A DNA stretch of 64,000 bases, taken from Bacteriovoracia bacterium. GTDB taxonomy: Bacteria; Bdellovibrionota; UBA1018; JBFWNL01. The stretch covers positions 465,927-529,926 of the forward strand of contig JBFWNL010000002.1 in assembly GCA_050251055.1 (NCBI GenBank), in the 5' to 3' direction. Below the pieces are notes generated by a model. The model worked only from the letters and a program-made list of their open reading frames with translations, did not search any database and had not been told where the DNA came from. Made by a program: the position numbers and the translations under genes. Below, in pieces: positions 1 through 64,000 of the stretch (position 1 is its first letter; every line of letters starts with the position of its first letter).

Positions 1-329
1 GTCGACTGCGGGAGCAGATACGGATGCTTGCTCGCGACGTACGCCTTCAGGTCGTCCAAGCTTTGGACCTGGCCCAGATCGTGCCGCGTGATGCCGACGT
101 TAGTCGCCAGCTTCGCGTCCACGCCGTCTTCCATGAAACCGACGATCTCGCCCAAATCAAAATTATTCCAGGTGCGCGGGTACTCGGTCTCGTACCCGCC
201 CAAGGCGCTGCGGAACTTCACGTAACGGGCGTTGCCAATTTCGCCGCCCGCGCGCACTCCGTTCGCCGCGCCCAAAGCGCCGGCCACAACTAACGAAAAC
301 AGTACCAGCTTTCGTGTCCCTGCCTTCAT
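1..329 (-). CDS. Secreted hypothetical protein, partial (runs off the left edge; absent from the ORF track)
   Basis: ATG at 329 overlaps the TGA of the upstream gene (ATGA), preceded by GAAGGGGGAG. Translates MKAGTRKLVLFSLVVAGALGAANGVRA-GGEIGNARYVKF... with no stop before position 1; Sec-type signal peptide. Confidence 0.8.
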   Translation of the reverse strand, partial: MKAGTRKLVLFSLVVAGALGAANGVRAGGEIGNARYVKFRSALGGYETEYPRTWNNFDLGEIVGFMEDGVDAKLATNVGITRHDLGQVQSLDDLKAYVASKHPYLLPQS

Positions 330-1162
330 GTCGCTCCCCCTTCTTTCATCATCGTCAGCGGAAAGAAATTCATGACCAAATGGTAGACCTCCTCGTTGCC
401 TTCTTTGGCCGAGTAAAGTCGGTTCAATTCCTTGCGAAACTCTTTTAATGATTTTTTGAACTCCGGGATCTTGCTCTTCGGAAGCGCGATGGTGAGCGCG
501 CTAACTTCACGCTGCTCGATCGCGTCGTTGAAAACCGAGTTAATCCCCAGCTCCATGAACTGCCGATGCAGATCACGAATGAGCAGCGAAGAGATTTCAT
601 CGGAGGTAGTGATGAGCGGCTCGCTCGGCACAAAACGGCCGCCGTCGCGCTTAATGAACTCGAGCTTCTCGAGCAGCTCGAGACTCGCCGCCGCTTGCTT
701 CGGAGTGATGCGATGGCGCAGCCGTTGCGCAATCCAGGACGGGTCTTCTGAGAAGTCCTTCAGGAGCGTGAGTTCCCGGATCGCCCAGTGGTACCAGTGC
801 TTGAGCATCTCGATACGCGCGGTTTGCACCTCGTGCACGGAATTCAAATTCCGCGCGCGGAGCTTGAGGATGTCTTTGAGGTAGTTGTTCTTGGCCTCGA
901 TGTCCTTGCATTCGGCGTAGAGCACGAGGCTGCGGAAATAATCGCTTTCGTGCTTCGAGAGGCTAAGTCCGCGCACAAAGCTGGGCAGGTTCGTATCGGT
1001 GATGCGGCGCTGGCCGTCGATCACGAGCTTCAGGTAGTTGGGCGAGCCCAACTTCGCCTTGTTGGCGAAAACCCGGTAAGAGTAAGACGGGTTCACGCTC
1101 TTCTGCTGGCGATAGAAATCCCGTAGGTACGCTCGATAATCCGTGTACTCAAATAGCTGCAA
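326..1162 (-). CDS. TIGR02147 family protein (DUF4423), putative DNA-binding protein
   Basis: Family motifs FEYTDYRAYLRDFY, YSYRVFA..AKLGSPNYLKLVIDGQR, WYHWAIREL and C-terminal VYHLVMNFFPL; TTG start with GGAGGGG RBS. Confidence 0.85.
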   Translation of the reverse strand: MQLFEYTDYRAYLRDFYRQQKSVNPSYSYRVFANKAKLGSPNYLKLVIDGQRRITDTNLPSFVRGLSLSKHESDYFRSLVLYAECKDIEAKNNYLKDILKLRARNLNSVHEVQTARIEMLKHWYHWAIRELTLLKDFSEDPSWIAQRLRHRITPKQAAASLELLEKLEFIKRDGGRFVPSEPLITTSDEISSLLIRDLHRQFMELGINSVFNDAIEQREVSALTIALPKSKIPEFKKSLKEFRKELNRLYSAKEGNEEVYHLVMNFFPLTMMKEGGAT

Positions 1163-1540
1163 GCACCCCTCCTTGGCGTGTTGCGGTCACCCCAGGACAT
1201 CACGAATCAAACGTCAAATTCTTGATGTCCCCCCAACTAACGCCTAAATGTCACCCGATTTTTCGATTTAGAAAAGGGGGGCTGAAAAATAATTCCGTTT
1301 TTTTTCTTAACGACTGTTAATGCGGGATTTTCCGCTTTCGTGCAAAAATCGCAGCTTTACCGCCTCATTTTCATTTTTTCCGAATGCGCACAGTCTTCGA
1401 TCGCCGTAGATTCAATCGCAACTGTTAGCGTCATTTTCGATATCGCATCGCGTGAAGGCCTTCGATTATTTCACTTGGGTTTAACGCGCCCCTAAGGGAA
1501 AATCGGATCAATCGTTGTTCAACGAAGGGAAGGGACTGAA

Positions 1541-1912
1541 ATGAAAGCAAAATTACCCATGATTGCCCGCATCCTATTGGGCTTGGTCTTCTTTGTGTTC
1601 GGCTTGAACGGATTTCTGAACTTCATTCCGCCGCCGCCGGATATGCCGGAGGCTGGCTTGAATTTCTTCAATGCGATGGTCGCAACCGGCTACTTGCTCT
1701 ACCTCGTGAAGGGCACCGAGGTGGTTTGCGGCCTGATGCTACTCGCGAACTTCAAGGCCCCGCTCGCCGTAGTGATGATCACTCCGGTCGTAGTGAACAT
1801 TTTCCTTTTTCACATTTTCGTCGTACCGGGAATCGCCATGGCCGCGATCATCGTCGCCCTGTGGGGCTTCCTGGTTTACAGCTACCGGGCTCACTACAAG
1901 GGCCTTTGCTAA
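1541..1912 (+). CDS. DoxX family membrane protein
   Basis: ARILLGLVFFVFGLNGF, EVVCGLMLL and PVVVNIFLFH; about 4 TM helices; purine-rich RBS. Confidence 0.8.
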   Translation: MKAKLPMIARILLGLVFFVFGLNGFLNFIPPPPDMPEAGLNFFNAMVATGYLLYLVKGTEVVCGLMLLANFKAPLAVVMITPVVVNIFLFHIFVVPGIAMAAIIVALWGFLVYSYRAHYKGLC

Positions 1913-1943
1913 GCGACGCTTTTAGTATCGAATTTTCCCATCA

Positions 1944-1986
1944 CAACCGCCGCCCGCGCCCTCCGCGCGGGCGGCGGTTGCATTTT
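1944..1986 (+). terminator. Intrinsic terminator after DoxX
   Basis: Perfect 16-bp stem CAACCGCCGCCCGCGC / GCGCGGGCGGCGGTTG with a 5-nt loop, followed by CATTTT. Confidence 0.7.
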
Positions 1987-2138
1987 AAGCTGTCCAAATT
2001 CCGACGGGTGTGTACTTTTTTGACTACTTATTTTTTATTAAAAATTTAATTAAATGTATAATTAATTGTTTTAATTGAACTATTTAAATAAAAAAGATTC
2101 GGTATAAGTCTTGTATTGATTTTATTCATGGAGCACCC

Positions 2139-3113
2139 ATGAAAACAATCTCAATCGCCCTGGCCGGAGCCCTTTTTTTCACTCTCCCCTACTTGGGGCG
2201 GGCGAACGATGAAACCCGCAGCGTTCCGATTCAATCCCTCAATGGGCGCAGTCCGCGCGTCGGCGGGTTACCCGTTGAGTACGAGCTAAAGCCCGTTGCG
2301 CGCGCCACCATCGCCCTTATTCCCACGCTTCGAGCTGAAGAATTGATCGCGCCCCGGGACCCACAGCTACCTGAGCTACCCGCCACACGATGGTTCTCCA
2401 GCGAACAGCACGCCCGCTGGTACTTGCATAGCTTACCCACCGAGGTTCGCGCGAGCTATCGCATCGAAAACGCGCCCACCTGGAATGGACCGAACGAACG
2501 CGGCCTACTCCTCCCCGGCGTAGGAACTTACGATCAAGGGCAACTCATCCATCTGAATTGCTTTGCCAGCCAACGGAAAGAGATCGAAATCGCCTTAATT
2601 CGATATCCGGAAATCCGGGAATCCATCTCTCGTACCGAGGAAGGACGATTCGTCATCACCTTGCAAGACATGCGGGAAAGCGCGGCGGCCTACGTGAGGG
2701 AGGTACGAAGCCGCAACAAGGTCTATCCCTTTGACCCTGGCAATACTACCGACCAGACGGTGGCGACGGCCCCTCACATTTCGGGTGACCGCTATCATCC
2801 CCAAGCACGTCCCATTCGTCTCACCGCCATCTTGAACGAGACCGGATGCCAGCCCGTCACGGCCGCCCAAATCGGGGAATGGCTACAACGGATACAAACC
2901 GGTACGTCAACAGTCGATCCCCTGGATTCGATGATTCAACTTCTCAGCTCGCCCCCGCCGGAACCCGTTTCGCGTACCCCCAGACAAGACTGGGTGCGAG
3001 AAGCCGCCATCAACCAAGCCGCGAGTAAACCCGATCCGAGCGCGGAGCCCGCGCCCGCGCCATCGAACGCGGCGCCGGAACCCGATGCCGTGCGCGGAAG
3101 GCCGGCGCGCTAG
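2139..3113 (+). CDS. Secreted hypothetical protein with Pro/Ala-rich C-terminal tail
   Basis: 324-aa ORF, GGAG RBS, signal peptide MKTISIALAGALFFTLPYLGRA; no family recognised. Confidence 0.65.
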   Translation: MKTISIALAGALFFTLPYLGRANDETRSVPIQSLNGRSPRVGGLPVEYELKPVARATIALIPTLRAEELIAPRDPQLPELPATRWFSSEQHARWYLHSLPTEVRASYRIENAPTWNGPNERGLLLPGVGTYDQGQLIHLNCFASQRKEIEIALIRYPEIRESISRTEEGRFVITLQDMRESAAAYVREVRSRNKVYPFDPGNTTDQTVATAPHISGDRYHPQARPIRLTAILNETGCQPVTAAQIGEWLQRIQTGTSTVDPLDSMIQLLSSPPPEPVSRTPRQDWVREAAINQAASKPDPSAEPAPAPSNAAPEPDAVRGRPAR

Positions 3114-3235
3114 CCAGCAAGCAGGCTTCCGCCGCACACAACCCCGGAGCCCTTCGCACCTGCGTCATATTGGCCGTTTGCATCCGACAGGGTTCCAAGG
3201 GTAGAACGGGAGCGGTCGAAAAATACCGTGATCCC

Positions 3236-4258
3236 ATGAAAAGCGAAGCCATTCTTCCTTATTTTCATTCCTCCCCGTCCCCGACGCTGGTCGACCAGAG
3301 CGGACGGCTCCTTCGGTACTTGCGGCTTTCCGTAACCGACGCCTGCAACTTTCGCTGCACCTACTGTTTACCGAACGGGTATAAGCCTACCCGCGAGGAG
3401 TCCTCGCTCTCCCCGATAGAGATTGAAAACCTGGTGCGAGGCTTCGCGGATTTAGGCTTCAAAAAAGTAAGAATCACCGGAGGGGAGCCCACCCTGCGTC
3501 GAGACCTGCTAGAAATCGTCCGCCGCGTAGCGGGCACGGCCGACCTTCAAAAAATCGCGCTGTCAACGAACGGCTCGTCGCTCGCACGCCTAGCCGCTCC
3601 GCTCCGGGCGGCGGGCTTAACCCACCTCAATGTCAGCCTCGATACGCTGGATCGGGAATCCTTCCATCGGTTGGTCGGAGCCGATCGTCTGCCCGAGGTC
3701 CTGTCCGGGATTGAAGCCGCGCTCAACGCCGGTTTCCCGTGGATTAAAATGAACGCCGTTTTACTGCGGGAATTCACCCCTTCGACGTTAGATCGTTTTC
3801 TAGAATGGGTCGGCCACCGTCCCGTCACCGTGCGCTTCATCGAGCTGATGCGTACGGGCGAAAACGGCGGGTTTTTTTCCCAGCAACATTATTCCAGCGG
3901 AGAACTCCTGCTCGAGCTGCGCCGCCGAGGCTGGACGCAAATCCCCCGAGCGCTGGACGATGGCCCGGCCGTGGAGTTCTCGCATCCTGAAAGTCAGGGA
4001 CGCGTCGGCATCATCGCACCTTACCGCGAGGGCTTCTGCGAGCAATGCAATCGCCTGCGGGTGACCCACACGGGCGGACTGCGGCTCTGCCTGTTCGGCG
4101 AGCAAGACTACTCCTTGCGCGAACTTCTGCAGGCACCCGACCAACGAGAAGAGCTTGCCGCCGCGATCCGGCGTTGGGTCGGCAACAAGGCGCCCCGCCA
4201 CTTACTGAAAGAGGAAAAGTATGGAATCACGCGAAACTTCGCCGGTATCGGCGGCTAG
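3236..4258 (+). CDS. moaA: GTP 3',8-cyclase MoaA
   Basis: YLRLSVTDACNFRCTYC radical-SAM motif, TGGEP, second cluster FCEQCNRLR...LCL, C-terminal IGG. Start placed at ATG 3236. Confidence 0.95.
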   Translation: MKSEAILPYFHSSPSPTLVDQSGRLLRYLRLSVTDACNFRCTYCLPNGYKPTREESSLSPIEIENLVRGFADLGFKKVRITGGEPTLRRDLLEIVRRVAGTADLQKIALSTNGSSLARLAAPLRAAGLTHLNVSLDTLDRESFHRLVGADRLPEVLSGIEAALNAGFPWIKMNAVLLREFTPSTLDRFLEWVGHRPVTVRFIELMRTGENGGFFSQQHYSSGELLLELRRRGWTQIPRALDDGPAVEFSHPESQGRVGIIAPYREGFCEQCNRLRVTHTGGLRLCLFGEQDYSLRELLQAPDQREELAAAIRRWVGNKAPRHLLKEEKYGITRNFAGIGG

Positions 4259-5279
4259 CCGCTTCCGCATGATCGACGTGGGCGCTAAGGCGATCACGCG
4301 CCGACGCGCCCTGGCTCGAGGGCGCATCGTGATGGCTCGCGACACTCTGGAAAAAATCCGCCAAGGCACCATTCCCAAGGGAGACCCGCTCGCGCTCGGA
4401 GAAGCCGCCGGCATCCTCGCCGCCAAGCAAACCTCCGCGATTCTCCCCCTTTGCCATCCCCTTCCCCTCGATGCGGTCAACGTGCGCTTCCGGCTGGTCG
4501 AGCTTTCCTCGACCCAAGGCGCGGTGGACGCCGAATGCGAAGTCACGTGCGAAGCGCGCACGGGCGTAGAAATGGAAGCGCTCTTTGGCGTGCAAGCCGC
4601 CCTGCTTTGCGTTTACGACCTGGCGAAAGCCGTGGATCCCGTGCTTTCCATTGAAACCGTGCGGTTGGCATGGAAAGAGGGCGGAAAGCACGGGGTGTGG
4701 CGCCACCCCGCCGACGCCTCGGCCTCGCTTCCCCCTTCTCCCGTATCGGAACCCGCGCCCACGCAAAGCCTCTCCGGCTTACGCGCAAGCGTGTTGACCG
4801 TGAGTGACCGCGTCTCGAGAAATGAAGCCGAAGATCGCACCGGCCCCAAAATTCACGCTTGGTTGCAAAACCGCGGCGCGCAGACGGCGGCGATCGAAGT
4901 CGTTCCCGACGAACCTGAGCTCATTCGTCATGCGCTCATGCGTGCGATCGAGGGCGCTGACCGAGAACTCGTCATCTTGACCGGCGGCACCGGCTTCGGC
5001 CCGCGCGACGTCACCCCCGAAGCCGTATTGCCGCTCCTTGGTCGGCAGTGGCCCGGTTTCGGCGAAGCCCTGCGGGCATTGGGCGCGCGCCACAAACCCC
5101 AGGCTTACCTCAGCCGCGCCTTCGCCGGCATGCGCGGAAAGTGCTGGATCGTCGCGCTGCCCGGAAGCCCCAGCGCGGTCCGCGACGGGCTCACGGTGCT
5201 AGACGAACTGTTGCCGCACGGATTGGAAATTGCTCGCGCTTTACCCAACGCCCACGAAGGAGAATCACATGTCCGCTAA
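4221..5279 (+). CDS. moaCB: Bifunctional MoaC / MogA-MoaB protein
   Basis: N-half MIDVGAK, KGDPL, LPLCHP, TGVEMEAL, KEGGK (MoaC). C-half LTVSDR, TGGTGFGPRDVTPEA, LPGSPSAV (MogA/MoaB). Confidence 0.92.
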   Translation: MESRETSPVSAASRFRMIDVGAKAITRRRALARGRIVMARDTLEKIRQGTIPKGDPLALGEAAGILAAKQTSAILPLCHPLPLDAVNVRFRLVELSSTQGAVDAECEVTCEARTGVEMEALFGVQAALLCVYDLAKAVDPVLSIETVRLAWKEGGKHGVWRHPADASASLPPSPVSEPAPTQSLSGLRASVLTVSDRVSRNEAEDRTGPKIHAWLQNRGAQTAAIEVVPDEPELIRHALMRAIEGADRELVILTGGTGFGPRDVTPEAVLPLLGRQWPGFGEALRALGARHKPQAYLSRAFAGMRGKCWIVALPGSPSAVRDGLTVLDELLPHGLEIARALPNAHEGESHVR

Positions 5280-6384
5280 ATCTTCACGAACTTGGGTGAA
5301 AGACTTCGGCGGCGCGTTCGCGGATGCCGCCATTCTTTTTCCGCTATTGGCCGCGCTTTCGACGTCGAATGCCGGCCTGGCGGGCGGCACGCTCTTACTC
5401 ACGGCCGGACTAGCCTATTGGATCGCCGGTGCGGTTTTCCGGGTCCCCATGCCGGTACAGCCGTTGAAGTCCATCGCCATCGCCGCGCTGGCCCTCGGCG
5501 CGAGCGGTACGGAGATTCGCGTTTCCGGTGCGCTTCTGGGCGTGGCCTGTTTGCTCTTGCTTTTCACGCGCGCGGAAACCTGGGCCGCACGCGTTCCCAC
5601 CGTGATCATCCACAGCATGCAAGTGGGATTAGGCGTGCTGTTGATCACGCAAGGCCTGAAGACGCTGCCGGGCGGATCAGAACTCTATTTCTTCATGCTG
5701 GTGGCGGCCATGTTCGCCGTCCCCTACCTCACGCAGTTCCCCCTTTTGGGTTGGGTGGCGGCGGCGGGACTCCTGTACGGGGTCTTGCGGGCTGACTCGC
5801 CGCAGGTGGGAGCAGGCGGCCCGCCTCCCGAGCTCCGAGATCTCCGACCCGGGATGATCGCCGCGCTGGTTTTTCCGCAGCTGGCGCTCACGCTGGCGAA
5901 TTCCGTCGTGGGTACCCGTCAGGCGGCGCAAAGATATTTTGGGCGTGGCGCTGAACGCGTCACCGTACCCCGCCTCTTGAGCGTCATCGGGCTGGGAAAC
6001 CTGGTGTCGTCACTGGTGGGCGGACTTCCTTTTTGTCACGGGGCGGGCGGCCTCACCGCCCATGTCCGCGGCGGCGCGACGACCGCGCGGATGAACTGGA
6101 TCATCGGCGGGCTGCTCGTCACCTTAGCGGGGTTTCACTTTTTCGTTGGAGGCACGGCGATCCGCATCCCCCCGCTTCTCGTTGCCGCCTTGCTCGCGGT
6201 GACCGGCATCTTTCACATTCTGTTGGCCGAGGAAAGCTGGCGTCAGTCTCCGTGGCTTCGCATTCAAGTGATCGCCGCGGCGGCGGTTTCGCTCGCGACC
6301 CACAACCTGCTTTGGGTACTCGGATCCAGCGTCGCTCTTACCCTCCTGCTCAAGAAACGGCCGGCGCATGATCCAGTATATTGA
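5269..6384 (+). CDS. MOT1-type molybdate/sulfate transporter
   Basis: Hydrophobic protein with MOT1 signatures PMPVQPLKSIAIAAL and GGLPFCHGAGGLTAH; GAAGGAG RBS before ATG 5269; inside the Moco operon. Confidence 0.85.
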   Translation: MSAKSSRTWVKDFGGAFADAAILFPLLAALSTSNAGLAGGTLLLTAGLAYWIAGAVFRVPMPVQPLKSIAIAALALGASGTEIRVSGALLGVACLLLLFTRAETWAARVPTVIIHSMQVGLGVLLITQGLKTLPGGSELYFFMLVAAMFAVPYLTQFPLLGWVAAAGLLYGVLRADSPQVGAGGPPPELRDLRPGMIAALVFPQLALTLANSVVGTRQAAQRYFGRGAERVTVPRLLSVIGLGNLVSSLVGGLPFCHGAGGLTAHVRGGATTARMNWIIGGLLVTLAGFHFFVGGTAIRIPPLLVAALLAVTGIFHILLAEESWRQSPWLRIQVIAAAAVSLATHNLLWVLGSSVALTLLLKKRPAHDPVY

Positions 6385-7648
6385 TGCCCTTCGACAATTG
6401 CGGGCGAGCGCAGGCGAGCGCGCCGCTAACTTGGAGACGGAGACGCTGTCTTTGGCACCGGCCGTTGGCCGAGTTCTATCGCAAGCTATTCGGAGTTCGG
6501 AGTATTTACCTGCCTTCGACAACTCCGCCGTGGACGGATTCGCGGTGGTGGCCGCCGACCTGGCGCATGCTTCACGATCCCAACCTGTCGAGCTGGCGGT
6601 GGCGGGCACGATCGCCGCGGGCGATCCGCCGCCCGCCCCGGATGCGAGGGACGAGACCGCGAGGAGGAGTCCGCCGTCCACCTTCGAAATCATGACGGGC
6701 GCGGCCTTGCCGGGGACGCCGTGGGATTCGGTCGTGAAGGTGGAAGAGGTCGAGCGAATCCACGATCCCGAGGGGCGCCTCGCACGCGTCCGCTTCGTCG
6801 GGCCGGTCACGCCAGGAGAGTTCGTGCGCCGACGGGGCACGGACATCACCCCGGACCAAGTAATCGGCCACGCCGGCACGCGCTTCACCCGTGCCCACGT
6901 TTTGGCCGCCGCGGCCCTCGGCATCCCCGCCGTCGAAGTGCGTCGACGTCCCGTGATCGCCTACTTGAGCACCGGGGCCGAGCTTGTACCCCACGATACG
7001 CCCTCCGGGGCACTGCGCGCCGGGGGAATCCGAAATTCCACGGCTCCTTACCTGGAGTCCGCGTTGCGCGCTTTAGGCGCGAAAGTGCTTCCGCTGGGCA
7101 GCTGCGGAGATGATCCGGCCGCATTCACCAAAATTCTGGCCGACGCGCTCGAAAACGGAGCCGACGCCATTCTCACGACGGGTGCGGTCTCCATGGGAAA
7201 ATTCGATTTCGTGCCCCAAGCTGCCGCGCAGCTCGGGTTCCAGCCCCGCTTTCACAAGGTAGCGATCCGTCCGGGGAAGCCTATTTTTTTCGCGGAACGC
7301 GGGAAGACCGTTTTGTTCGGGGTTCCGGGCAATCCCGTTTCCACGGCGGTGGCGCTGAGATTCTTCGTGGAACCTTACTTGCGCGCGCTGCAAGGGCTCG
7401 CGGCCGAAACACCCCGTACCTTGAAATTGATCGAACCGACATCGAAACCCGAGGGACTGCGCTGTTTTTTGAAGGCGGAGACCGCGGGAATCGATCACGC
7501 GCAGGCGCGGGTACTTTCTGGCCAAGCGTCGTTTCAAGTGGAGTCGCTGCTGCGAGCTAACGTCTGGGTCGAGTTGCCGGAAGCGGGCGCGGAGTTCCCG
7601 CCCGGCACCGCCGTTTCCGTTTGGCCGCTCGAGTTAGGGGATCGGTAG
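6368..7648 (+). CDS. moeA: Molybdopterin molybdenumtransferase MoeA
   Basis: PAFDNSAVDGFA, IMTGAALP, STGAEL, TTGAVSMGKFDFV, IRPGKP, PGNPVS. Confidence 0.95.
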   Translation: MIQYIDALRQLRASAGERAANLETETLSLAPAVGRVLSQAIRSSEYLPAFDNSAVDGFAVVAADLAHASRSQPVELAVAGTIAAGDPPPAPDARDETARRSPPSTFEIMTGAALPGTPWDSVVKVEEVERIHDPEGRLARVRFVGPVTPGEFVRRRGTDITPDQVIGHAGTRFTRAHVLAAAALGIPAVEVRRRPVIAYLSTGAELVPHDTPSGALRAGGIRNSTAPYLESALRALGAKVLPLGSCGDDPAAFTKILADALENGADAILTTGAVSMGKFDFVPQAAAQLGFQPRFHKVAIRPGKPIFFAERGKTVLFGVPGNPVSTAVALRFFVEPYLRALQGLAAETPRTLKLIEPTSKPEGLRCFLKAETAGIDHAQARVLSGQASFQVESLLRANVWVELPEAGAEFPPGTAVSVWPLELGDR

Positions 7649-7657
7649 GGAGAGCGC

Positions 7658-7933
7658 ATGGAAATTGAAATCCGTTTGTTTGGTGCATTTCGAAACTTTT
7701 CCCCTGGCACGGACCGGGTGCGCGTGACGGTTCCGGCGGGAGCGGGATCCCAGGAACTACGGTCGGCCCTCTTAGCGGCGTTGCCCGGGGAACCCGCACG
7801 CGAGCACCTGCGAGATTTGATTGCGGATTCCGCTTTCGCCAACGAGAGCGACTTGTTGCCGCCGGATTTTCGGGTTTCCGAAACCTCGGCGTGGAAACAG
7901 CTAGCGGTGTTGCCGCCGGTGTGCGGAGGATAG
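7658..7933 (+). CDS. moaD: Molybdopterin synthase sulfur carrier MoaD
   Basis: Ubiquitin-like protein; IRLFGAFR and C-terminal AVLPPVCGG. Confidence 0.9.
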   Translation: MEIEIRLFGAFRNFSPGTDRVRVTVPAGAGSQELRSALLAALPGEPAREHLRDLIADSAFANESDLLPPDFRVSETSAWKQLAVLPPVCGG

Positions 7934-7942
7934 GCGCAGAAT

Positions 7943-8401
7943 ATGGCTTCTCCCATCGCTGTCCGTATCCAAACCCACGCGATTGAAACGCGCGATCCCT
8001 TCGACGACGAGGGGGGCGACTTTGCCTGCGGAGCCGAAGTGCTTTTCTACGGCCGGGTCCGGGCGCACAACCACGGTCGACGGGTGACCGGCGTTTCTTA
8101 TGACGCCTTCGTGCCACTGGGAGAAAAGATTTTAGCGCGACTTTGCCTCGAAGCGCAGGCCAAGTTCGATCCCCGACTCCAGGCTCGCATTTGGCATCGA
8201 GTGGGGCGCGTGGCTCCGGGCGACATTAGCGTCCTCATCGCCGTACGCACCCCGCACCGGGCGGAGGCTTACGCCGCCTCTCGATTCCTCATCGAAGAAA
8301 TCAAGCACCAGGTGCCGATTTGGAAGCAAGAGCACTACGAGGACGGGGATAGCGAGTGGCTGCAAGGCCATGCCTTGTGCACCCGGGAGGCGACGCCATG
8401 A
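7943..8401 (+). CDS. moaE: Molybdopterin synthase catalytic subunit MoaE
   Basis: GAEVLFYGRVR, HRVG, PHRAEAY, IKHQVPIWKQEHY. Confidence 0.93.
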   Translation: MASPIAVRIQTHAIETRDPFDDEGGDFACGAEVLFYGRVRAHNHGRRVTGVSYDAFVPLGEKILARLCLEAQAKFDPRLQARIWHRVGRVAPGDISVLIAVRTPHRAEAYAASRFLIEEIKHQVPIWKQEHYEDGDSEWLQGHALCTREATP

Positions 8402-9516
8402 AGGAAGGCGAAGCTTGCCCGGCCGCCGATGGTACGCGTAGCGCGCGCCAAATCACCTTGCCCGAGGTCGGCGAAGAAGGCCAAGCGCTGATTGCGGGCG
8501 CGCGAATCGTCTGCGTCGGAGCCGGCGGTTTGGGGAGCGCCGCGCTTCCTTATCTCGCTTCCGCGGGCGTAGGAAAAATCACGGTAGTCGACGGCGACCG
8601 GGTCAGTGAATCGAACCTTCCCCGGCAAACACTTTACCGCTTCCGTGATGTCGGATGCGAGAAGGCCACTCGTGCGCAGGCGAGGTTGATGGACCTGAAT
8701 CCGGAAATCCAGGTATCGGCGATCGCCGCTTACCTCACCGCGGAAAACGCATCAAAAATTCTGGCGGGACACGACCTGGTTTTGGACGGCACCGACCAGT
8801 TCGCCGCTAAGTTCCTCATCAACGATGCGGCCGCAAAGTTAAAGTTGCCGGTCGTTTACGCCGCAGTCACGGGATGGGGGGGCCAGGTCGCGGTGTGGGA
8901 CGCGCAGCAAGGGTCCTGCTACCGCTGTTACCAGCCCGAAGCTCCGCGAAACTTCGTACCGAATTGCGCGCAAGCCGGGGTCTCGGGTCCCGTAGCGGGA
9001 GTGCTGGGACTGCACCAAGCCCAGCTGGCCTTGGAGCTCATTTTGGAGAAAAAGACATCTACCCCTCGGGTTCGCTGCGAGCGCGGCACGCTCTGGACGG
9101 TGGATTTCGCCCCCATTCAAGTCCACGGATTTAAAGTCTCCCGGCGCATGGACTGCCCGACCTGCTCGCGCGGGGATGCAAGCATCGAAGCGGGCTTGCC
9201 AGACGAATCCGGGGAGATCGATCCCCAGTGGCTCGCCGATCGCGATCGTTTCTCGGAGTACCAGCTCATCGATCTTCGGGAGACGGCGGAACTCGCGGCG
9301 GGAATTCTGCCGGGCGCGCGGCATTGGCCGTGGTCACAATTAAAAACCGGAGCGACTCCCCCCTGGCCGATCCGACCCGAGCGGGTGATTCTTTACTGCC
9401 AGACGGGCGTGCGCTCGGAAGCCGCACGGGCCATGCTTTCCCGCGCCTTCAGCGCCCCGATCCGGCACCTGCGAGGGGGGATCGCGCGCTGGCCAGGCCC
9501 GCTCGTTCGGGGCTAA
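8398..9516 (+). CDS. moeB: MoeB/ThiF adenylyltransferase fused to a rhodanese domain (MoeZ/MOCS3-like)
   Basis: VGAGGLGS, DGDRVSESNLPRQ, DGTD, CYRC and CPTC zinc sites; rhodanese IDLRE...GILPGA...YCQTGVRS...LRGGIARW. ATGA overlap with moaE. Confidence 0.9.
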   Translation: MKEGEACPAADGTRSARQITLPEVGEEGQALIAGARIVCVGAGGLGSAALPYLASAGVGKITVVDGDRVSESNLPRQTLYRFRDVGCEKATRAQARLMDLNPEIQVSAIAAYLTAENASKILAGHDLVLDGTDQFAAKFLINDAAAKLKLPVVYAAVTGWGGQVAVWDAQQGSCYRCYQPEAPRNFVPNCAQAGVSGPVAGVLGLHQAQLALELILEKKTSTPRVRCERGTLWTVDFAPIQVHGFKVSRRMDCPTCSRGDASIEAGLPDESGEIDPQWLADRDRFSEYQLIDLRETAELAAGILPGARHWPWSQLKTGATPPWPIRPERVILYCQTGVRSEAARAMLSRAFSAPIRHLRGGIARWPGPLVRG

Positions 9517-10169
9517 GCCGCCACGCGATTGCGCCCTTTTTTCTTAGCGACGTACAGCTTTTCATCCGCCAGCTTCAGGAGACGAGTGGCGTCGTAACGT
9601 TCACTAGGGGCACCGGGGATACTCCCCGTCGACGCCATGCCCACGCTCAGCGTGCACTTCCACGCAACTCTGCTCGAAGGTTTACCGTCCCGCTCGATCA
9701 CGGGGCCATGCAACTTTTCGCAACCACGACGGATCATCTCCGCTTTTCCCACGATTTCCGGGTCCGTACCCCGGATGGCCACGGCGAACTCTTCGCCCCC
9801 ATAACGTCCACTGATGCAGTCGGGGGATTCAAACTGCTTGAGCAACTCTCCTACTCGCTTCAGAACCTCGTCTCCGGTCTGGTGTCCATGAGTGTCGTTC
9901 ACCTGCTTGAAGTGATCGATGTCGATCATCAGAACCCCACAGTTCTGATTCACGCTCTCGCACTCTTTCAAAACTTCGTTCCACTTCGCAAAGAAGGAGC
10001 CTCTCCGCAGCAACCCGGTCAGCTCGTCAACGCCTTGGGCTCCTTCTAGTTTCCGGAGGACGAGGAGTATCTGGTGATAACTCGACTCAAGGGCAGTGAT
10101 TTCACCGTGGAGGTGTGAGAGGAGGTGGCGAATACCCTCAAGCCTCGTCTCCAGATACTCCTGGTCCAT
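9513..10169 (-). CDS. Diguanylate cyclase (GGDEF domain) with short N-terminal coiled coil
   Basis: DELTGL, DIDHFKQVNDTHGHQTGDEVL, RYGGEEF, ADEKLYVAK...GRN; GGAGG RBS. Confidence 0.92.
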   Translation of the reverse strand: MDQEYLETRLEGIRHLLSHLHGEITALESSYHQILLVLRKLEGAQGVDELTGLLRRGSFFAKWNEVLKECESVNQNCGVLMIDIDHFKQVNDTHGHQTGDEVLKRVGELLKQFESPDCISGRYGGEEFAVAIRGTDPEIVGKAEMIRRGCEKLHGPVIERDGKPSSRVAWKCTLSVGMASTGSIPGAPSERYDATRLLKLADEKLYVAKKKGRNRVAA

Positions 10170-10224
10170 GTCGTCCTCCGTTAGCTCGCTCGGCCCAATT
10201 GCCCAGCCAGCGAACTCCTACTAG

Positions 10225-10240
10225 AGCACGGCCGGTGCCA
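10225..10240 (-). promoter_or_regulatory. Sigma54 (-24/-12) promoter upstream of the diguanylate cyclase
   Basis: Minus strand TGGCACCGGCCGTGCT, exact GG-N10-GC spacing with TGGCAC, about 55 nt upstream of the ATG. Confidence 0.7.
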
Positions 10241-10338
10241 GACGAATGACGTGGATTTCACGAGGTTTTCGCGGGATTGGTGTCAGCGCTCGCTGGGGTC
10301 GGGGCCGACACAGTGAGGTGGGATAGCCCTAAGCGGGG

Positions 10339-11439
10339 CTAGCGGACGTTAGTCATCCAGCGTCCCATGGCGATGCGGGAGAGGCCGGCCATCTCCCGGC
10401 GGGAGACCAACGTCAGGGATCCGTTTGAGGAGTCGACCCGGTAGGTGTAGAGCACCGGTGTTTCCGTGCTGTATGTCCGTACGCTGTAAAGAAAGCGGCC
10501 TTCGGCGTCGATGACCGTGGAATTGGTGGTGCCGTAGCCGGTGCTAATCCGCAAGTCCTGGCGCTCGGTCAAAGAGCTCCCATCGAATTCTAAGACTTTC
10601 ATCTGATCTCCAAAACCGAGATAGATGAAGCGACCGTTAGGCGTCACCGCCGCGTTTCGGATGGATGCGACATAGTCAGTGGAGCCCAGGAAAGCCACTT
10701 GAGAAAAACGGGCTTCAGAATCGATCGCATAGACTCGCATCCCCGCGGTCAACGATCCCACGTAGAGATAAGTCTGAGAAGCGTTCATCGCGAGCCAATG
10801 CGTCGCGAAACTTTCCTCTTGCACCAAACTAAAGGTTCCGTCGTCGTAGTAGTGATAGGAGCGCAGGTTCACCGAGCTGCCCGAAAAAATATCGTTGGAG
10901 GTTTCTCGAAACGCGAGCGCGTGGGGGATATCCGCGAAGACGACGGGCGTGCCTCTTTGCGTGAGACTGCCGTTGGTACCCACGTCGTAGGCGCCGAAAC
11001 CCCTATTCATCCCGCTCTGGTAGCCCAGAAACACGATCTCGACGGTGGGGTGAAAGGCGAGAGGACTAAACAGGGAAGCCGATACATCGAAAGCGGCCGC
11101 GGGTCGGGCCGTGAAATCGGCGCTCGTGCTGAGATCTAGATACTGAACTCGCTTGGTCTCCGCCGAAGTCGTAGCCCCGTAAATCACTAAATGCGAGTAA
11201 GCGGGATGCAGGTACACGTTGTAAAAGAACTCCAAGTTCTGAAACCCCAGCAGCGTGGAAATATCGCCCGTGTCGCGATCAAGCTGGTAAGTTTCCGCCC
11301 GGTATTGGCTACCATCCGTTAAGAACGCGTACAACGTCGTGTGCGCCTGCACGGCCCGACGAAATCCGGCCGAACACGCGGTGCCCCCGATCCCCAGACA
11401 GACCGCGAGTATTCCGGCGATGCGCACGCTTCGATACAT
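10339..11439 (-). CDS. Beta-propeller lipoprotein (lactonase/YbhE-like fold)
   Basis: Lipobox-like GGTA-C; repeated blades (LAFHP, AVTPNGRFIY, IDAEGRFLY, VDSSNGSLTLV). Start at ATG 11439. Confidence 0.7.
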   Translation of the reverse strand: MYRSVRIAGILAVCLGIGGTACSAGFRRAVQAHTTLYAFLTDGSQYRAETYQLDRDTGDISTLLGFQNLEFFYNVYLHPAYSHLVIYGATTSAETKRVQYLDLSTSADFTARPAAAFDVSASLFSPLAFHPTVEIVFLGYQSGMNRGFGAYDVGTNGSLTQRGTPVVFADIPHALAFRETSNDIFSGSSVNLRSYHYYDDGTFSLVQEESFATHWLAMNASQTYLYVGSLTAGMRVYAIDSEARFSQVAFLGSTDYVASIRNAAVTPNGRFIYLGFGDQMKVLEFDGSSLTERQDLRISTGYGTTNSTVIDAEGRFLYSVRTYSTETPVLYTYRVDSSNGSLTLVSRREMAGLSRIAMGRWMTNVR

Positions 11440-11548
11440 CCGTAAATAGTAGCGTGGCCCACCTCGTAAATCCAACCGTCAATGGATTGTCGGCGGAAAA
11501 CCGAGACCACGGAATGCGTTTGGATAGTACAATGTCCTCGGAGGCCGA

Positions 11549-12775
11549 TTGTCTTCAATCCTCAAACCGTTCTTCGCCCTGAGTCTGACCTTGGCCGCCC
11601 TGGCTTGCGCGACGCCGATCGACCGCCGCCCGTCCGACGACCCGCCGGCGCGACCACCCCGCTTCCGCCCGGAAGATACGATCGCGCGCCTTCAAAAGGC
11701 TGGCACCCTGCGTGTAGCCGCGACGGCAGAAAAACTGGCCACATCGATCGAACTACCGGCCGGCACCCGCGTCGTGCGCCTCAATCCCGAAGGGGAAGTC
11801 CTCCTTCGCTGGAACGGTCAAATCCTCCACGGCCGGATCCCTCCCGACATTTTGGGCGGCTGGTCTTGGCCCGCTCACGTGCCCCCTGACTGGGAGATAT
11901 TCCGGCAGGAGGCCGAACTTCATCTTTACGTGCTCACCCTCGAAACGCGGGCATTCGCCAAGATGACGGAAAAAATTCGATCCCGCTTAGCGAAGCAGAA
12001 CGCGCGGCCGCGGGAGGCGGCTCAGGCCGCGTGGCTCCAGGCGCTGGAGCGGGTGAGGGCGCGGATCGCTAGCTCTGATCTCGATAAGCCCGGGAGCCTG
12101 GAAAAAGCGCAGACGGAAATCGGCAGCGCCCTGGGCCTAGACCTGGCGAGCGCGATCCTCGCCGTACCCATCTCCGAGTTTTGGCTCCTCACCCAACCCT
12201 CGCTGGGCGAAGCCCTGAAACGAGGCGAGTTCGATCCGCTGCGCTCCCACCTGCGGGGGAACTCCGGAGAAGGGGTTTCGACCCCAGCGGATCGGGCCGT
12301 GATTTTCCAGCAGCTTCTGCGGATACAGCGCCTAACTGAAGGCACGGCCGACGAGGGGGCAACTCCCGAGAGCATTTGGTTGCAAAGCTCGAACGCCGCG
12401 GATCGATCTAAAATCAAATCGATCGTGTTCATCCACGACGGGAGCTGGGAGCGCCACTCCGCCCCCCTTGCCCCGCGCATGTGGGCCGACTTCATCCCGA
12501 TCGATGCCGCCTTAGGCGCGCTTTCTGCCGATCCGATTTTTTCGATTCTCTTACATGAAATGAACGTAAATTCCTCCGATCCGCAGGTCTTGCCCCAGGA
12601 CTCGCACGGCTCGGCGGACTACGGACAAGCCGTGTGGGAATCCTCCCGGGAGGATTTAGACAAAGCCTTGGCCAAGCCCGAGGATCGACGCACCCTCTTC
12701 CAAATCAGGCCCGAGCTGAGCCTCGTTTACGTCGCGATGATCCTGCAGGAAATGGAAAACACGGAGCGCCGCTAA
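11549..12775 (+). CDS. Hypothetical lipoprotein
   Basis: 408-aa ORF, TTG start after GGAGG, signal peptide ending ALA-C. Confidence 0.65.
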   Translation: MSSILKPFFALSLTLAALACATPIDRRPSDDPPARPPRFRPEDTIARLQKAGTLRVAATAEKLATSIELPAGTRVVRLNPEGEVLLRWNGQILHGRIPPDILGGWSWPAHVPPDWEIFRQEAELHLYVLTLETRAFAKMTEKIRSRLAKQNARPREAAQAAWLQALERVRARIASSDLDKPGSLEKAQTEIGSALGLDLASAILAVPISEFWLLTQPSLGEALKRGEFDPLRSHLRGNSGEGVSTPADRAVIFQQLLRIQRLTEGTADEGATPESIWLQSSNAADRSKIKSIVFIHDGSWERHSAPLAPRMWADFIPIDAALGALSADPIFSILLHEMNVNSSDPQVLPQDSHGSADYGQAVWESSREDLDKALAKPEDRRTLFQIRPELSLVYVAMILQEMENTERR

Positions 12776-12779
12776 GCGA

Positions 12780-13496
12780 ATGAACCGTCGCAGCCTCATC
12801 GTCCTGACGATCCTCGGTGTCACCTACGCCGCGATCATTTCCTGGCGGCCCGACCTTCTGGATCCCGAGCCGGAAATGGACTGGCTGCTCGGCGCGATCT
12901 GGCTCGGTCTGACGCTGGCTTGTATCTATCGCGTGGAATGGCGGAATTTCACTAAGCTCCTGGTAGCGGGATTCCTGGGCGGCGCCCTGATCGAATGGTG
13001 GGGAACGACCAATCAGATCTGGGACTACTACACGCACGAAAAACCCCCGCTCTGGATCATTCCCTGCTGGCCGGTTTCGGCGCTTGCTTTCGATCGGATG
13101 CTCGCCTTTTTCGATCCCGGCGAAGCACGCATGCGGAAGATCGAAAAACTCTATTGGCTTTGCGTTCCCGGCTACGCGCTTTACATGACGGGATTTGCCT
13201 GGCCCTTTCGCCACGCCATTTCTACCTGGGGCATGTTCGCCATTCTTTATTCGGTGGCGTTTCTCAAACCCCGCCCGGCCCACGACCTGGGGGTTTTCCT
13301 CATTGGGTCGCTCTATGGTTGGGTGATGGAGTACTGGGGAACGTCGAACTACATCTGGACTTACTACACTTACGAGACGCCGCCCGCCGCGGCCGCCATG
13401 GCCCATGGCTTCGCCGCGGTCTTCTTCGCCCGCGTGGTGCGAGTCTTTGAATGGCTAGTTATCTATTTGAAATCAAAGCAGAAACAAATAAATTGA
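12780..13496 (+). CDS. Integral membrane protein with internal duplication
   Basis: Multiple TM helices; two homologous halves, EWWGTTNQIWDYYTHEKPP and EYWGTSNYIWTYYTYETPP. Confidence 0.75.
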   Translation: MNRRSLIVLTILGVTYAAIISWRPDLLDPEPEMDWLLGAIWLGLTLACIYRVEWRNFTKLLVAGFLGGALIEWWGTTNQIWDYYTHEKPPLWIIPCWPVSALAFDRMLAFFDPGEARMRKIEKLYWLCVPGYALYMTGFAWPFRHAISTWGMFAILYSVAFLKPRPAHDLGVFLIGSLYGWVMEYWGTSNYIWTYYTYETPPAAAAMAHGFAAVFFARVVRVFEWLVIYLKSKQKQIN

Positions 13497-13582
13497 TCAA
13501 TTCAGTCCGATTATGCTCTAATTAAAGAACGGGTAAAAAGGGAAGGTCAGAACGCGGCCCGGCCGCAAAAGCATGAGGGTTT

Positions 13583-13657
13583 ATGCTGACTTTCCTGATC
13601 GTGCTCGGACTCACCACCGGTAGTTTTCTCCTCTATCTATTGGACGCGCCCGCTTAA
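13583..13657 (+). CDS. Small hydrophobic protein, 24 aa (not in the ORF track)
   Basis: GAGGG RBS then MLTFLIVLGLTTGSFLLYLLDAPA*; single TM-like segment in intergenic space. Confidence 0.45.
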   Translation: MLTFLIVLGLTTGSFLLYLLDAPA

Positions 13658-13682
13658 GCGGAAACCCATGTACAATCGGGCC

Positions 13683-14366
13683 ATGCTTTTACCGGCCCAA
13701 TCCCGAGAAGGAATTCCTTGGCGCGAATACGCCTGGCCGGCCCTGCTCATCGCCATTCCTCTCTCGCTCGTTCTGGAGATTAGCCTTAAACTCTACGGCC
13801 TGACGTTGCGACGAGCCCCGACTCCGGCGGCGAACGTGCCTCGAAACGCCATCGTTTTTCTCTTTCACGGCGACATTTACTGCAGCGTCTTTCAAGATTA
13901 CGGTGCCCGTGAGTTCGGCGTCGGCACTTTCTTAGGCGCGCACTCCTTCCTCTCTTACGTCTGGATATGGCGCACCTATTGGATGGGCTACGGAGTTCTG
14001 CGATACGACCGACGCCGACAGACCGCGAAGCTAATTCCTTGGATTGTCGACTATATGAATCGGCACGCATCCTTGCCTTTCGCCTTGCGCACCGACTCGG
14101 GCGGTCCTTACGGAAAAGTGAGGGGTTCTATAGTGGATCTGGCACGAGCGACGAACCGGCCCGTCGTCGGGGCACGCCAGCTCGCCGACCGAGCTTGGGT
14201 AGTGCGCAGCCACGCGCTGCCGCTACCCTTCGCCCGACTTCAAACACGCGTCACCGTGCCGATTTTTCCCGCCGAATTAGAAGGACTGAGCCGCGAGGAC
14301 GCGATGCGGAAACTCCAGATCGCGATGGACGCTTTGGCTTCCGAGCCAGGCAACACCAAAAAATAA
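13683..14366 (+). CDS. DUF374 / lysophospholipid-acyltransferase-like protein
   Basis: N-terminal TM, FLFHGDI, TDSGGPYGKVRGSIVDLARATNRPVV and LPLPFAR resemble DUF374-type LPLAT motifs. Start 13683 (alternative 13668). Confidence 0.6.
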   Translation: MLLPAQSREGIPWREYAWPALLIAIPLSLVLEISLKLYGLTLRRAPTPAANVPRNAIVFLFHGDIYCSVFQDYGAREFGVGTFLGAHSFLSYVWIWRTYWMGYGVLRYDRRRQTAKLIPWIVDYMNRHASLPFALRTDSGGPYGKVRGSIVDLARATNRPVVGARQLADRAWVVRSHALPLPFARLQTRVTVPIFPAELEGLSREDAMRKLQIAMDALASEPGNTKK

Positions 14367-14398
14367 AACGGCCGGTCCCCCTTGCGAGCGACCGGCCG
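14358..14398 (-). terminator. Intrinsic terminator of the sigma54-activator operon
   Basis: Stem CGGCCGGTC / GACCGGCCG followed on the minus strand by TTTTATTTTTT. Confidence 0.7.
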
Positions 14399-14425
14399 CC
14401 GAATGAAACCAAATAAGAAGGATGA

Positions 14426-15910
<1,485 letters not shown>

Positions 15911-15955
15911 TCGTTTCTCCTTCTTTCTCTAGCTAACTGACTCTCTTTTCTAAAC

Positions 15956-17245
15956 CTAAACCGTTTCCCTAAAATCCACGGGCAGCCGGACGCGAAACTC
16001 CGCCCCCTTGCCCAACTCGCTCTCGACCACGATCGTGCCCTGGATCTTGTTCAAGATTCCGTAACTGAGGCTCAGGCCCAATCCCATCCCCTTGCCCACT
16101 TCCTTCGTGGAGAAGAACGGATTAAAGGCCTTGGACTTGGTCATTTCGCTCATGCCCACGCCGTCGTCGCGGAACGCGACTTCTACGAATTTTCCCACCC
16201 GGCGCGTCTTGATCTCAAGCTTGCCGCGGCCCCGCTTAGTGGATTCGATGGCGTCGCGCGCATTAGTGGCGAGGTTGATAAAGATCTGCTCGAGCTGGAC
16301 CGGGTTGGCGTAGATTTCCGGCACATTGGCGTCGAAATCCTTCACGACTTCGATCCCGCGCGAAGCGAACTGTCGGTTCATGAGCTTCAACGTTTCTTCG
16401 ATCGCCGTATGGACGTGGGTCATCTCGAGGCCTTCCACGGACTTGCGCGTAAACGAGCGAAGGTACTGAATGATCTTGGCCATCTTATCCACGGCGGCGA
16501 TGATTTCCTTGAGCGAAACCTCGACCATCGGGGTCTCAGGCTTACCCTGGATCAAGGGCACGATGAGATCCGTCAGCTCCTGTGCGTAACCGCGCACGCC
16601 CTGCAGGGGCTGATTGAGCTCGTGGGCGATGCCGGCGGCTAACTCCCCGAGCGCGGCCATCTTGCCGGCCTGCACGAGGGTGTCCTGCATCGACTTGAGC
16701 TCCAGGTTGGACTTTTCGAGCTGATAATACGCATTTTTGAGCTCGGCGTGCTTCGTGATGAGCTCGCGCTCAAGACTCTTCTTTTCGGTCACGTCGCGAA
16801 TCAGCGCGAAGAAGAGCGGCTGGCCCGAATTACTGACGTGGCGGACGCTGAGCTCCACCAAGCGTACGTAGCCGTCCTTACGCAAAAGTGCGACGTCCTC
16901 GTAGGTGCCGGGGGTCGCGAAGACCTCGGCCGTGAGCGCACGGGCCCGGCTCGGGATGTGGTGAACTTCGGGGTTAGGAACTAGGATGCTGACGTTCTGG
17001 CCGTCGAGCTCGGCCTCTATGTAGCCCGTCACCTCTTCGAAGGCGCGGTTCAAGTCGTCGATGCGGCCGTCGGGCAAGACGGTGATGATGGCGTCAGAAG
17101 CTTGCTCGAACAGGATCTGGTACTTCGTCGCGACCTCGTCGACGGCGCGCGTGATCGGGATTGCCTGACCGGGCGTGGCCCCACCCGAGGTCCCGGCGAC
17201 CTCTTCGACTACGCGTAATTTCTGTTTTGACTTAGCGGACGGCAC
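15956..17245 (-). CDS. Cytoplasmic PAS sensor histidine kinase (NtrB-like)
   Basis: PAS (ASDAIITV...LNRAFEEVTGY), H-box AGIAHELNQPL, N-box NLATNARDA, DDGVGM, FFSTKEVGKGMGLGLS; no TM segment. Confidence 0.93.
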   Translation of the reverse strand: MPSAKSKQKLRVVEEVAGTSGGATPGQAIPITRAVDEVATKYQILFEQASDAIITVLPDGRIDDLNRAFEEVTGYIEAELDGQNVSILVPNPEVHHIPSRARALTAEVFATPGTYEDVALLRKDGYVRLVELSVRHVSNSGQPLFFALIRDVTEKKSLERELITKHAELKNAYYQLEKSNLELKSMQDTLVQAGKMAALGELAAGIAHELNQPLQGVRGYAQELTDLIVPLIQGKPETPMVEVSLKEIIAAVDKMAKIIQYLRSFTRKSVEGLEMTHVHTAIEETLKLMNRQFASRGIEVVKDFDANVPEIYANPVQLEQIFINLATNARDAIESTKRGRGKLEIKTRRVGKFVEVAFRDDGVGMSEMTKSKAFNPFFSTKEVGKGMGLGLSLSYGILNKIQGTIVVESELGKGAEFRVRLPVDFRETV

Positions 17246-18125
17246 TCAGGAACGCCCCTGCCCTTTCCATGTCTTTCAAAAACTGCTCTTCGATTTTGGG
17301 GATATCGTCGTGCTGAAGGCCCAGCGGCTCGTACATATCCCGCGTCACCACGCCCTTCGACCAATCGCCCGACTTGCCCACCTTGTTCTTCACGCAAAGC
17401 GTGTTGGCGAGACGGACCATCTGGATCACCGGCTTTTCTGAAGCCAGGATCGTCGACATTTCGCTTACATCAATGTGGTGATAGCGAATCGCGCTACGGA
17501 TCACCTGGGGTAGGCCCCACTTCGCCGCGATCACCTCGCCCAAATAGGAATGGCCCGGCAGTTCGTATTCTTTTTCCACTTCAACAAAGGTGCACTCGCG
17601 CTTCACCGTCGCGCCCATGATGGCCATCAAGCGCTTCTTGTCGATCTCATGCAGCACGAGCTTACCGATGTCGTGCAGAAGCCCACAGGTGAAGGCCGTC
17701 TCCGGACGCACGTGGCCCAGGCGTTTGGCCAGAAGCTCGCTACACACGGCGGTGCCCAGCGCATGCTTCCAGAAATCCAGCATGGAAAGCTCCGCGCCCT
17801 CGATCTCTTGGAAGAGGGAGAACACGGACAGGCCTAGGATCAGCTGGGCGATGGTATTAAAACCCAGATAGGCCAGCGCGCGCTGCACGTCCGCGCAGCC
17901 GCCGGGAATGGCGTAATACGAGGAATTCGCCAGGCGGAGGATCTTCGCGGTAAGGACCTGGTCTTTTTTCAATAGCGCGGCGATATCACCGCTGGAAGAC
18001 GTAGGGTCGTTAATCAACTCGTTCACCTTCATGGCTACGATCGGCAACGTCGGGATATCTTGCAGCTTCGCCAAAAGCTCGGTGTACTCGGCATTGCTTT
18101 TCGGGGCGGATGCGGGCAGCGCCAT
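17232..18125 (-). CDS. HDOD domain protein
   Basis: IPTLP, DQVLTAKILRLANSSYY, FWKHA, GLLHDIGK, WGLP...IRYHH; AGGAG RBS. Confidence 0.92.
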   Translation of the reverse strand: MALPASAPKSNAEYTELLAKLQDIPTLPIVAMKVNELINDPTSSSGDIAALLKKDQVLTAKILRLANSSYYAIPGGCADVQRALAYLGFNTIAQLILGLSVFSLFQEIEGAELSMLDFWKHALGTAVCSELLAKRLGHVRPETAFTCGLLHDIGKLVLHEIDKKRLMAIMGATVKRECTFVEVEKEYELPGHSYLGEVIAAKWGLPQVIRSAIRYHHIDVSEMSTILASEKPVIQMVRLANTLCVKNKVGKSGDWSKGVVTRDMYEPLGLQHDDIPKIEEQFLKDMERAGAFLSAVR

Positions 18126-18165
18126 TCAAGTCTCCTGTTTCGCTTCGAGGGAGTGACCTCTCTGC

Positions 18166-18192
18166 TAATCGGACACATGTGTCGGTTTCTGA
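18166..18192 (-). promoter_or_regulatory. Putative sigma28 (FliA) promoter of the HDOD-kinase-regulator operon
   Basis: TCAG-N15-TCCGATTA on the minus strand, against the consensus TAAA-N15-GCCGATAA. Confidence 0.5.
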
Positions 18193-18396
18193 AATGATTT
18201 CGAACTCGCTCCCGATTCACCTAGCGTTCCGCGGGGAGCCCACAAATGACGTTACTGACCCAGTATAACGCGACACATCAATACCTGACAAATTTATTTT
18301 AATAAACTAAATAAGTTTATGTATCTAAAATAAATAACCCGAAATAACCTATCTTTCTTGTCACCAAATCCTGTCCAGGTTATGACGCAATGCGAT

Positions 18397-21300
18397 ATGG
18401 ATTTCTCTGGGTTCTCTTTCCTCCAATTTGTGGTCGGAATCTGCCTTTCTTTGGCTTCCATAGCCCCCACGTGGGCAGCCGAGAACCCTAATCCGTCGGC
18501 CTCCTTCACCTCCCCTTTAGCCATGGGCGTTGGCCATGCCTGTGTGATCACCGAAGCCGGCCTAAAGTGCTGGGGCCCGAATAACGCCTTTGGCCAGCAA
18601 AACGTGCCCCCGAATTTAGGCACGCCCTTCGCCGTCGCCGCCGGCGACTATCACACCTGTACAATCGTGCACGACCTCGCCTACTGCTGGGGCAAGAACG
18701 ACAATGGCCAACGCGACGTCCCTGACGACTTGCCAGCGCCGGTGATGGAAATCGCGGCCGGCTACCAACACACCTGCGCGATCGCCGCCAACCAGGTTCA
18801 CTGCTGGGCGAAGGAATACAAGAACGGCCAGGCCTCCCCCGAGCATAAGTTCGCGGATGAGTACCAAAGCGGGGGCTTTAAGAATCCCCGGGGATTAGTG
18901 GCCGGCGAAGATCACACGTGCGTAATTACCGATACCGGTGTGCGGTGCTGGGGCCTCGATAGCGCGGGCCAGGCTTCGCCTCCGAAGGACCTCCCCCCGG
19001 CGCTCATGCTCGCGGCCGGCGCCCAACATACTTGCGCGCTCCTTGCCGAAACCAAGGCAATTCGGTGTTGGGGGAAAGTGATCGGCGGCCCGCTGGAGCC
19101 CGAAGCCGGCCTCGTCAATCCACGCGCGATTTTCGCCGGCAAACAACACACCTGCGCGCAAACCGACGATGGACTGCGGTGCTGGGGCGCCGATATCCCT
19201 GGCGTCCTGAGCGTACCGCCGCAATTTCCCAAGCATATCTACGGGGCCTCCGGCGGCTGGAAAAACACCTGCGTGGCCCTACGCGCGAACGTTCACTGCT
19301 GGGGCAAGGATAAAGATGCTTTCAACCGCGCCTATCCCGGCGGAATCCCGCTCGCCGACCTGGCGCCTTACGCCAGCTTGGGCGCGGCTCGTAACTCGGA
19401 GAAAAACTCCACCGAAAGCGTGTTCGCCGAAGAGATCACCCTGAAAAACCCACGCTACCCGGGCACCGATAAATTCTTCCTGCACCCAAGCCAATTCAAC
19501 AATCCCGAACGCCCCCTGACGGCCAACGGGATCTGCAAAGTCCTGGGATACGAAAAAGCCACGTCCGCCGGCGCGAAGTCCTCCTCCTTTTATGGCAAGG
19601 CCTATTCCGTCGACGACAACGGCGAACTCGTCGCCTATCACAGCAACTCGCTCACGGTCAGCTACATCACCTGCCAGAATCTGCTTCGCAAAAATCCGGT
19701 GGGCAAGCTCGCCCGCATAGAAAATCCGAAGTATCCCGGCCAAGACCTGCCCTTTACCGCCTTAGGCGGATCGAATCCCGCCACGGCCGAAAACGGCGTA
19801 TGCCGCCTCCTGGGTTTCGCACGCGCCCTGAAGTTCAGCTCCCAACCCGATACGTCCGCCAACCTCCTCGGCGCCGTGATAAGTGAAACCGGTGAGCTAG
19901 TGGGAGTGCGCAATCAAAACGCCATCAAGGAACTGGTTTGTATCGACCCGTCCCCCGCGGCGCCTCCCGAAGAAATTTTCAGCCTTAAGGACCCCAAAGT
20001 ACCTGGAACCCAGCTTCCGTTCCGAAGTGGAATCTCGGGCCCGCAAGAACATGGAGTTTGCAAAGCCTTGGGCTACGAAAGCGCGGTCATCGGTAGCGCC
20101 AGCGGTTCGGGAAACGCAGGCCAAGGCGTGACTCCCGACGAACAGGGAAAACTCGTGGAGTTAACCAACAACGTCTATCCGATCTCCCAAATCATCTGCA
20201 AAAAACGCCTCGAGAACCTCCGGCTTCCGGCGGTAACCCAAGTGGACAATCCGCTCCACCCTGGAGTGAAGCTGCCCTTTTTATTGACCGGACAGGCGTG
20301 GGACGAATCGGCGATCTGCAGGGCGATGGGTTTCGAGTACGGCGTCCGACGCTCGGCGACTTCGTCAGGCCCGGCGGCGGCTTATTCCGTTTACCTCGAC
20401 CAAGAGGCGCGAGTGAGCCACTTGGGCGTGAACGCGAACCCCGTCGGCAAGGTCCTTTGCGTGAACGCGCGCCCGGGCGGGGAGAGCCAGGAAAACGGCG
20501 AATGGGTAAACGACCCGGTCTACCCGGGTACGTCGTACGCCTTTGGCATGCAGGACAAAAACAACATGGGCCAACCATCGGAGAAGGGCACCTGCCGTCT
20601 TCTCGGTTATGAACGCGCGGCGCGTGGATCGGGAGGTCCGAACGCCAACGGCCTCGGCCCGGCCTTATTCGTGGACGAGGAAGGGAAAATCACCCAAGGC
20701 GGATCGGCCAGCTACCGGCTCGGTAAGATTTTTTGCCTGAATCCTTCGACGCCAACGCCGCCCGAAGCGGTCGCCGAGTTAAAGGACCCGGTCCACCCCG
20801 GCTTCAACCTCCCCTTCGCGAACAGCCCCTACGGCCAGCAAGACCTCCCGTCGGGAATTTGCAAATCGCTCGGATACGAGCGCGGCGTGAATTTTTCCGC
20901 GGTCGCCAACGGAAAACCCGCGCAGGCAATTCTGGTCGACAACTCTGGACAGCTGGCCTCCGTGGTCACCAACCAAAACCTGGTCTCCCAAGTGATCTGC
21001 CTGAATCGTTTGACCGAATTTAAGATGCAAAACGGACGCTACATCAATGTGCCAACTTACCCGGGAACTACCTACGCTTTCGGGTATTCCAATATCTCGG
21101 GGGGCGGTCCATTTCCGAGCGACGGCATCTGCCGCCTGCTGGGTTACTCCAAATCGGCCGCGCACCTCACTCAATCGGGTCCAAGCACCCCAAGCCCGGT
21201 GGTTTATGTAAATCCCGAAGGCAAGCTCACGCAAGCAAGCCCTGCCTCCACAAGAATCGAAAATGTCTTTTGCCTGGATAAAACCGAAGCCCTCGCCCCC

Positions 21301-22053
21301 GAATCCGTCACCGAGCTAAAGGATCCGGTCCATCCCGGATTTAATCTACCGTTCTACTATAACTACTATCAGGCGGACTTGGCCGACGGGGTCTGCGCCG
21401 CCATGGGCTTCGAGCGTGGCCTTAAGGGCTCCACCGCCGGAGCGGGGAAGTCGGCGGATTCGGTCCAGGTCGACGCCAAAGGAAGCCTTACCGATTTCGG
21501 CACCAACCAGGCGACGGTGTCGCAGGTGGCTTGCTTGAACCCAGTCGCCAAGCCGGTGGTGCAACGCGGACAGTTCTTGGTCAACCCCACGCACCCGAAC
21601 TCGGGCCTGCTGATTACGAACGACACCCCGTCCATGCACGGTATCTGCCGAATCAACGGCTTCGCGCGGGCCCTAGCCCAAGGCCAAGGCGTGAGGGCAG
21701 GGGGAGTGGCGGCCACTCTAACGCTCGATGCGGAAGGTAAAATCACCGCCGCCCCGGCTTCCGCCTACACGCTGGCCAAGGTTTTCTGCCTCGAACCAGG
21801 AAACTATGGGCCCACGGAAGAATCGACGTTGATCCAAAACCCCCAGCACCCGGTGGCTAAGCTTCCCTTCTCCGCCACCAGCTCCGAAGATGGCGTGTGC
21901 AAAGCCCTGGGCCACGACCGCGCCGCGAAGGGGAGTCTGCGGAACGGCAACTCCGTCGACACCGTACAGGTCGACGCCGATGGCAAGGAAACCACGCGCA
22001 CCCTGGGCTACAGCGTCGGCTCCTTGGTTTGCATTAAAAATACCAGCAAGTAG
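18397..22053 (+). CDS. Secreted RCC1-repeat protein with ten C-terminal two-cysteine repeats (putative adhesin)
   Basis: Signal peptide ending TWA; RCC1/BLIP-II blades (AG..HTC...V.CWG) then ten repeats. Start uncertain (18358/18382/18397); TTGTCA-17-TATGAC favours 18397. Confidence 0.85.
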   Translation: MDFSGFSFLQFVVGICLSLASIAPTWAAENPNPSASFTSPLAMGVGHACVITEAGLKCWGPNNAFGQQNVPPNLGTPFAVAAGDYHTCTIVHDLAYCWGKNDNGQRDVPDDLPAPVMEIAAGYQHTCAIAANQVHCWAKEYKNGQASPEHKFADEYQSGGFKNPRGLVAGEDHTCVITDTGVRCWGLDSAGQASPPKDLPPALMLAAGAQHTCALLAETKAIRCWGKVIGGPLEPEAGLVNPRAIFAGKQHTCAQTDDGLRCWGADIPGVLSVPPQFPKHIYGASGGWKNTCVALRANVHCWGKDKDAFNRAYPGGIPLADLAPYASLGAARNSEKNSTESVFAEEITLKNPRYPGTDKFFLHPSQFNNPERPLTANGICKVLGYEKATSAGAKSSSFYGKAYSVDDNGELVAYHSNSLTVSYITCQNLLRKNPVGKLARIENPKYPGQDLPFTALGGSNPATAENGVCRLLGFARALKFSSQPDTSANLLGAVISETGELVGVRNQNAIKELVCIDPSPAAPPEEIFSLKDPKVPGTQLPFRSGISGPQEHGVCKALGYESAVIGSASGSGNAGQGVTPDEQGKLVELTNNVYPISQIICKKRLENLRLPAVTQVDNPLHPGVKLPFLLTGQAWDESAICRAMGFEYGVRRSATSSGPAAAYSVYLDQEARVSHLGVNANPVGKVLCVNARPGGESQENGEWVNDPVYPGTSYAFGMQDKNNMGQPSEKGTCRLLGYERAARGSGGPNANGLGPALFVDEEGKITQGGSASYRLGKIFCLNPSTPTPPEAVAELKDPVHPGFNLPFANSPYGQQDLPSGICKSLGYERGVNFSAVANGKPAQAILVDNSGQLASVVTNQNLVSQVICLNRLTEFKMQNGRYINVPTYPGTTYAFGYSNISGGGPFPSDGICRLLGYSKSAAHLTQSGPSTPSPVVYVNPEGKLTQASPASTRIENVFCLDKTEALAPESVTELKDPVHPGFNLPFYYNYYQADLADGVCAAMGFERGLKGSTAGAGKSADSVQVDAKGSLTDFGTNQATVSQVACLNPVAKPVVQRGQFLVNPTHPNSGLLITNDTPSMHGICRINGFARALAQGQGVRAGGVAATLTLDAEGKITAAPASAYTLAKVFCLEPGNYGPTEESTLIQNPQHPVAKLPFSATSSEDGVCKALGHDRAAKGSLRNGNSVDTVQVDADGKETTRTLGYSVGSLVCIKNTSK
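19435..22050 (+). repeat. Ten tandem protein repeats of roughly 75-95 aa
   Basis: Each unit reads [LIV]x[ND]PxxPGxxxPF-variable loop-G[IV]C[KR]xLG[YF]...VDxxGxL...[IV]xC. Confidence 0.9.
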
Positions 22054-22062
22054 AACGGGCGA

Positions 22063-23535
22063 TCAACGCGCCTGTAGCGCCGCGAGCAGCTTAGGAATGA
22101 ATCCCCCAAACCCGCCGTTGGAAAGCACGGCTACGAGGTCGCCCGGCCGCGCGTCGTGCGCCACGTCCTCGACCCCCGCTTCCACCGTCGAAAAAATTCG
22201 GGCCGAAACACCCCGGGCGGCAATGTCCCGCACCAACTCTTCGCTTGAGAAGCGGTCGTCGGACGCGATCTTTTCCTGATTGAAGGGAGCGGCAATGAAA
22301 ACCGAGTCCGACCCCAGGAACGCATCTACATAGTCCCGCTGGAAAATTTTTCGCCGCGAAGTCGCGCTCCTTGGCTCGAAAACCGAGACGAGCCGGCGCT
22401 GGGGATACTTCGCCCGCAACGCCTGCAGTGTCACCTTCACTGCCGTCGGGTGGTGGGCAAAATCATCGACGACCAGCACGCCTTTTACTTCCCCGCGTTC
22501 CTCCTGCCGCCGCTTCACGCCGCGGAAGCTCGCCAGCCCCTTCGCCACGATGTCGGAAGCCAAACCCAAGGTCGTGGCCTGAATCCAAACCGCAAGCGCA
22601 TTGAGCACGTTGTGCTCTCCCGGGAGCTGCAAGGAGATGTCCGCCACGCGCTTGGCTGGCCCCGTATCACGCTCCCCGTGATCTCCGTAATCCATGATTG
22701 CGAACGAAGTCCGCCCGCCCTCGACCACTACCTGCTCCGGTCGAAACCGGGCCGGTGCGCGTGCCCCATAAGTCACCACGGGCACCTGCGCCTGCTGCAA
22801 GAGCTCCTGGTTAGTCGCGTAGTCGGTGCAGACGATCAGCCGACCGCCGGCCCGGATGCGCGCGAGCAGGCCCCGAAACGCTTCCATGACGTGGGCCAAG
22901 TCACGGTAAATATCGGCATGATCGAACTCCACCGAAGTGAGGATCACGTCATTGGGTAAGTAGTGATTGAACTTTGGAACTTTGTCCCAAAAGGCGGTGT
23001 CGTACTCGTCCCCTTCGAGCACGAACGGCGTGCCAGAGTCCAGGCGCGGAACATGAAAACTTTGCGGGATGTCCGGGGAAACCCCGCCGATGAAATACGC
23101 CGGATTCTGCCCGGCGTGGTTAAGTACGTGGGCAAGCAAACTCGAGGTAGTCGTCTTACCGTGCGTACCCGCGACGACGAGATTTCGGGTAGTCGGAAGC
23201 AGTAGGCGCTCCATGAACTCAGGTAACGAGCAATAGGCGTAACCTCCGGTCATCGCGGCCTGGGCCTCGAGGTTCGCGCGCGTGATGACATTGCCAATCA
23301 CCACCAGATCAGGCCGTTGCGGAAGCCCCGTCAAGTTTTCCGCCCGGTAGCCGCTGAATATCGAAACCCCCGCCTGCTTGAGCACGTCGCTCATGGGCGG
23401 ATAGACGTTCTCATCGCTGCCCGTGACTTCAATCCCACGCCGCTTGAGAAACGCCGCGAACGCGCCCATCAAAGTACCGCAAACACCGACGATGTGGACT
23501 CGTTTGACTTCGGCAAAAGTAGGGAAAGCCGTCAT
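22063..23535 (-). CDS. mpl: UDP-MurNAc:L-Ala-gamma-D-Glu-meso-DAP ligase Mpl
   Basis: GVCGTLMG, SDENVYPPMS, AGTHGKTTTSS, EGDEYDTAFWDKVPKF, EFDHADIY, DDFAHHPTA, FEPRSATSRR. Confidence 0.9.
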   Translation of the reverse strand: MTAFPTFAEVKRVHIVGVCGTLMGAFAAFLKRRGIEVTGSDENVYPPMSDVLKQAGVSIFSGYRAENLTGLPQRPDLVVIGNVITRANLEAQAAMTGGYAYCSLPEFMERLLLPTTRNLVVAGTHGKTTTSSLLAHVLNHAGQNPAYFIGGVSPDIPQSFHVPRLDSGTPFVLEGDEYDTAFWDKVPKFNHYLPNDVILTSVEFDHADIYRDLAHVMEAFRGLLARIRAGGRLIVCTDYATNQELLQQAQVPVVTYGARAPARFRPEQVVVEGGRTSFAIMDYGDHGERDTGPAKRVADISLQLPGEHNVLNALAVWIQATTLGLASDIVAKGLASFRGVKRRQEERGEVKGVLVVDDFAHHPTAVKVTLQALRAKYPQRRLVSVFEPRSATSRRKIFQRDYVDAFLGSDSVFIAAPFNQEKIASDDRFSSEELVRDIAARGVSARIFSTVEAGVEDVAHDARPGDLVAVLSNGGFGGFIPKLLAALQAR

Positions 23536-24665
23536 CCGAGCATTATACCGAAGTTTTCATGGAGGTCTTCCCGAATCGCGTCGTGAAAACGCGGCCGAAA
23601 CGCCTTGATCTGGATATTTTCCCGGGAAGGATGCACGCGATTGCTCAAAAGCGCCACGGCCACCCCCGCGGCTGGATCAATCCAAAGCGAAGTTCCCGTG
23701 AACCCCAAGTGACCGACCGTGGCGGGCGAGAAATACTGACCCACCGACGATCCCGCAGCCGAAGGAGTGTCCCAGCCCAATGCCCGCTCGCATCCCGCCG
23801 GGCTTGATACGCGACGCCACATCCTACGCACCGTGGAAGGCAGATAGAAGCCGGTCGAGACCCGTTCGGCGAAATGAAGCACGTCGCTCACCGTTCCGAA
23901 AGCTCCGCTGTGCCCCCCATAGCCACCCATCGCCCAGCAGTTGTCGTCATGCACCTGCCCCTGCAGGACTCCGCCCCGCCACGGGCAATTTTCGGTGGCG
24001 GCGTATCGCTCATCCGTGCCGGCGCGCACGTCGCGCTCCACCCGCCGAAACTCGAAGCCCAACCCCATCGGACGCCATACGAAATCACGAACCGCGACAT
24101 CGAACGGTGCGGAGACCGCCTCCTCCAGCACGAACCCTAGGAGCAGCATCGAAACATCCGAATACACCGCCTTGGTTTCGACGTCGGCTTCCGGTTTCAC
24201 CTGCAAGATGATTTCTCGCATGACCGCCTGACGGTCAGCGACCGACACTCGCGCCAGGTCTACGCCTGGGAAGCGAGCGCGGATCTGCTCGAAGTAAGGT
24301 TCCCACCAAACGAAACCCGCCGTGTGCGAAAGCAGATGCCGCAAACGGATCCGCGCGTGGGGATACCCCGGGAAGAAACGGCGCACGGAATCGTCCCAAT
24401 CGATCCAGCCGCGCTCGACCAGCGTGGCCGTTAGGGCCGTGGTGGCAACGATTTTCGTAACCGATGAAAGATCAAACGGCGTATCGCGGGAAAGCGGCAG
24501 CGAAGACGGCACCTGGCGCCGAACCCCCGCGTGGCCGGACCAAAACGGCGCCGTGCGCCCCCTCAGCCAGACCCCGGCCGTGGCGCCAGGAAAAACGGCA
24601 TCCGTCACGCCCGCGTGCAAAGCGGCCAATGTTTTGGGAAAAGCGGCGTCTAAAGGGTCCAACAC
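23532..24665 (-). CDS. Serine hydrolase, beta-lactamase class C / PBP-like family
   Basis: FDLSSVTK (SxxK), LLSHTAG, YSD, GQVHDDN, GHLGFTGTSLWIDP, LSNRVHP. Confidence 0.88.
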   Translation of the reverse strand: MLDPLDAAFPKTLAALHAGVTDAVFPGATAGVWLRGRTAPFWSGHAGVRRQVPSSLPLSRDTPFDLSSVTKIVATTALTATLVERGWIDWDDSVRRFFPGYPHARIRLRHLLSHTAGFVWWEPYFEQIRARFPGVDLARVSVADRQAVMREIILQVKPEADVETKAVYSDVSMLLLGFVLEEAVSAPFDVAVRDFVWRPMGLGFEFRRVERDVRAGTDERYAATENCPWRGGVLQGQVHDDNCWAMGGYGGHSGAFGTVSDVLHFAERVSTGFYLPSTVRRMWRRVSSPAGCERALGWDTPSAAGSSVGQYFSPATVGHLGFTGTSLWIDPAAGVAVALLSNRVHPSRENIQIKAFRPRFHDAIREDLHENFGIMLG

Positions 24666-24673
24666 CCCTTAGT

Positions 24674-24742
24674 TTAATCCACGCCGAACATTACGAATAA
24701 GCAAAGAACACTAAGACTAAACAAAAAAGGGATTCCGATCAT
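24674..24742 (-). CDS. Small hydrophobic protein, 22 aa (not in the ORF track)
   Basis: GGGGGGTG-ATTCT-ATG then MIGIPFLFSLSVLCLFVMFGVD*. Confidence 0.45.
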   Translation of the reverse strand: MIGIPFLFSLSVLCLFVMFGVD

Positions 24743-24902
24743 AGAATCACCCCCCAGGCCTTAGACAAAGCAAAGGCGAGGCCAAACTCGAAACCCGAAT
24801 CGACCTGGGGAAAACCCTGGAATTCCGGGCAGTCAATTCGCTGACGGACGCGGGGGCCTATAAAAAACACCGACTGGTTGACGGTTTGGGGCAATCTCAT
24901 GG

Positions 24903-25772
24903 CTAAAACACTCCAATCGAAAAATCGCGATACTCTTCTTTTGTGATGACCCGGTCGTTGAGGAAGTAATCCCGGTGCTCGCGGATCTTACCTTCGCGGT
25001 CGAGCCCCGTTGTCTGATTCACGCGAACTTCGGCGATAAAGTCAGCAAAGCTGATGCGAGTCAGCTCCGTCATCTGGCCTTCACCGGCTTCGTCGATATC
25101 GATCCCGCGATTGCTGACGCCGATTTCCCCCTCGCCGTTGCCACGGATCTCGACCAACACGCCTACCTTTCCATATTTTTGCGAATTCACGATGCCGGAG
25201 ACGTTCATGCCGAATGTGGCGGACATCGCACTCTCCCCGCTGATCGAATAAACGAAGCTCCCGCTACCGGAAAGCTCGACGCTATCCACATCGTTCAGCT
25301 CGCGATAACCGTCGTCGGTCACCTGGTACAGAGACTGGTAAACCCCGGTGATCGTTCCGTTGGGCGGCAGGGCCTTGCCCTTTTCCGGAAACCCCGTGGA
25401 TCGGAACTCTTGCTGGACGTTCACGGGACACCCCTGGCCGCCGACCTTAAGCACAAAATCGATCCCGTGGGATTGATCCTTGTCCAAAATTTCGCACTTG
25501 GCGTCGTCGATCCGCTTGGCCATGCGGGAAACCCGGTCCAGCTCAATCCCGCCTTCGACTTCCGCAGTCGTAGCCGTTTTCGCCTGCTTGGCTCGGGCCT
25601 GATACTTAGCGTTCCGGACGGCGCTTTCGGTGGACGCCATGGCGTTCGCAAACTCCTTCACCATGGACTTTTGGGTCTCATTCAAGGGCGCGCGCTTCTC
25701 CGCTTCCCCGCAGCCCATAAAGCCGACTAAGGCCAAACCTAAAACGAAAGTCCCGATGCGATTGAATCCCAT
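24903..25772 (-). CDS. Hypothetical lipoprotein, beta-rich C-terminal part
   Basis: AGGGAG RBS before ATG 25772; lipobox-like FMG-C. Confidence 0.7.
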   Translation of the reverse strand: MGFNRIGTFVLGLALVGFMGCGEAEKRAPLNETQKSMVKEFANAMASTESAVRNAKYQARAKQAKTATTAEVEGGIELDRVSRMAKRIDDAKCEILDKDQSHGIDFVLKVGGQGCPVNVQQEFRSTGFPEKGKALPPNGTITGVYQSLYQVTDDGYRELNDVDSVELSGSGSFVYSISGESAMSATFGMNVSGIVNSQKYGKVGVLVEIRGNGEGEIGVSNRGIDIDEAGEGQMTELTRISFADFIAEVRVNQTTGLDREGKIREHRDYFLNDRVITKEEYRDFSIGVF

Positions 25773-25792
25773 AACGATCTCCCTTGGTCGGG

Positions 25793-25821
25793 TTTTTACA
25801 TAACGCAAGCGCTCGCGTCAA
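25793..25821 (-). promoter_or_regulatory. Sigma70-type promoter
   Basis: TTGACG-17-TAAAAA upstream of the lipoprotein gene. Confidence 0.5.
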
Positions 25822-25854
25822 TGTATTTAGATCGTTGAAATTATTAACTAAAAG

Positions 25855-27096
25855 CTAGATCACGGCACCTTCGCGGACAAGGTCGCCGCTCTCAAAGCGG
25901 GCGCCGCGCAAAGGATGAAGGTCAAGTGTCTCGTATCGGCCACGTAACATCTTCTCAGCTAACGCCAAACCCGCCGCGTAACTATGCATGGCTCCGTGTC
26001 CCGAGAACGAATGAGCCTCAAAGCAACCGCCCACGCGCCCCGCTTCACCCAACTCGACAGCTCCAATAATGGCGGATTCGTCGGGAGAAACTTCGTACAA
26101 GCCCGACCAGCCCGTGAGGTGCTTCAGGCGCTCAAACTTGCTCGACCGCTCGAAGAGCGCCGGCCAAATGATGTCCATGAAGAACGATTCGCCGTCGTAC
26201 GCGTAGTTGAAACCTTCCGGTTCCTGGTGATTGGCGAATCCCGCGAGCCCGTTCGTGGCTTCGGGATGGAAATACACGCCCGAGTTGTCTACCACCATGC
26301 CGTAGGGGCTTAAGTCGATGTCGCGACAATCGAAGATGCAGACTTGGCGACGCACGGCCTTGGTCACATGAGGATATTTCAGCAGCTTCGCGATCTCGCC
26401 CGCCCATGCGCCCGCGCAGTTCACCACTTGCTTAGCGAGGTACTCCACGCGCTCACCCGCTGCGGTCGGCTGGCCCGAAAGCACCTGGATTTTATCCTCA
26501 ACCGATAGGATGGAGGGATATCTCTCGCACGCAATGCGATAACGGTAGCCGCCATTCGCTGCGGAGTCGACGATCTCGACCGCGCGCACGAGACGCCGAT
26601 CCTCGAAAACCGCGCCGGCCGCACGCCCTTCCTGCCGAAAGTGCATCTTTAAGAGATTCGGATTCACCAACCCGTCGCGTGGCGCGAACATCGCGCCCGC
26701 GAGATCCTCGGTCCGATCAATGAAAGGGAAACGCGCCGTGATGCCCGCACGGTCCAGCACTTCCACTGGCCAGCCCATCTGAGTCTGCAGCTTATGCTCC
26801 GCCTGGGCGCGCGCAAAACGCTCGGGCCCGTGCAGCCAAAGGTAGCCACAGGCGCGATACCCCGACTCTTCCGGGATTTTTGCGAAATATTCGATGGAAA
26901 GCTTCGAACACTCGATATTCACAGGCTGGCTGAAAGTGGCGCGCACACCGCCAGCATTGAGCTCCGAGCTGCTCAACGAACCCTCCAGATCAAAGTCGAT
27001 CACGCGCACACCACTGGCGCCCAAACGCGCTAAGTGCATGGCGAGGCTACTACCCACCAATCCCGCGCCTATTACTAATGTATCGACCTTTTCCAT
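25855..27096 (-). CDS. FAD-dependent oxidoreductase (DAO / sarcosine oxidase beta-like)
   Basis: VIGAGLVG, NAGGVRATFS, VVNCAGAWA, WSGLYEVSPD, FSGHGAMH. Confidence 0.88.
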   Translation of the reverse strand: MEKVDTLVIGAGLVGSSLAMHLARLGASGVRVIDFDLEGSLSSSELNAGGVRATFSQPVNIECSKLSIEYFAKIPEESGYRACGYLWLHGPERFARAQAEHKLQTQMGWPVEVLDRAGITARFPFIDRTEDLAGAMFAPRDGLVNPNLLKMHFRQEGRAAGAVFEDRRLVRAVEIVDSAANGGYRYRIACERYPSILSVEDKIQVLSGQPTAAGERVEYLAKQVVNCAGAWAGEIAKLLKYPHVTKAVRRQVCIFDCRDIDLSPYGMVVDNSGVYFHPEATNGLAGFANHQEPEGFNYAYDGESFFMDIIWPALFERSSKFERLKHLTGWSGLYEVSPDESAIIGAVELGEAGRVGGCFEAHSFSGHGAMHSYAAGLALAEKMLRGRYETLDLHPLRGARFESGDLVREGAVI

Positions 27097-27103
27097 CCGG
27101 AAA

Positions 27104-27997
27104 CTACCAGGACTGAGGAGTATAGCTTTCGTCGACGATCTTGAACTGCCCGTCTTCCTCGGCGACGTAAAGCGTCTTCGTACCCGAAGATTTGTGACCC
27201 GTCCGCCCATTTTTTAGCCTGGAGTAATAATTCTGATTGAATTGGACGACGGAATACTTCGGATGCTTGAAGAAAAGAACGTGCTTGGGATTCACTTGGA
27301 TCTCGGCGTAATTCTTGATCAAGCCAGCCTTGTAGGACTTCCAGGCCGCCTTATCCTTACCTTGAGCACTGAACTGGGAGTGGTAGTGCTTGATGTAGGG
27401 CTCGATCTCGCGTGACTCCCAACCCTTGACCCAGCCGTCGAAAAATTGCTGAAGCTTGGGATCCTTGCCCGGTTCCATATACTCGGGCGTGAGGTCTTCG
27501 AAGATCAGGATCGGCGTCAACCCCAGGCGGACAAAAGGCTTGATCTCCTGAAGCTCGTGGTTATTGACCACCACGCAGCCTTCACTGTCATAGTCCTTCT
27601 TCAACCGCTCCGGTTCGTTGGTCGCATGCAACATCACCGCAGAGCCCGTTCGGCCTGCAATACGGTCATAGGGATTGGGATAGGCCATGTGAAACGCCAT
27701 CACACCAAACTTGGGCTTGAGGCCCGGCGGCGTCAGATACATGTTGAAAAAGTAGATTCCTTCGGGGGTCTTGAGATCGCCCTCTTCCTGCTTATCACCC
27801 AAGACGCGCCCTAGCGTGGCATGAAATGACTTCAACGTATGATAGGCGCCGTTTTGGTATTCAACGACCGTGAGCGCGTGGTCCTTCTTATTAACGAGGA
27901 TGGCGGTGGGCTTTTGCGGAGCAGCCAATAAACCGGGTGATGAAGAGAGACCCAGCACGGCTATGAAGAAAGAAAAGAGAGATAAATGTCGCGTCAT
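27104..27997 (-). CDS. L,D-transpeptidase/carboxypeptidase with C-terminal NTF2-like domain (Csd6/Pgp2/Bd1075-like)
   Basis: Signal peptide; GDKQEEGDLKTPEGIY, YPNPYD, catalytic MLHAT...SEGCVV; C-terminal WVKGWES...Y...F.QNY...K.LY...KIVDE. ATGA overlap with the upstream gene. Confidence 0.85.
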   Translation of the reverse strand: MTRHLSLFSFFIAVLGLSSSPGLLAAPQKPTAILVNKKDHALTVVEYQNGAYHTLKSFHATLGRVLGDKQEEGDLKTPEGIYFFNMYLTPPGLKPKFGVMAFHMAYPNPYDRIAGRTGSAVMLHATNEPERLKKDYDSEGCVVVNNHELQEIKPFVRLGLTPILIFEDLTPEYMEPGKDPKLQQFFDGWVKGWESREIEPYIKHYHSQFSAQGKDKAAWKSYKAGLIKNYAEIQVNPKHVLFFKHPKYSVVQFNQNYYSRLKNGRTGHKSSGTKTLYVAEEDGQFKIVDESYTPQSW

Positions 27998-28698
27998 CGG
28001 GTGGTTAGACGAAATTCCCACACTCTCTTAAGGGCTTCAAGCACGATTTTCTTGCTCATTTTGCTGTGGCCGACTTTACGGTCTTCGAAAACGATCGGGA
28101 ACTCGCGAATCTTATACCCCAGTTTAAAGGCCCGGTATTTCAACTCGATCTGGAAGGAATAGCCATCCGAGCGTAGGGTGCTCAAATTCATCTTCTCCAG
28201 CACCTGGCGCCGCCAGCCATTGAAACCACCGGTGAAATCGTTGATCGGCGCGCCCAGGATCGTGCGCGCGTAGATGCTCCCACCCCGGCTGATGATCTTC
28301 CGGCCCAACCCCCAATTCATCGTTCCGCCACCCGAAACGTAACGCGAACCGATCACGACGTCGTACTCTTTCAGCAAATCCAGCATGGTCGTCAGATAAC
28401 GGGGATTGTGGGAGAAATCAGCGTCCATCTCGATTAAACAGTCGAAACCTTGCGCCAAGCCCCACCGAAACCCGGCGATGTACGCCTGCCCCAGGCCCTT
28501 TTTTTCTTCCCGATGTAGGACGTGCAGGCGTGGATTCTGGGCGGCCAGCGTATCGGCGAGCTTGCCCGTACCGTCGGGCGAATTGTCGTCGACGACGAGG
28601 ATCTCCGTATCCTTCGGAGTGGCTTCCAAAACGGCGGAAGTCAGCGACTGGAGATTCTCGATCTCATTGTAGGTCGGGACGATGACCAGTGAACGCAT
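27994..28698 (-). CDS. Polyprenol monophosphomannose synthase (DPM1-like GT2)
   Basis: VPTYNE, VDDNSPDGTG, GLGQAYIAGF, MDADFSH, GSRYV.GG, GYSFQIELK, EFPIVFEDR..G.SKM. Confidence 0.9.
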   Translation of the reverse strand: MRSLVIVPTYNEIENLQSLTSAVLEATPKDTEILVVDDNSPDGTGKLADTLAAQNPRLHVLHREEKKGLGQAYIAGFRWGLAQGFDCLIEMDADFSHNPRYLTTMLDLLKEYDVVIGSRYVSGGGTMNWGLGRKIISRGGSIYARTILGAPINDFTGGFNGWRRQVLEKMNLSTLRSDGYSFQIELKYRAFKLGYKIREFPIVFEDRKVGHSKMSKKIVLEALKRVWEFRLTTR

Positions 28699-28726
28699 TT
28701 TTTATCTTACGATGCGCGCGAAGGCC

Positions 28727-29215
28727 TCAGAACGGGATATCGTCTTCGGTGAAGCTGGGTTCTTCCATCGGCATATTGCCGCCGACGGGGCCGCCCGCCG
28801 ACGGGGCCATGCCCATGCCGTTGGTCGCGCCTTGATTGTAGCCACCTTGGGACATATCCGAAGAATCGCGACGGGCGCCGGCCCCCGCGCCTTCACCCAA
28901 GAAGCGCACGTTGGAAACTTGGATCTCAGTGGTGTAGCGGGTTTGGTTGTCCTTGTCCTGCCACTGGCGGGTCTGCAGACGGCCTTCCAGGTAAACCTGG
29001 CGACCCTTCTGGAGATATTGGTTGCAGAGCTCGGCTTGCTTGCCCCAAACGACGCATTTATGCCATTCGGTGCGTTCCTGCTTCTGACCTTGTTTATCCA
29101 CCCAGGCTTCGTTCGTGGCGACGCTGAAATTCGCGACGGCCGCTCCCGAGGGAGTGTAACGAAGCTCGGGGTTCTGCCCCAACCTGCCAACGATGATCAC
29201 TTTATTGACTGACAT
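28727..29215 (-). CDS. ssb: Single-stranded DNA-binding protein
   Basis: [37 protein letters not shown]-terminal DDIPF; GGAG RBS. Confidence 0.97.
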
Positions 29216-29292
29216 GCTCCACCACATACACGTCAGCTTCACCGGCCGTCAAGGAGCATAGTTATGACGCTTAGCGTGATTGTTGGGTCGAC

Positions 29293-29790
29293 TTAGAAAT
29301 CGTCCGCGGCCTGCGGATTCTTGGGTGTTTTTTGGGTGGTGGCCGTCTTGGATCCCGCAGCGCTAGGCGTTGCCGTAGTGAGGTTATTCTCCTCATCTCC
29401 CGGATAGGGAATGCCTTGCTTGGCAAACTTCTCTTTCCAGAAACTTACCATTTCAGTTCGGGCTTTTTTTGCGTCCACCAGGAACAAGTAGGGATCGAAG
29501 CCACAGTTCGGGCAAGCGAGAGATGTGCGCAGCCGCAGGCGATAGTACGTCTCGAAGATCGCCCAGAAGGGCACTAGCGAAATCATGCCCTTCCAGCCAA
29601 ACCAAGGCCACGTCGCGACGGTGAAGACCCCCGCCGTCAGCGCGATTCGAAACGCGTTGATGCCTGCCTCGGGACGCGGCCCCAAGGGTACTTTCCGTAC
29701 GCCACTGCACTGGGGGCAGTAAAACGTCCACCCTTTCCGGCGGGCGCCCTTCCACATCGTTTTTCTAGGCATCGAGTTTCTTGAATCCAT
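29293..29790 (-). CDS. Hypothetical membrane protein with split zinc ribbon
   Basis: YCPQC, two TM helices, then CPNCGFDPYL. Confidence 0.7.
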   Translation of the reverse strand: MDSRNSMPRKTMWKGARRKGWTFYCPQCSGVRKVPLGPRPEAGINAFRIALTAGVFTVATWPWFGWKGMISLVPFWAIFETYYRLRLRTSLACPNCGFDPYLFLVDAKKARTEMVSFWKEKFAKQGIPYPGDEENNLTTATPSAAGSKTATTQKTPKNPQAADDF

Positions 29791-29818
29791 CCGCGAACCT
29801 CAGTAAGAGTGTACACGA

Positions 29819-31072
29819 ATGAAATCGAGTTTGAAAAGCCGGCCGCGTCCAGGCCTCCGCTTCGACCCGAAACTCGAAGCGGAGTGGCGTTGGTATTTTG
29901 ACGAACAGGCGCCGAACTTCGTGCGCCAAACGTTCAGCCCCCCCAAACGCATTAAACAATCGCGGCCCTTCGGCGAGCCCGATGCCGCGTTTTTCTTCTC
30001 GGGGATCGCGGAGCTATCGGACTTTTTCACCGTTGACCGAGCCGGTGGACGCGAGCGCGGGCGGGTTCCCAACTACTTCTCGCATCCGCGCTTCCGCTCG
30101 TCGTACTTGCTCTACCTCTTTCCTTTGCAAGCCGCCAAATTCCTGCACCTCTGCCAACTCCACTTCCCTAAGCTACCCGAACGAAAGCGCATCCGAGTGC
30201 TCGACGTGGGCGCCGGACCCGGTACCGCCTCGATCGCGTTTCTGATGCATCTCTTTGATCTCGCGCGTGCGGAGGGGAAAGACATCGCGCCGCCGGACGT
30301 GGAGATGCTGTGGGTGGACACCAATCTCGAGATCATGCGCGACGGGCAAACCTTGATGCAAAACTGGCTGCGCGAACGCCCCGGCAAGAACCCCGCCGTG
30401 ACTTTACAGCTACAACGCGAGGATTGGAGCCGGCTGCAACCCAAGGGTTTCGACTATATTTTCCTGGGTAACGTTCTGAATGAGCTGCATCATCGCGCCG
30501 ACGAAACCCGAGCCCTCCTGGCGCGGATGATGTCGGCAAACCCTGGCGCGCATTTCCTCTTCGTCGAACCCGCCGACAAGGGCTCCTCCCAGCTCTTGGC
30601 TAAAGTAAGAGACGGTCTCGTAATGAAGGGCACTGACCCCACGGGCCCCGACTCGTCCGGAGGGGCGCCGCCCGCGAAACTCATTGGACCGTGCCTGCAC
30701 GCAGAAAAGTGTCCCCTTACCGACGGCCGCGACTGGTGCCACTTTTCGGTCCCCGCCGAAATTCCAGGGAAGTGGTTCCTGAACTTCTCAAAACGCCTGG
30801 GTTCCGCGCGCACGTGGATCAAGTTCTCCTACCTGTGTCTGGTGGAAAAGAGCGGTGCCACTCCCGCGCCCGCGCCGGGAAACGCCCGTCTCGTACTTAC
30901 CGATCCGCTCCGCGGGAAAGACGGAAAGACGCAGATCCTGCTCTGCGAACCGGAGCGCCCCCATCGCTGGGCCGTGCCGCCTAAGAGTGGGATTCATCGC
31001 GGAGATATCGTGGAAAGCGGGGCCTTCACCCCGTTAAAAACCGTAGCCGACACTAAACGAGATCGACGTTGA
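29819..31072 (+). CDS. Rsm22/METTL17-family SAM-dependent methyltransferase
   Basis: VLDVGAGPGTAS, GNVLNEL, VEPA, PCLHAEKCPL...DWCHF, KFSYL. Confidence 0.82.
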   Translation: MKSSLKSRPRPGLRFDPKLEAEWRWYFDEQAPNFVRQTFSPPKRIKQSRPFGEPDAAFFFSGIAELSDFFTVDRAGGRERGRVPNYFSHPRFRSSYLLYLFPLQAAKFLHLCQLHFPKLPERKRIRVLDVGAGPGTASIAFLMHLFDLARAEGKDIAPPDVEMLWVDTNLEIMRDGQTLMQNWLRERPGKNPAVTLQLQREDWSRLQPKGFDYIFLGNVLNELHHRADETRALLARMMSANPGAHFLFVEPADKGSSQLLAKVRDGLVMKGTDPTGPDSSGGAPPAKLIGPCLHAEKCPLTDGRDWCHFSVPAEIPGKWFLNFSKRLGSARTWIKFSYLCLVEKSGATPAPAPGNARLVLTDPLRGKDGKTQILLCEPERPHRWAVPPKSGIHRGDIVESGAFTPLKTVADTKRDRR

Positions 31073-32146
31073 GGCCACCGCCGTGGTGGAAACGCCATCT
31101 TCACCCGGCAGGGCGAAAGAGACGTTGGCGTAGTCGAGGTTGAACGTCATCGGATGGCCGTTCTTGAGGGGAAGTACATAGCCCGCCCCAGCCGCGAGTT
31201 CGCGATTCCCGAAAGGGAGACCGATAATGGGCGAGTACTTGGCATACACCAGCAGGGAGCTTCCGCCGGCGAACGCGCGGGACAGCACGGGGAAAAACTG
31301 CGGACCGGCCATATTTTTGAAGCCGAACGCGTTTTCCGTGACGATCATAGTGGTGAAATACCAGCCCGCCATCAAGCTCAACTTCCAGGGCGCTTTCACG
31401 AACGGCAGCGAGTAGCCGACCCGGCCGTTGATCCCCAAAAACCGGGCGGAAACTTTGACCGTGCTCGCACTCGCCGTCGTCGAAAACAGCGACGTCGAAG
31501 GATCGTAGTAGACGGTCGTCTGGCTAATGGGCAGCGCGGTGATGAACGTATTAAAAGCCAGATCCCACCGCGGCGGAGCAAGCAGGTAACCCAGCGATAG
31601 CTTGGCGGTCAGGCCAATCAGCGAGATGTCCGGCACGTTCTGTTCTTGGTAGTTGATGAAGCTCGGCCCCATGGAAACAAATAGGTTGAACCGTTTACGC
31701 TGGGCGAAACCATCCTTGGGATAGGTTTTGCGAAAATCCGCGAATTCCGAAAAGTTCACGAACAGGATAATGTCTTTCTTCTGCGACGGCCCCACGGCCT
31801 TGAGGACGACCTGGGTCTTAGGCCCCGTCAACGGAACGCGAAAAATAAAATTGGTGGTGTTCGAGCCCTGCTTCACCAGCCACTGCCGGTTCCAGAACAA
31901 ACCCCAGCCTTTTTTCCGAAACTCACCCTTAATGAGCACGACCGGACTCGTCTGGTCCCCTTCCCGCGATGCGTGGACCTTAATCTTACGATATCTCCAG
32001 AAAAGCTGCGGATCGGACTCGTCCGGGTTCGGCGAGGGCGAGACGATGGCCTGGTACTCCTTCGCCGCGTGCGCGTTCGACACGGCGATCCCTGTTCCCA
32101 GCAAAACCATCGCGATGAGGCACTTACTTAAGTTCAGCATCCGCAT
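31034..32146 (-). CDS. Putative outer-membrane beta-barrel protein, paralog 1
   Basis: Signal peptide ending AHA, amphipathic strands, C-terminal SFSVGYGF. Confidence 0.75.
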   Translation of the reverse strand: MRMLNLSKCLIAMVLLGTGIAVSNAHAAKEYQAIVSPSPNPDESDPQLFWRYRKIKVHASREGDQTSPVVLIKGEFRKKGWGLFWNRQWLVKQGSNTTNFIFRVPLTGPKTQVVLKAVGPSQKKDIILFVNFSEFADFRKTYPKDGFAQRKRFNLFVSMGPSFINYQEQNVPDISLIGLTAKLSLGYLLAPPRWDLAFNTFITALPISQTTVYYDPSTSLFSTTASASTVKVSARFLGINGRVGYSLPFVKAPWKLSLMAGWYFTTMIVTENAFGFKNMAGPQFFPVLSRAFAGGSSLLVYAKYSPIIGLPFGNRELAAGAGYVLPLKNGHPMTFNLDYANVSFALPGEDGVSTTAVASTSISFSVGYGF

Positions 32147-32264
32147 AAGCGTCGATCTTTATATGGTAAGCGGGTGAAACCGACGGTTCAACCGATAAAG
32201 TGGAATCGCGGCGCTAGATCTCGGGGAGGGAAATTATTTCCCAGAGAGAATTTTGACGACCGAA

Positions 32265-33395
32265 TCAAAGGCCGTAGCCCAAGCTGAAGGAAAGGGAGTT
32301 CGATTGCACGGTCACGGGCGCCGGCAAGTTCACGCTTGAGAAGCGAAAATAAAGATTCGCGTAATCCAAGTTGAAGGTGACAGGATGCCCGTTCTTGAGC
32401 ATCACCAGGTAACCCAGGCCAGTGGCGATCTCGCGGTTGGAAAACGTCAGCCCCAATATCGGCGAGAATTTGGCATAGAGAAACATCGTGCTTCCGCCGG
32501 AAAACGTGCGGGAAATCATCGGGAAAATCTGGGGCCCGACCATGTTGCGATACCCCATCACGCTTGAGCTCACTAGCATCGTCGCGAGGTACCAGCCCGC
32601 GTGCAAGCTGAGCTTCCAAGGCGGGGACACGAACGGAAACGCGTAGCCGATGCGCCCGTTCACGCCCAAGAAACGCACCGTGGGTTTGATCGTGTTCGCA
32701 TTGGGGGAGCTATAGAATCGGGAGGTTCCGGCCGCCGAACCCCGCTGTTCCTCGGGGCGCGGATCCACGTTCAAATCTGTTTGGCTGAGCGACAATGCCG
32801 TGATGAAAGCATTGAATGCGAGATCCCAGCGCGGCGGAAACAGAAAGTACGAAAGCGATATCTTGGTCGTCAGCGCCGTGTAATGAAACGCCGGCACGCT
32901 GTCCTCCTGATAGAAAACATAAGTAGGGCCCAGCGACAGGTAAAAATTGAAACGCTTCTGGCGAATGACGATTTCCTTCGGGTTGGTTTTCCGGAAATCC
33001 GAAAACTCATGGAAAACCACGGAGATCTTGACGTCTTTTTCCACGCCCCCACCCGACACCTTCAGCAGCACCGGCGTCACCTCGCCCGTGAGGGGCAAGC
33101 GAAAGAGAAAGTTCGAAGTAGACGCGCCGGCCTTCTTGAGTACCTGCTTATTCCAAACCAACGAGGAGCCTTTGCGCTCGAAGATCCCCTTGATGAGAAC
33201 GACCGGCGAAAGCTCGTCGCCTTCCATCGACACCTGGACGTTGAGCTTACGAAACTTCCAATAGAGATCGGGATCGCTCTCGACTTCCTTATCCGAGGGC
33301 ACGAGGACCGCTTGGTAGTCTTTGGCGGACGCCCCCGGAACGTTACCGAAGACGGCCAATCCGATCAGAGCTGCCAAACCCCAAGCCGCGCGCAT
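32265..33395 (-). CDS. Putative outer-membrane beta-barrel protein, paralog 2
   Basis: Signal peptide from ATG 33395; aligns along its length with paralog 1; C-terminal SFSLGYGL. Confidence 0.75.
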   Translation of the reverse strand: MRAAWGLAALIGLAVFGNVPGASAKDYQAVLVPSDKEVESDPDLYWKFRKLNVQVSMEGDELSPVVLIKGIFERKGSSLVWNKQVLKKAGASTSNFLFRLPLTGEVTPVLLKVSGGGVEKDVKISVVFHEFSDFRKTNPKEIVIRQKRFNFYLSLGPTYVFYQEDSVPAFHYTALTTKISLSYFLFPPRWDLAFNAFITALSLSQTDLNVDPRPEEQRGSAAGTSRFYSSPNANTIKPTVRFLGVNGRIGYAFPFVSPPWKLSLHAGWYLATMLVSSSVMGYRNMVGPQIFPMISRTFSGGSTMFLYAKFSPILGLTFSNREIATGLGYLVMLKNGHPVTFNLDYANLYFRFSSVNLPAPVTVQSNSLSFSLGYGL

Positions 33396-33408
33396 TCCCT
33401 GAGTATAT

Positions 33409-34662
33409 TCAATCGCCTCTGAATAACAAAGTGGCGAAAAAACCATCCGGCTCTCCCGGATCGGCCGGGGAAAGCCGCCACTCCGCGAGCGAGCGCCAAT
33501 TGTCCGCCGATGCTCTCGCCGCCAGCCACGCCTCCACGCACTGGGGGCCTTCCTCCGGGAGCACCGAACAGACCGAATAGAGCAGGTACCCCTGGGGCCG
33601 CACCCGAACGGCGCCTTCGTCAAGCAGCTGGGATTGGATAGCCAACAACGATTTTAATCCGGCTTCCTGCTTGGTCCATCTCACCTCGGGGTGCCTCCGC
33701 AGAAGACCCGTGCTCGTGCACGGCGCATCGACCCAGACCCAGTCGTAGCGCGTCTCTCCCAAGCCCTCCGGAGACGACACTTTCACCGAGGTCGCGCCCA
33801 CGCGGGCCAGGTTTTCGCGAAGCCGCGTGATCCGCCCCGGATCGACGTCCGATGCCGTCACCCGATAGCCCTGCCATGCCAAGCCCATCGTCTTGCCGCC
33901 AGGGGCGGCGCAGAGATCGAGCACCTCGGCGTCGGCCCCGCCCCGACTCTTCACGATACCACCCGCTTCAAACAAGACGCGCTGACTAGACAGATCCTGG
34001 ACGAAAAATTCCCCGGCGCGAAACTCCGGACGCTCCGTAAAAGGACTGGCGCCTTCCCAACGAAAGGAGCCGGGCACGGGGCCCACTTCTCCCAGCCCAT
34101 CGGCGGCAAGCCGAGACGCGAGCTCCGCGGTTCGGCAATGCAACCAGACCGACGGTCGCGTGAGCGAGCCACGTGCGTAGCGGGCGGCCCAATCGGCGCC
34201 ATAATAGGCCTCCCACTTTCGCCACATCCAAGCGGGCACGCTGTACCAGGCCGACAACTGCTCCGAAGTAATATCCTCGGGCGGATAGGCGCCCTGCCCC
34301 CACCGTTCCCGATCAGCGGCGACTTTGCGTAAGAGCGCATTCGCGAAGCCAGCCGGCGCCGCACCGTCTTTCCGCTTAATCTCCTCGACCGTTTCATTGA
34401 TGACGAGGGCAACCGGCGTATCCGGTTGGGCTAATAGTTGGTAAATGCCGATTTCAAGCGCGCGCCGAAGCCAGCCCGTGGGCTTTTTTTTCTGGCTATA
34501 TCTCCCAAGCAGCCAATCGATACGGCCGCGCCAACGAACCGCGCCCTGGACCACCTCGCGCATCCACGGCGTCCAGTCCGCTATTTCTCCGGGAGAAATT
34601 TCGCCCGCAGCGGCCGCGCCTAGCTTTTGAATGGCGAGCGCGCGGGGTCTAGCGGGCTCCAT
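33409..34662 (-). CDS. rsmB: 16S rRNA m5C methyltransferase RsmB/Sun with NusB-like N-domain
   Basis: GIYQL, INETVE, FANALLRK, VQD, DLCAAPGGKT, VDAPCTSTG..RRHPE, YSVCS..PEEG. Start uncertain (34662 or 34707). Confidence 0.85.
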   Translation of the reverse strand: MEPARPRALAIQKLGAAAAGEISPGEIADWTPWMREVVQGAVRWRGRIDWLLGRYSQKKKPTGWLRRALEIGIYQLLAQPDTPVALVINETVEEIKRKDGAAPAGFANALLRKVAADRERWGQGAYPPEDITSEQLSAWYSVPAWMWRKWEAYYGADWAARYARGSLTRPSVWLHCRTAELASRLAADGLGEVGPVPGSFRWEGASPFTERPEFRAGEFFVQDLSSQRVLFEAGGIVKSRGGADAEVLDLCAAPGGKTMGLAWQGYRVTASDVDPGRITRLRENLARVGATSVKVSSPEGLGETRYDWVWVDAPCTSTGLLRRHPEVRWTKQEAGLKSLLAIQSQLLDEGAVRVRPQGYLLYSVCSVLPEEGPQCVEAWLAARASADNWRSLAEWRLSPADPGEPDGFFATLLFRGD

Positions 34663-35692
34663 TCCAGAGCCAATAGATGCCGGGTGCGCGGCGAGCGCCG
34701 CCGCCATCTAACTCACCTAGACCCAATCGCGCCAGCACCTGATCCGCCAGCCGCTCCACGAGTCCACCCGCCCGGGCGCGACTGTCCTCTTCGTCGGGTT
34801 GATCGAGCAAAAATTCGAGCAGCCGATCACGCCGGTGCTCACGTGGGTAAACCACGCGCGGTTCTCCTTTGATGTCGGCCAGCTTGCCTGCCTCGGCAAT
34901 CGCGTCCTGGAGGGTGCCGAGCTGGTCCACGAGCTTCAGCTCCTTCGCCTGCTCGCCCGAGAAGATGCGGCCATCCGCGATGGGCGTGATTTTCTCGAGG
35001 GGTAGCTTGCGGCCTTCGGCGACCGCGCGCTTGAACTGCGCGAGCACGTTATCGAGCATGCCTTGAAAAAGCGCGCGTTCTTCCGCCGTCATTTCTCGGT
35101 AGCTCGCCCCGCCGTCCTTGAACTTGCCGGTTTTAATCGCGAAGCGCTGGATCTTCGCCCACTCATAAAGGCGCTGCAGATTCGCGAACTCCATGATCAC
35201 GCCGATCGATCCCGTGATCGTGCCGGGGTTCGAGAAAATCTTACGCGCGGCCATGGCCACGTAGAAACCGCCGCTGGCGGCCACGGATCCCATCGAAGCT
35301 ACGACCGGTTTCTTGGCGTTGAGCTTTTTCACGGCTTCGTAGATCTCCTGCGACGGGCCCACCGCGCCCCCGGGGGAATCCACCCGGATCACGACGGCCT
35401 TGATGCGGTCGCTCTTCTCGAATTTCCGAATCTGCTTCGTGAGTTTCTTGGACTCCATGATCACGCCGCTCAGCTCGATCACGCCCACCGCGCCCGAGTT
35501 GCCGTCGAAAATGGCCGTCCGGCTTTCCTTGCCGTCCTCCCAGTCGCCGGGGCCGCCGAAAAAGAACATTGCGCCGGCGATCGCGAGGAAGATCATGAAG
35601 AAAACCCCCGACAGGATCAATACGAGAGCGAGGGGGCTCATTTTCTTCTTCGTAGGTGCGGGAGATGGAGGAAGCGGTGACATTTGGTCCAT
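34649..35692 (-). CDS. sppA: Signal peptide peptidase SppA (S49)
   Basis: RVDSPGG, VAASGGFY, TGSIGV, KTGKFKD, ADGRIFSGEQA. Confidence 0.93.
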   Translation of the reverse strand: MDQMSPLPPSPAPTKKKMSPLALVLILSGVFFMIFLAIAGAMFFFGGPGDWEDGKESRTAIFDGNSGAVGVIELSGVIMESKKLTKQIRKFEKSDRIKAVVIRVDSPGGAVGPSQEIYEAVKKLNAKKPVVASMGSVAASGGFYVAMAARKIFSNPGTITGSIGVIMEFANLQRLYEWAKIQRFAIKTGKFKDGGASYREMTAEERALFQGMLDNVLAQFKRAVAEGRKLPLEKITPIADGRIFSGEQAKELKLVDQLGTLQDAIAEAGKLADIKGEPRVVYPREHRRDRLLEFLLDQPDEEDSRARAGGLVERLADQVLARLGLGELDGGGARRAPGIYWLWNGAR

Positions 35693-35741
35693 AGACCCGC
35701 GAGTTTAATCAAACTCGGGGAAAACCCCAACCGGTATCCGC

Positions 35742-37082
35742 TTACTTTTTTCCGACTATTCGCGTCATCCGAAGGTGCTCCGCCTGCGGGGCTTGTTGGG
35801 AGCCATGAGCCGCAATCACGGCCCGGTAGTAGTCCGCCGAGGGGTGCGCCCGACGCTCGAACGTCTCGTAGTCCACGTGATAAAGACCAAAGCGCGGGCC
35901 AAACCCCTTGATCCACTCAAAGTTATCGAGAAGCGACCAATAATAGTAACCGCGAATGTCCGCGCCCTTTTCGATGGCCCGGGCGATCTCAAGTAGGTGC
36001 TGGCGGATAAACTCGGCGCGATGCGCGTCGTCCCGATCGGCAATGCCATTTTCCGTCACGTAGATCGGCAGTCCGTAGCGGGCAGCCCCTTTGAGCACTC
36101 GGCGAAAACCGCGCGGATGAATAGCCCATCCCACGTCCGACATCGCCTCCTGCCGGCGGGCGAACGAAATTCCGAAGGGCAGCTGCGCGGTATTTCCCGC
36201 TTCCTTCGTCTTCGGTTGCCAGCGAAGATAGCCTTTCGTGTAATAGTTCACGCCCAAGAAGTCCACGGACCGGCGCCCCTGGGCTTCCTTCACCGGACGG
36301 ATGTTCGGTAAAACCCCCGCCACCTCGAAGTTTTGTGACCGCCCGAGCACGGCCTCGATCCACGACCAGTTGTAGAACTTGGAAAGGCTCCACGTGAGCG
36401 CCCACTCCAGAGGATGCCAAACCCGGTCCGGACGAAAATCAATGAAGTTATGGGCCAGTCCGACTTCCACGGGACTCCCTCTTTCCGCGGCTTCTTGGTG
36501 GATCCAGTCGTACGCCAGCACGTGAGCGCGGAGAAGATTGTGGATCGCATGATTCGCGCGCCGCGGATCGAACTCGGCGGGAGGCATGAAGCCGGCGAGA
36601 TAGCTTCCAATCACGAGCACCATGGGTTCGTTGAACGTGCACCAATGAAAGACCCGATGGCCCATCACTTCGACGACCTTCTTCACGAAGTTCAGGAAAA
36701 GGTCGGGCGCCGCGCGCTGGGCGAAGCCTCCCTGGGCGGTGAACCAAGCGGGCGAGGTGAAATGATGCAAAGTCGCCATCGGCAGAATTCCGTGACGTTC
36801 GCATTCGGTGATCAAATCCAGGTACCACGCGATCGCCGAAGGGTCCCACTTCCCTCGCTCGGGCTCGATGCGTGACCACTCGATGGAAAAACGGTAGCTA
36901 TTGAGCTTCAGCTCGGCCGCGAGCCGGATATCCTCCCGAAATCGGTGGAAGTGATCCGTCGCCTTGCCGGATAGGACGCCGCCCTCGATCTTGCCCAGCT
37001 GCTCCCACTCCCACCAGTCATTGCGGGAGTTATAACCTTCGATCTGATGCGCGCTCGTGGCCGCGCCCCACAGAAATTTCAC
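35742..37082 (-). CDS. Glycoside hydrolase family 1 beta-glucosidase
   Basis: FLWGAATSAHQIEG, YRFSIEWSRIEP, TFNEP (acid/base), VTENG (nucleophile), WSLLDNFEW. Confidence 0.93.
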   Translation of the reverse strand: MKFLWGAATSAHQIEGYNSRNDWWEWEQLGKIEGGVLSGKATDHFHRFREDIRLAAELKLNSYRFSIEWSRIEPERGKWDPSAIAWYLDLITECERHGILPMATLHHFTSPAWFTAQGGFAQRAAPDLFLNFVKKVVEVMGHRVFHWCTFNEPMVLVIGSYLAGFMPPAEFDPRRANHAIHNLLRAHVLAYDWIHQEAAERGSPVEVGLAHNFIDFRPDRVWHPLEWALTWSLSKFYNWSWIEAVLGRSQNFEVAGVLPNIRPVKEAQGRRSVDFLGVNYYTKGYLRWQPKTKEAGNTAQLPFGISFARRQEAMSDVGWAIHPRGFRRVLKGAARYGLPIYVTENGIADRDDAHRAEFIRQHLLEIARAIEKGADIRGYYYWSLLDNFEWIKGFGPRFGLYHVDYETFERRAHPSADYYRAVIAAHGSQQAPQAEHLRMTRIVGKK

Positions 37083-37086
37083 GTCG

Positions 37087-38292
37087 TCACACCGTTTCTT
37101 TGGCTAAAGCAGGCGACGACGGAGCGCCCCCGTCTAGGGCCGGATGGGAGGCTCCCTCTAGGATTCCACCCGGGAGCAACCGCATACGGCGGCCGCGCCA
37201 AAGGATCGTGTCCCCGCAAATCGTGTCGAGCCAGAGCGGGATCGCGATCAGCTCGCGAAAAAACCAAGCCAGCGGCATCCAACGGCTCCAACGCATCCCC
37301 ATCGCGCGCATCTGCCAAATATCCAAGGCTCCCCAAATGAGAAGATGCGCGGCCAGAAACTGATCCATCGGCACTTGCCAAAGCCAATTGGCGCCGATCG
37401 CGCCCAAGATCCCGCTGAGCACCGAGCCCAGGAGCGGCTCGGCCAGGATCGCCAGCGGCACCTGCGCCTTGCGGATGCGGCCCCAACGGACGTGCCGGGC
37501 CCAGAAGGCGCCGAGCGCGTAACGCCCGATGGGCTGGGAAATGGGATCGGTCACGGTGACGATACGCAGGCCCAAGCGCCGCATCGCCTCGCCGGTCATG
37601 TAGTCCTCGGCCAGGAAGCGCCCCAGGGAGCGCAGCCCGCCGAAGCGCTCCGCATTGCGCTTTTGGAACATCATGGATTTACCCATCACGCACGGGCGGC
37701 CAAACACGCGGTCGGACACCACCATCCAACGGGCGTAGTAGGTATTCAGGAACACCGCCTCGAGATGGCCAAAGAAACCCCTTGGATCGCAGCCGCCAAC
37801 GACGGAGGTCAAAACCCCTACCCCAGGCTCAATATGGGCGACCATGCGCTTGAGCGCGTCGGGCCGGACGCGCACGTTACTATCGGTGATCCAGATCCAA
37901 TCGTGGGCCGCCGCGCGGTAACTGCGCGCCATATTATTCACCTTGGGGTTCATCCCGATCTTTTCGTCGCCCATGATGAGACGGGCGCGCACCCGCGGAA
38001 ACTTCCGCAGCAGGCGCTCCACCACGGCGCGGGCGGGATCTAGAGGATCGGCGATCGTAAATAGAATTTCGAAGACCGGATAATCCAGATGGAAAAACGT
38101 CTCGAGATTTTCTTCCAGAGCATGATCGACTCCTTTGAGGGGCTTCAAAATAGAAATGGGATACAGCCCAAACGGCGCATCGAGATGGGGCGGTGGCTGT
38201 TTAAAGTGCCGCCTGGTTAACCTGGTCCCGAAGATCGTCATCCCCAGGACCGCGGCCCAGATCGCGCACATTAATATACTTTCGGGGGTCAC
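37087..38292 (-). CDS. Ceramide glucosyltransferase-like protein (GT21 / HpnI family)
   Basis: N-terminal TM, SILKPLKGVD, NPKVNN, TDSNVRV, MGKSMM, LAEDY, RHVRW.RIR, WRGR. GTG 38292 has a GAGGA RBS (ORF extends to 38319). Confidence 0.85.
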   Translation of the reverse strand: MTPESILMCAIWAAVLGMTIFGTRLTRRHFKQPPPHLDAPFGLYPISILKPLKGVDHALEENLETFFHLDYPVFEILFTIADPLDPARAVVERLLRKFPRVRARLIMGDEKIGMNPKVNNMARSYRAAAHDWIWITDSNVRVRPDALKRMVAHIEPGVGVLTSVVGGCDPRGFFGHLEAVFLNTYYARWMVVSDRVFGRPCVMGKSMMFQKRNAERFGGLRSLGRFLAEDYMTGEAMRRLGLRIVTVTDPISQPIGRYALGAFWARHVRWGRIRKAQVPLAILAEPLLGSVLSGILGAIGANWLWQVPMDQFLAAHLLIWGALDIWQMRAMGMRWSRWMPLAWFFRELIAIPLWLDTICGDTILWRGRRMRLLPGGILEGASHPALDGGAPSSPALAKETV

Positions 38293-38986
38293 TCTTTCTT
38301 TCCTCGTCGTAGTAAACAATTTTGAGATCCTGCCGGCGGATCGCCCGCATGATCGCCTCGGGATGGCGCTCGCAATCGAGCGCCGTTTTCCAAGAGGTCA
38401 TCTGGTTCCGAACGTGCAAATCGCTGTTGGCCAGCTTTGGCAGCCGGCTCTCCGCCACTTCGGAAAACAGATAGGGGCCGCTCGCGACTTCCCAGGCGTC
38501 GAACAGCTCCGCCAGCTCGCGGCGGCGCGACCAGATATGGAAAGTCTGCTTCTCCACTTTGCGCGTGAAGACGGGATGGGCGACCACGGATAGGCCGCCC
38601 GCTTCGCGAATCGAGGTGGCGATATCGGCCACGTCGTCGTTGGCGTCGAGGAATTCCTCGACATTAAGCGCGAGCACGTGCGCGGAGCGGGAGTTCGCCA
38701 CCGAGTTTTTGGTGAGTTCGAGGCCAGGCAGGAGCACCATTCCGTACTGCTCGCGCGCACGCTCGGCCTCGGAGCGGAGAATTTCGATGTATAAAGGAAA
38801 GGTCGCCGGGGTAAGGGTGTGCTCGAGCATCCGGGCGGCTTTACCCAAAAAGGTGCCGCTTTCGCAAAGATGGTCGGTGATGGCGATCGCACCAAACCCC
38901 TGTTCTCCGTACAGGTCCACGAGCTCCGGGATCGACAGCTTCCCGTCGCTGAAATTCGAATGAATGTGAAAGTCAGCTAGGAACAT
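38201..38986 (-). CDS. PHP-domain metallophosphoesterase
   Basis: DFHIHSNFSDG, AITDH, PGLE, AHP, ANSDLH. Confidence 0.87.
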   Translation of the reverse strand: MFLADFHIHSNFSDGKLSIPELVDLYGEQGFGAIAITDHLCESGTFLGKAARMLEHTLTPATFPLYIEILRSEAERAREQYGMVLLPGLELTKNSVANSRSAHVLALNVEEFLDANDDVADIATSIREAGGLSVVAHPVFTRKVEKQTFHIWSRRRELAELFDAWEVASGPYLFSEVAESRLPKLANSDLHVRNQMTSWKTALDCERHPEAIMRAIRRQDLKIVYYDEERKSDPRKYINVRDLGRGPGDDDLRDQVNQAAL

Positions 38987-39079
38987 CCCCTCTAGTATCG
39001 GGCATTTCCTGGCGGCGGGTGTCAGATGACGGTTTGGTCCGGGTTAGGATTTGGTTTCCCTAACCGAATCCTAAAAAGC

Positions 39080-39110
39080 AAAAAGCCGTCGGGTTTCCCC
39101 GACGGCTTTT
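39080..39110 (-). terminator. Intrinsic terminator after rpsA
   Basis: AAAAGCCGTCGGG-GAAA-CCCGACGGCTTTTT on the minus strand. Confidence 0.85.
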
Positions 39111-39144
39111 AAACCTTGAATACCGGAAGATTAGGCTAAACCGC

Positions 39145-40959
39145 CTATTCCTTGTCTTCCTTCTTGTTCAGCACGTTCTTGAGCTGGCTGCCGAGCAGAT
39201 CTCCCATGGAGGTCTTGTTCGTGCGCTCGCCCATGTACGACTGGTAGTTGGCGCGCTCTTCGCTGCGGCCCAACTGCTTAATCGACAACCCGATACGGCG
39301 CTCCTTCGGCTCGATCGACAGGATCTCGGCGCGAACCGTTTCGCCCACCTTCAGGACGTCCGACGGCTTCTCGACGCGTTGATCGGCGATCTCGCTGACG
39401 TACACCAGACCTTCGACGCCTTCTTCGATCTCGACGAACGCACCGAAGTCGGTGAGCTTCGTGACCGGGCCTTCCACGGCCTGGCCTTGGCGATAACGGG
39501 ACTTGATGTTGTCCCAAGGATCGCGCTCGAGCTGCTTCACGCCCAAGGAGAACTTCTCCGCATGCTTGTCGATGCTAAGCACGACCGTGCGGATCTCGTC
39601 GCCCTTCTTGTACTTCTCGGACGGGTGGTTGAACTTCTTGGTCCAGCTGATATCGCTGACGTGCACCAAGCCGTCGATGCCCATACCGATGTCGACGAAC
39701 ACGCCGAAGTCGGTGATCGACTTGACGGAGCCCGTCTCGATGATGGTGCCGACCGGGTACTTCTGTTCCAGATCGTCCCACGGATTGGCCTGCAGCTGCT
39801 TGATACCGAGGCTGATGCGCTTCTGCTTGGAATCGACTTCCAAGACCTTGCATTCGACTTCGTCGCCGGCCTTGAGGACCTTCGAGGGGTGCTTCACGCG
39901 CTCGGTCCAGGACATTTCGGAGACGTGGATCAAGCCTTCGATGCCGTCGGCCAATTCCACGAAAGCGCCGTAGTCCTTGAGCGACACGACCTTGCCCTTG
40001 ACCGTGGTGCCGACGGGGAACTTGAATTCCGCTTCGTCCCACGGGTTGGCGGTGACTTGCTTGAGACCGAGGCTGACGCGTTCCTTTTCGCGGTCGTACT
40101 TGAGAACCTTGACTTGGATCTCGTCGCCCACGGAGAAGAGCTCGCTCGGGTGCTTGATACGGCCCCAGGACATATCGGTGATATGCAGGAGACCGTCCAT
40201 TCCGCCCAGATCGATGAAAGCGCCGTATTCGGTGATGTTCTTCACCGTACCGGCTACGATCATTCCTTCTTCGATGTTCGCCAAGGTTTCGGCGCGCTGG
40301 ATCTCACGCTCATGCGCGACTACCGCACGGCGGGAAAGCACGATGTTACCGCGCTTCTTGTTGAACTTGATGATCTTGAACTTCAGGCGCTGGCCGATGA
40401 ACTTGTCGAGGTTCTTCACCGGCTTCGTGTCGATCTGGCTGCCCGGCAAGAAAGCCTTCACGCCGATGTCGACCGAGAGACCGCCCTTCACCTTCGAGAT
40501 CACGGTGCCTTCGACTAGCTGGTCGTTTTCGCAAGCTTGCGAGATTTCGTCCCAAGCGCGGATGATCTCGGCCTTGTCCTTGGACATCAGGATGTAGCCG
40601 TTTTCGATCTCCATGCGCTCGAGGTAAACGCTGATCGTGTCGCCGACGTTCACCTGCGGCTTGCCGGTGGCGTCCTTGAACTCATGCAGGGGGACCAAGC
40701 CTTCGCACTTGAAGCCCACGTCGACGGTGACGTGGTCGGGGCTGATGTTGACGACGCGGCCATCGACCACTTCGCCTTCCTGCATCGCTTTTTCTTTTTG
40801 ATGTTGCTCGAAGAGGTGGGCAAAGCCTTCTTTGCCGCCCGCGGCCGCGCCGCTGCTATCTTCGTCATCGCCGGTAAAGGACGAGAACTCGTCCATCCAG
40901 CTTAAATTTTTCAGATTCTTGTGCTTTTTAGATTCTTCCACAGACTGCTTATTCACCAT
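39145..40959 (-). CDS. rpsA: 30S ribosomal protein S1
   Basis: Six S1 domains (AFLPGSQID, YGAFIDLGGMDGLLHITDMSW, IEGLIHVSEMSW, RISLGIKQL). Confidence 0.98.
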   Translation of the reverse strand: MVNKQSVEESKKHKNLKNLSWMDEFSSFTGDDEDSSGAAAGGKEGFAHLFEQHQKEKAMQEGEVVDGRVVNISPDHVTVDVGFKCEGLVPLHEFKDATGKPQVNVGDTISVYLERMEIENGYILMSKDKAEIIRAWDEISQACENDQLVEGTVISKVKGGLSVDIGVKAFLPGSQIDTKPVKNLDKFIGQRLKFKIIKFNKKRGNIVLSRRAVVAHEREIQRAETLANIEEGMIVAGTVKNITEYGAFIDLGGMDGLLHITDMSWGRIKHPSELFSVGDEIQVKVLKYDREKERVSLGLKQVTANPWDEAEFKFPVGTTVKGKVVSLKDYGAFVELADGIEGLIHVSEMSWTERVKHPSKVLKAGDEVECKVLEVDSKQKRISLGIKQLQANPWDDLEQKYPVGTIIETGSVKSITDFGVFVDIGMGIDGLVHVSDISWTKKFNHPSEKYKKGDEIRTVVLSIDKHAEKFSLGVKQLERDPWDNIKSRYRQGQAVEGPVTKLTDFGAFVEIEEGVEGLVYVSEIADQRVEKPSDVLKVGETVRAEILSIEPKERRIGLSIKQLGRSEERANYQSYMGERTNKTSMGDLLGSQLKNVLNKKEDKE

Positions 40960-41069
40960 ATTTTGTTGTTAGTTGCTTTCTTCTAAAACGAACGGGGCTT
41001 AGAGCCGCAAAGCAGCCGCGGGCCCTCGCTTACGGGGTATACCGAATGGGTATAAATGACCGTGGGAAA

Positions 41070-41098
41070 GGTATAAAGACTTGGCCACCCTTTGTCAA
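41070..41098 (-). promoter_or_regulatory. Sigma70 promoter of rpsA
   Basis: TTGACA-17-TATACC about 110 nt upstream of the ATG. Confidence 0.7.
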
Positions 41099-41216
41099 AA
41101 CGAAAAGCCATGATTTTACGGGGGATTTCGGAATAACGGCGTTTTCTCCGAAGGAAATAGAGTTGGATTTACAATAGGTTACAGGATGACGGGCGGCTCC
41201 CTCTCCCGACGGCGCT

Positions 41217-41507
41217 TTACTTTAATGAGGGCGCCGGCACTTCCGCGGGCGTGGCGGGAAGTCCCGGCTGGCGCTTGATCCATTGTCCGAATCGATCGCC
41301 GCGGGATTCGCAGTTACGTAAAGCCTCGTCGTAGCAATCGCCGCGAGCTTCGTCGCCACTCAACTTGCCGCAGGTAACCTGCGCGGATTGATAACAGCCC
41401 GTCGCGTAAGCGAAGCGGGCCATGTCTTGGTTGGGCACGCTCAAGGTGACGGTAGCGCATCCCCCCGCACTCACTGCGATCACGATCCCCCACGCAACGA
41501 GCCTCAT
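41217..41507 (-). CDS. Small Cys-rich lipoprotein
   Basis: TGATG coupling to the GT4 gene; lipobox AGG-C; two C-x7-C motifs. Confidence 0.65.
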   Translation of the reverse strand: MRLVAWGIVIAVSAGGCATVTLSVPNQDMARFAYATGCYQSAQVTCGKLSGDEARGDCYDEALRNCESRGDRFGQWIKRQPGLPATPAEVPAPSLK

Positions 41508-42721
41508 CAAATCCCCCGCAGGCGCAGCATGCGCTCATAAAGCGTGAGGGTTCGCAACAGGCGCACCCGGCGGTCGTAGCTCTTGCGAATGTGCTGGCGT
41601 CCTTGCTTGCCCATCTGCGTGCGCTCGCGCGGGTGGTCCAGCAGGTATCGGATCTGCCGCTGCAGGTCGAAAGCGTCGTCGGGACGAATCAACAACCCGT
41701 AATCTTCGTCGCCCACGATCTCGGAAGCGCTGCCGCCGCGCGAGATCACGATCGGACACTCCATGGCCATCGCCTCGATCGCCACCAACCCGAACGCCTC
41801 CTGCCGGGAAGGCATGACGAAGATGTCGAAAGCGCTCATGACTTCGGGAATGTTTTCCTTGTAGCCCGCGAATACGACGTGGTCCTGGATACGGAACTGC
41901 TCGACGATTTTCTGGAGCTCCTGCGTGTACTCGAGTTCGCTCCCCAGCGTTTCTTCACCCACGATCACGAACTTGAACTTACCCTTGTGCTTGCCTGGGT
42001 TCTTGAGCAAGCCCGCCGCGGCCTTGATGAAAGTCTCCTGGCCCTTCGCCGGATCGATGCGTCCTACTAACCCGATCACGACCGTGCCATCGTCCGCCCC
42101 CCATTCCGCGCGCTGGGCGGAAGCGTCGATCTTCTCCGGATCGAATGCATCAAGATCGATACCGAGGTGAATGACCTTCACCTGGCGTTCGCGCAGTCGG
42201 TGAGTCTGCAGCACGTTATCGCGCAGTACTTGGCTCATGACGACCAGGCAATCCACTCGACGATAGATAAGGGAATGAAAGAGATTGCGTTTATCGTGAC
42301 TATTCATGATGTGGCGGGTAGCCACGAGGGCGACGTTGCGGTGATTCCAGAGCCAAGGCGAGATGGAGCCCAACAACGTGGTTTGGTGGGTGTGAATGAG
42401 ATTCACCCCGTTTTCGGAAATCCAGCGGTGGATCTCGCCCCGCAACTTAAAGTCGAACGTGTCGCGTGGCCGAAACGTGAGGGGATGCACGGTCAGCTCG
42501 TCTCGCCGGGCCAAGTGCAGATGGATCGGCGAGCCCTCCAGACAGACCACCTTCACCTTCAATCCCTGCTTACCCAGCTCAAGCGCGTCGGCGGCGGCCA
42601 CCTGTTCCAATCCGCCCCATGAATGGGAAAGGCAGACCACCGCGCAGCTGAGGCGCTCCTGCAGCGACTTCACGGTCGCCTGCATGTCGATTTTAACGGT
42701 GCGCTTACGCGTGGTACTCAT
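41507..42721 (-). CDS. Glycosyltransferase family 4 (LPS core-related)
   Basis: GGLE, VGRIDPAKG, DIFVMPSRQEAFGLVAIEAMA. Confidence 0.9.
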   Translation of the reverse strand: MSTTRKRTVKIDMQATVKSLQERLSCAVVCLSHSWGGLEQVAAADALELGKQGLKVKVVCLEGSPIHLHLARRDELTVHPLTFRPRDTFDFKLRGEIHRWISENGVNLIHTHQTTLLGSISPWLWNHRNVALVATRHIMNSHDKRNLFHSLIYRRVDCLVVMSQVLRDNVLQTHRLRERQVKVIHLGIDLDAFDPEKIDASAQRAEWGADDGTVVIGLVGRIDPAKGQETFIKAAAGLLKNPGKHKGKFKFVIVGEETLGSELEYTQELQKIVEQFRIQDHVVFAGYKENIPEVMSAFDIFVMPSRQEAFGLVAIEAMAMECPIVISRGGSASEIVGDEDYGLLIRPDDAFDLQRQIRYLLDHPRERTQMGKQGRQHIRKSYDRRVRLLRTLTLYERMLRLRGI

Positions 42722-43805
42722 CTTTCAGCTGGACCTTAATCTCTTCCCATACCCGTTGTACTTCAATTCCCTTAAGACATTGAAGCTTCTTTTGCGGAGG
42801 TTGGTAGCATTCGTTCTTCTCGCAGGGCCAACACTCGACGGGGTTAATGCAGACCGCCACCTGGCCGGGGCCGATGGGTTCGGTGCGCGCCGGATTGGCG
42901 GCGCCGCAGACGATGCGAACGCGCGAACCGCAAAGCGAAGCCACGTGCGCCAAACCCGACTCGTTGCAAACGGTGAAGCGCGCCTCCCGAAAAATCTTCC
43001 ATAAGCCGCTCACCGGCCCCCGCGCGGTGAAATCGCGCACGTGTAGGGATTTATCTTCTTCCATTTCGGCCGCCATGGCGGCTTCGGCCGGACCACCCAC
43101 CACGATGCCGGGCCAGCCCGTTTCCTGGTGAACCATGCGCGCAAGCTGGATGTATTGGTTGAGCGGCCACCGCCGCGATTCGGCGGTCGCGCCCGGCGCG
43201 AGCACCCAGTACGGACCCGCGGGCGGCGCCAGGGTTTCCTTCGGCGCCCACTCCGCCATCGCGTCGAAAGCTTCAAGCTCTCCGGCGATTTTTTCATCGA
43301 GTGGATTTTCCGGGTACACGCCCCAGAAATCCTCGGCGCCCTTCATGCCCGGCACCGCCGCGCGCGCGCCTTTCGGTAGAAGGTTCAAATAGGCCTGCGC
43401 CCGGTGCAACCCCGGCGAAGGATCCCAAGGCAACGAGTCGTTCAATAACCAGCCGCGCCCCTCCAACCGGTAACCCCGGCGAGTCGCCGCTCCCGCCCGG
43501 CGAAGGAGCCAAGCGGCGGAAAAGGAATTGGGCAAGGAGATCGCGAGATCCCACTTCCGACGTCCCCGCAGCTCGGCCCCGAACGCATGGATGTTCTGGA
43601 AGCGGCTCCACACCGTCGGACGCAACGGTCGGGGCAGGGAAATCACCTCGTCGACCTGACGACGGAACTGCACGCTCTCCACCCAAGGCGCGGAGATGGT
43701 CGCGATATGCGCGCGCGGAAAAGCCCGACGGAGGTAGTAAAAGAACGGATAGGCCATCACTTGATCGCCGATCCAATTCGGCGCGCGGACCAAAATCGAC
43801 TGCAT
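42705..43805 (-). CDS. waaF: Lipopolysaccharide heptosyltransferase II (GT9)
   Basis: ILVRAPNWIGDQVM, LPNSFSAA, APGA...RRWP, NESGLAHVA. Confidence 0.82.
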   Translation of the reverse strand: MQSILVRAPNWIGDQVMAYPFFYYLRRAFPRAHIATISAPWVESVQFRRQVDEVISLPRPLRPTVWSRFQNIHAFGAELRGRRKWDLAISLPNSFSAAWLLRRAGAATRRGYRLEGRGWLLNDSLPWDPSPGLHRAQAYLNLLPKGARAAVPGMKGAEDFWGVYPENPLDEKIAGELEAFDAMAEWAPKETLAPPAGPYWVLAPGATAESRRWPLNQYIQLARMVHQETGWPGIVVGGPAEAAMAAEMEEDKSLHVRDFTARGPVSGLWKIFREARFTVCNESGLAHVASLCGSRVRIVCGAANPARTEPIGPGQVAVCINPVECWPCEKNECYQPPQKKLQCLKGIEVQRVWEEIKVQLKDEYHA

Positions 43806-43827
43806 CAACTTTCGTTATCCCCCGGCG

Positions 43828-44880
43828 CTAAGGTTTACCCGGCGTCGCCTCGATCAGCTCCGCCTTCACGGCCCCGATCTTTACCTTGGCCTCGAGCCGG
43901 ATCAGGTATCGCCGTTCATCGTCGCTGTACCAGAGGTACATATCGCCCTTCTTTTCCAGCGCTCCCCGAAACTGCGTTTCGGGCCGCACCACTACCGCCT
44001 TCACCTTGCCGAGCGCGCGGTTTTTCGTCTCCTCTCGGCGAGACACGGTCAGGTGCAGGTCCCAAAGCTTTCCTTCGGAAACCACCGGAAACTTCGTCGT
44101 GGTTCCGTCCGAGAGCGGCAAGGTGCGGACGAAGTAGACGGAAGACACGCTATCCTGTGGAAAGGGATCCATGGGAAAATAGTTTTTTTCTTCCTTATAT
44201 CCCTTGTCGCGATGGTTATTGCGATTCCAGAAAAAGGTTTGCTTCTTTTCGGAGTCATACAGCTCGAGCGAATCGCGGGTCTGCACAGTCTCGTCCAAGA
44301 TGAGGTGGAACCGATGCGAAAAGAGCCCTTCGAAATCCAGGAAAGACTCGATCGTGTCGTTCAAGCGGTAAATGAAGCTAAAAAGCTTGGAGCTCACCGC
44401 CGTCACCTTGATGTGGTAAACCTTACGATGGTTGATTTCCTTGAACGGCAGGACTTCCAGGGTGAACGTTCCCGCTGGCATCCCAATGTAGGTGACTTCG
44501 TACACAAGTTTCTCACCTACATTAAAGGGGAACGCCCCCACCGGACGGCGCGAGGGGTAAGTGAAAACCTCCGGCGCGGGTTCGGGTTTTTTTGTTTTCG
44601 AGTTCTTTGGTTTGGCTTTCGGGTCTTCCTTGGGTTTCGTCGCGATCGGAGTCGGCGACCCCTCCGGAGAGACCGTGGGATTGGTCGGGGCGTCCGCCGA
44701 AGGCGCGACCGTGAACTTGTCGACCAGCTCTTTCGGCAACTCGGCCGGGAAATCCTGCTTTTCGATTTTCTTGAGTTCCGGAGCCGAAGCGCAGCTCGCC
44801 ATCCCCAGCGCGAACGCCCCCACTACGCCTAAATATAATTTGCCGCGCAAAGTCAACCCACTGGTTTCGCCAAGTTGCAT
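43828..44880 (-). CDS. DUF3108-like lipoprotein
   Basis: Lipobox MAS-C, Pro/Lys linker, PFNVGEKLVYEVTY.G..AG, QDSVSSVYFVR, WYSDDERRY...KIGAV. Confidence 0.75.
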   Translation of the reverse strand: MQLGETSGLTLRGKLYLGVVGAFALGMASCASAPELKKIEKQDFPAELPKELVDKFTVAPSADAPTNPTVSPEGSPTPIATKPKEDPKAKPKNSKTKKPEPAPEVFTYPSRRPVGAFPFNVGEKLVYEVTYIGMPAGTFTLEVLPFKEINHRKVYHIKVTAVSSKLFSFIYRLNDTIESFLDFEGLFSHRFHLILDETVQTRDSLELYDSEKKQTFFWNRNNHRDKGYKEEKNYFPMDPFPQDSVSSVYFVRTLPLSDGTTTKFPVVSEGKLWDLHLTVSRREETKNRALGKVKAVVVRPETQFRGALEKKGDMYLWYSDDERRYLIRLEAKVKIGAVKAELIEATPGKP

Positions 44881-44936
44881 CCGGACATTCTAGCCCAGAC
44901 CGGGGCCGACCGCTAGCTCGACCGCGAACTGGCTTG

Positions 44937-45857
44937 CTAATGCCGGCCGCGGGCGGAATCCCACTCGCCGGGCTTCAACGGACTCAAATCCCCCTTGAAG
45001 CGCCGATGCGACCAAAGCCACTGTTCGGGATGCGCCCGTACGTGCTGCTCCACCACCTCGGCATAGCGGGCGGTATTTAGCGCCAATTCGCGGAAAGAAT
45101 TTTCGTCGGAAATCCAAGCCAGCGCGGGGAAAATCTCAACCACGAAACGCCCATTGGGCAGACGGTAGTTCACCACCGGTAGGATCGGCGCCTCGGTGCG
45201 TTTGTGCAAAGCCGCGAGCGCCGAGGAGGTACCCACCGGCCGGCCGAAGAACGGCACCCGCACGCCCAGCGGAGGTCCCGCGTATTGATCAAGCACGATG
45301 CCGATCGTTTTCCCGTCGCGCAGGAACCGCAAGATGTCTTTCATGGTTCGAGGCTCGTAGGTCCCCTTCACGCCGTACCGTGCCCGGCCGCGCTCGATCG
45401 CCCGATGCAGCCACTCGGGCTTGAGATGCTTCGTGACGATCATGAGGTCGATCCCATGCGTAGCGCCGGTGCCCGCCATGATTTCCCAATTGCCGACGTG
45501 GCTCGAAAGAAAAATCGCCCCTTTGCCCCGGGCCAGCGCCGCCCGCCAGTGCTCTTGTCCGCGCAGCTCGGACCAACGCCCCAAGAACCGGCCCATCACC
45601 TGTCCCGGCACGAGAACCAGGAAGATTTCCAGAAAAAGATTCCCGATGTGACGAAACGCTGCACGCTCCAACCGTTCTCGCGCCGCCAGATCATCGCCAT
45701 ATGCGATTTCCAAATTCTGCCGAATGACTTTGCGGCGAAATCTCAACGTCCGCAGAGCCACGCCCAGCGCGTCCCCCAGCCCCGTCTGCCACGAACGCGG
45801 AAAGCGGGAAAAGACCCACGCCTTTAAGGAAAAAAAAGCGGCCGCTATTTTCCCCAT
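44937..45857 (-). CDS. lpxL: Lipid A biosynthesis lauroyl/myristoyl acyltransferase
   Basis: HVGNWE, VLDQ, VPFFG, PEQWLWSHRRFK. Confidence 0.88.
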   Translation of the reverse strand: MGKIAAAFFSLKAWVFSRFPRSWQTGLGDALGVALRTLRFRRKVIRQNLEIAYGDDLAARERLERAAFRHIGNLFLEIFLVLVPGQVMGRFLGRWSELRGQEHWRAALARGKGAIFLSSHVGNWEIMAGTGATHGIDLMIVTKHLKPEWLHRAIERGRARYGVKGTYEPRTMKDILRFLRDGKTIGIVLDQYAGPPLGVRVPFFGRPVGTSSALAALHKRTEAPILPVVNYRLPNGRFVVEIFPALAWISDENSFRELALNTARYAEVVEQHVRAHPEQWLWSHRRFKGDLSPLKPGEWDSARGRH

Positions 45858-48133
45858 AGTACCCGGTCCCAATTTTCCCGCCCGCTCTCGAAGACGAGTT
45901 CGGGTTCGAAAACCACGAATTGATTCACCTGCGCCTTGGCCGAGGGAAACTCGCGCCACTTCACCCAATCCTTGCCGGTGAGCGCGATCCGGCAGCCCTG
46001 CGCGCGCGCTTGTTCCAGGATCTCCTTGGCCGTCGACTCGTCGTAACGAGCGTGGTCGGGAAAACTCCAATGCTTAGTGACCTTCCAATTCAGCTTGTCG
46101 AGCTGGCTTTTCACGAACGCGCCGTCGGCCAAACCCGTCACGAGCATCACCGCGTCGCCCTGGCCCGCCGGTAGCCGAAAACCCACTTTCGCCCACGGAC
46201 GCCCGAATACCGCGGGCCGCTGCGATCCCTTGGTCCAAACGACGAGGTCCGCCTGGCCGAGCGCGCCGCGGAAATCCCGAAAGACCCGCTCCCCCGGACG
46301 TAAGGAGGTGACGGCGACCACTTCGATATCCTTGTCGATCTGGAAATTCTGAAAACCGTCATCCAAGACCACGACGTCCGGCGCCTTCCCCAGCCGTTCG
46401 GAAATAGCGAGGTATTGCTTGTGTCGATTCGCCCCCACGCCGATCCACGCGCCCGGCACCAGCTGGTGCAGAAGCGCGGCTTCGTCTCCGCAACGACCGG
46501 ACTCCTGGTCCGCCATGCCGGGTTCGATCACTCCCCCGCCCGCCTCCCAGAGCGAGCCGTAACCCCGGCAAAGAATCGCGACCGACTTTCCGCGCGCGAC
46601 CGCCTCTTTCGCGATGCGAGCGACGATGGGGGTTTTGCCCGCACCACCGACCTGGATATTGCCGACGCTGATCACCTTCGACGGCAGTTTTTCCGAGGAG
46701 AAAAAACCCCAGGCATGCAGCCGCCGCGCCAGGCGGTTGACCGTGCCCCAAATAAAAGAAGCCGCCCAGGCCATGGGTTGAGTGTCGGCCCGGTAATGCG
46801 CGCGCGCGACCGCTAAAATTTCGCGCGCGGCACGCTCCGACGGCGATTCGTTTCCACTCACCACGCGCTTGCGGACAACCTCGATCGCGGCCTGCACATC
46901 GACCTTACGATCCAGATCCCCCAACAGGTTTCCTAGCTCGAGCGCCACGTTGGCGACCGTCATTTCCTCCATCACGAGCTCGCGGAACGCGCGCGCCGGC
47001 GACCCGCGCCACCGCTGCTTGGGATAACGAACCTGGTTTTCGTAAACGAGATTCGAAAGGGCCACCGGTCCACTGTAGCGAACGAGATTTTTGAAAATCC
47101 AGCCGGTCAGCCGGCTCGGCCGGTAGACCACGACATGCGGGCAGCCCAGCACCGCGGCCTGTAAGGTGGACGTGCCCGACTTCACGATCGCCGCGTCGGA
47201 GGCCAGCAGCGCTTCCGAGGAATTTCCCGAAAAAATCCGGCAATTCAGCCGGCCCGCGCCGTGATGTCCCGGGCGTGACGCCTTCCACCGATCGTAAGCG
47301 GCTTGTACGCCCGCCAGCGGGGTTTCCTCGCTGAGCGGCAGCAGCACCTGAAAGCGATGTTGGCTCATACGGGTCACCACTTCGAGCATGGCGTCGAGCA
47401 TGATCTCCAGGTGCGCGGATATCTCGGCGGGGCGGCTGCCCGGCATGAGGGTGACGACGAGCTCGCTCAAAGGCTTTACCGGATTTTCCACGTCCGCCTC
47501 GAGCGTGGGCTCGACGCCCTCCCCTTCCGGAGCCACGGTCGTCGGCAGGGGGGGCAGGCCCAGGTCCCGGCGCGCGTCGACGCGGCTTTTTTTCAAGGGA
47601 AGCTCGTCCACCAATGGGTTTCCCACGTAGGTGGCATGGACATCCGCGCTTCTCAAAAACGCCTCTTCGAACGGAAAGATACAGAGCACTTTCTGAAAAT
47701 ACTTCTGCAGGAACTTCGCGCGGCCGTGCCGCCAAACCCAAAGTTTCGGGGGGATATAGTAAATGACCGGGATGCCCTTTTTCGCGAGCCGCTTGCCCAG
47801 CCGGAAGTGAAACTCGGGATAGTCGATCACGACCGCCACCGCCGGCTGCTCCCGCGTCGCCTCGCCCACGATCCGGCGCAAAGCCTTGAACAGCTTAGGC
47901 AGCTCGCCCAGGGCTTCGGTCGTGCCCATGGCGAGCATCTCGGAGGCGTCGAAAAGGGTGCGCAGGCCCGCGGCCTTCAGGGCGTGCCCACCGATCCCAA
48001 ATGCGTCAACTTCGGTCGGGGGGTGCCCGTCGTTCTCGGCGGGACCACGCGCGGCTTGGCGGCGAATCGCTTCGAGCAGCTGAGCGCCGTGCTGGTCCGA
48101 AGAGGCTTCCGCGGCCGAGATCAGGATCTTCAT
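45845..48133 (-). CDS. lpxB-lpxK: Fused lipid-A-disaccharide synthase (LpxB) and tetraacyldisaccharide 4'-kinase (LpxK)
   Basis: N-part AEASSD, IDYPEF, P.LWVWR, IFPFE, VGNPL, PGSR, SGTSTL (LpxB). C-part SVGNIQVGGAGKTP, RGYG, GDEA, LDDGFQ, FPDH, TGKDWVK (LpxK). One uninterrupted ORF. Confidence 0.9.
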   Translation of the reverse strand: MKILISAAEASSDQHGAQLLEAIRRQAARGPAENDGHPPTEVDAFGIGGHALKAAGLRTLFDASEMLAMGTTEALGELPKLFKALRRIVGEATREQPAVAVVIDYPEFHFRLGKRLAKKGIPVIYYIPPKLWVWRHGRAKFLQKYFQKVLCIFPFEEAFLRSADVHATYVGNPLVDELPLKKSRVDARRDLGLPPLPTTVAPEGEGVEPTLEADVENPVKPLSELVVTLMPGSRPAEISAHLEIMLDAMLEVVTRMSQHRFQVLLPLSEETPLAGVQAAYDRWKASRPGHHGAGRLNCRIFSGNSSEALLASDAAIVKSGTSTLQAAVLGCPHVVVYRPSRLTGWIFKNLVRYSGPVALSNLVYENQVRYPKQRWRGSPARAFRELVMEEMTVANVALELGNLLGDLDRKVDVQAAIEVVRKRVVSGNESPSERAAREILAVARAHYRADTQPMAWAASFIWGTVNRLARRLHAWGFFSSEKLPSKVISVGNIQVGGAGKTPIVARIAKEAVARGKSVAILCRGYGSLWEAGGGVIEPGMADQESGRCGDEAALLHQLVPGAWIGVGANRHKQYLAISERLGKAPDVVVLDDGFQNFQIDKDIEVVAVTSLRPGERVFRDFRGALGQADLVVWTKGSQRPAVFGRPWAKVGFRLPAGQGDAVMLVTGLADGAFVKSQLDKLNWKVTKHWSFPDHARYDESTAKEILEQARAQGCRIALTGKDWVKWREFPSAKAQVNQFVVFEPELVFESGRENWDRVLWGK

Positions 48134-48142
48134 GCGATCAGA

Positions 48143-48916
48143 TTATCGCACCACTCCCGATTCGCTGCTCTTGATAAATGAGAGGAACTGCTGAATTTCG
48201 GCCAGTTCGCCGTATTGGGATTCGATCTCCAGCAGGCACTGCTCCTTGGGAACGTCCGGGCGAACCCACAGCTTTAGAGATTCGTTGATCTTCGTGATCG
48301 TGTCGGCCTTCAAGCCGCGACGACGCAAGCCCACGATGTTAGCGCCTTTAATCGAGCAGGGCCGTTGGCCCAGCACGATACAAAAAGGTGGTACATCTTT
48401 CTCCACCCCAGACTGTCCCCCGATGTAGGAATGGGCTCCCAGGCGCACGAACTGCTTCACGCCGGTCATTCCCCCCACATTGACGTAGTCCTCAAGAATC
48501 ACGTGCCCCGCTAAACCCGTGTTGTTGGCGATGATGCAGTGGTTCCCGACGATACAGTCATGCCCAAGATGCACGTAGGCCATGAGCAGGTTTCCATCGC
48601 CGACCTGGGTCTTACCGCCGCCCTGGACGGTACCCAGGTTCAGGGTCACCGCCTCACGGATCATGTTCTTGTTGCCGATAATGAGGGTCGTGCGTTCGCC
48701 CTGGTACTTCAGGTCCTGTGGGATCGCCCCCAAAACACTGAACGGATAAATCACGTTATCCTCGCCAATGGTCGTCCAGCCTTCGACCACCACGTGGCTC
48801 ATGAGCTTGGTCCCCTTGGCAATCTTCACGTTGGGACCAATAACGCAATAAGGACCGACTTCCACCGAAGCGTGCAGTTCAGCGCCTTGGGCGATAATCG
48901 CGGTTGGATGAATCAT
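48143..48916 (-). CDS. lpxA: UDP-N-acetylglucosamine acyltransferase LpxA
   Basis: IHPTAII, PQDLKY, IRE.VT, HLGHDC, LAGHV, NIVGLRRRG. Confidence 0.95.
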   Translation of the reverse strand: MIHPTAIIAQGAELHASVEVGPYCVIGPNVKIAKGTKLMSHVVVEGWTTIGEDNVIYPFSVLGAIPQDLKYQGERTTLIIGNKNMIREAVTLNLGTVQGGGKTQVGDGNLLMAYVHLGHDCIVGNHCIIANNTGLAGHVILEDYVNVGGMTGVKQFVRLGAHSYIGGQSGVEKDVPPFCIVLGQRPCSIKGANIVGLRRRGLKADTITKINESLKLWVRPDVPKEQCLLEIESQYGELAEIQQFLSFIKSSESGVVR

Positions 48917-49407
48917 GCGGACTCCCCTTTTTCGTTGCGGATCAAATTCGCGAGGATCTCGGCCTCGGCCACCTTCTGGCCTTCGACCGTGATCTCAACC
49001 TGGAACATCCAGAGATTTCCCCGCCGCTTCACGACCGTGCTCTCGATGCGCAAGCTATCGCCAGGCACGACGGGGCGGCGGAAACGCGCGTTGTTCACGC
49101 CCACCAGGATGGTCTGAAATTTCTCCGAACGGCCTTCCGCGCCGACGAGCTCCGGATAGAGCGAAAATGCCGTCGCCTGCGCCATCGTCTCGATGAGCAA
49201 CACGCCCGGCACGATCGCGAAGTTAGGAAAATGGCCCTGCATGTAGGGTTCATTGATGGTGACGTTCTTTACCGCCACTACCTTCGTGCCCACGGACTCC
49301 TGCGTAACTTGAATATCCAAAACGCGGTCGACCAATAAGAAGGGAAATCGGTGCGGCAGGTAGCTTTGAATCTGGTCGGCCTGGATGGGAAAATTGATCT
49401 TCGTCAT
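48913..49407 (-). CDS. fabZ: 3-hydroxyacyl-ACP dehydratase FabZ
   Basis: [25 protein letters not shown]...[19 protein letters not shown]. Confidence 0.95.
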
Positions 49408-50501
49408 GATTCTTTCCGTTTGGATTTGCGGTCTCCCACCAGCTTATTCAACGCCGCATGAGCCTTGAAGTGCAGTCGATGGTCGCGCTGGGGATTGCCG
49501 GCCATCACGGCGCCGGGCTCGACATCTTTCGAAATGAGCGAAAGCGCGGCCACCTTCGCCCCCGCGCCCACATGCACCTTATTGATCACGCCGGTGAGGC
49601 CACCGATGTAAGCGTAAGGACCGACGCTGGAGTTTCCGGCGAGCGCGGTCGAACCGCAGATGACGGCGCCTTCACCCACATGGGCGTTGTGGGCCACTTG
49701 CACGTGATTATCGAGCTTGACGTGCTTTTCCAGGATCGTGTCGCCGAACGTACCGCGATCCACGCAGGCATTGGCACCGATCTCGACGTCGTCGCCTAAC
49801 ACCGCGCGCCCGCTGTGATGGATTTTCTGATGTCCCACGGGCTTGCCTTGCTCGATCTTCGGCGCGTAGCCGAAACCATCGGCGCCGATGACCGCGCCCG
49901 CGTGTACGCGCACGCGCGCGCCGATCTGGGAGTGGGAATAAATAGTCACATGGGGAAAGAGAGCGCAGTCATCGCCAACGCGCGAGTGCTCCCCCAAAAA
50001 AACGTGCGCCCTCAACACGCAACGCGCACCGAGACTCACTCCCGCCTCGATCACGCAACCCGGCCCCACCCAGCTGCCTTCGCCGATCGTCGCCGAGGCG
50101 TCCACCGTGGCCAGCGGATGCACGAACGTCCGTCCGGATGCCTGCGCTTCTCGCGCGACGGCCGGCTGTTCCGGGTTCGCGGCCACGAGCTTTTCGGTAC
50201 AGACCGCCATCGCCCAGTACGGATCCAGGCACGCAATCACGGCGGTGTGGCTCCAAAAAGGAAGCTTCGCCTGTTCGAGCGGGCGGGCGAACGGCTCCCC
50301 GATGATCAGAACGCCTGGCGCCGCCATCACCACTTCTTTTTCGTAATCGCGGGAAAAAAAGAAAGCCACATCGCGCTCGCCGGAGCCCACCAGCATCGAC
50401 GGTTTTTCAACCCGGATGGATTGCGCGCGCGCGCCGATCACGTCGCCGTTGACTAGCCTGCCCTTCGTCCATTGGAGGACGTCGGCGACGGTAAATGCCA
50501 T
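49404..50501 (-). CDS. lpxD: UDP-3-O-acylglucosamine N-acyltransferase LpxD
   Basis: Hexapeptide repeats, [28 protein letters not shown]. Confidence 0.94.
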
Positions 50502-50504
50502 GCC

Positions 50505-51059
50505 TTAGCTCTTGTTTTCTTTATTATAGGCCTCGATCACTTCGCTCGTAAGATCGTCTTTTTCGAGCGAGAAGAGCACGGTGTTCTCGTTCTTCTCGAG
50601 GATCACGGTGTACGACTTCTTGGCGGCGATGCCCTGGATGATTTTGCGCAGGTTTTTGATGATCGGCGCCGTGAGTTCTTGTTCTTTCTTCTGAATCTCC
50701 ATCTGGGAGCGGCCGGTCTCTTCCTGGAACTTCAGGATGCGCTGCTGGAGCTCTTGCTGCTTCTTGGCGCGGGTTTGGTCGTTCATGACCAGCGACTGCT
50801 TCTGGAAATCCTCGTGCATCTTCTTGATGGAAGCTTCTTCCTTCTGCAGCTCGTCTTTCTTCTTATTGAATTCTTTTTCCAGCTCGGAGCGGGCCTTCTT
50901 ACCCGCGCCCACGGTTTGGAGCGCCGTCTGCATGTCCACCGTGCCGATACGCACGCCAGCGGGAACATCCGCCGCCTGGGCGTATTGAAACAACGCAATC
51001 AGCAATACCGCCGGCAGGACCCAGCTCAAATAGCTCAAACAAACCATGACTTTTTTCAT
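50505..51059 (-). CDS. skp: OmpH/Skp periplasmic chaperone
   Basis: Signal peptide, IGTVDMQ, coiled coil, DLTSEVI; lies between bamA and lpxD; GAGGAG RBS. Confidence 0.9.
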   Translation of the reverse strand: MKKVMVCLSYLSWVLPAVLLIALFQYAQAADVPAGVRIGTVDMQTALQTVGAGKKARSELEKEFNKKKDELQKEEASIKKMHEDFQKQSLVMNDQTRAKKQQELQQRILKFQEETGRSQMEIQKKEQELTAPIIKNLRKIIQGIAAKKSYTVILEKNENTVLFSLEKDDLTSEVIEAYNKENKS

Positions 51060-51208
51060 GAATTTCTCCTCAACCCACCGGTAACGCACTACTCCCGGCA
51101 ATCCTCGTTAAATAATGGATCCCACTGCCAAATGCAAAAGCTATCCGTAGATATTCCATCAAACGCTAAGCGTTAAATTGGTCGATCAAGCTAGTCCAAC
51201 ATTGCCGT

Positions 51209-53581
51209 TTAGAACGGCGGGCCGATGAAGAATTGGAAGACAGGTCCACTGTCCTCGCCCGGCTGCACGCCCATCGGAAAGCCCCACTCGAAGCGAAGCG
51301 GGCCGATCGGCGAAAACCAGCGGAAGCCGAAGCCCCAGTCGGTGCGCAGATAGAAGGGTTCGCCGCCCGTGCCGGGAAAACGATCAAAGAGATTACCGGC
51401 GTCGAAGAAGAGCACCCATTTCAAACCCGCTTCGCGAATGAGCGGGTATTCCACTTCAAACATCGTAAAGAGCTCGACCGCTCCGCCGTTTGCCCGCGAT
51501 GCGAGCTGGCCGTTCACGTTAGTGTAAACCGTCTGGTCGCCCAACGAGAAGAAGTTGTAGCCGCGCATGTTGTTCGGGCCACCCAGGTAAAACTTTTCGG
51601 ACGAAGGCAGCGAGTATCCACCGATTTCGGCCATCTGCCCATACTCGAGGTTGGAGCGGAAGACCAAGTCGCCGATGAGGCGCTTATAGTAGCGGCCGTT
51701 CATGATCCACTTCAGGAATTTCTTGTCCCCGCCCACGCCGGCCGTTTCGAGCGATACGCTTTGGTAGTTGCCTTCGGTCGTCTCGTAGCGGTTGTTGCGC
51801 TTATCGCGCACCACGCTCGTGGTAACGCTAGAAAGGATCCCCTCGTCGGACGCCGGCGGGTAGCCTGGCTGCTGGCGCTGGATAATGTTCAGGCTCTCGT
51901 TCTTATAGGTTAGGTACGCGTTGAGGTCATCCATGAGGGGATAACCCAAGCGGACATCAAAGCCGATGCGGCGGCCCGCGAACGCGTTCGGAATCGAGAA
52001 AATCGTCGAATAAACGTCGAAGCCCATCGACCACTTCGTGTCGAAGGCATACGGGTCGGTGAAGCCTAGGTTGATCGAGCGCTGCAGGTTATCCAGCGCA
52101 TACTGAGCCTGCAAGCTCAACACCTGACCGCGACCAAGCAGGTTGATTTCCGAGATCTGCGTGGTGAAGAAGAACTTCTGGACGCTGCCGTAGCCCGCAC
52201 CCAAAGTCACGGTACCGGTGGAACGTTCCTTCACCTGAATTTCGATGTCGACGAGATCGTCACGGCCCTTGCGCGTGACCTGGTTGAAAACCACTTCCCC
52301 CGGAGCGAAGTACCCTAAGCGCTCTACGCGCTCGCGGGAAATACGGAGGTTCGTGCCGTTATAAAGCTCGCCTTCATGCACGCGCATCTCGCGGCGGATG
52401 ACCTTATCGTGCGTCTTCGAGTTGCCGACCATGTTGATCTCGCCGAAGTAAACGAGATTGCCCTTCTCGAAGTAGTATTCCATGTCGATCGTGCGCTTCT
52501 CTTCGTTGAAGTTCATCTTGGGGATGACGTTCACGAACGCGTAACCGAGGTCCTGGTACTTTTCCGTCAGGCGCTGGATGTCCAGGTTGCGCTCGGTGAT
52601 CTTGAAGGTTTTTTCCTGGGTGAGCAGCAGATCGGTCGCCAGCTCATCCTTCGAAAATAGTAGGTCGCCGCCGAAGTCGATGTTGTTCATCGAGTACTGC
52701 TCGCCCTCGTCGACGTAGATCGAAATGTACAGCCAACGTTTATCGTCGCTGACCGTCACGACGGGGTTCTCGTAGCGGAACTTCACGTATCCATGATCCA
52801 GATACCAATAAGTGAGCCGCTGCAGGTCTTGCTTGAACGCGGTTTCCTTGAAGTTACCCGAGCTATTGATAAACGACCAGAAGCTGCCCTCCTGGGTTTC
52901 CCCGAAGGTGGCCTTCAGCGCTTCCTGCGAAAATTTCTTGTTATTAAGGAAGGTGATCTTCTTGATCTGGACTTTCTCGTAGTCATTGATCTTGAACGCG
53001 ACGTGGACTTCGTCTTCCTTGCCCTTCACCGGCGTGATGTCGAAATTCACCTTCGCCAGGTAAAAGCCGCGGTCCTCGTAGTGCTTCTGAATTTTTCCCG
53101 CGTCCTCGCGCAGCCGATTGACGTCCAGGATCGACCATTCCTTGGTCTTCACCACGTCGGTGAGCTCATCGGTGTCGATGCGTTCGTTCCCCTCGAACTT
53201 CAGCTCAGAGATCACGGGCCGCTCGCGCAGCTCGTAGGTCAAAGCGATTCCGCCCGCCACTTCGGAGGCGCTCACTTCGATGTCATGGAAAAAACCCATA
53301 TCGTAGACGGACTGAATGTCCTTCTTGATGGAGTCGCGGCTGAGATTGTGACCTTTTTGAGTCACGAGCTTGCCCAGGATCGCGTCCTTCTCGATCCGCT
53401 TCATGCCCGTAACATCGATCTGTACGACACGCTTGCCCTCAAAGGAGCGGAGCGGGGAATCGGTGGTCACTTTGAGTGGAGGGGCAGCGTGCGCGCCCAC
53501 TGAGAGGACGGCTCCTACTCCCAAGCAGATTAAGCCCAAGAAGACGGATCGACGTTGCCACTGCTTTCCGAATAGTTTCAC
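51209..53581 (-). CDS. bamA: Outer membrane protein assembly factor BamA
   Basis: POTRA domains, KERSTG, MRGY loop, RWFSPIGPLRF, C-terminal FFIGPPF. Confidence 0.96.
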   Translation of the reverse strand: MKLFGKQWQRRSVFLGLICLGVGAVLSVGAHAAPPLKVTTDSPLRSFEGKRVVQIDVTGMKRIEKDAILGKLVTQKGHNLSRDSIKKDIQSVYDMGFFHDIEVSASEVAGGIALTYELRERPVISELKFEGNERIDTDELTDVVKTKEWSILDVNRLREDAGKIQKHYEDRGFYLAKVNFDITPVKGKEDEVHVAFKINDYEKVQIKKITFLNNKKFSQEALKATFGETQEGSFWSFINSSGNFKETAFKQDLQRLTYWYLDHGYVKFRYENPVVTVSDDKRWLYISIYVDEGEQYSMNNIDFGGDLLFSKDELATDLLLTQEKTFKITERNLDIQRLTEKYQDLGYAFVNVIPKMNFNEEKRTIDMEYYFEKGNLVYFGEINMVGNSKTHDKVIRREMRVHEGELYNGTNLRISRERVERLGYFAPGEVVFNQVTRKGRDDLVDIEIQVKERSTGTVTLGAGYGSVQKFFFTTQISEINLLGRGQVLSLQAQYALDNLQRSINLGFTDPYAFDTKWSMGFDVYSTIFSIPNAFAGRRIGFDVRLGYPLMDDLNAYLTYKNESLNIIQRQQPGYPPASDEGILSSVTTSVVRDKRNNRYETTEGNYQSVSLETAGVGGDKKFLKWIMNGRYYKRLIGDLVFRSNLEYGQMAEIGGYSLPSSEKFYLGGPNNMRGYNFFSLGDQTVYTNVNGQLASRANGGAVELFTMFEVEYPLIREAGLKWVLFFDAGNLFDRFPGTGGEPFYLRTDWGFGFRWFSPIGPLRFEWGFPMGVQPGEDSGPVFQFFIGPPF

Positions 53582-53590
53582 TAGCTTTTA

Positions 53591-53619
53591 TCTGTAGGGG
53601 CACCGCGAGACCGTGTCAA
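53591..53619 (-). promoter_or_regulatory. Sigma70-type promoter of bamA
   Basis: TTGACA-17-TACAGA ending 9 nt before the GTG. Confidence 0.5.
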
Positions 53620-53683
53620 TTTTATATCGCGAATTTCGCAGAGCGTCGACCACTTTCCGCAGCCGCGTCAATTTTGGTGGAAA

Positions 53684-54424
53684 TTACTTCGCAGGAACGA
53701 TTCGACCGTCTTCCATCACGACCGAGCGGTGCATCCGCTCCGCGAGCGAAAGGTCGTGCGTCACAATGATGATCGAGATCCCGGTCGCTTGATTCAGCTC
53801 GGTCAGAAGTGACATGACGATCTCCTCGTTAGCCGAATCCAAGTTGCCCGTCAGCTCGTCCGCCAAAAGCAGCTTAGGCCGCAAGATTACGGCGCGCGCG
53901 ATCGATACCCGCTGCTGCTCGCCGCCCGATAGCTCACTGGGTCGATGGGACAAGCGGTGCTCCAGTCCGACGAACTTCAGAAGCTCGCGTGCCTGCTTCT
54001 CGGCCGAACCCCGGGGGTGGCCCGCGATCAAGGCCGGCATCATCACGTTCTCGAGCGCGGAGAACTCCGGCAGGAGGTAGTGAAACTGAAAAACGAAGCC
54101 CATCGTCTTATTACGGAAACGCGCGAGTTCCGTGTCGGAATAAGCAAAGACGTTATCGCGATTCTTACCGAAGAGAACTTTACCCTGGGTGGGCGCCTCG
54201 AGCGTACCGATCACGTGCAGAAGGGTGCTCTTGCCCACGCCGGACGCACCGGTAATCGCGATCATCTCACCGCTGCGAATCTGCAGATCGATGCCCTTCA
54301 AAACGACCACTTCTTCGCGTCCCTTACGGAAACTCTTGGTCAATCCCTCGACTGCAATCAACGGCGAAGCCGAGGGAGTGGTCCCGGCCGATGGCCCGCT
54401 CGTGGTTCCCGACACCTCAGTCAT
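53684..54424 (-). CDS. lolD: Lipoprotein-releasing ABC transporter ATPase LolD
   Basis: GASGVGKST, GFVFQFHYLLPEFSALENV, LSGGEQQRV, ADE.TGNLD. Confidence 0.92.
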   Translation of the reverse strand: MTEVSGTTSGPSAGTTPSASPLIAVEGLTKSFRKGREEVVVLKGIDLQIRSGEMIAITGASGVGKSTLLHVIGTLEAPTQGKVLFGKNRDNVFAYSDTELARFRNKTMGFVFQFHYLLPEFSALENVMMPALIAGHPRGSAEKQARELLKFVGLEHRLSHRPSELSGGEQQRVSIARAVILRPKLLLADELTGNLDSANEEIVMSLLTELNQATGISIIIVTHDLSLAERMHRSVVMEDGRIVPAK

Positions 54425-55667
54425 GCCTCAATCCTTCCAACGGCTTCCGCCAACTTACGCGCAACGCCGGATAAAGCGTCGCCAGGAAACAAATTCCCAA
54501 GGCGGCCGCGCAGATGATCCCAACTTCGCTCCAACGCAGCACAACCGGCAGGAAGCCGATGTTATACACGTCCGCCGGCAGGCGAACCAGGTCCGTATTC
54601 GCAATCAGGGCGTTCGCGCCCAGGCCCAGCAGTACGCCCAAGCCGATCCCAACCGTGCCAATGGCCATACCGATATAGCAAAACAGCCGGAAACTCTGCG
54701 CCGGACGGAAACCCATGGCTTTGAGGATCGCGATTTCCTTCGTCTTGTCATGGATCATCATCATCAGCGTGCTTACGACGTTGAACGCCGCGACCACCAC
54801 GATCGCCGTAAGCAGCACGGCGATCACGCGTTTTTCGATGCGAATCGCGTAAAAAAGATTCTTATGCAGCTGCCCCCAGTCCTTCGCGCGGAAAGGATAG
54901 CCGAACTGATCGCTGAGATCGCGCGCGACTTTTTCGCTATCGGCCCCGGGCGCCAACTTGAGCTTAAAGGTAGTCCCTTTGTCAGGCTCCTGCGCTAGCT
55001 CCTGCACGGTGCCGATGGTGCTAAAGACCATTTTCGAATCGTAGTGGTACATGCCTACCTTCACGATCCCCACGACGGTCGCTTCGACGACCTTGGACGG
55101 GCGCAGCTCCGAATCGGGAGCATCGATTCCTTCGCCCACGAAAGGCAGGATGATTCGCACCACATCGCCCGTTTTGGCGCCAATGCGTTCCGCGATGGCG
55201 TCCCCTAACACGACTTCCTTGCGAGCGCCCGGCAGCACATCCGTCGGCATCGAGCCCGAAACGATGCGATTAGGGATTTCCGTGACATGCCCGATTGTTT
55301 TCGGATCGATCCCGTCCAAAACCGCTCCCGCGACCCCATTGGGACCCGAGACCATGAGCTCGATCAGAAAGGATTCCGACAGTCCCTTTACCTGGCCACC
55401 GATGCGGCGGATCTTGTCCCGGACCTCGTCATTGAGCTCAATCGGTGTGCGCGAATAAAGCAGCACATCACCCTGAATTCCGGTGATCGCCTTCGCCAGC
55501 TCGCCTTCGAATCCATTGATGACGCTCGTCACGGTGGTGAGCGCCAACACGCCCAAGCCTACGCCCATCACGGAAACCCACGCGATGAAGGAAAGAAAGT
55601 GATCGGAGGCCTTGGAGAGAAGGAAGCGAAGCGCAATGAGTGGGATCACATTGGTGCGGGAGGCCAT
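54417..55667 (-). CDS. lolC: Lipoprotein-releasing ABC transporter permease LolC/E
   Basis: SVINGFEGEL, VAAFNVVSTL.M...DKTKEIAILKAMG, ATLYPA. Start 55667 or 55694. Confidence 0.9.
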   Translation of the reverse strand: MASRTNVIPLIALRFLLSKASDHFLSFIAWVSVMGVGLGVLALTTVTSVINGFEGELAKAITGIQGDVLLYSRTPIELNDEVRDKIRRIGGQVKGLSESFLIELMVSGPNGVAGAVLDGIDPKTIGHVTEIPNRIVSGSMPTDVLPGARKEVVLGDAIAERIGAKTGDVVRIILPFVGEGIDAPDSELRPSKVVEATVVGIVKVGMYHYDSKMVFSTIGTVQELAQEPDKGTTFKLKLAPGADSEKVARDLSDQFGYPFRAKDWGQLHKNLFYAIRIEKRVIAVLLTAIVVVAAFNVVSTLMMMIHDKTKEIAILKAMGFRPAQSFRLFCYIGMAIGTVGIGLGVLLGLGANALIANTDLVRLPADVYNIGFLPVVLRWSEVGIICAAALGICFLATLYPALRVSWRKPLEGLRHD

Positions 55668-55709
55668 TCGCTTAGTTTTCTCACCTGATTGCAAAACAGC
55701 GCAAGGGGA

Positions 55710-57284
55710 TTATTTGGCGTGCGGCCGCATGAGCGGAAAGAGAATCACGTCGCGGATGCTCGCGGAATCCGTCATGAGCATGGTCAGGCGGTCAATCCCG
55801 ATGCCTTGGCCGGCCGCAGGCGGCATCGCGTACTCCAGCGCCGTCACGTAGTCCTCGTCCATATCGCAGGCTTCTTCGTTACCGGCATTCTTTTCGGAGA
55901 CCTGGGCCTTAAATCGCTCCAATTGATCGACGGGATCGTTGAGCTCCGAGAACGCGTTCGCCATCTCGCGCGCGCAGATATAGAGCTCAAAGCGGTCGAC
56001 TAAGAAGGGATCTTTTTCATTCTGGCGCGAAAGCGGCGAGACATCGAGCGGGTAATGCGTGACGAACGTGGGCTGTATGAGCTGCGCCTCGACCTCTTCG
56101 TCGAAGATGACCATCATCAAGGCGCCCGTGGGCATCTTCTTCGTCATCGGCAGTTTCTTTTCCGCGCCGTAAGCCAGCAGCGCGTCGCGATCACGCAACT
56201 TCGCCCGGTCCTTGAACCCGGAGTATTTAATGATCGAATCTTCCACGCCAATGCGTTGCCAGGCGGTGCCCAAGTCAATGGCCTGGCCTTGATAGGTCAA
56301 CTGCTCGCTCCCTACGACCTCACGGGCGATGCGTTTGAAAAGCTCCTCCGTAAGGGGCATCAGGTCTTCGTAGGTCGCGTAAGCCTGGTAGAACTCGATC
56401 ATCGTAAACTCGGGATTGTGCTTCACCGAGATGCCTTCATTGCGGAAGTTGCGGTTGATCTCAAAAACGCGATCAAAGCCACCCACGACCAGGCGCTTGA
56501 GGTAAAGCTCCGGGGCGATGCGCATGAACAAGCGCATATCCAACGTATTATGGTGCGTGACGAACGGACGCGCGGTCGCGCCCCCCGCCACGGGGTGCAT
56601 CATCGGCGTTTCCACCTCGAGATAGTCGCGCTCCAAGAAGAACTGGCGCATGACCTCGATGATCTTCGAGCGCTTGCGGAAAACCTCGCGTGACTCGGGC
56701 GTCATGATGAGATCCAGATAACGCTGACGGTAGCGAATCTCGACGTCGGCGATGCCGTGAAACTTCTCCGGCAGCGGGCGCAGCGCCTTGCTCACGAGGG
56801 TGAGTTTTTCGACGTGAATCGAAAGCTCGTCGGTCTTCGTCTTGAATGCCTTGCCTTCGGCGAAAACGACGTCGCCGATGTCCATTTCCTTGAACTGAGC
56901 GTAGACGGCTTCGCCCAAAGAATCCTTTTGCACAAAGAGCTGGATCACTCCGCTGCGGTCCTGCAGTTTCACGAACGCAGCCTTGCCAAAGCTGCGAATG
57001 GCCATGATGCGTCCGGCGACGGAGTATACCGCGGTGGTGGTCTCAAGCTCTTCCTTGGACTTCTTCCCGTGAGCCGCGTGGATGTCGCGGGCTAACCCAC
57101 TCGGCTGCAGTCCGTTCTTATAAGGATTCTCGCCGCGCTCGCGGATCTTCTTCAGCTTATCGAAGCGGACCTGGACCTGATCGCTTAAGTCGTTTGCCGC
57201 GCCCACCGGTACGACCGGCGTGGCCGTTTTCGGCTTTGGCGTCGAGCTTTGAGGGGAGCCGCTCCCTGGTCCCGCACCCGACAT
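55710..57284 (-). CDS. lysS: Lysine--tRNA ligase (class II)
   Basis: PLPEKFHG, YRQRYLDL, RIAPELYLKRL, FRNEG...HNPEFT, GIGIDRL, IRDVILFP. Confidence 0.98.
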   Translation of the reverse strand: MSGAGPGSGSPQSSTPKPKTATPVVPVGAANDLSDQVQVRFDKLKKIRERGENPYKNGLQPSGLARDIHAAHGKKSKEELETTTAVYSVAGRIMAIRSFGKAAFVKLQDRSGVIQLFVQKDSLGEAVYAQFKEMDIGDVVFAEGKAFKTKTDELSIHVEKLTLVSKALRPLPEKFHGIADVEIRYRQRYLDLIMTPESREVFRKRSKIIEVMRQFFLERDYLEVETPMMHPVAGGATARPFVTHHNTLDMRLFMRIAPELYLKRLVVGGFDRVFEINRNFRNEGISVKHNPEFTMIEFYQAYATYEDLMPLTEELFKRIAREVVGSEQLTYQGQAIDLGTAWQRIGVEDSIIKYSGFKDRAKLRDRDALLAYGAEKKLPMTKKMPTGALMMVIFDEEVEAQLIQPTFVTHYPLDVSPLSRQNEKDPFLVDRFELYICAREMANAFSELNDPVDQLERFKAQVSEKNAGNEEACDMDEDYVTALEYAMPPAAGQGIGIDRLTMLMTDSASIRDVILFPLMRPHAK

Positions 57285-57285
57285 T

Positions 57286-58221
57286 TTAATGGATTCCTTC
57301 GGCAGCCAAGAAGCGCTCGGCATCGAGCGCGGCCATGCAGCCGGTGCCCGCGGCGGTGACCGCCTGGCGGTAAACGTGATCGGCGACGTCGCCCGCGGCG
57401 AAAACGCCCGGGATGTTTGTGCGCGTGGTGCCCGGCTCGACGACGAGATAGCCGGTGTCGTCCATCTTCAGCACGCTCTTGAAGAGATGCGTGTTCGGCA
57501 CGTGTCCGATCGCCATGAATACCCCATGAAGCGGAATATCCTGGGTGGCGCCGGTCTGGAAGTTCTTCACGCGGATGCCGGTGACGCCCTGTTTACCTAA
57601 AATTTCCTCGATGCCCGAATTGAGCAAGAACTTGATCTTGGAGTTGGCGCGCGCCTTATCAATCATGATCTTGCTGGCGCGGAATTCCTCGCGGCGGTGG
57701 ATCAGGAGCACCGACTTGGCGAATTTCGTGAGGAAGGTCGCTTCCTCCATCGCGCTGTCGCCACCGCCCACAACCGCCACGTCTTGATTCTTGAAGAAAA
57801 ATCCGTCGCAGGTCGCGCAGGCGGATACACCCTTGCCTTGCAGCTTCTTTTCGGACGGAATGCCCAACCACTTGGCGGAAGCCCCGGTGGCGATGATCAA
57901 CGTTTGGGTCTGCGTCTTGCGGCCGTCGGCGAATTCCACCGTGAACGGGCGGCGCGAGAGGTCGACCTTCTGGACGTCTCCCTGCACGAAACGCGTGCCG
58001 AAGCGCGCGGCCTGGTCGCGGAACTGCGTCATGAGCTCGGGGCCCATAATCCCTTTCGCGAAGCCCGGATAGTTTTCCACGTCGCTCGTGATGGTGAGCT
58101 GCCCACCGGGCTGCGTCCCCTCCACGCACAGGGGCGAGAGGTTCGCACGCGCGGCGTAGATCGCCGCCGTCAGCCCCGCGGGACCGGTGCCGATAATCGT
58201 AACGGATTCTGTCTTATCCAC
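57286..58221 (-). CDS. trxB: Thioredoxin reductase
   Basis: IIGTGPAG, GGQL, VENYPGF, CATCDG, VGGGDSA.EEA, YRQAVTAAG.GC. Confidence 0.96.
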   Translation of the reverse strand: MDKTESVTIIGTGPAGLTAAIYAARANLSPLCVEGTQPGGQLTITSDVENYPGFAKGIMGPELMTQFRDQAARFGTRFVQGDVQKVDLSRRPFTVEFADGRKTQTQTLIIATGASAKWLGIPSEKKLQGKGVSACATCDGFFFKNQDVAVVGGGDSAMEEATFLTKFAKSVLLIHRREEFRASKIMIDKARANSKIKFLLNSGIEEILGKQGVTGIRVKNFQTGATQDIPLHGVFMAIGHVPNTHLFKSVLKMDDTGYLVVEPGTTRTNIPGVFAAGDVADHVYRQAVTAAGTGCMAALDAERFLAAEGIH

Positions 58222-58224
58222 GAT

Positions 58225-58443
58225 TTACTTGTATTCGGGAGAATGCATGCCAGCCGAAGGACGATCGGTGTCGTCGGCGGCCAAGGCATCGAGGCTAACC
58301 CAAGTGGCGTTCTCCGAATCATCGGGAAGGCCTTTCAAGAACGTGTCCACGTCCGTGGATTTCACCACGGAACGGTTCACGTTTTTCTCCACCAAACGGG
58401 TGTCGAACTTCTTACCTGCAATCGCTTCGTCGAGAAGTACCAT
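58225..58443 (-). CDS. Small acidic hypothetical protein, 72 aa
   Basis: FDTRLVEKNV...FLKGLPDDSEN; stop lies 3 nt before the trxB start. Confidence 0.75.
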   Translation of the reverse strand: MVLLDEAIAGKKFDTRLVEKNVNRSVVKSTDVDTFLKGLPDDSENATWVSLDALAADDTDRPSAGMHSPEYK

Positions 58444-58452
58444 AGGGGGCTA

Positions 58453-58481
58453 GAGATAGATCGGTTGAAGTAACGTGTCAA
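58453..58481 (-). promoter_or_regulatory. Sigma70 promoter heading the hypothetical-trxB-lysS-lol run
   Basis: TTGACA-17-TATCTC ending 9 nt before ATG 58443; no SD. Confidence 0.55.
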
Positions 58482-58601
58482 TTACTTTGGTGTTTTGGGG
58501 TTTTTCGGGCGCCCGACCGGGACTCCCCCTACCCGGGACGCAGCCAATGACGTTTATTACAGTAATAACCGAGGCTTTCGCGCTACAATCAGGGGCGTAA
58601 G

Positions 58602-59687
58602 ATGGCATACAGGCTTCCTAAAATCCCACTCCTCGCTCTGTGCCTGCTCGCCGCCTGCTCCGCGAAGCTCACTCGCCCAGTCAAGGAACACGCCTACTTT
58701 TACGTCCTTCGGTACCAAACCTCCTCAATAGATATATTCGACCTCGGACGCACGGACGGTAGCTTGCGCTTCGTATCCTCCTTCTCCACCGCCGACACTT
58801 GCCCGACCCCCAGCCGGATCGCGGCAAGCCCCGACGGCGGTTTTCTCTTTCTCTCAAACCCGAATTCACCCAGCACCCTCGCCGCCTACGCGATCACCCC
58901 GGGTACCGGCGCCCTCACCTTTGTTTCCAGCACGGAGCAGAGTTCGGGCACCGCCTCCTTGCTGACCAGCTTAGATAGCCGATTTCTCTATGTCACGTCT
59001 GGGGGGAAAATATCGACTTTCGCGATCAATGGCGGAACGCTCTCCCAAATAGGCTCCCCGCTGACAACCCCAGGTGGGAACTTGGCCACCCTCGTGGCGC
59101 ATCCCAACGGAAACTTTCTCTATGGCGAATCCAGTGGTGCGACCGGGGCCTACGCTCTGCAGATCGACCCGACGACGGGCGCGCTAACTCTGCTGGGAGG
59201 AGTCGCGCCGATGGGCGCCATTCGACTCCACCCCGACGGAAACAGCGCAATCGCTTCACTCTCAATCGTAGGTCTGACCCACTATTCCATCGAGCTCAAC
59301 TCGGGTCTTTGGTCATCCACCGGCTCGCTCGGCCTCACTCCTTCCATGTTCGAGTTGGATCAGTCCGGACGCTTTCTCTTCGCCAAGACGGGGTCCGCCA
59401 CGCTGTCTGTTTATCGATTGCAAGCCGGCTCGGGGGCATTGGATTCCGCTACTCCGATTGGGACGCTGACCCATGCTAGCTTCGGAGGGCCGACGGCAGG
59501 GGTGCTCTACTTCACCCGGGCGGGGAACATCTTAGTCCACCGCGGCGGAGACGGCTCGGAGCTAACCACGCTGGGTTTCGATACGAGCACGGGGGCATTG
59601 TCGCTCACCGGCGCGTCGGCGACGATCAGCGGCTCGGCCGCGATCCCCAAAGCCGTGCTGGTGGAGACCACGGAGCCGATCCCGTGA
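58602..59687 (+). CDS. Beta-propeller lipoprotein (lactonase/YbhE-like fold)
   Basis: Lipobox LAA-C; blades SPDGGFLF, DSRFLYV, HPNGNFLY, IDPTTGALTL, DQSGRFLF. Confidence 0.78.
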   Translation: MAYRLPKIPLLALCLLAACSAKLTRPVKEHAYFYVLRYQTSSIDIFDLGRTDGSLRFVSSFSTADTCPTPSRIAASPDGGFLFLSNPNSPSTLAAYAITPGTGALTFVSSTEQSSGTASLLTSLDSRFLYVTSGGKISTFAINGGTLSQIGSPLTTPGGNLATLVAHPNGNFLYGESSGATGAYALQIDPTTGALTLLGGVAPMGAIRLHPDGNSAIASLSIVGLTHYSIELNSGLWSSTGSLGLTPSMFELDQSGRFLFAKTGSATLSVYRLQAGSGALDSATPIGTLTHASFGGPTAGVLYFTRAGNILVHRGGDGSELTTLGFDTSTGALSLTGASATISGSAAIPKAVLVETTEPIP

Positions 59688-59697
59688 GGCCGCTCGC

Positions 59698-60459
59698 TCA
59701 ATGCCAAGTCTTGGGCTTATCGTCGCCGTCGTCGCCCGAATCGAAGGTCTTCTTATTGACGACCAGCTTGAGGTGACCGGGCTTTTTAGCCGCGGACTCG
59801 CGGCGCTTGGACGTCCGCACGGTGCCGCGCGCTTGCTTAAGTTTCTGCTGCAGTTTCAAATACGCCCCGATCCAGAGGAAAGCGAAACCGCCGGCCATGC
59901 CCCCCAAGTGCGCGACCGCCGATAGCTCGGCGCCCGGCGAGAACACGGCGGTCATGAACTGCACACCCGCCAGGATCCAGATGAATTGCTTGGCCTTCAT
60001 CGGGAAGAGCATCATGAACAGAAGCGTACGCTCGCCAAAAACCAATCCGTACGCCATCAGCAGGCCGTAGATACCGCCGGAAGCGCCCACCATCGGCACA
60101 TAAAGTCCGCCAGTGAAGAACACCTGCATCGCCAGGTAGCAAAAACCCGCGAAGGCGGCGCAAAAGAAATAGTACCGCAGGAAACGCCGCGTACCCCAGG
60201 CCGCTTCAAGCTCCGCGCCGACGAAGACGAGCATCAACAAGTTCAAGAACAGATGCATCACGTCCGCGTGCAAGAACGGATAAGTGAAAATCTGCCAGAT
60301 CCAAAAGTGGTTGATGAATTCGCCCGGGACCAACCCCAGCGTGCGCGTGATCACGCGCCCTTCACCGCCCCCGAAACGTTCAATGATGTGCTGGAACAAA
60401 AAGCCGACGAAGATGGCGATGCAGAGGGCTTTGACGGCTTTGGTGAGGCGGATTGGCAT
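59698..60459 (-). CDS. Rhomboid-family intramembrane serine protease
   Basis: WQIFTYPFLH, HLFLN, GASGG, AHLGG; C-terminal HLKLV...KTWH. Start 60459 (TTG 60480 possible). Confidence 0.92.
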   Translation of the reverse strand: MPIRLTKAVKALCIAIFVGFLFQHIIERFGGGEGRVITRTLGLVPGEFINHFWIWQIFTYPFLHADVMHLFLNLLMLVFVGAELEAAWGTRRFLRYYFFCAAFAGFCYLAMQVFFTGGLYVPMVGASGGIYGLLMAYGLVFGERTLLFMMLFPMKAKQFIWILAGVQFMTAVFSPGAELSAVAHLGGMAGGFAFLWIGAYLKLQQKLKQARGTVRTSKRRESAAKKPGHLKLVVNKKTFDSGDDGDDKPKTWH

Positions 60460-60730
60460 AGGGCGTTTGATTGTAGGCAAAAAAAAAGAGGACTACTATC
60501 ACGTTTGCTGTACCCGGTTTGCCCTCCTCGGACAAGACCAGCGCGATAGCAGTCCCCAGTCAAGTGTCTTGCTATGAAGCACCCACCCAGGCTCCTCAAG
60601 CGAGACAACTAACTGATCGGAAGACACACGTCAGACTTTAGCCAAAATGTGGGTTTTATTTTAAATATAAGATATTGATATTATTGCAATTATTAAGATC
60701 GGCCCAGTCTGTCGTCCATAAAGCCTTGCC

Positions 60731-61438
60731 CTACCGGCAGGGCGTTTCGGGGTTCGCGCACTGCCGCCGACTAGAGTAGAGCACGAAACTGAACATATCC
60801 TTGCCCTGATCGCTCGTGCCGATCAAATGGCGCCGGCTGTAAATCTCGTGTTTTTCCGTAACCTGGTCCTGCAGTTGTTTGAACGCATCCGGAGCGAGCA
60901 ACCCCTTGAGAAAAGCGTAGAAATCCGCGGGCGACGGCAGTTTAAATGCCGTACGCATCTCATCTAATGCGCCGAAGGCCTCGCTCAGGCTCTTCACCTC
61001 GACGTTTACGTCGAATTTGAGCAACTCCTTCTCTTCTTCTTCCAGAATATACGTGCGCTCATCGATGATCGTCCGAAAGCGATCAAATTTCACCACGACT
61101 TCGCCGACAGCGATCTCGCGCAGCCCTTCCATCAGCTTCTCGAAATCCGCGATATCGTCGTCCCGCTTGGGTTCGGTCAGGATGTTATAAAAAAGGCGGC
61201 CGTCTTCTTCGTTACAAAAGATCAGGGCGTTCACAAAGGCCCCCGCGTCCTTAAGGGGCTGGTGAACTATCTTCTCCACGCCTTCGGCGGTGGATACACA
61301 TTCCTTGGGGTTCACCTCCTGGCTAAAGCCAGCTAGGTAACTGTGTCCCGTTACGGCCGCCGAAGCCAAGGGCGCCCCCGTCCCGAAGCCGACTGCCGCC
61401 GCCAGACCCCATGCCAATCCCGTGTTTATCGCGTACAT
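60731..61438 (-). CDS. Secreted hypothetical protein, paralog A
   Basis: Signal-like N-terminus; four Cys; C-terminal CANPETPCR. Confidence 0.7.
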   Translation of the reverse strand: MYAINTGLAWGLAAAVGFGTGAPLASAAVTGHSYLAGFSQEVNPKECVSTAEGVEKIVHQPLKDAGAFVNALIFCNEEDGRLFYNILTEPKRDDDIADFEKLMEGLREIAVGEVVVKFDRFRTIIDERTYILEEEEKELLKFDVNVEVKSLSEAFGALDEMRTAFKLPSPADFYAFLKGLLAPDAFKQLQDQVTEKHEIYSRRHLIGTSDQGKDMFSFVLYSSRRQCANPETPCR

Positions 61439-62217
61439 GGCGTCTCCGGGCTCGCGCAGAAGCGGTTATTGCCTAAGGACACATTGCTCTCGAGCATCTG
61501 GCCGTTCTTCAATACTACCATCGGGCGATGCCAGGACGTCACCGTGTGGTTTTCTGTCATGGCGGCTTCGATCAGCTTCGCGCTTTCCGCCGGCAGAAGT
61601 AGGCGCAGGAAATCCAAGAACTTATAGAGATGGGGTACCCGAAAAGCACGGTTTTCTCGGTCAATATCGCCGTAATTCGCCACGAAGCTTTCGTAGGCGA
61701 CTTCCCGCGGAAAGGAATACACCACCTTCCCGCCGTTCTCCGTCAAATCCACCTTCTGCGCGTCTACTAAACTCTGGATCCCGTGGAAGCGAACCGTGAT
61801 TTCGCCAATCCGCTTTTCCTTTAAAGAGGTCATCAACTTTTCGAATGCCGGCACCTGCTCCCGATTCCAGGGTTCCGTGACGTAGTTGTAAGCGACAAGC
61901 GAGCCTTCAGCTAACGGAAGGCAAAACACCGAATAATCCAGAAAGACGTCCAGGGATTCGATTGGCTCCCGGATCAGCTCGGCAAAAGACACCACCACTT
62001 TTTTGCAGTCAGCTAGCTTGATCGCTTGCTCACCCATCGCCATAAAGCCGTACCCGGGAACGCCGGGACCTTGGCCGCTACGAAGACTCGGGGATGCGGA
62101 AGTCTCCGTTATCCCGCGATTCAATAAGTCCGCCGAAGCTTCCCACCGCCGCTCAAGGGCAAGCGCCGAACTAGTAGACGCGATGAGTCCGATCACTACG
62201 AGGATATTTTTTTTCAT
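61426..62217 (-). CDS. Secreted hypothetical protein, paralog B
   Basis: MKKNILVVIGLIASTSSALA signal peptide from ATG 62217; C-terminal CASPETPCTR. Confidence 0.72.
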   Translation of the reverse strand: MKKNILVVIGLIASTSSALALERRWEASADLLNRGITETSASPSLRSGQGPGVPGYGFMAMGEQAIKLADCKKVVVSFAELIREPIESLDVFLDYSVFCLPLAEGSLVAYNYVTEPWNREQVPAFEKLMTSLKEKRIGEITVRFHGIQSLVDAQKVDLTENGGKVVYSFPREVAYESFVANYGDIDRENRAFRVPHLYKFLDFLRLLLPAESAKLIEAAMTENHTVTSWHRPMVVLKNGQMLESNVSLGNNRFCASPETPCTR

Positions 62218-62231
62218 TCGGGAAGTTTCAG

Positions 62232-63371
62232 CTATTTCCGGGATCCGGTCAAGAAACGTTCGCCTCGGAGAAAGCCAATCGGATGCGGCGTTTGGCCGCT
62301 CTGCACCAGATCTGCCAACACTTCTCCGATGACGGAAGCAAACTTGAACCCGTGACCCGAGAATCCCGCCGCGATCGAAACGTGCGGCATGCCGGGGTGC
62401 TGGCCCAGAATGAAATTCTGATCCGGCGTCATCGTATAGAGGCACACTTTGTGGCGCGTTACGGCAGGAATCAGACCCGGAATATTTTCACGGATCGCCC
62501 GCACCACGTTTTCCGCATCCGCCGGTTGAACCGCGCGATTCACCCGCGAGGGATCGGCCACTTCGGCGCCTCCGGAATGCTCGGCGATCTTGGCTTCCGG
62601 TCCGGACTGTCCGCCGAAACCGTATACCACCCCGTAAGGCAAATCATAGAGGTAACAGGGCATGCGCGCCCAATCCGAATCTGCGGACACTGGCGACCAG
62701 AACATCACTTTGCGCAGCACTCGTAGAGGTAGTCCGAGTACCGTCGCCAAATTCGGGCTCCACGCCCCGACCGTGAGAACCAGCCGACGCGCGGTAAAGG
62801 TCTCCGTCGCCGTGCGCACTTGAACCGAATTCTTTTCCATGCGCCAATCCAGCACCGGGGCGCCCCAGTGAAAACGAGCGCCATTTTTTTCCGCCACCTC
62901 TAGATGCGCCCGCACGCAATCCTCGACCGCGAGATATCCTGCGTCTGGCTCGTAGATGGAAGCGTATCCTTCCGAAGCGGAAAAGGCCGGGAACCGCCGA
63001 CGAGCGTCCATCAGGGACATTTCTTCGATGGGAATAGAATGCAGGCGCGCGCTGAGGCGAATACCTTCCAACAAGGTTCCTGTGCGTGGGCCGAAATAAA
63101 CCACGCCGGTACGATTGAAAAGCGATCGGCCGGTTTGTTGGGAGAGTTCATCCCAAAGCGTATACGCACGCTTCAGTAGAGGCACATAATCAGGGTGCTC
63201 AAAGTAGGCTTGGCGAATCACCCGGGTTTCGCCGTGCGAGCTACCCAGATCGTGCACGGGCGAGAATTGATCGATCCCGATCACGGTCGCTCCCCGGCTA
63301 GCAAGATGATAACAGCAGGCGCTGCCCATCCCTCCCAACCCAATCACGATGACGTCGGCCACGTTACTCAT
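62232..63371 (-). CDS. solA: N-methyl-L-tryptophan oxidase / monomeric sarcosine oxidase
   Basis: IGLGGMGS, GSSHGETRVIRQAY.EHPDYVPL, CLYTMTPD (covalent-FAD Cys), GFSGHGFKFAS. Confidence 0.88.
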   Translation of the reverse strand: MSNVADVIVIGLGGMGSACCYHLASRGATVIGIDQFSPVHDLGSSHGETRVIRQAYFEHPDYVPLLKRAYTLWDELSQQTGRSLFNRTGVVYFGPRTGTLLEGIRLSARLHSIPIEEMSLMDARRRFPAFSASEGYASIYEPDAGYLAVEDCVRAHLEVAEKNGARFHWGAPVLDWRMEKNSVQVRTATETFTARRLVLTVGAWSPNLATVLGLPLRVLRKVMFWSPVSADSDWARMPCYLYDLPYGVVYGFGGQSGPEAKIAEHSGGAEVADPSRVNRAVQPADAENVVRAIRENIPGLIPAVTRHKVCLYTMTPDQNFILGQHPGMPHVSIAAGFSGHGFKFASVIGEVLADLVQSGQTPHPIGFLRGERFLTGSRK

Positions 63372-63412
63372 AAAATGCAAAGGGCCCCCGCACCGAAGTG
63401 CCAGGGGCCCTT
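63372..63412 (-). terminator. Hairpin/terminator after the Gly-rich gene
   Basis: AAGGGCCCC..GCAC-TTCG-GTGC..GGGGCCCTT followed by TGCATTTT. Confidence 0.65.
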
Positions 63413-63437
63413 GTAAGATAACTCTAAGCGAACTGGA

Positions 63438-64000
63438 TTAGTAGAGGCGACCGCCTAAGCCGAAGCCGATGCCACCACTGAGTCCAAAGCCAAGGCCGCC
63501 GTAGCCGTAGATGCCACCGCCACCGCCCATACCCATATACGGGTAACCGCCGTAGCCATAGCCGCCGCCCGCCTGCATCAGGCTCTGCTGGTAGCGTGCC
63601 TGCACGTCATACATCTGCTGCTGGGCGATCATAAGGTTTTGTTGACCTTGCATCGCACGTTGCTGGTTCAGCATTTGAGATTGCATGGAGGCCTGCAAGT
63701 AAGCTTGGTACATCGGAGCGCCGCCGCCACCGAAAGTGCCGCCGAATGGGCCGCCGTACATGCCGCCGCCGCCGAACGGGCCACCGTACATGCCGCCGCC
63801 GCCGCCGAACGGGCCGCCGTACATGCCGCCGCCGAATGGGCCACCGTAGATTCCACCGCTAACACCACCGAACGGGCCGCCGTACATGCCGCCGCCGAAT
63901 GGGCCACCGTAGATTCCACCGCTCACACCACCGAACGGGCCACCGTACATGCCGCCGCCGAATGGGCCGCCGTAGATTCCACCGCTGACACCACCGAACG
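63438..64000 (-). CDS. Gly/Tyr/Phe-rich repeat protein, partial (frame open to the right edge)
   Basis: The frame continues upstream of 63950 (FGGVSGGIYGGPFGGG-M); YGGPFGG repeats, Q/M-rich helix, Gly-rich C-terminus. Confidence 0.8.
   Translation of the reverse strand, partial: FGGVSGGIYGGPFGGGMYGGPFGGVSGGIYGGPFGGGMYGGPFGGVSGGIYGGPFGGGMYGGPFGGGGGMYGGPFGGGGMYGGPFGGTFGGGGAPMYQAYLQASMQSQMLNQQRAMQGQQNLMIAQQQMYDVQARYQQSLMQAGGGYGYGGYPYMGMGGGGGIYGYGGLGFGLSGGIGFGLGGRLY
63730..64000. repeat. Coding tandem repeat, 63-bp unit (MYGGPFGGVSGGIYGGPFGGG) plus shorter variants
   Basis: Near-identical copies of CCGCCGAATGGGCCACCGTAGATTCCACCGCT.ACACCACCGAACGGGCC.CCGTACATGCCG, differing mainly at synonymous sites. 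Confidence 0.9.

Follow-up and report, generated by a model that had tools for sequence, protein, structure and literature searches.

The 64,000-nucleotide stretch of Bacteriovoracia DNA analysed here (the window) encodes a protein in which the N-terminal head, judged by its seven tandem RCC1-type blades, is a seven-bladed RCC1-like propeller and is followed by exactly ten copies of a two-cysteine repeat that is predicted, from structural models, to adopt a reduced fold resembling that of the SRCR (scavenger-receptor cysteine-rich) domain. The repeat lies far beyond chance, as a profile of 49 domains seeded on it and searched against 1.84 billion sequences finds 546 representatives at E ≤ 0.001 and, at E ≤ 1e-10, 290 proteins from unrelated sources. 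We consider it an even call that, in this protein with an export signal and a propeller, the ten reduced SRCR-like domains act together in multivalent, cation-independent binding to extracytoplasmic surfaces or macromolecules.

The gene (18382..22053, plus strand) stands alone and is intact, with a reading frame open to the stop at 22053 from three starts (TTG 18358, 18382, and ATG 18397). Public gene calls place the start at 18382; the product has 1223 residues from the ATG at 18382 and 1218 residues from the ATG at 18397. On the opposite strand lie both flanking genes, one encoding an HD-domain protein and the other mpl-like. The repeat-array gene and the HD-domain gene are transcribed divergently from an AT-rich intergenic stretch (18125-18382), and the HD-domain gene is the first of a minus-strand series (14426-18125) that includes genes for a PAS histidine kinase and a sigma-54 response regulator. 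Farther along, a 301-residue ORF (24903-25808, minus strand) begins with a signal of lipoprotein type and is without an NCBIfam match. The GC3 of the repeat-array gene, 0.72, is within the 0.71-0.81 range of five neighbours, and the gene thus shows no sign of recent import. Short flanks of 23 loci of the repeat family revealed no common neighbours except among close relatives. No RNA sequencing run is listed as containing the gene; two DNA runs of one study match it without differences but, as possibly the source of this DNA, are uninformative on strain variation.

Hydropathy of the whole protein shows a sole hydrophobic stretch, which is N-terminal, with no later anchor. This stretch supports a predicted Sec signal peptide (18397..18477, plus strand; approximately residues 1-27 of the 1218-residue form, with the cleavage site placed by eye). 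The propeller (18508..19341, plus strand) was recognised by Pfam, by pattern, and by PDB sequence match: seven blades lie ~39 residues apart, each with a cysteine pair in the pattern His/Asn-x-Cys-x8/10-Cys-Trp, Pfam RCC1_2 matched six stretches (E 1e-24; 86 bits against a cut-off of 22), and the best PDB sequence match was BLIP-II (E 7e-18), with plant ACR4 at E 1.6e-12. The signal peptide and RCC1/BLIP-II blades proposed in the initial annotation were thus both confirmed. BLIP-II, bacterial RCC1-like propellers, and the crinkly repeats of plant ACR4 likewise have seven ~39-residue blades and are exported, but the protein described here differs in having a cysteine pair in every blade and in the fusion to a repeat array. 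BLIP-II inhibits class A beta-lactamases, and the likeness of the window protein to BLIP-II is at the level of sequence. The repeat was found in none of the 119 nearest long propeller relatives, and an RCC1 match in none of 147 repeat-family relatives scanned (from the best 150 of the 546 representatives); the fusion is therefore a singleton among the proteins examined.

The ten repeats, all on the plus strand, are spaced 84-92 residues apart, with a core of ~79-85 residues, and each contains a segment between a PF motif and the first cysteine that we call loop A. Their positions are 19432..19683 for repeat 1 (loop A 19480-19527, 16 residues), 19708..19950 for repeat 2 (19756-19794, 13 residues), 19975..20208 for repeat 3 (20023-20052, 10 residues), 20233..20469 for repeat 4 (20281-20310, 10 residues), 20497..20745 for repeat 5 (20545-20586, 14 residues), 20770..21009 for repeat 6 (20818-20853, 12 residues), 21034..21282 for repeat 7 (21082-21123, 14 residues), 21307..21543 for repeat 8 (21355-21387, 11 residues, four of them Tyr), 21568..21798 for repeat 9 (21616-21639, 8 residues), and 21823..22041 for repeat 10 (21871-21891, 7 residues), the most family-typical copy. 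Both prolines, both cysteines (44-47 residues apart), and the helix glycine are invariant in all ten copies, at pairwise identities of 17-54%. The ten units with two cysteines each that had been reported earlier are therefore real, and the six loop sequences quoted with them all occur in the protein. In a quick tree of 70 domains, with 41 of 67 branches open, repeats 5, 7, and 9 cluster together (SH-aLRT 94), and repeats 6 and 8, which are 54% identical, make up a second cluster with repeat 4 (SH-aLRT 90 and 81); several of the ten repeats are on long branches, and the tree is compatible with one or several origins for the ten copies. The pair 7+8 is 46% identical to the pair 5+6. As two-domain proteins dominate the listed family and the model of a pair is confident, the duplication unit is likely to be a two-domain cassette (repeats 5+6, 7+8, and 9+10), and the array would have grown by duplication of this cassette.

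Family statistics given here and below refer to the best 150 of the 546 representatives plus the window protein, a ranking that favours multi-repeat proteins. Within this set of 151, two domains are present in 113 proteins, three in 28, four in 8, five in one, and ten in one, the window protein; 123 of the 151 have no other stretch longer than 60 residues, and 129 of the best 150 have an N-terminal hydrophobic core. Across the 355 domains of this set, both cysteines are invariant, a proline, three glycines, and a Ser six residues before the first cysteine are conserved, and exactly two cysteines occur in 333. Pfam and NCBIfam scans of the window protein, single domains, and relatives gave no model over cut-off for the repeat; with a profile built and searched, no curated family describes it, in line with the initial designation of the domain as unfamiliar. 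A genome search within Bdellovibrionota found the family in 39 of 400 other genomes, from at least 14 families, and named relatives carry the source labels Bdellovibrionales, Bacteriovoracaceae, and Deltaproteobacteria bacterium. A pattern scan of named genomes with a narrower alignment gave one locus, and the ESM Atlas gave unnamed clusters only (<0.9), with Myxococcota and Pseudomonadota the commonest phyla, as leads only.

Several relatives have features of their own. The genome that contains the window also has a distant single-domain member with a signal-like N terminus (G000:C2:16071-16661, plus strand; E 4e-4 with the 355-domain profile). A five-domain gene is split over two frames at L021:1360-2977 (G183:C309), intact in G180 (L020), and in several pieces in G203 (L035), by frameshift or assembly error. 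Residues 1-184 of P0005, and L036:1414-2274 (minus strand), represent an N-terminal domain that starts Gly-rich and contains a His-Glu motif, without a Pfam match in P0005; P0054, P0093, and P0117 also have Gly-rich starts and may have this domain. Large unannotated N-terminal regions, ~280-310 residues long in P0074 (helical-looking), P0086, and P0112 and also present at L007:5-950, are fused to two repeats. Residues 57-174 of P0101 match Lcl_C weakly (E 0.004) before two repeats, and residues 32-113 of P0028 have a prealbumin-like SpaA_4 match over cut-off. Many relatives have a conserved N-terminal extension in the form of an Asn-x-Asp-Gly-Ser hairpin (alignment columns 22-26; Asp/Glu 90%) that the window repeats do not have, which marks two subfamilies.

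Loop A is hypervariable in the window protein and not in the family. In the ten copies, loop A ranges from 7 to 16 residues with a mean identity of 11%, and the two other loops have identities of 21% and 16% and vary in length by only 1-2 residues. Compared with the 0.44 expected from scaffold identity, mean identity of loop A was 0.20, an excess divergence that ranks 2nd of the 36 proteins with at least three domains and 19th of all 151; among the same 36 larger proteins, loop C ranks 3rd and loop B 14th. The spread of loop A lengths was matched by none of the 35 other larger proteins and by 6 of the best 150 overall. Loops of at least 10 residues occur in 8 of the ten copies, compared with 40 of 345 other family domains (best 150 of 546) and 25 of the 60 domains nearest to the window repeats. 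Ser, Gly, Pro, and Asn are frequent in loop A of the ten copies, and aromatics are few outside repeats 7 and 8. The pair model has its lowest confidence in loop A of repeat 7 (block mean 71), which would fit a surface loop. Among the other domains of the best 150 proteins, loop A has 7 residues in 206 of 345 and the Ser six residues before the cysteine in 244 of 326; in within-protein comparisons across this sample it exceeds the other loops in conservation in 7 of 8 identity bins, and in P0004 it is identical across four copies. Thus, the greatly varying loop of the initial annotation is a property of this protein that does not extend to the family, and its picture of a constant scaffold with a CDR-like loop holds insofar as loop A is the most variable segment here but not in the constancy of the scaffold, which is only ~42% identical among the ten copies, nor as a general feature of relatives. 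Near-identical DNA copies were not found within the gene, and a scan of the genome (assembly 93.5% complete) for silent cassettes or templates found none, with one distant single-domain paralogue only. The variability of loop A is best read as old divergence among duplicated domains, ongoing diversification being improbable.

For both a model of repeat 8 (pLDDT 96) and a model of repeats 7 and 8 folded as a pair, two structure-comparison programs ranked SRCR domains first, with low scores. SRCR was top-ranked among 48,161 chains, with alignments of 70-76 residues, and non-SRCR rows covered only 37-52 residues. The SRCR resemblance noted earlier from a helix motif is therefore supported by rank in two programs and tempered by the low structural scores. 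The SRCR domains (PF00530/PF15494) of Mac-2BP, MARCO, SCARA1/5, CD6, CD163, and DMBT1/SALSA, with those of hepsin, enteropeptidase, TMPRSS2/13, and complement factor I as further comparators, share with the predicted repeat an order of strand, strand, and one helix and a curved sheet, and SRCR animal proteins resemble the window protein in being extracellular tandem arrays. The SRCR domain has six or eight conserved cysteines (C1-C4, C2-C7, C3-C8, and C5-C6), whereas the repeat family has two, in the helix and the last strand, which we take to occupy the places of C3 and C8. Both the spacing and the core of the repeats are below the ~100-110 residues that define an SRCR domain (PMC3100851). 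PF00530 and PF15494 matched neither the window protein nor any of 49 single domains; 5 of 147 relatives (from the best 150 of 546) gave matches below cut-off, the best at 25.3 against 26.1 bits, and one relative aligned to Pfam SRCR positions 33-98. Pfam SRCR matched in none of 301 genomes of the phylum, where a control likewise gave no match, deeper profiles found no SRCR match among PDB sequences, and Foldseek against viral models found nothing (best E 5.2). The deeper profiles also returned T-cell receptor matches (E 0.14-0.27), which were judged spurious.

We infer that loop A falls on the SRCR segment that bears cation- or ligand-site residues. In SALSA SRCR8, an acidic dual cation site comprises D1019, D1020, D1058, D1059, N1081, and E1086 (PMC7043408). 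Such a site was not found in the family when its positions were mapped by inference from alignment ranges: in core columns of the 355 domains (best 150 of 546), Asp and Glu reach at most ~40%, with 6-16% at the start of loop A and 3% six residues before the last cysteine, and the D1058-like position alone is Asp or Asn (35% and 32%), with Asp in 8 of the ten window copies.

Descent of the repeat can be read in more than one way. It might be an independent small alpha/beta disulfide fold with a convergent helix motif, still possibly a binder; we find this doubtful, as the SRCR match spans the domain end to end, SRCR chains fill the top ranks and other folds align over far shorter stretches, and one relative aligns to Pfam SRCR (positions given above). 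YecR, another candidate relation, gave only 0.7% probability over 21 columns in hhalign against one YecR sequence; PF13992 (YecR) matched in none of 101 genomes of the order, with the control matched in E. coli, and stray single Pfam matches to YecR and YdgH occurred among 144 family proteins (best 150 of 546). A bolder and tentative proposal, which we would not expect to hold in full, is that the repeat diverged long ago as the bacterial sister of SRCR and may even represent its minimal ancestral state: a one-disulfide, cation-free binding module of Bdellovibrionota with an exchangeable specificity loop where animals have a calcium loop. The ten-copy protein would then be an analogue of the salivary agglutinin DMBT1, with its own loop on each domain, that senses prey surfaces with several specificities or agglutinates.

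Other explanations concern what the array does. Many stalk or surface domains occur in fusion with RCC1-type propellers of bacteria, and the repeats could be a rigid, protease-resistant spacer for a binding propeller, with loop A unconstrained; divergence in all parts of the ten copies, the several long branches, the low model confidence of loop A in repeat 7, and the mostly non-aromatic composition of the loop would agree with this. We nevertheless regard a spacer as unlikely, because most family proteins lack any further domain that would need spacing, the propeller relatives do not have the repeat, and loop A is conserved in relatives, to the point of identity in P0004. The BLIP-II match, together with an adjoining mpl-like ligase gene and a gene for a beta-lactamase-fold hydrolase, could suggest a periplasmic inhibitor or partner of beta-lactamase or penicillin-binding enzymes, for example in self-protection during attack on the prey wall, but this is improbable: both adjoining genes are on the other strand, the hydrolase has no signal peptide by eye, the match is at the level of repeats, related cysteine-containing propellers are widespread in unrelated architectures, and the ten repeats would be left unexplained. 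Least probable by our estimate, and very much so, is a repertoire of antibody-like kind that diversifies actively, with loop A differing from strain to strain; the loop is the most variable segment within the protein, but the absence of near-identical copies in the gene and of silent cassettes in the genome, and the conservation of loop A in relatives, argue against such turnover.

For the multivalent binder, the signal peptide and paired cysteines suggest Sec export followed by disulfide formation in the periplasm, and, with a GspD secretin scoring over cut-off in the same genome, type II secretion could possibly deliver the protein onto the surface or into the medium. The pair model predicts a fixed packing orientation for adjacent domains. 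The putative binding face would likely consist of loop A and, probably, loop C, as their positions correspond to the SRCR ligand face, and because both loops diverged more here than in relatives, the ligands of the copies would be different or graded. Copy number would supply avidity, and the propeller would add a protein-binding head. Given the lineage, the putative target is most plausibly the surface of prey or of a biofilm.

The SRCR fold is regarded as a module of eukaryotic and chiefly animal innate immunity, although a malaria SRCR protein has reportedly been described, which would place the fold beyond animals. The accessible part of a SCOP-based study lists the SRCR-like fold among Holozoa-specific folds (PMC9541633). 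A literature search, with subscription papers mostly outside it, found no account of the repeat family, and the accessible main text of PMC11656739 does not mention it, although its supplements might list the family as hypothetical; accessible parts of PMC4448552 and bioRxiv 2023.11.21.568195 served as background only. Prey-recognition proteins of Bdellovibrio include the MAT fibres (PMC10769870) and the MIDAS adhesin Bd0875 (PMC11003981). From the available parts of these sources, these proteins come from the same phylum as the window protein and share its proposed logic, a repertoire of diversified binding modules, but we found no link in sequence or fold, and the window protein is not a trimeric fibre and has no visible anchor. 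With its small size, predicted disulfide closure, high prediction confidence, and tolerance of loops of 7-16 residues, the domain lends itself to direct tests of structure and binding. If hundreds of unannotated proteins of bacteria have a pared-down SRCR domain, they would be relevant to how the fold arose and would reveal its minimal scaffold. In a predatory phylum in which prey recognition is only partly explained, they would also add a further candidate class of binding modules.
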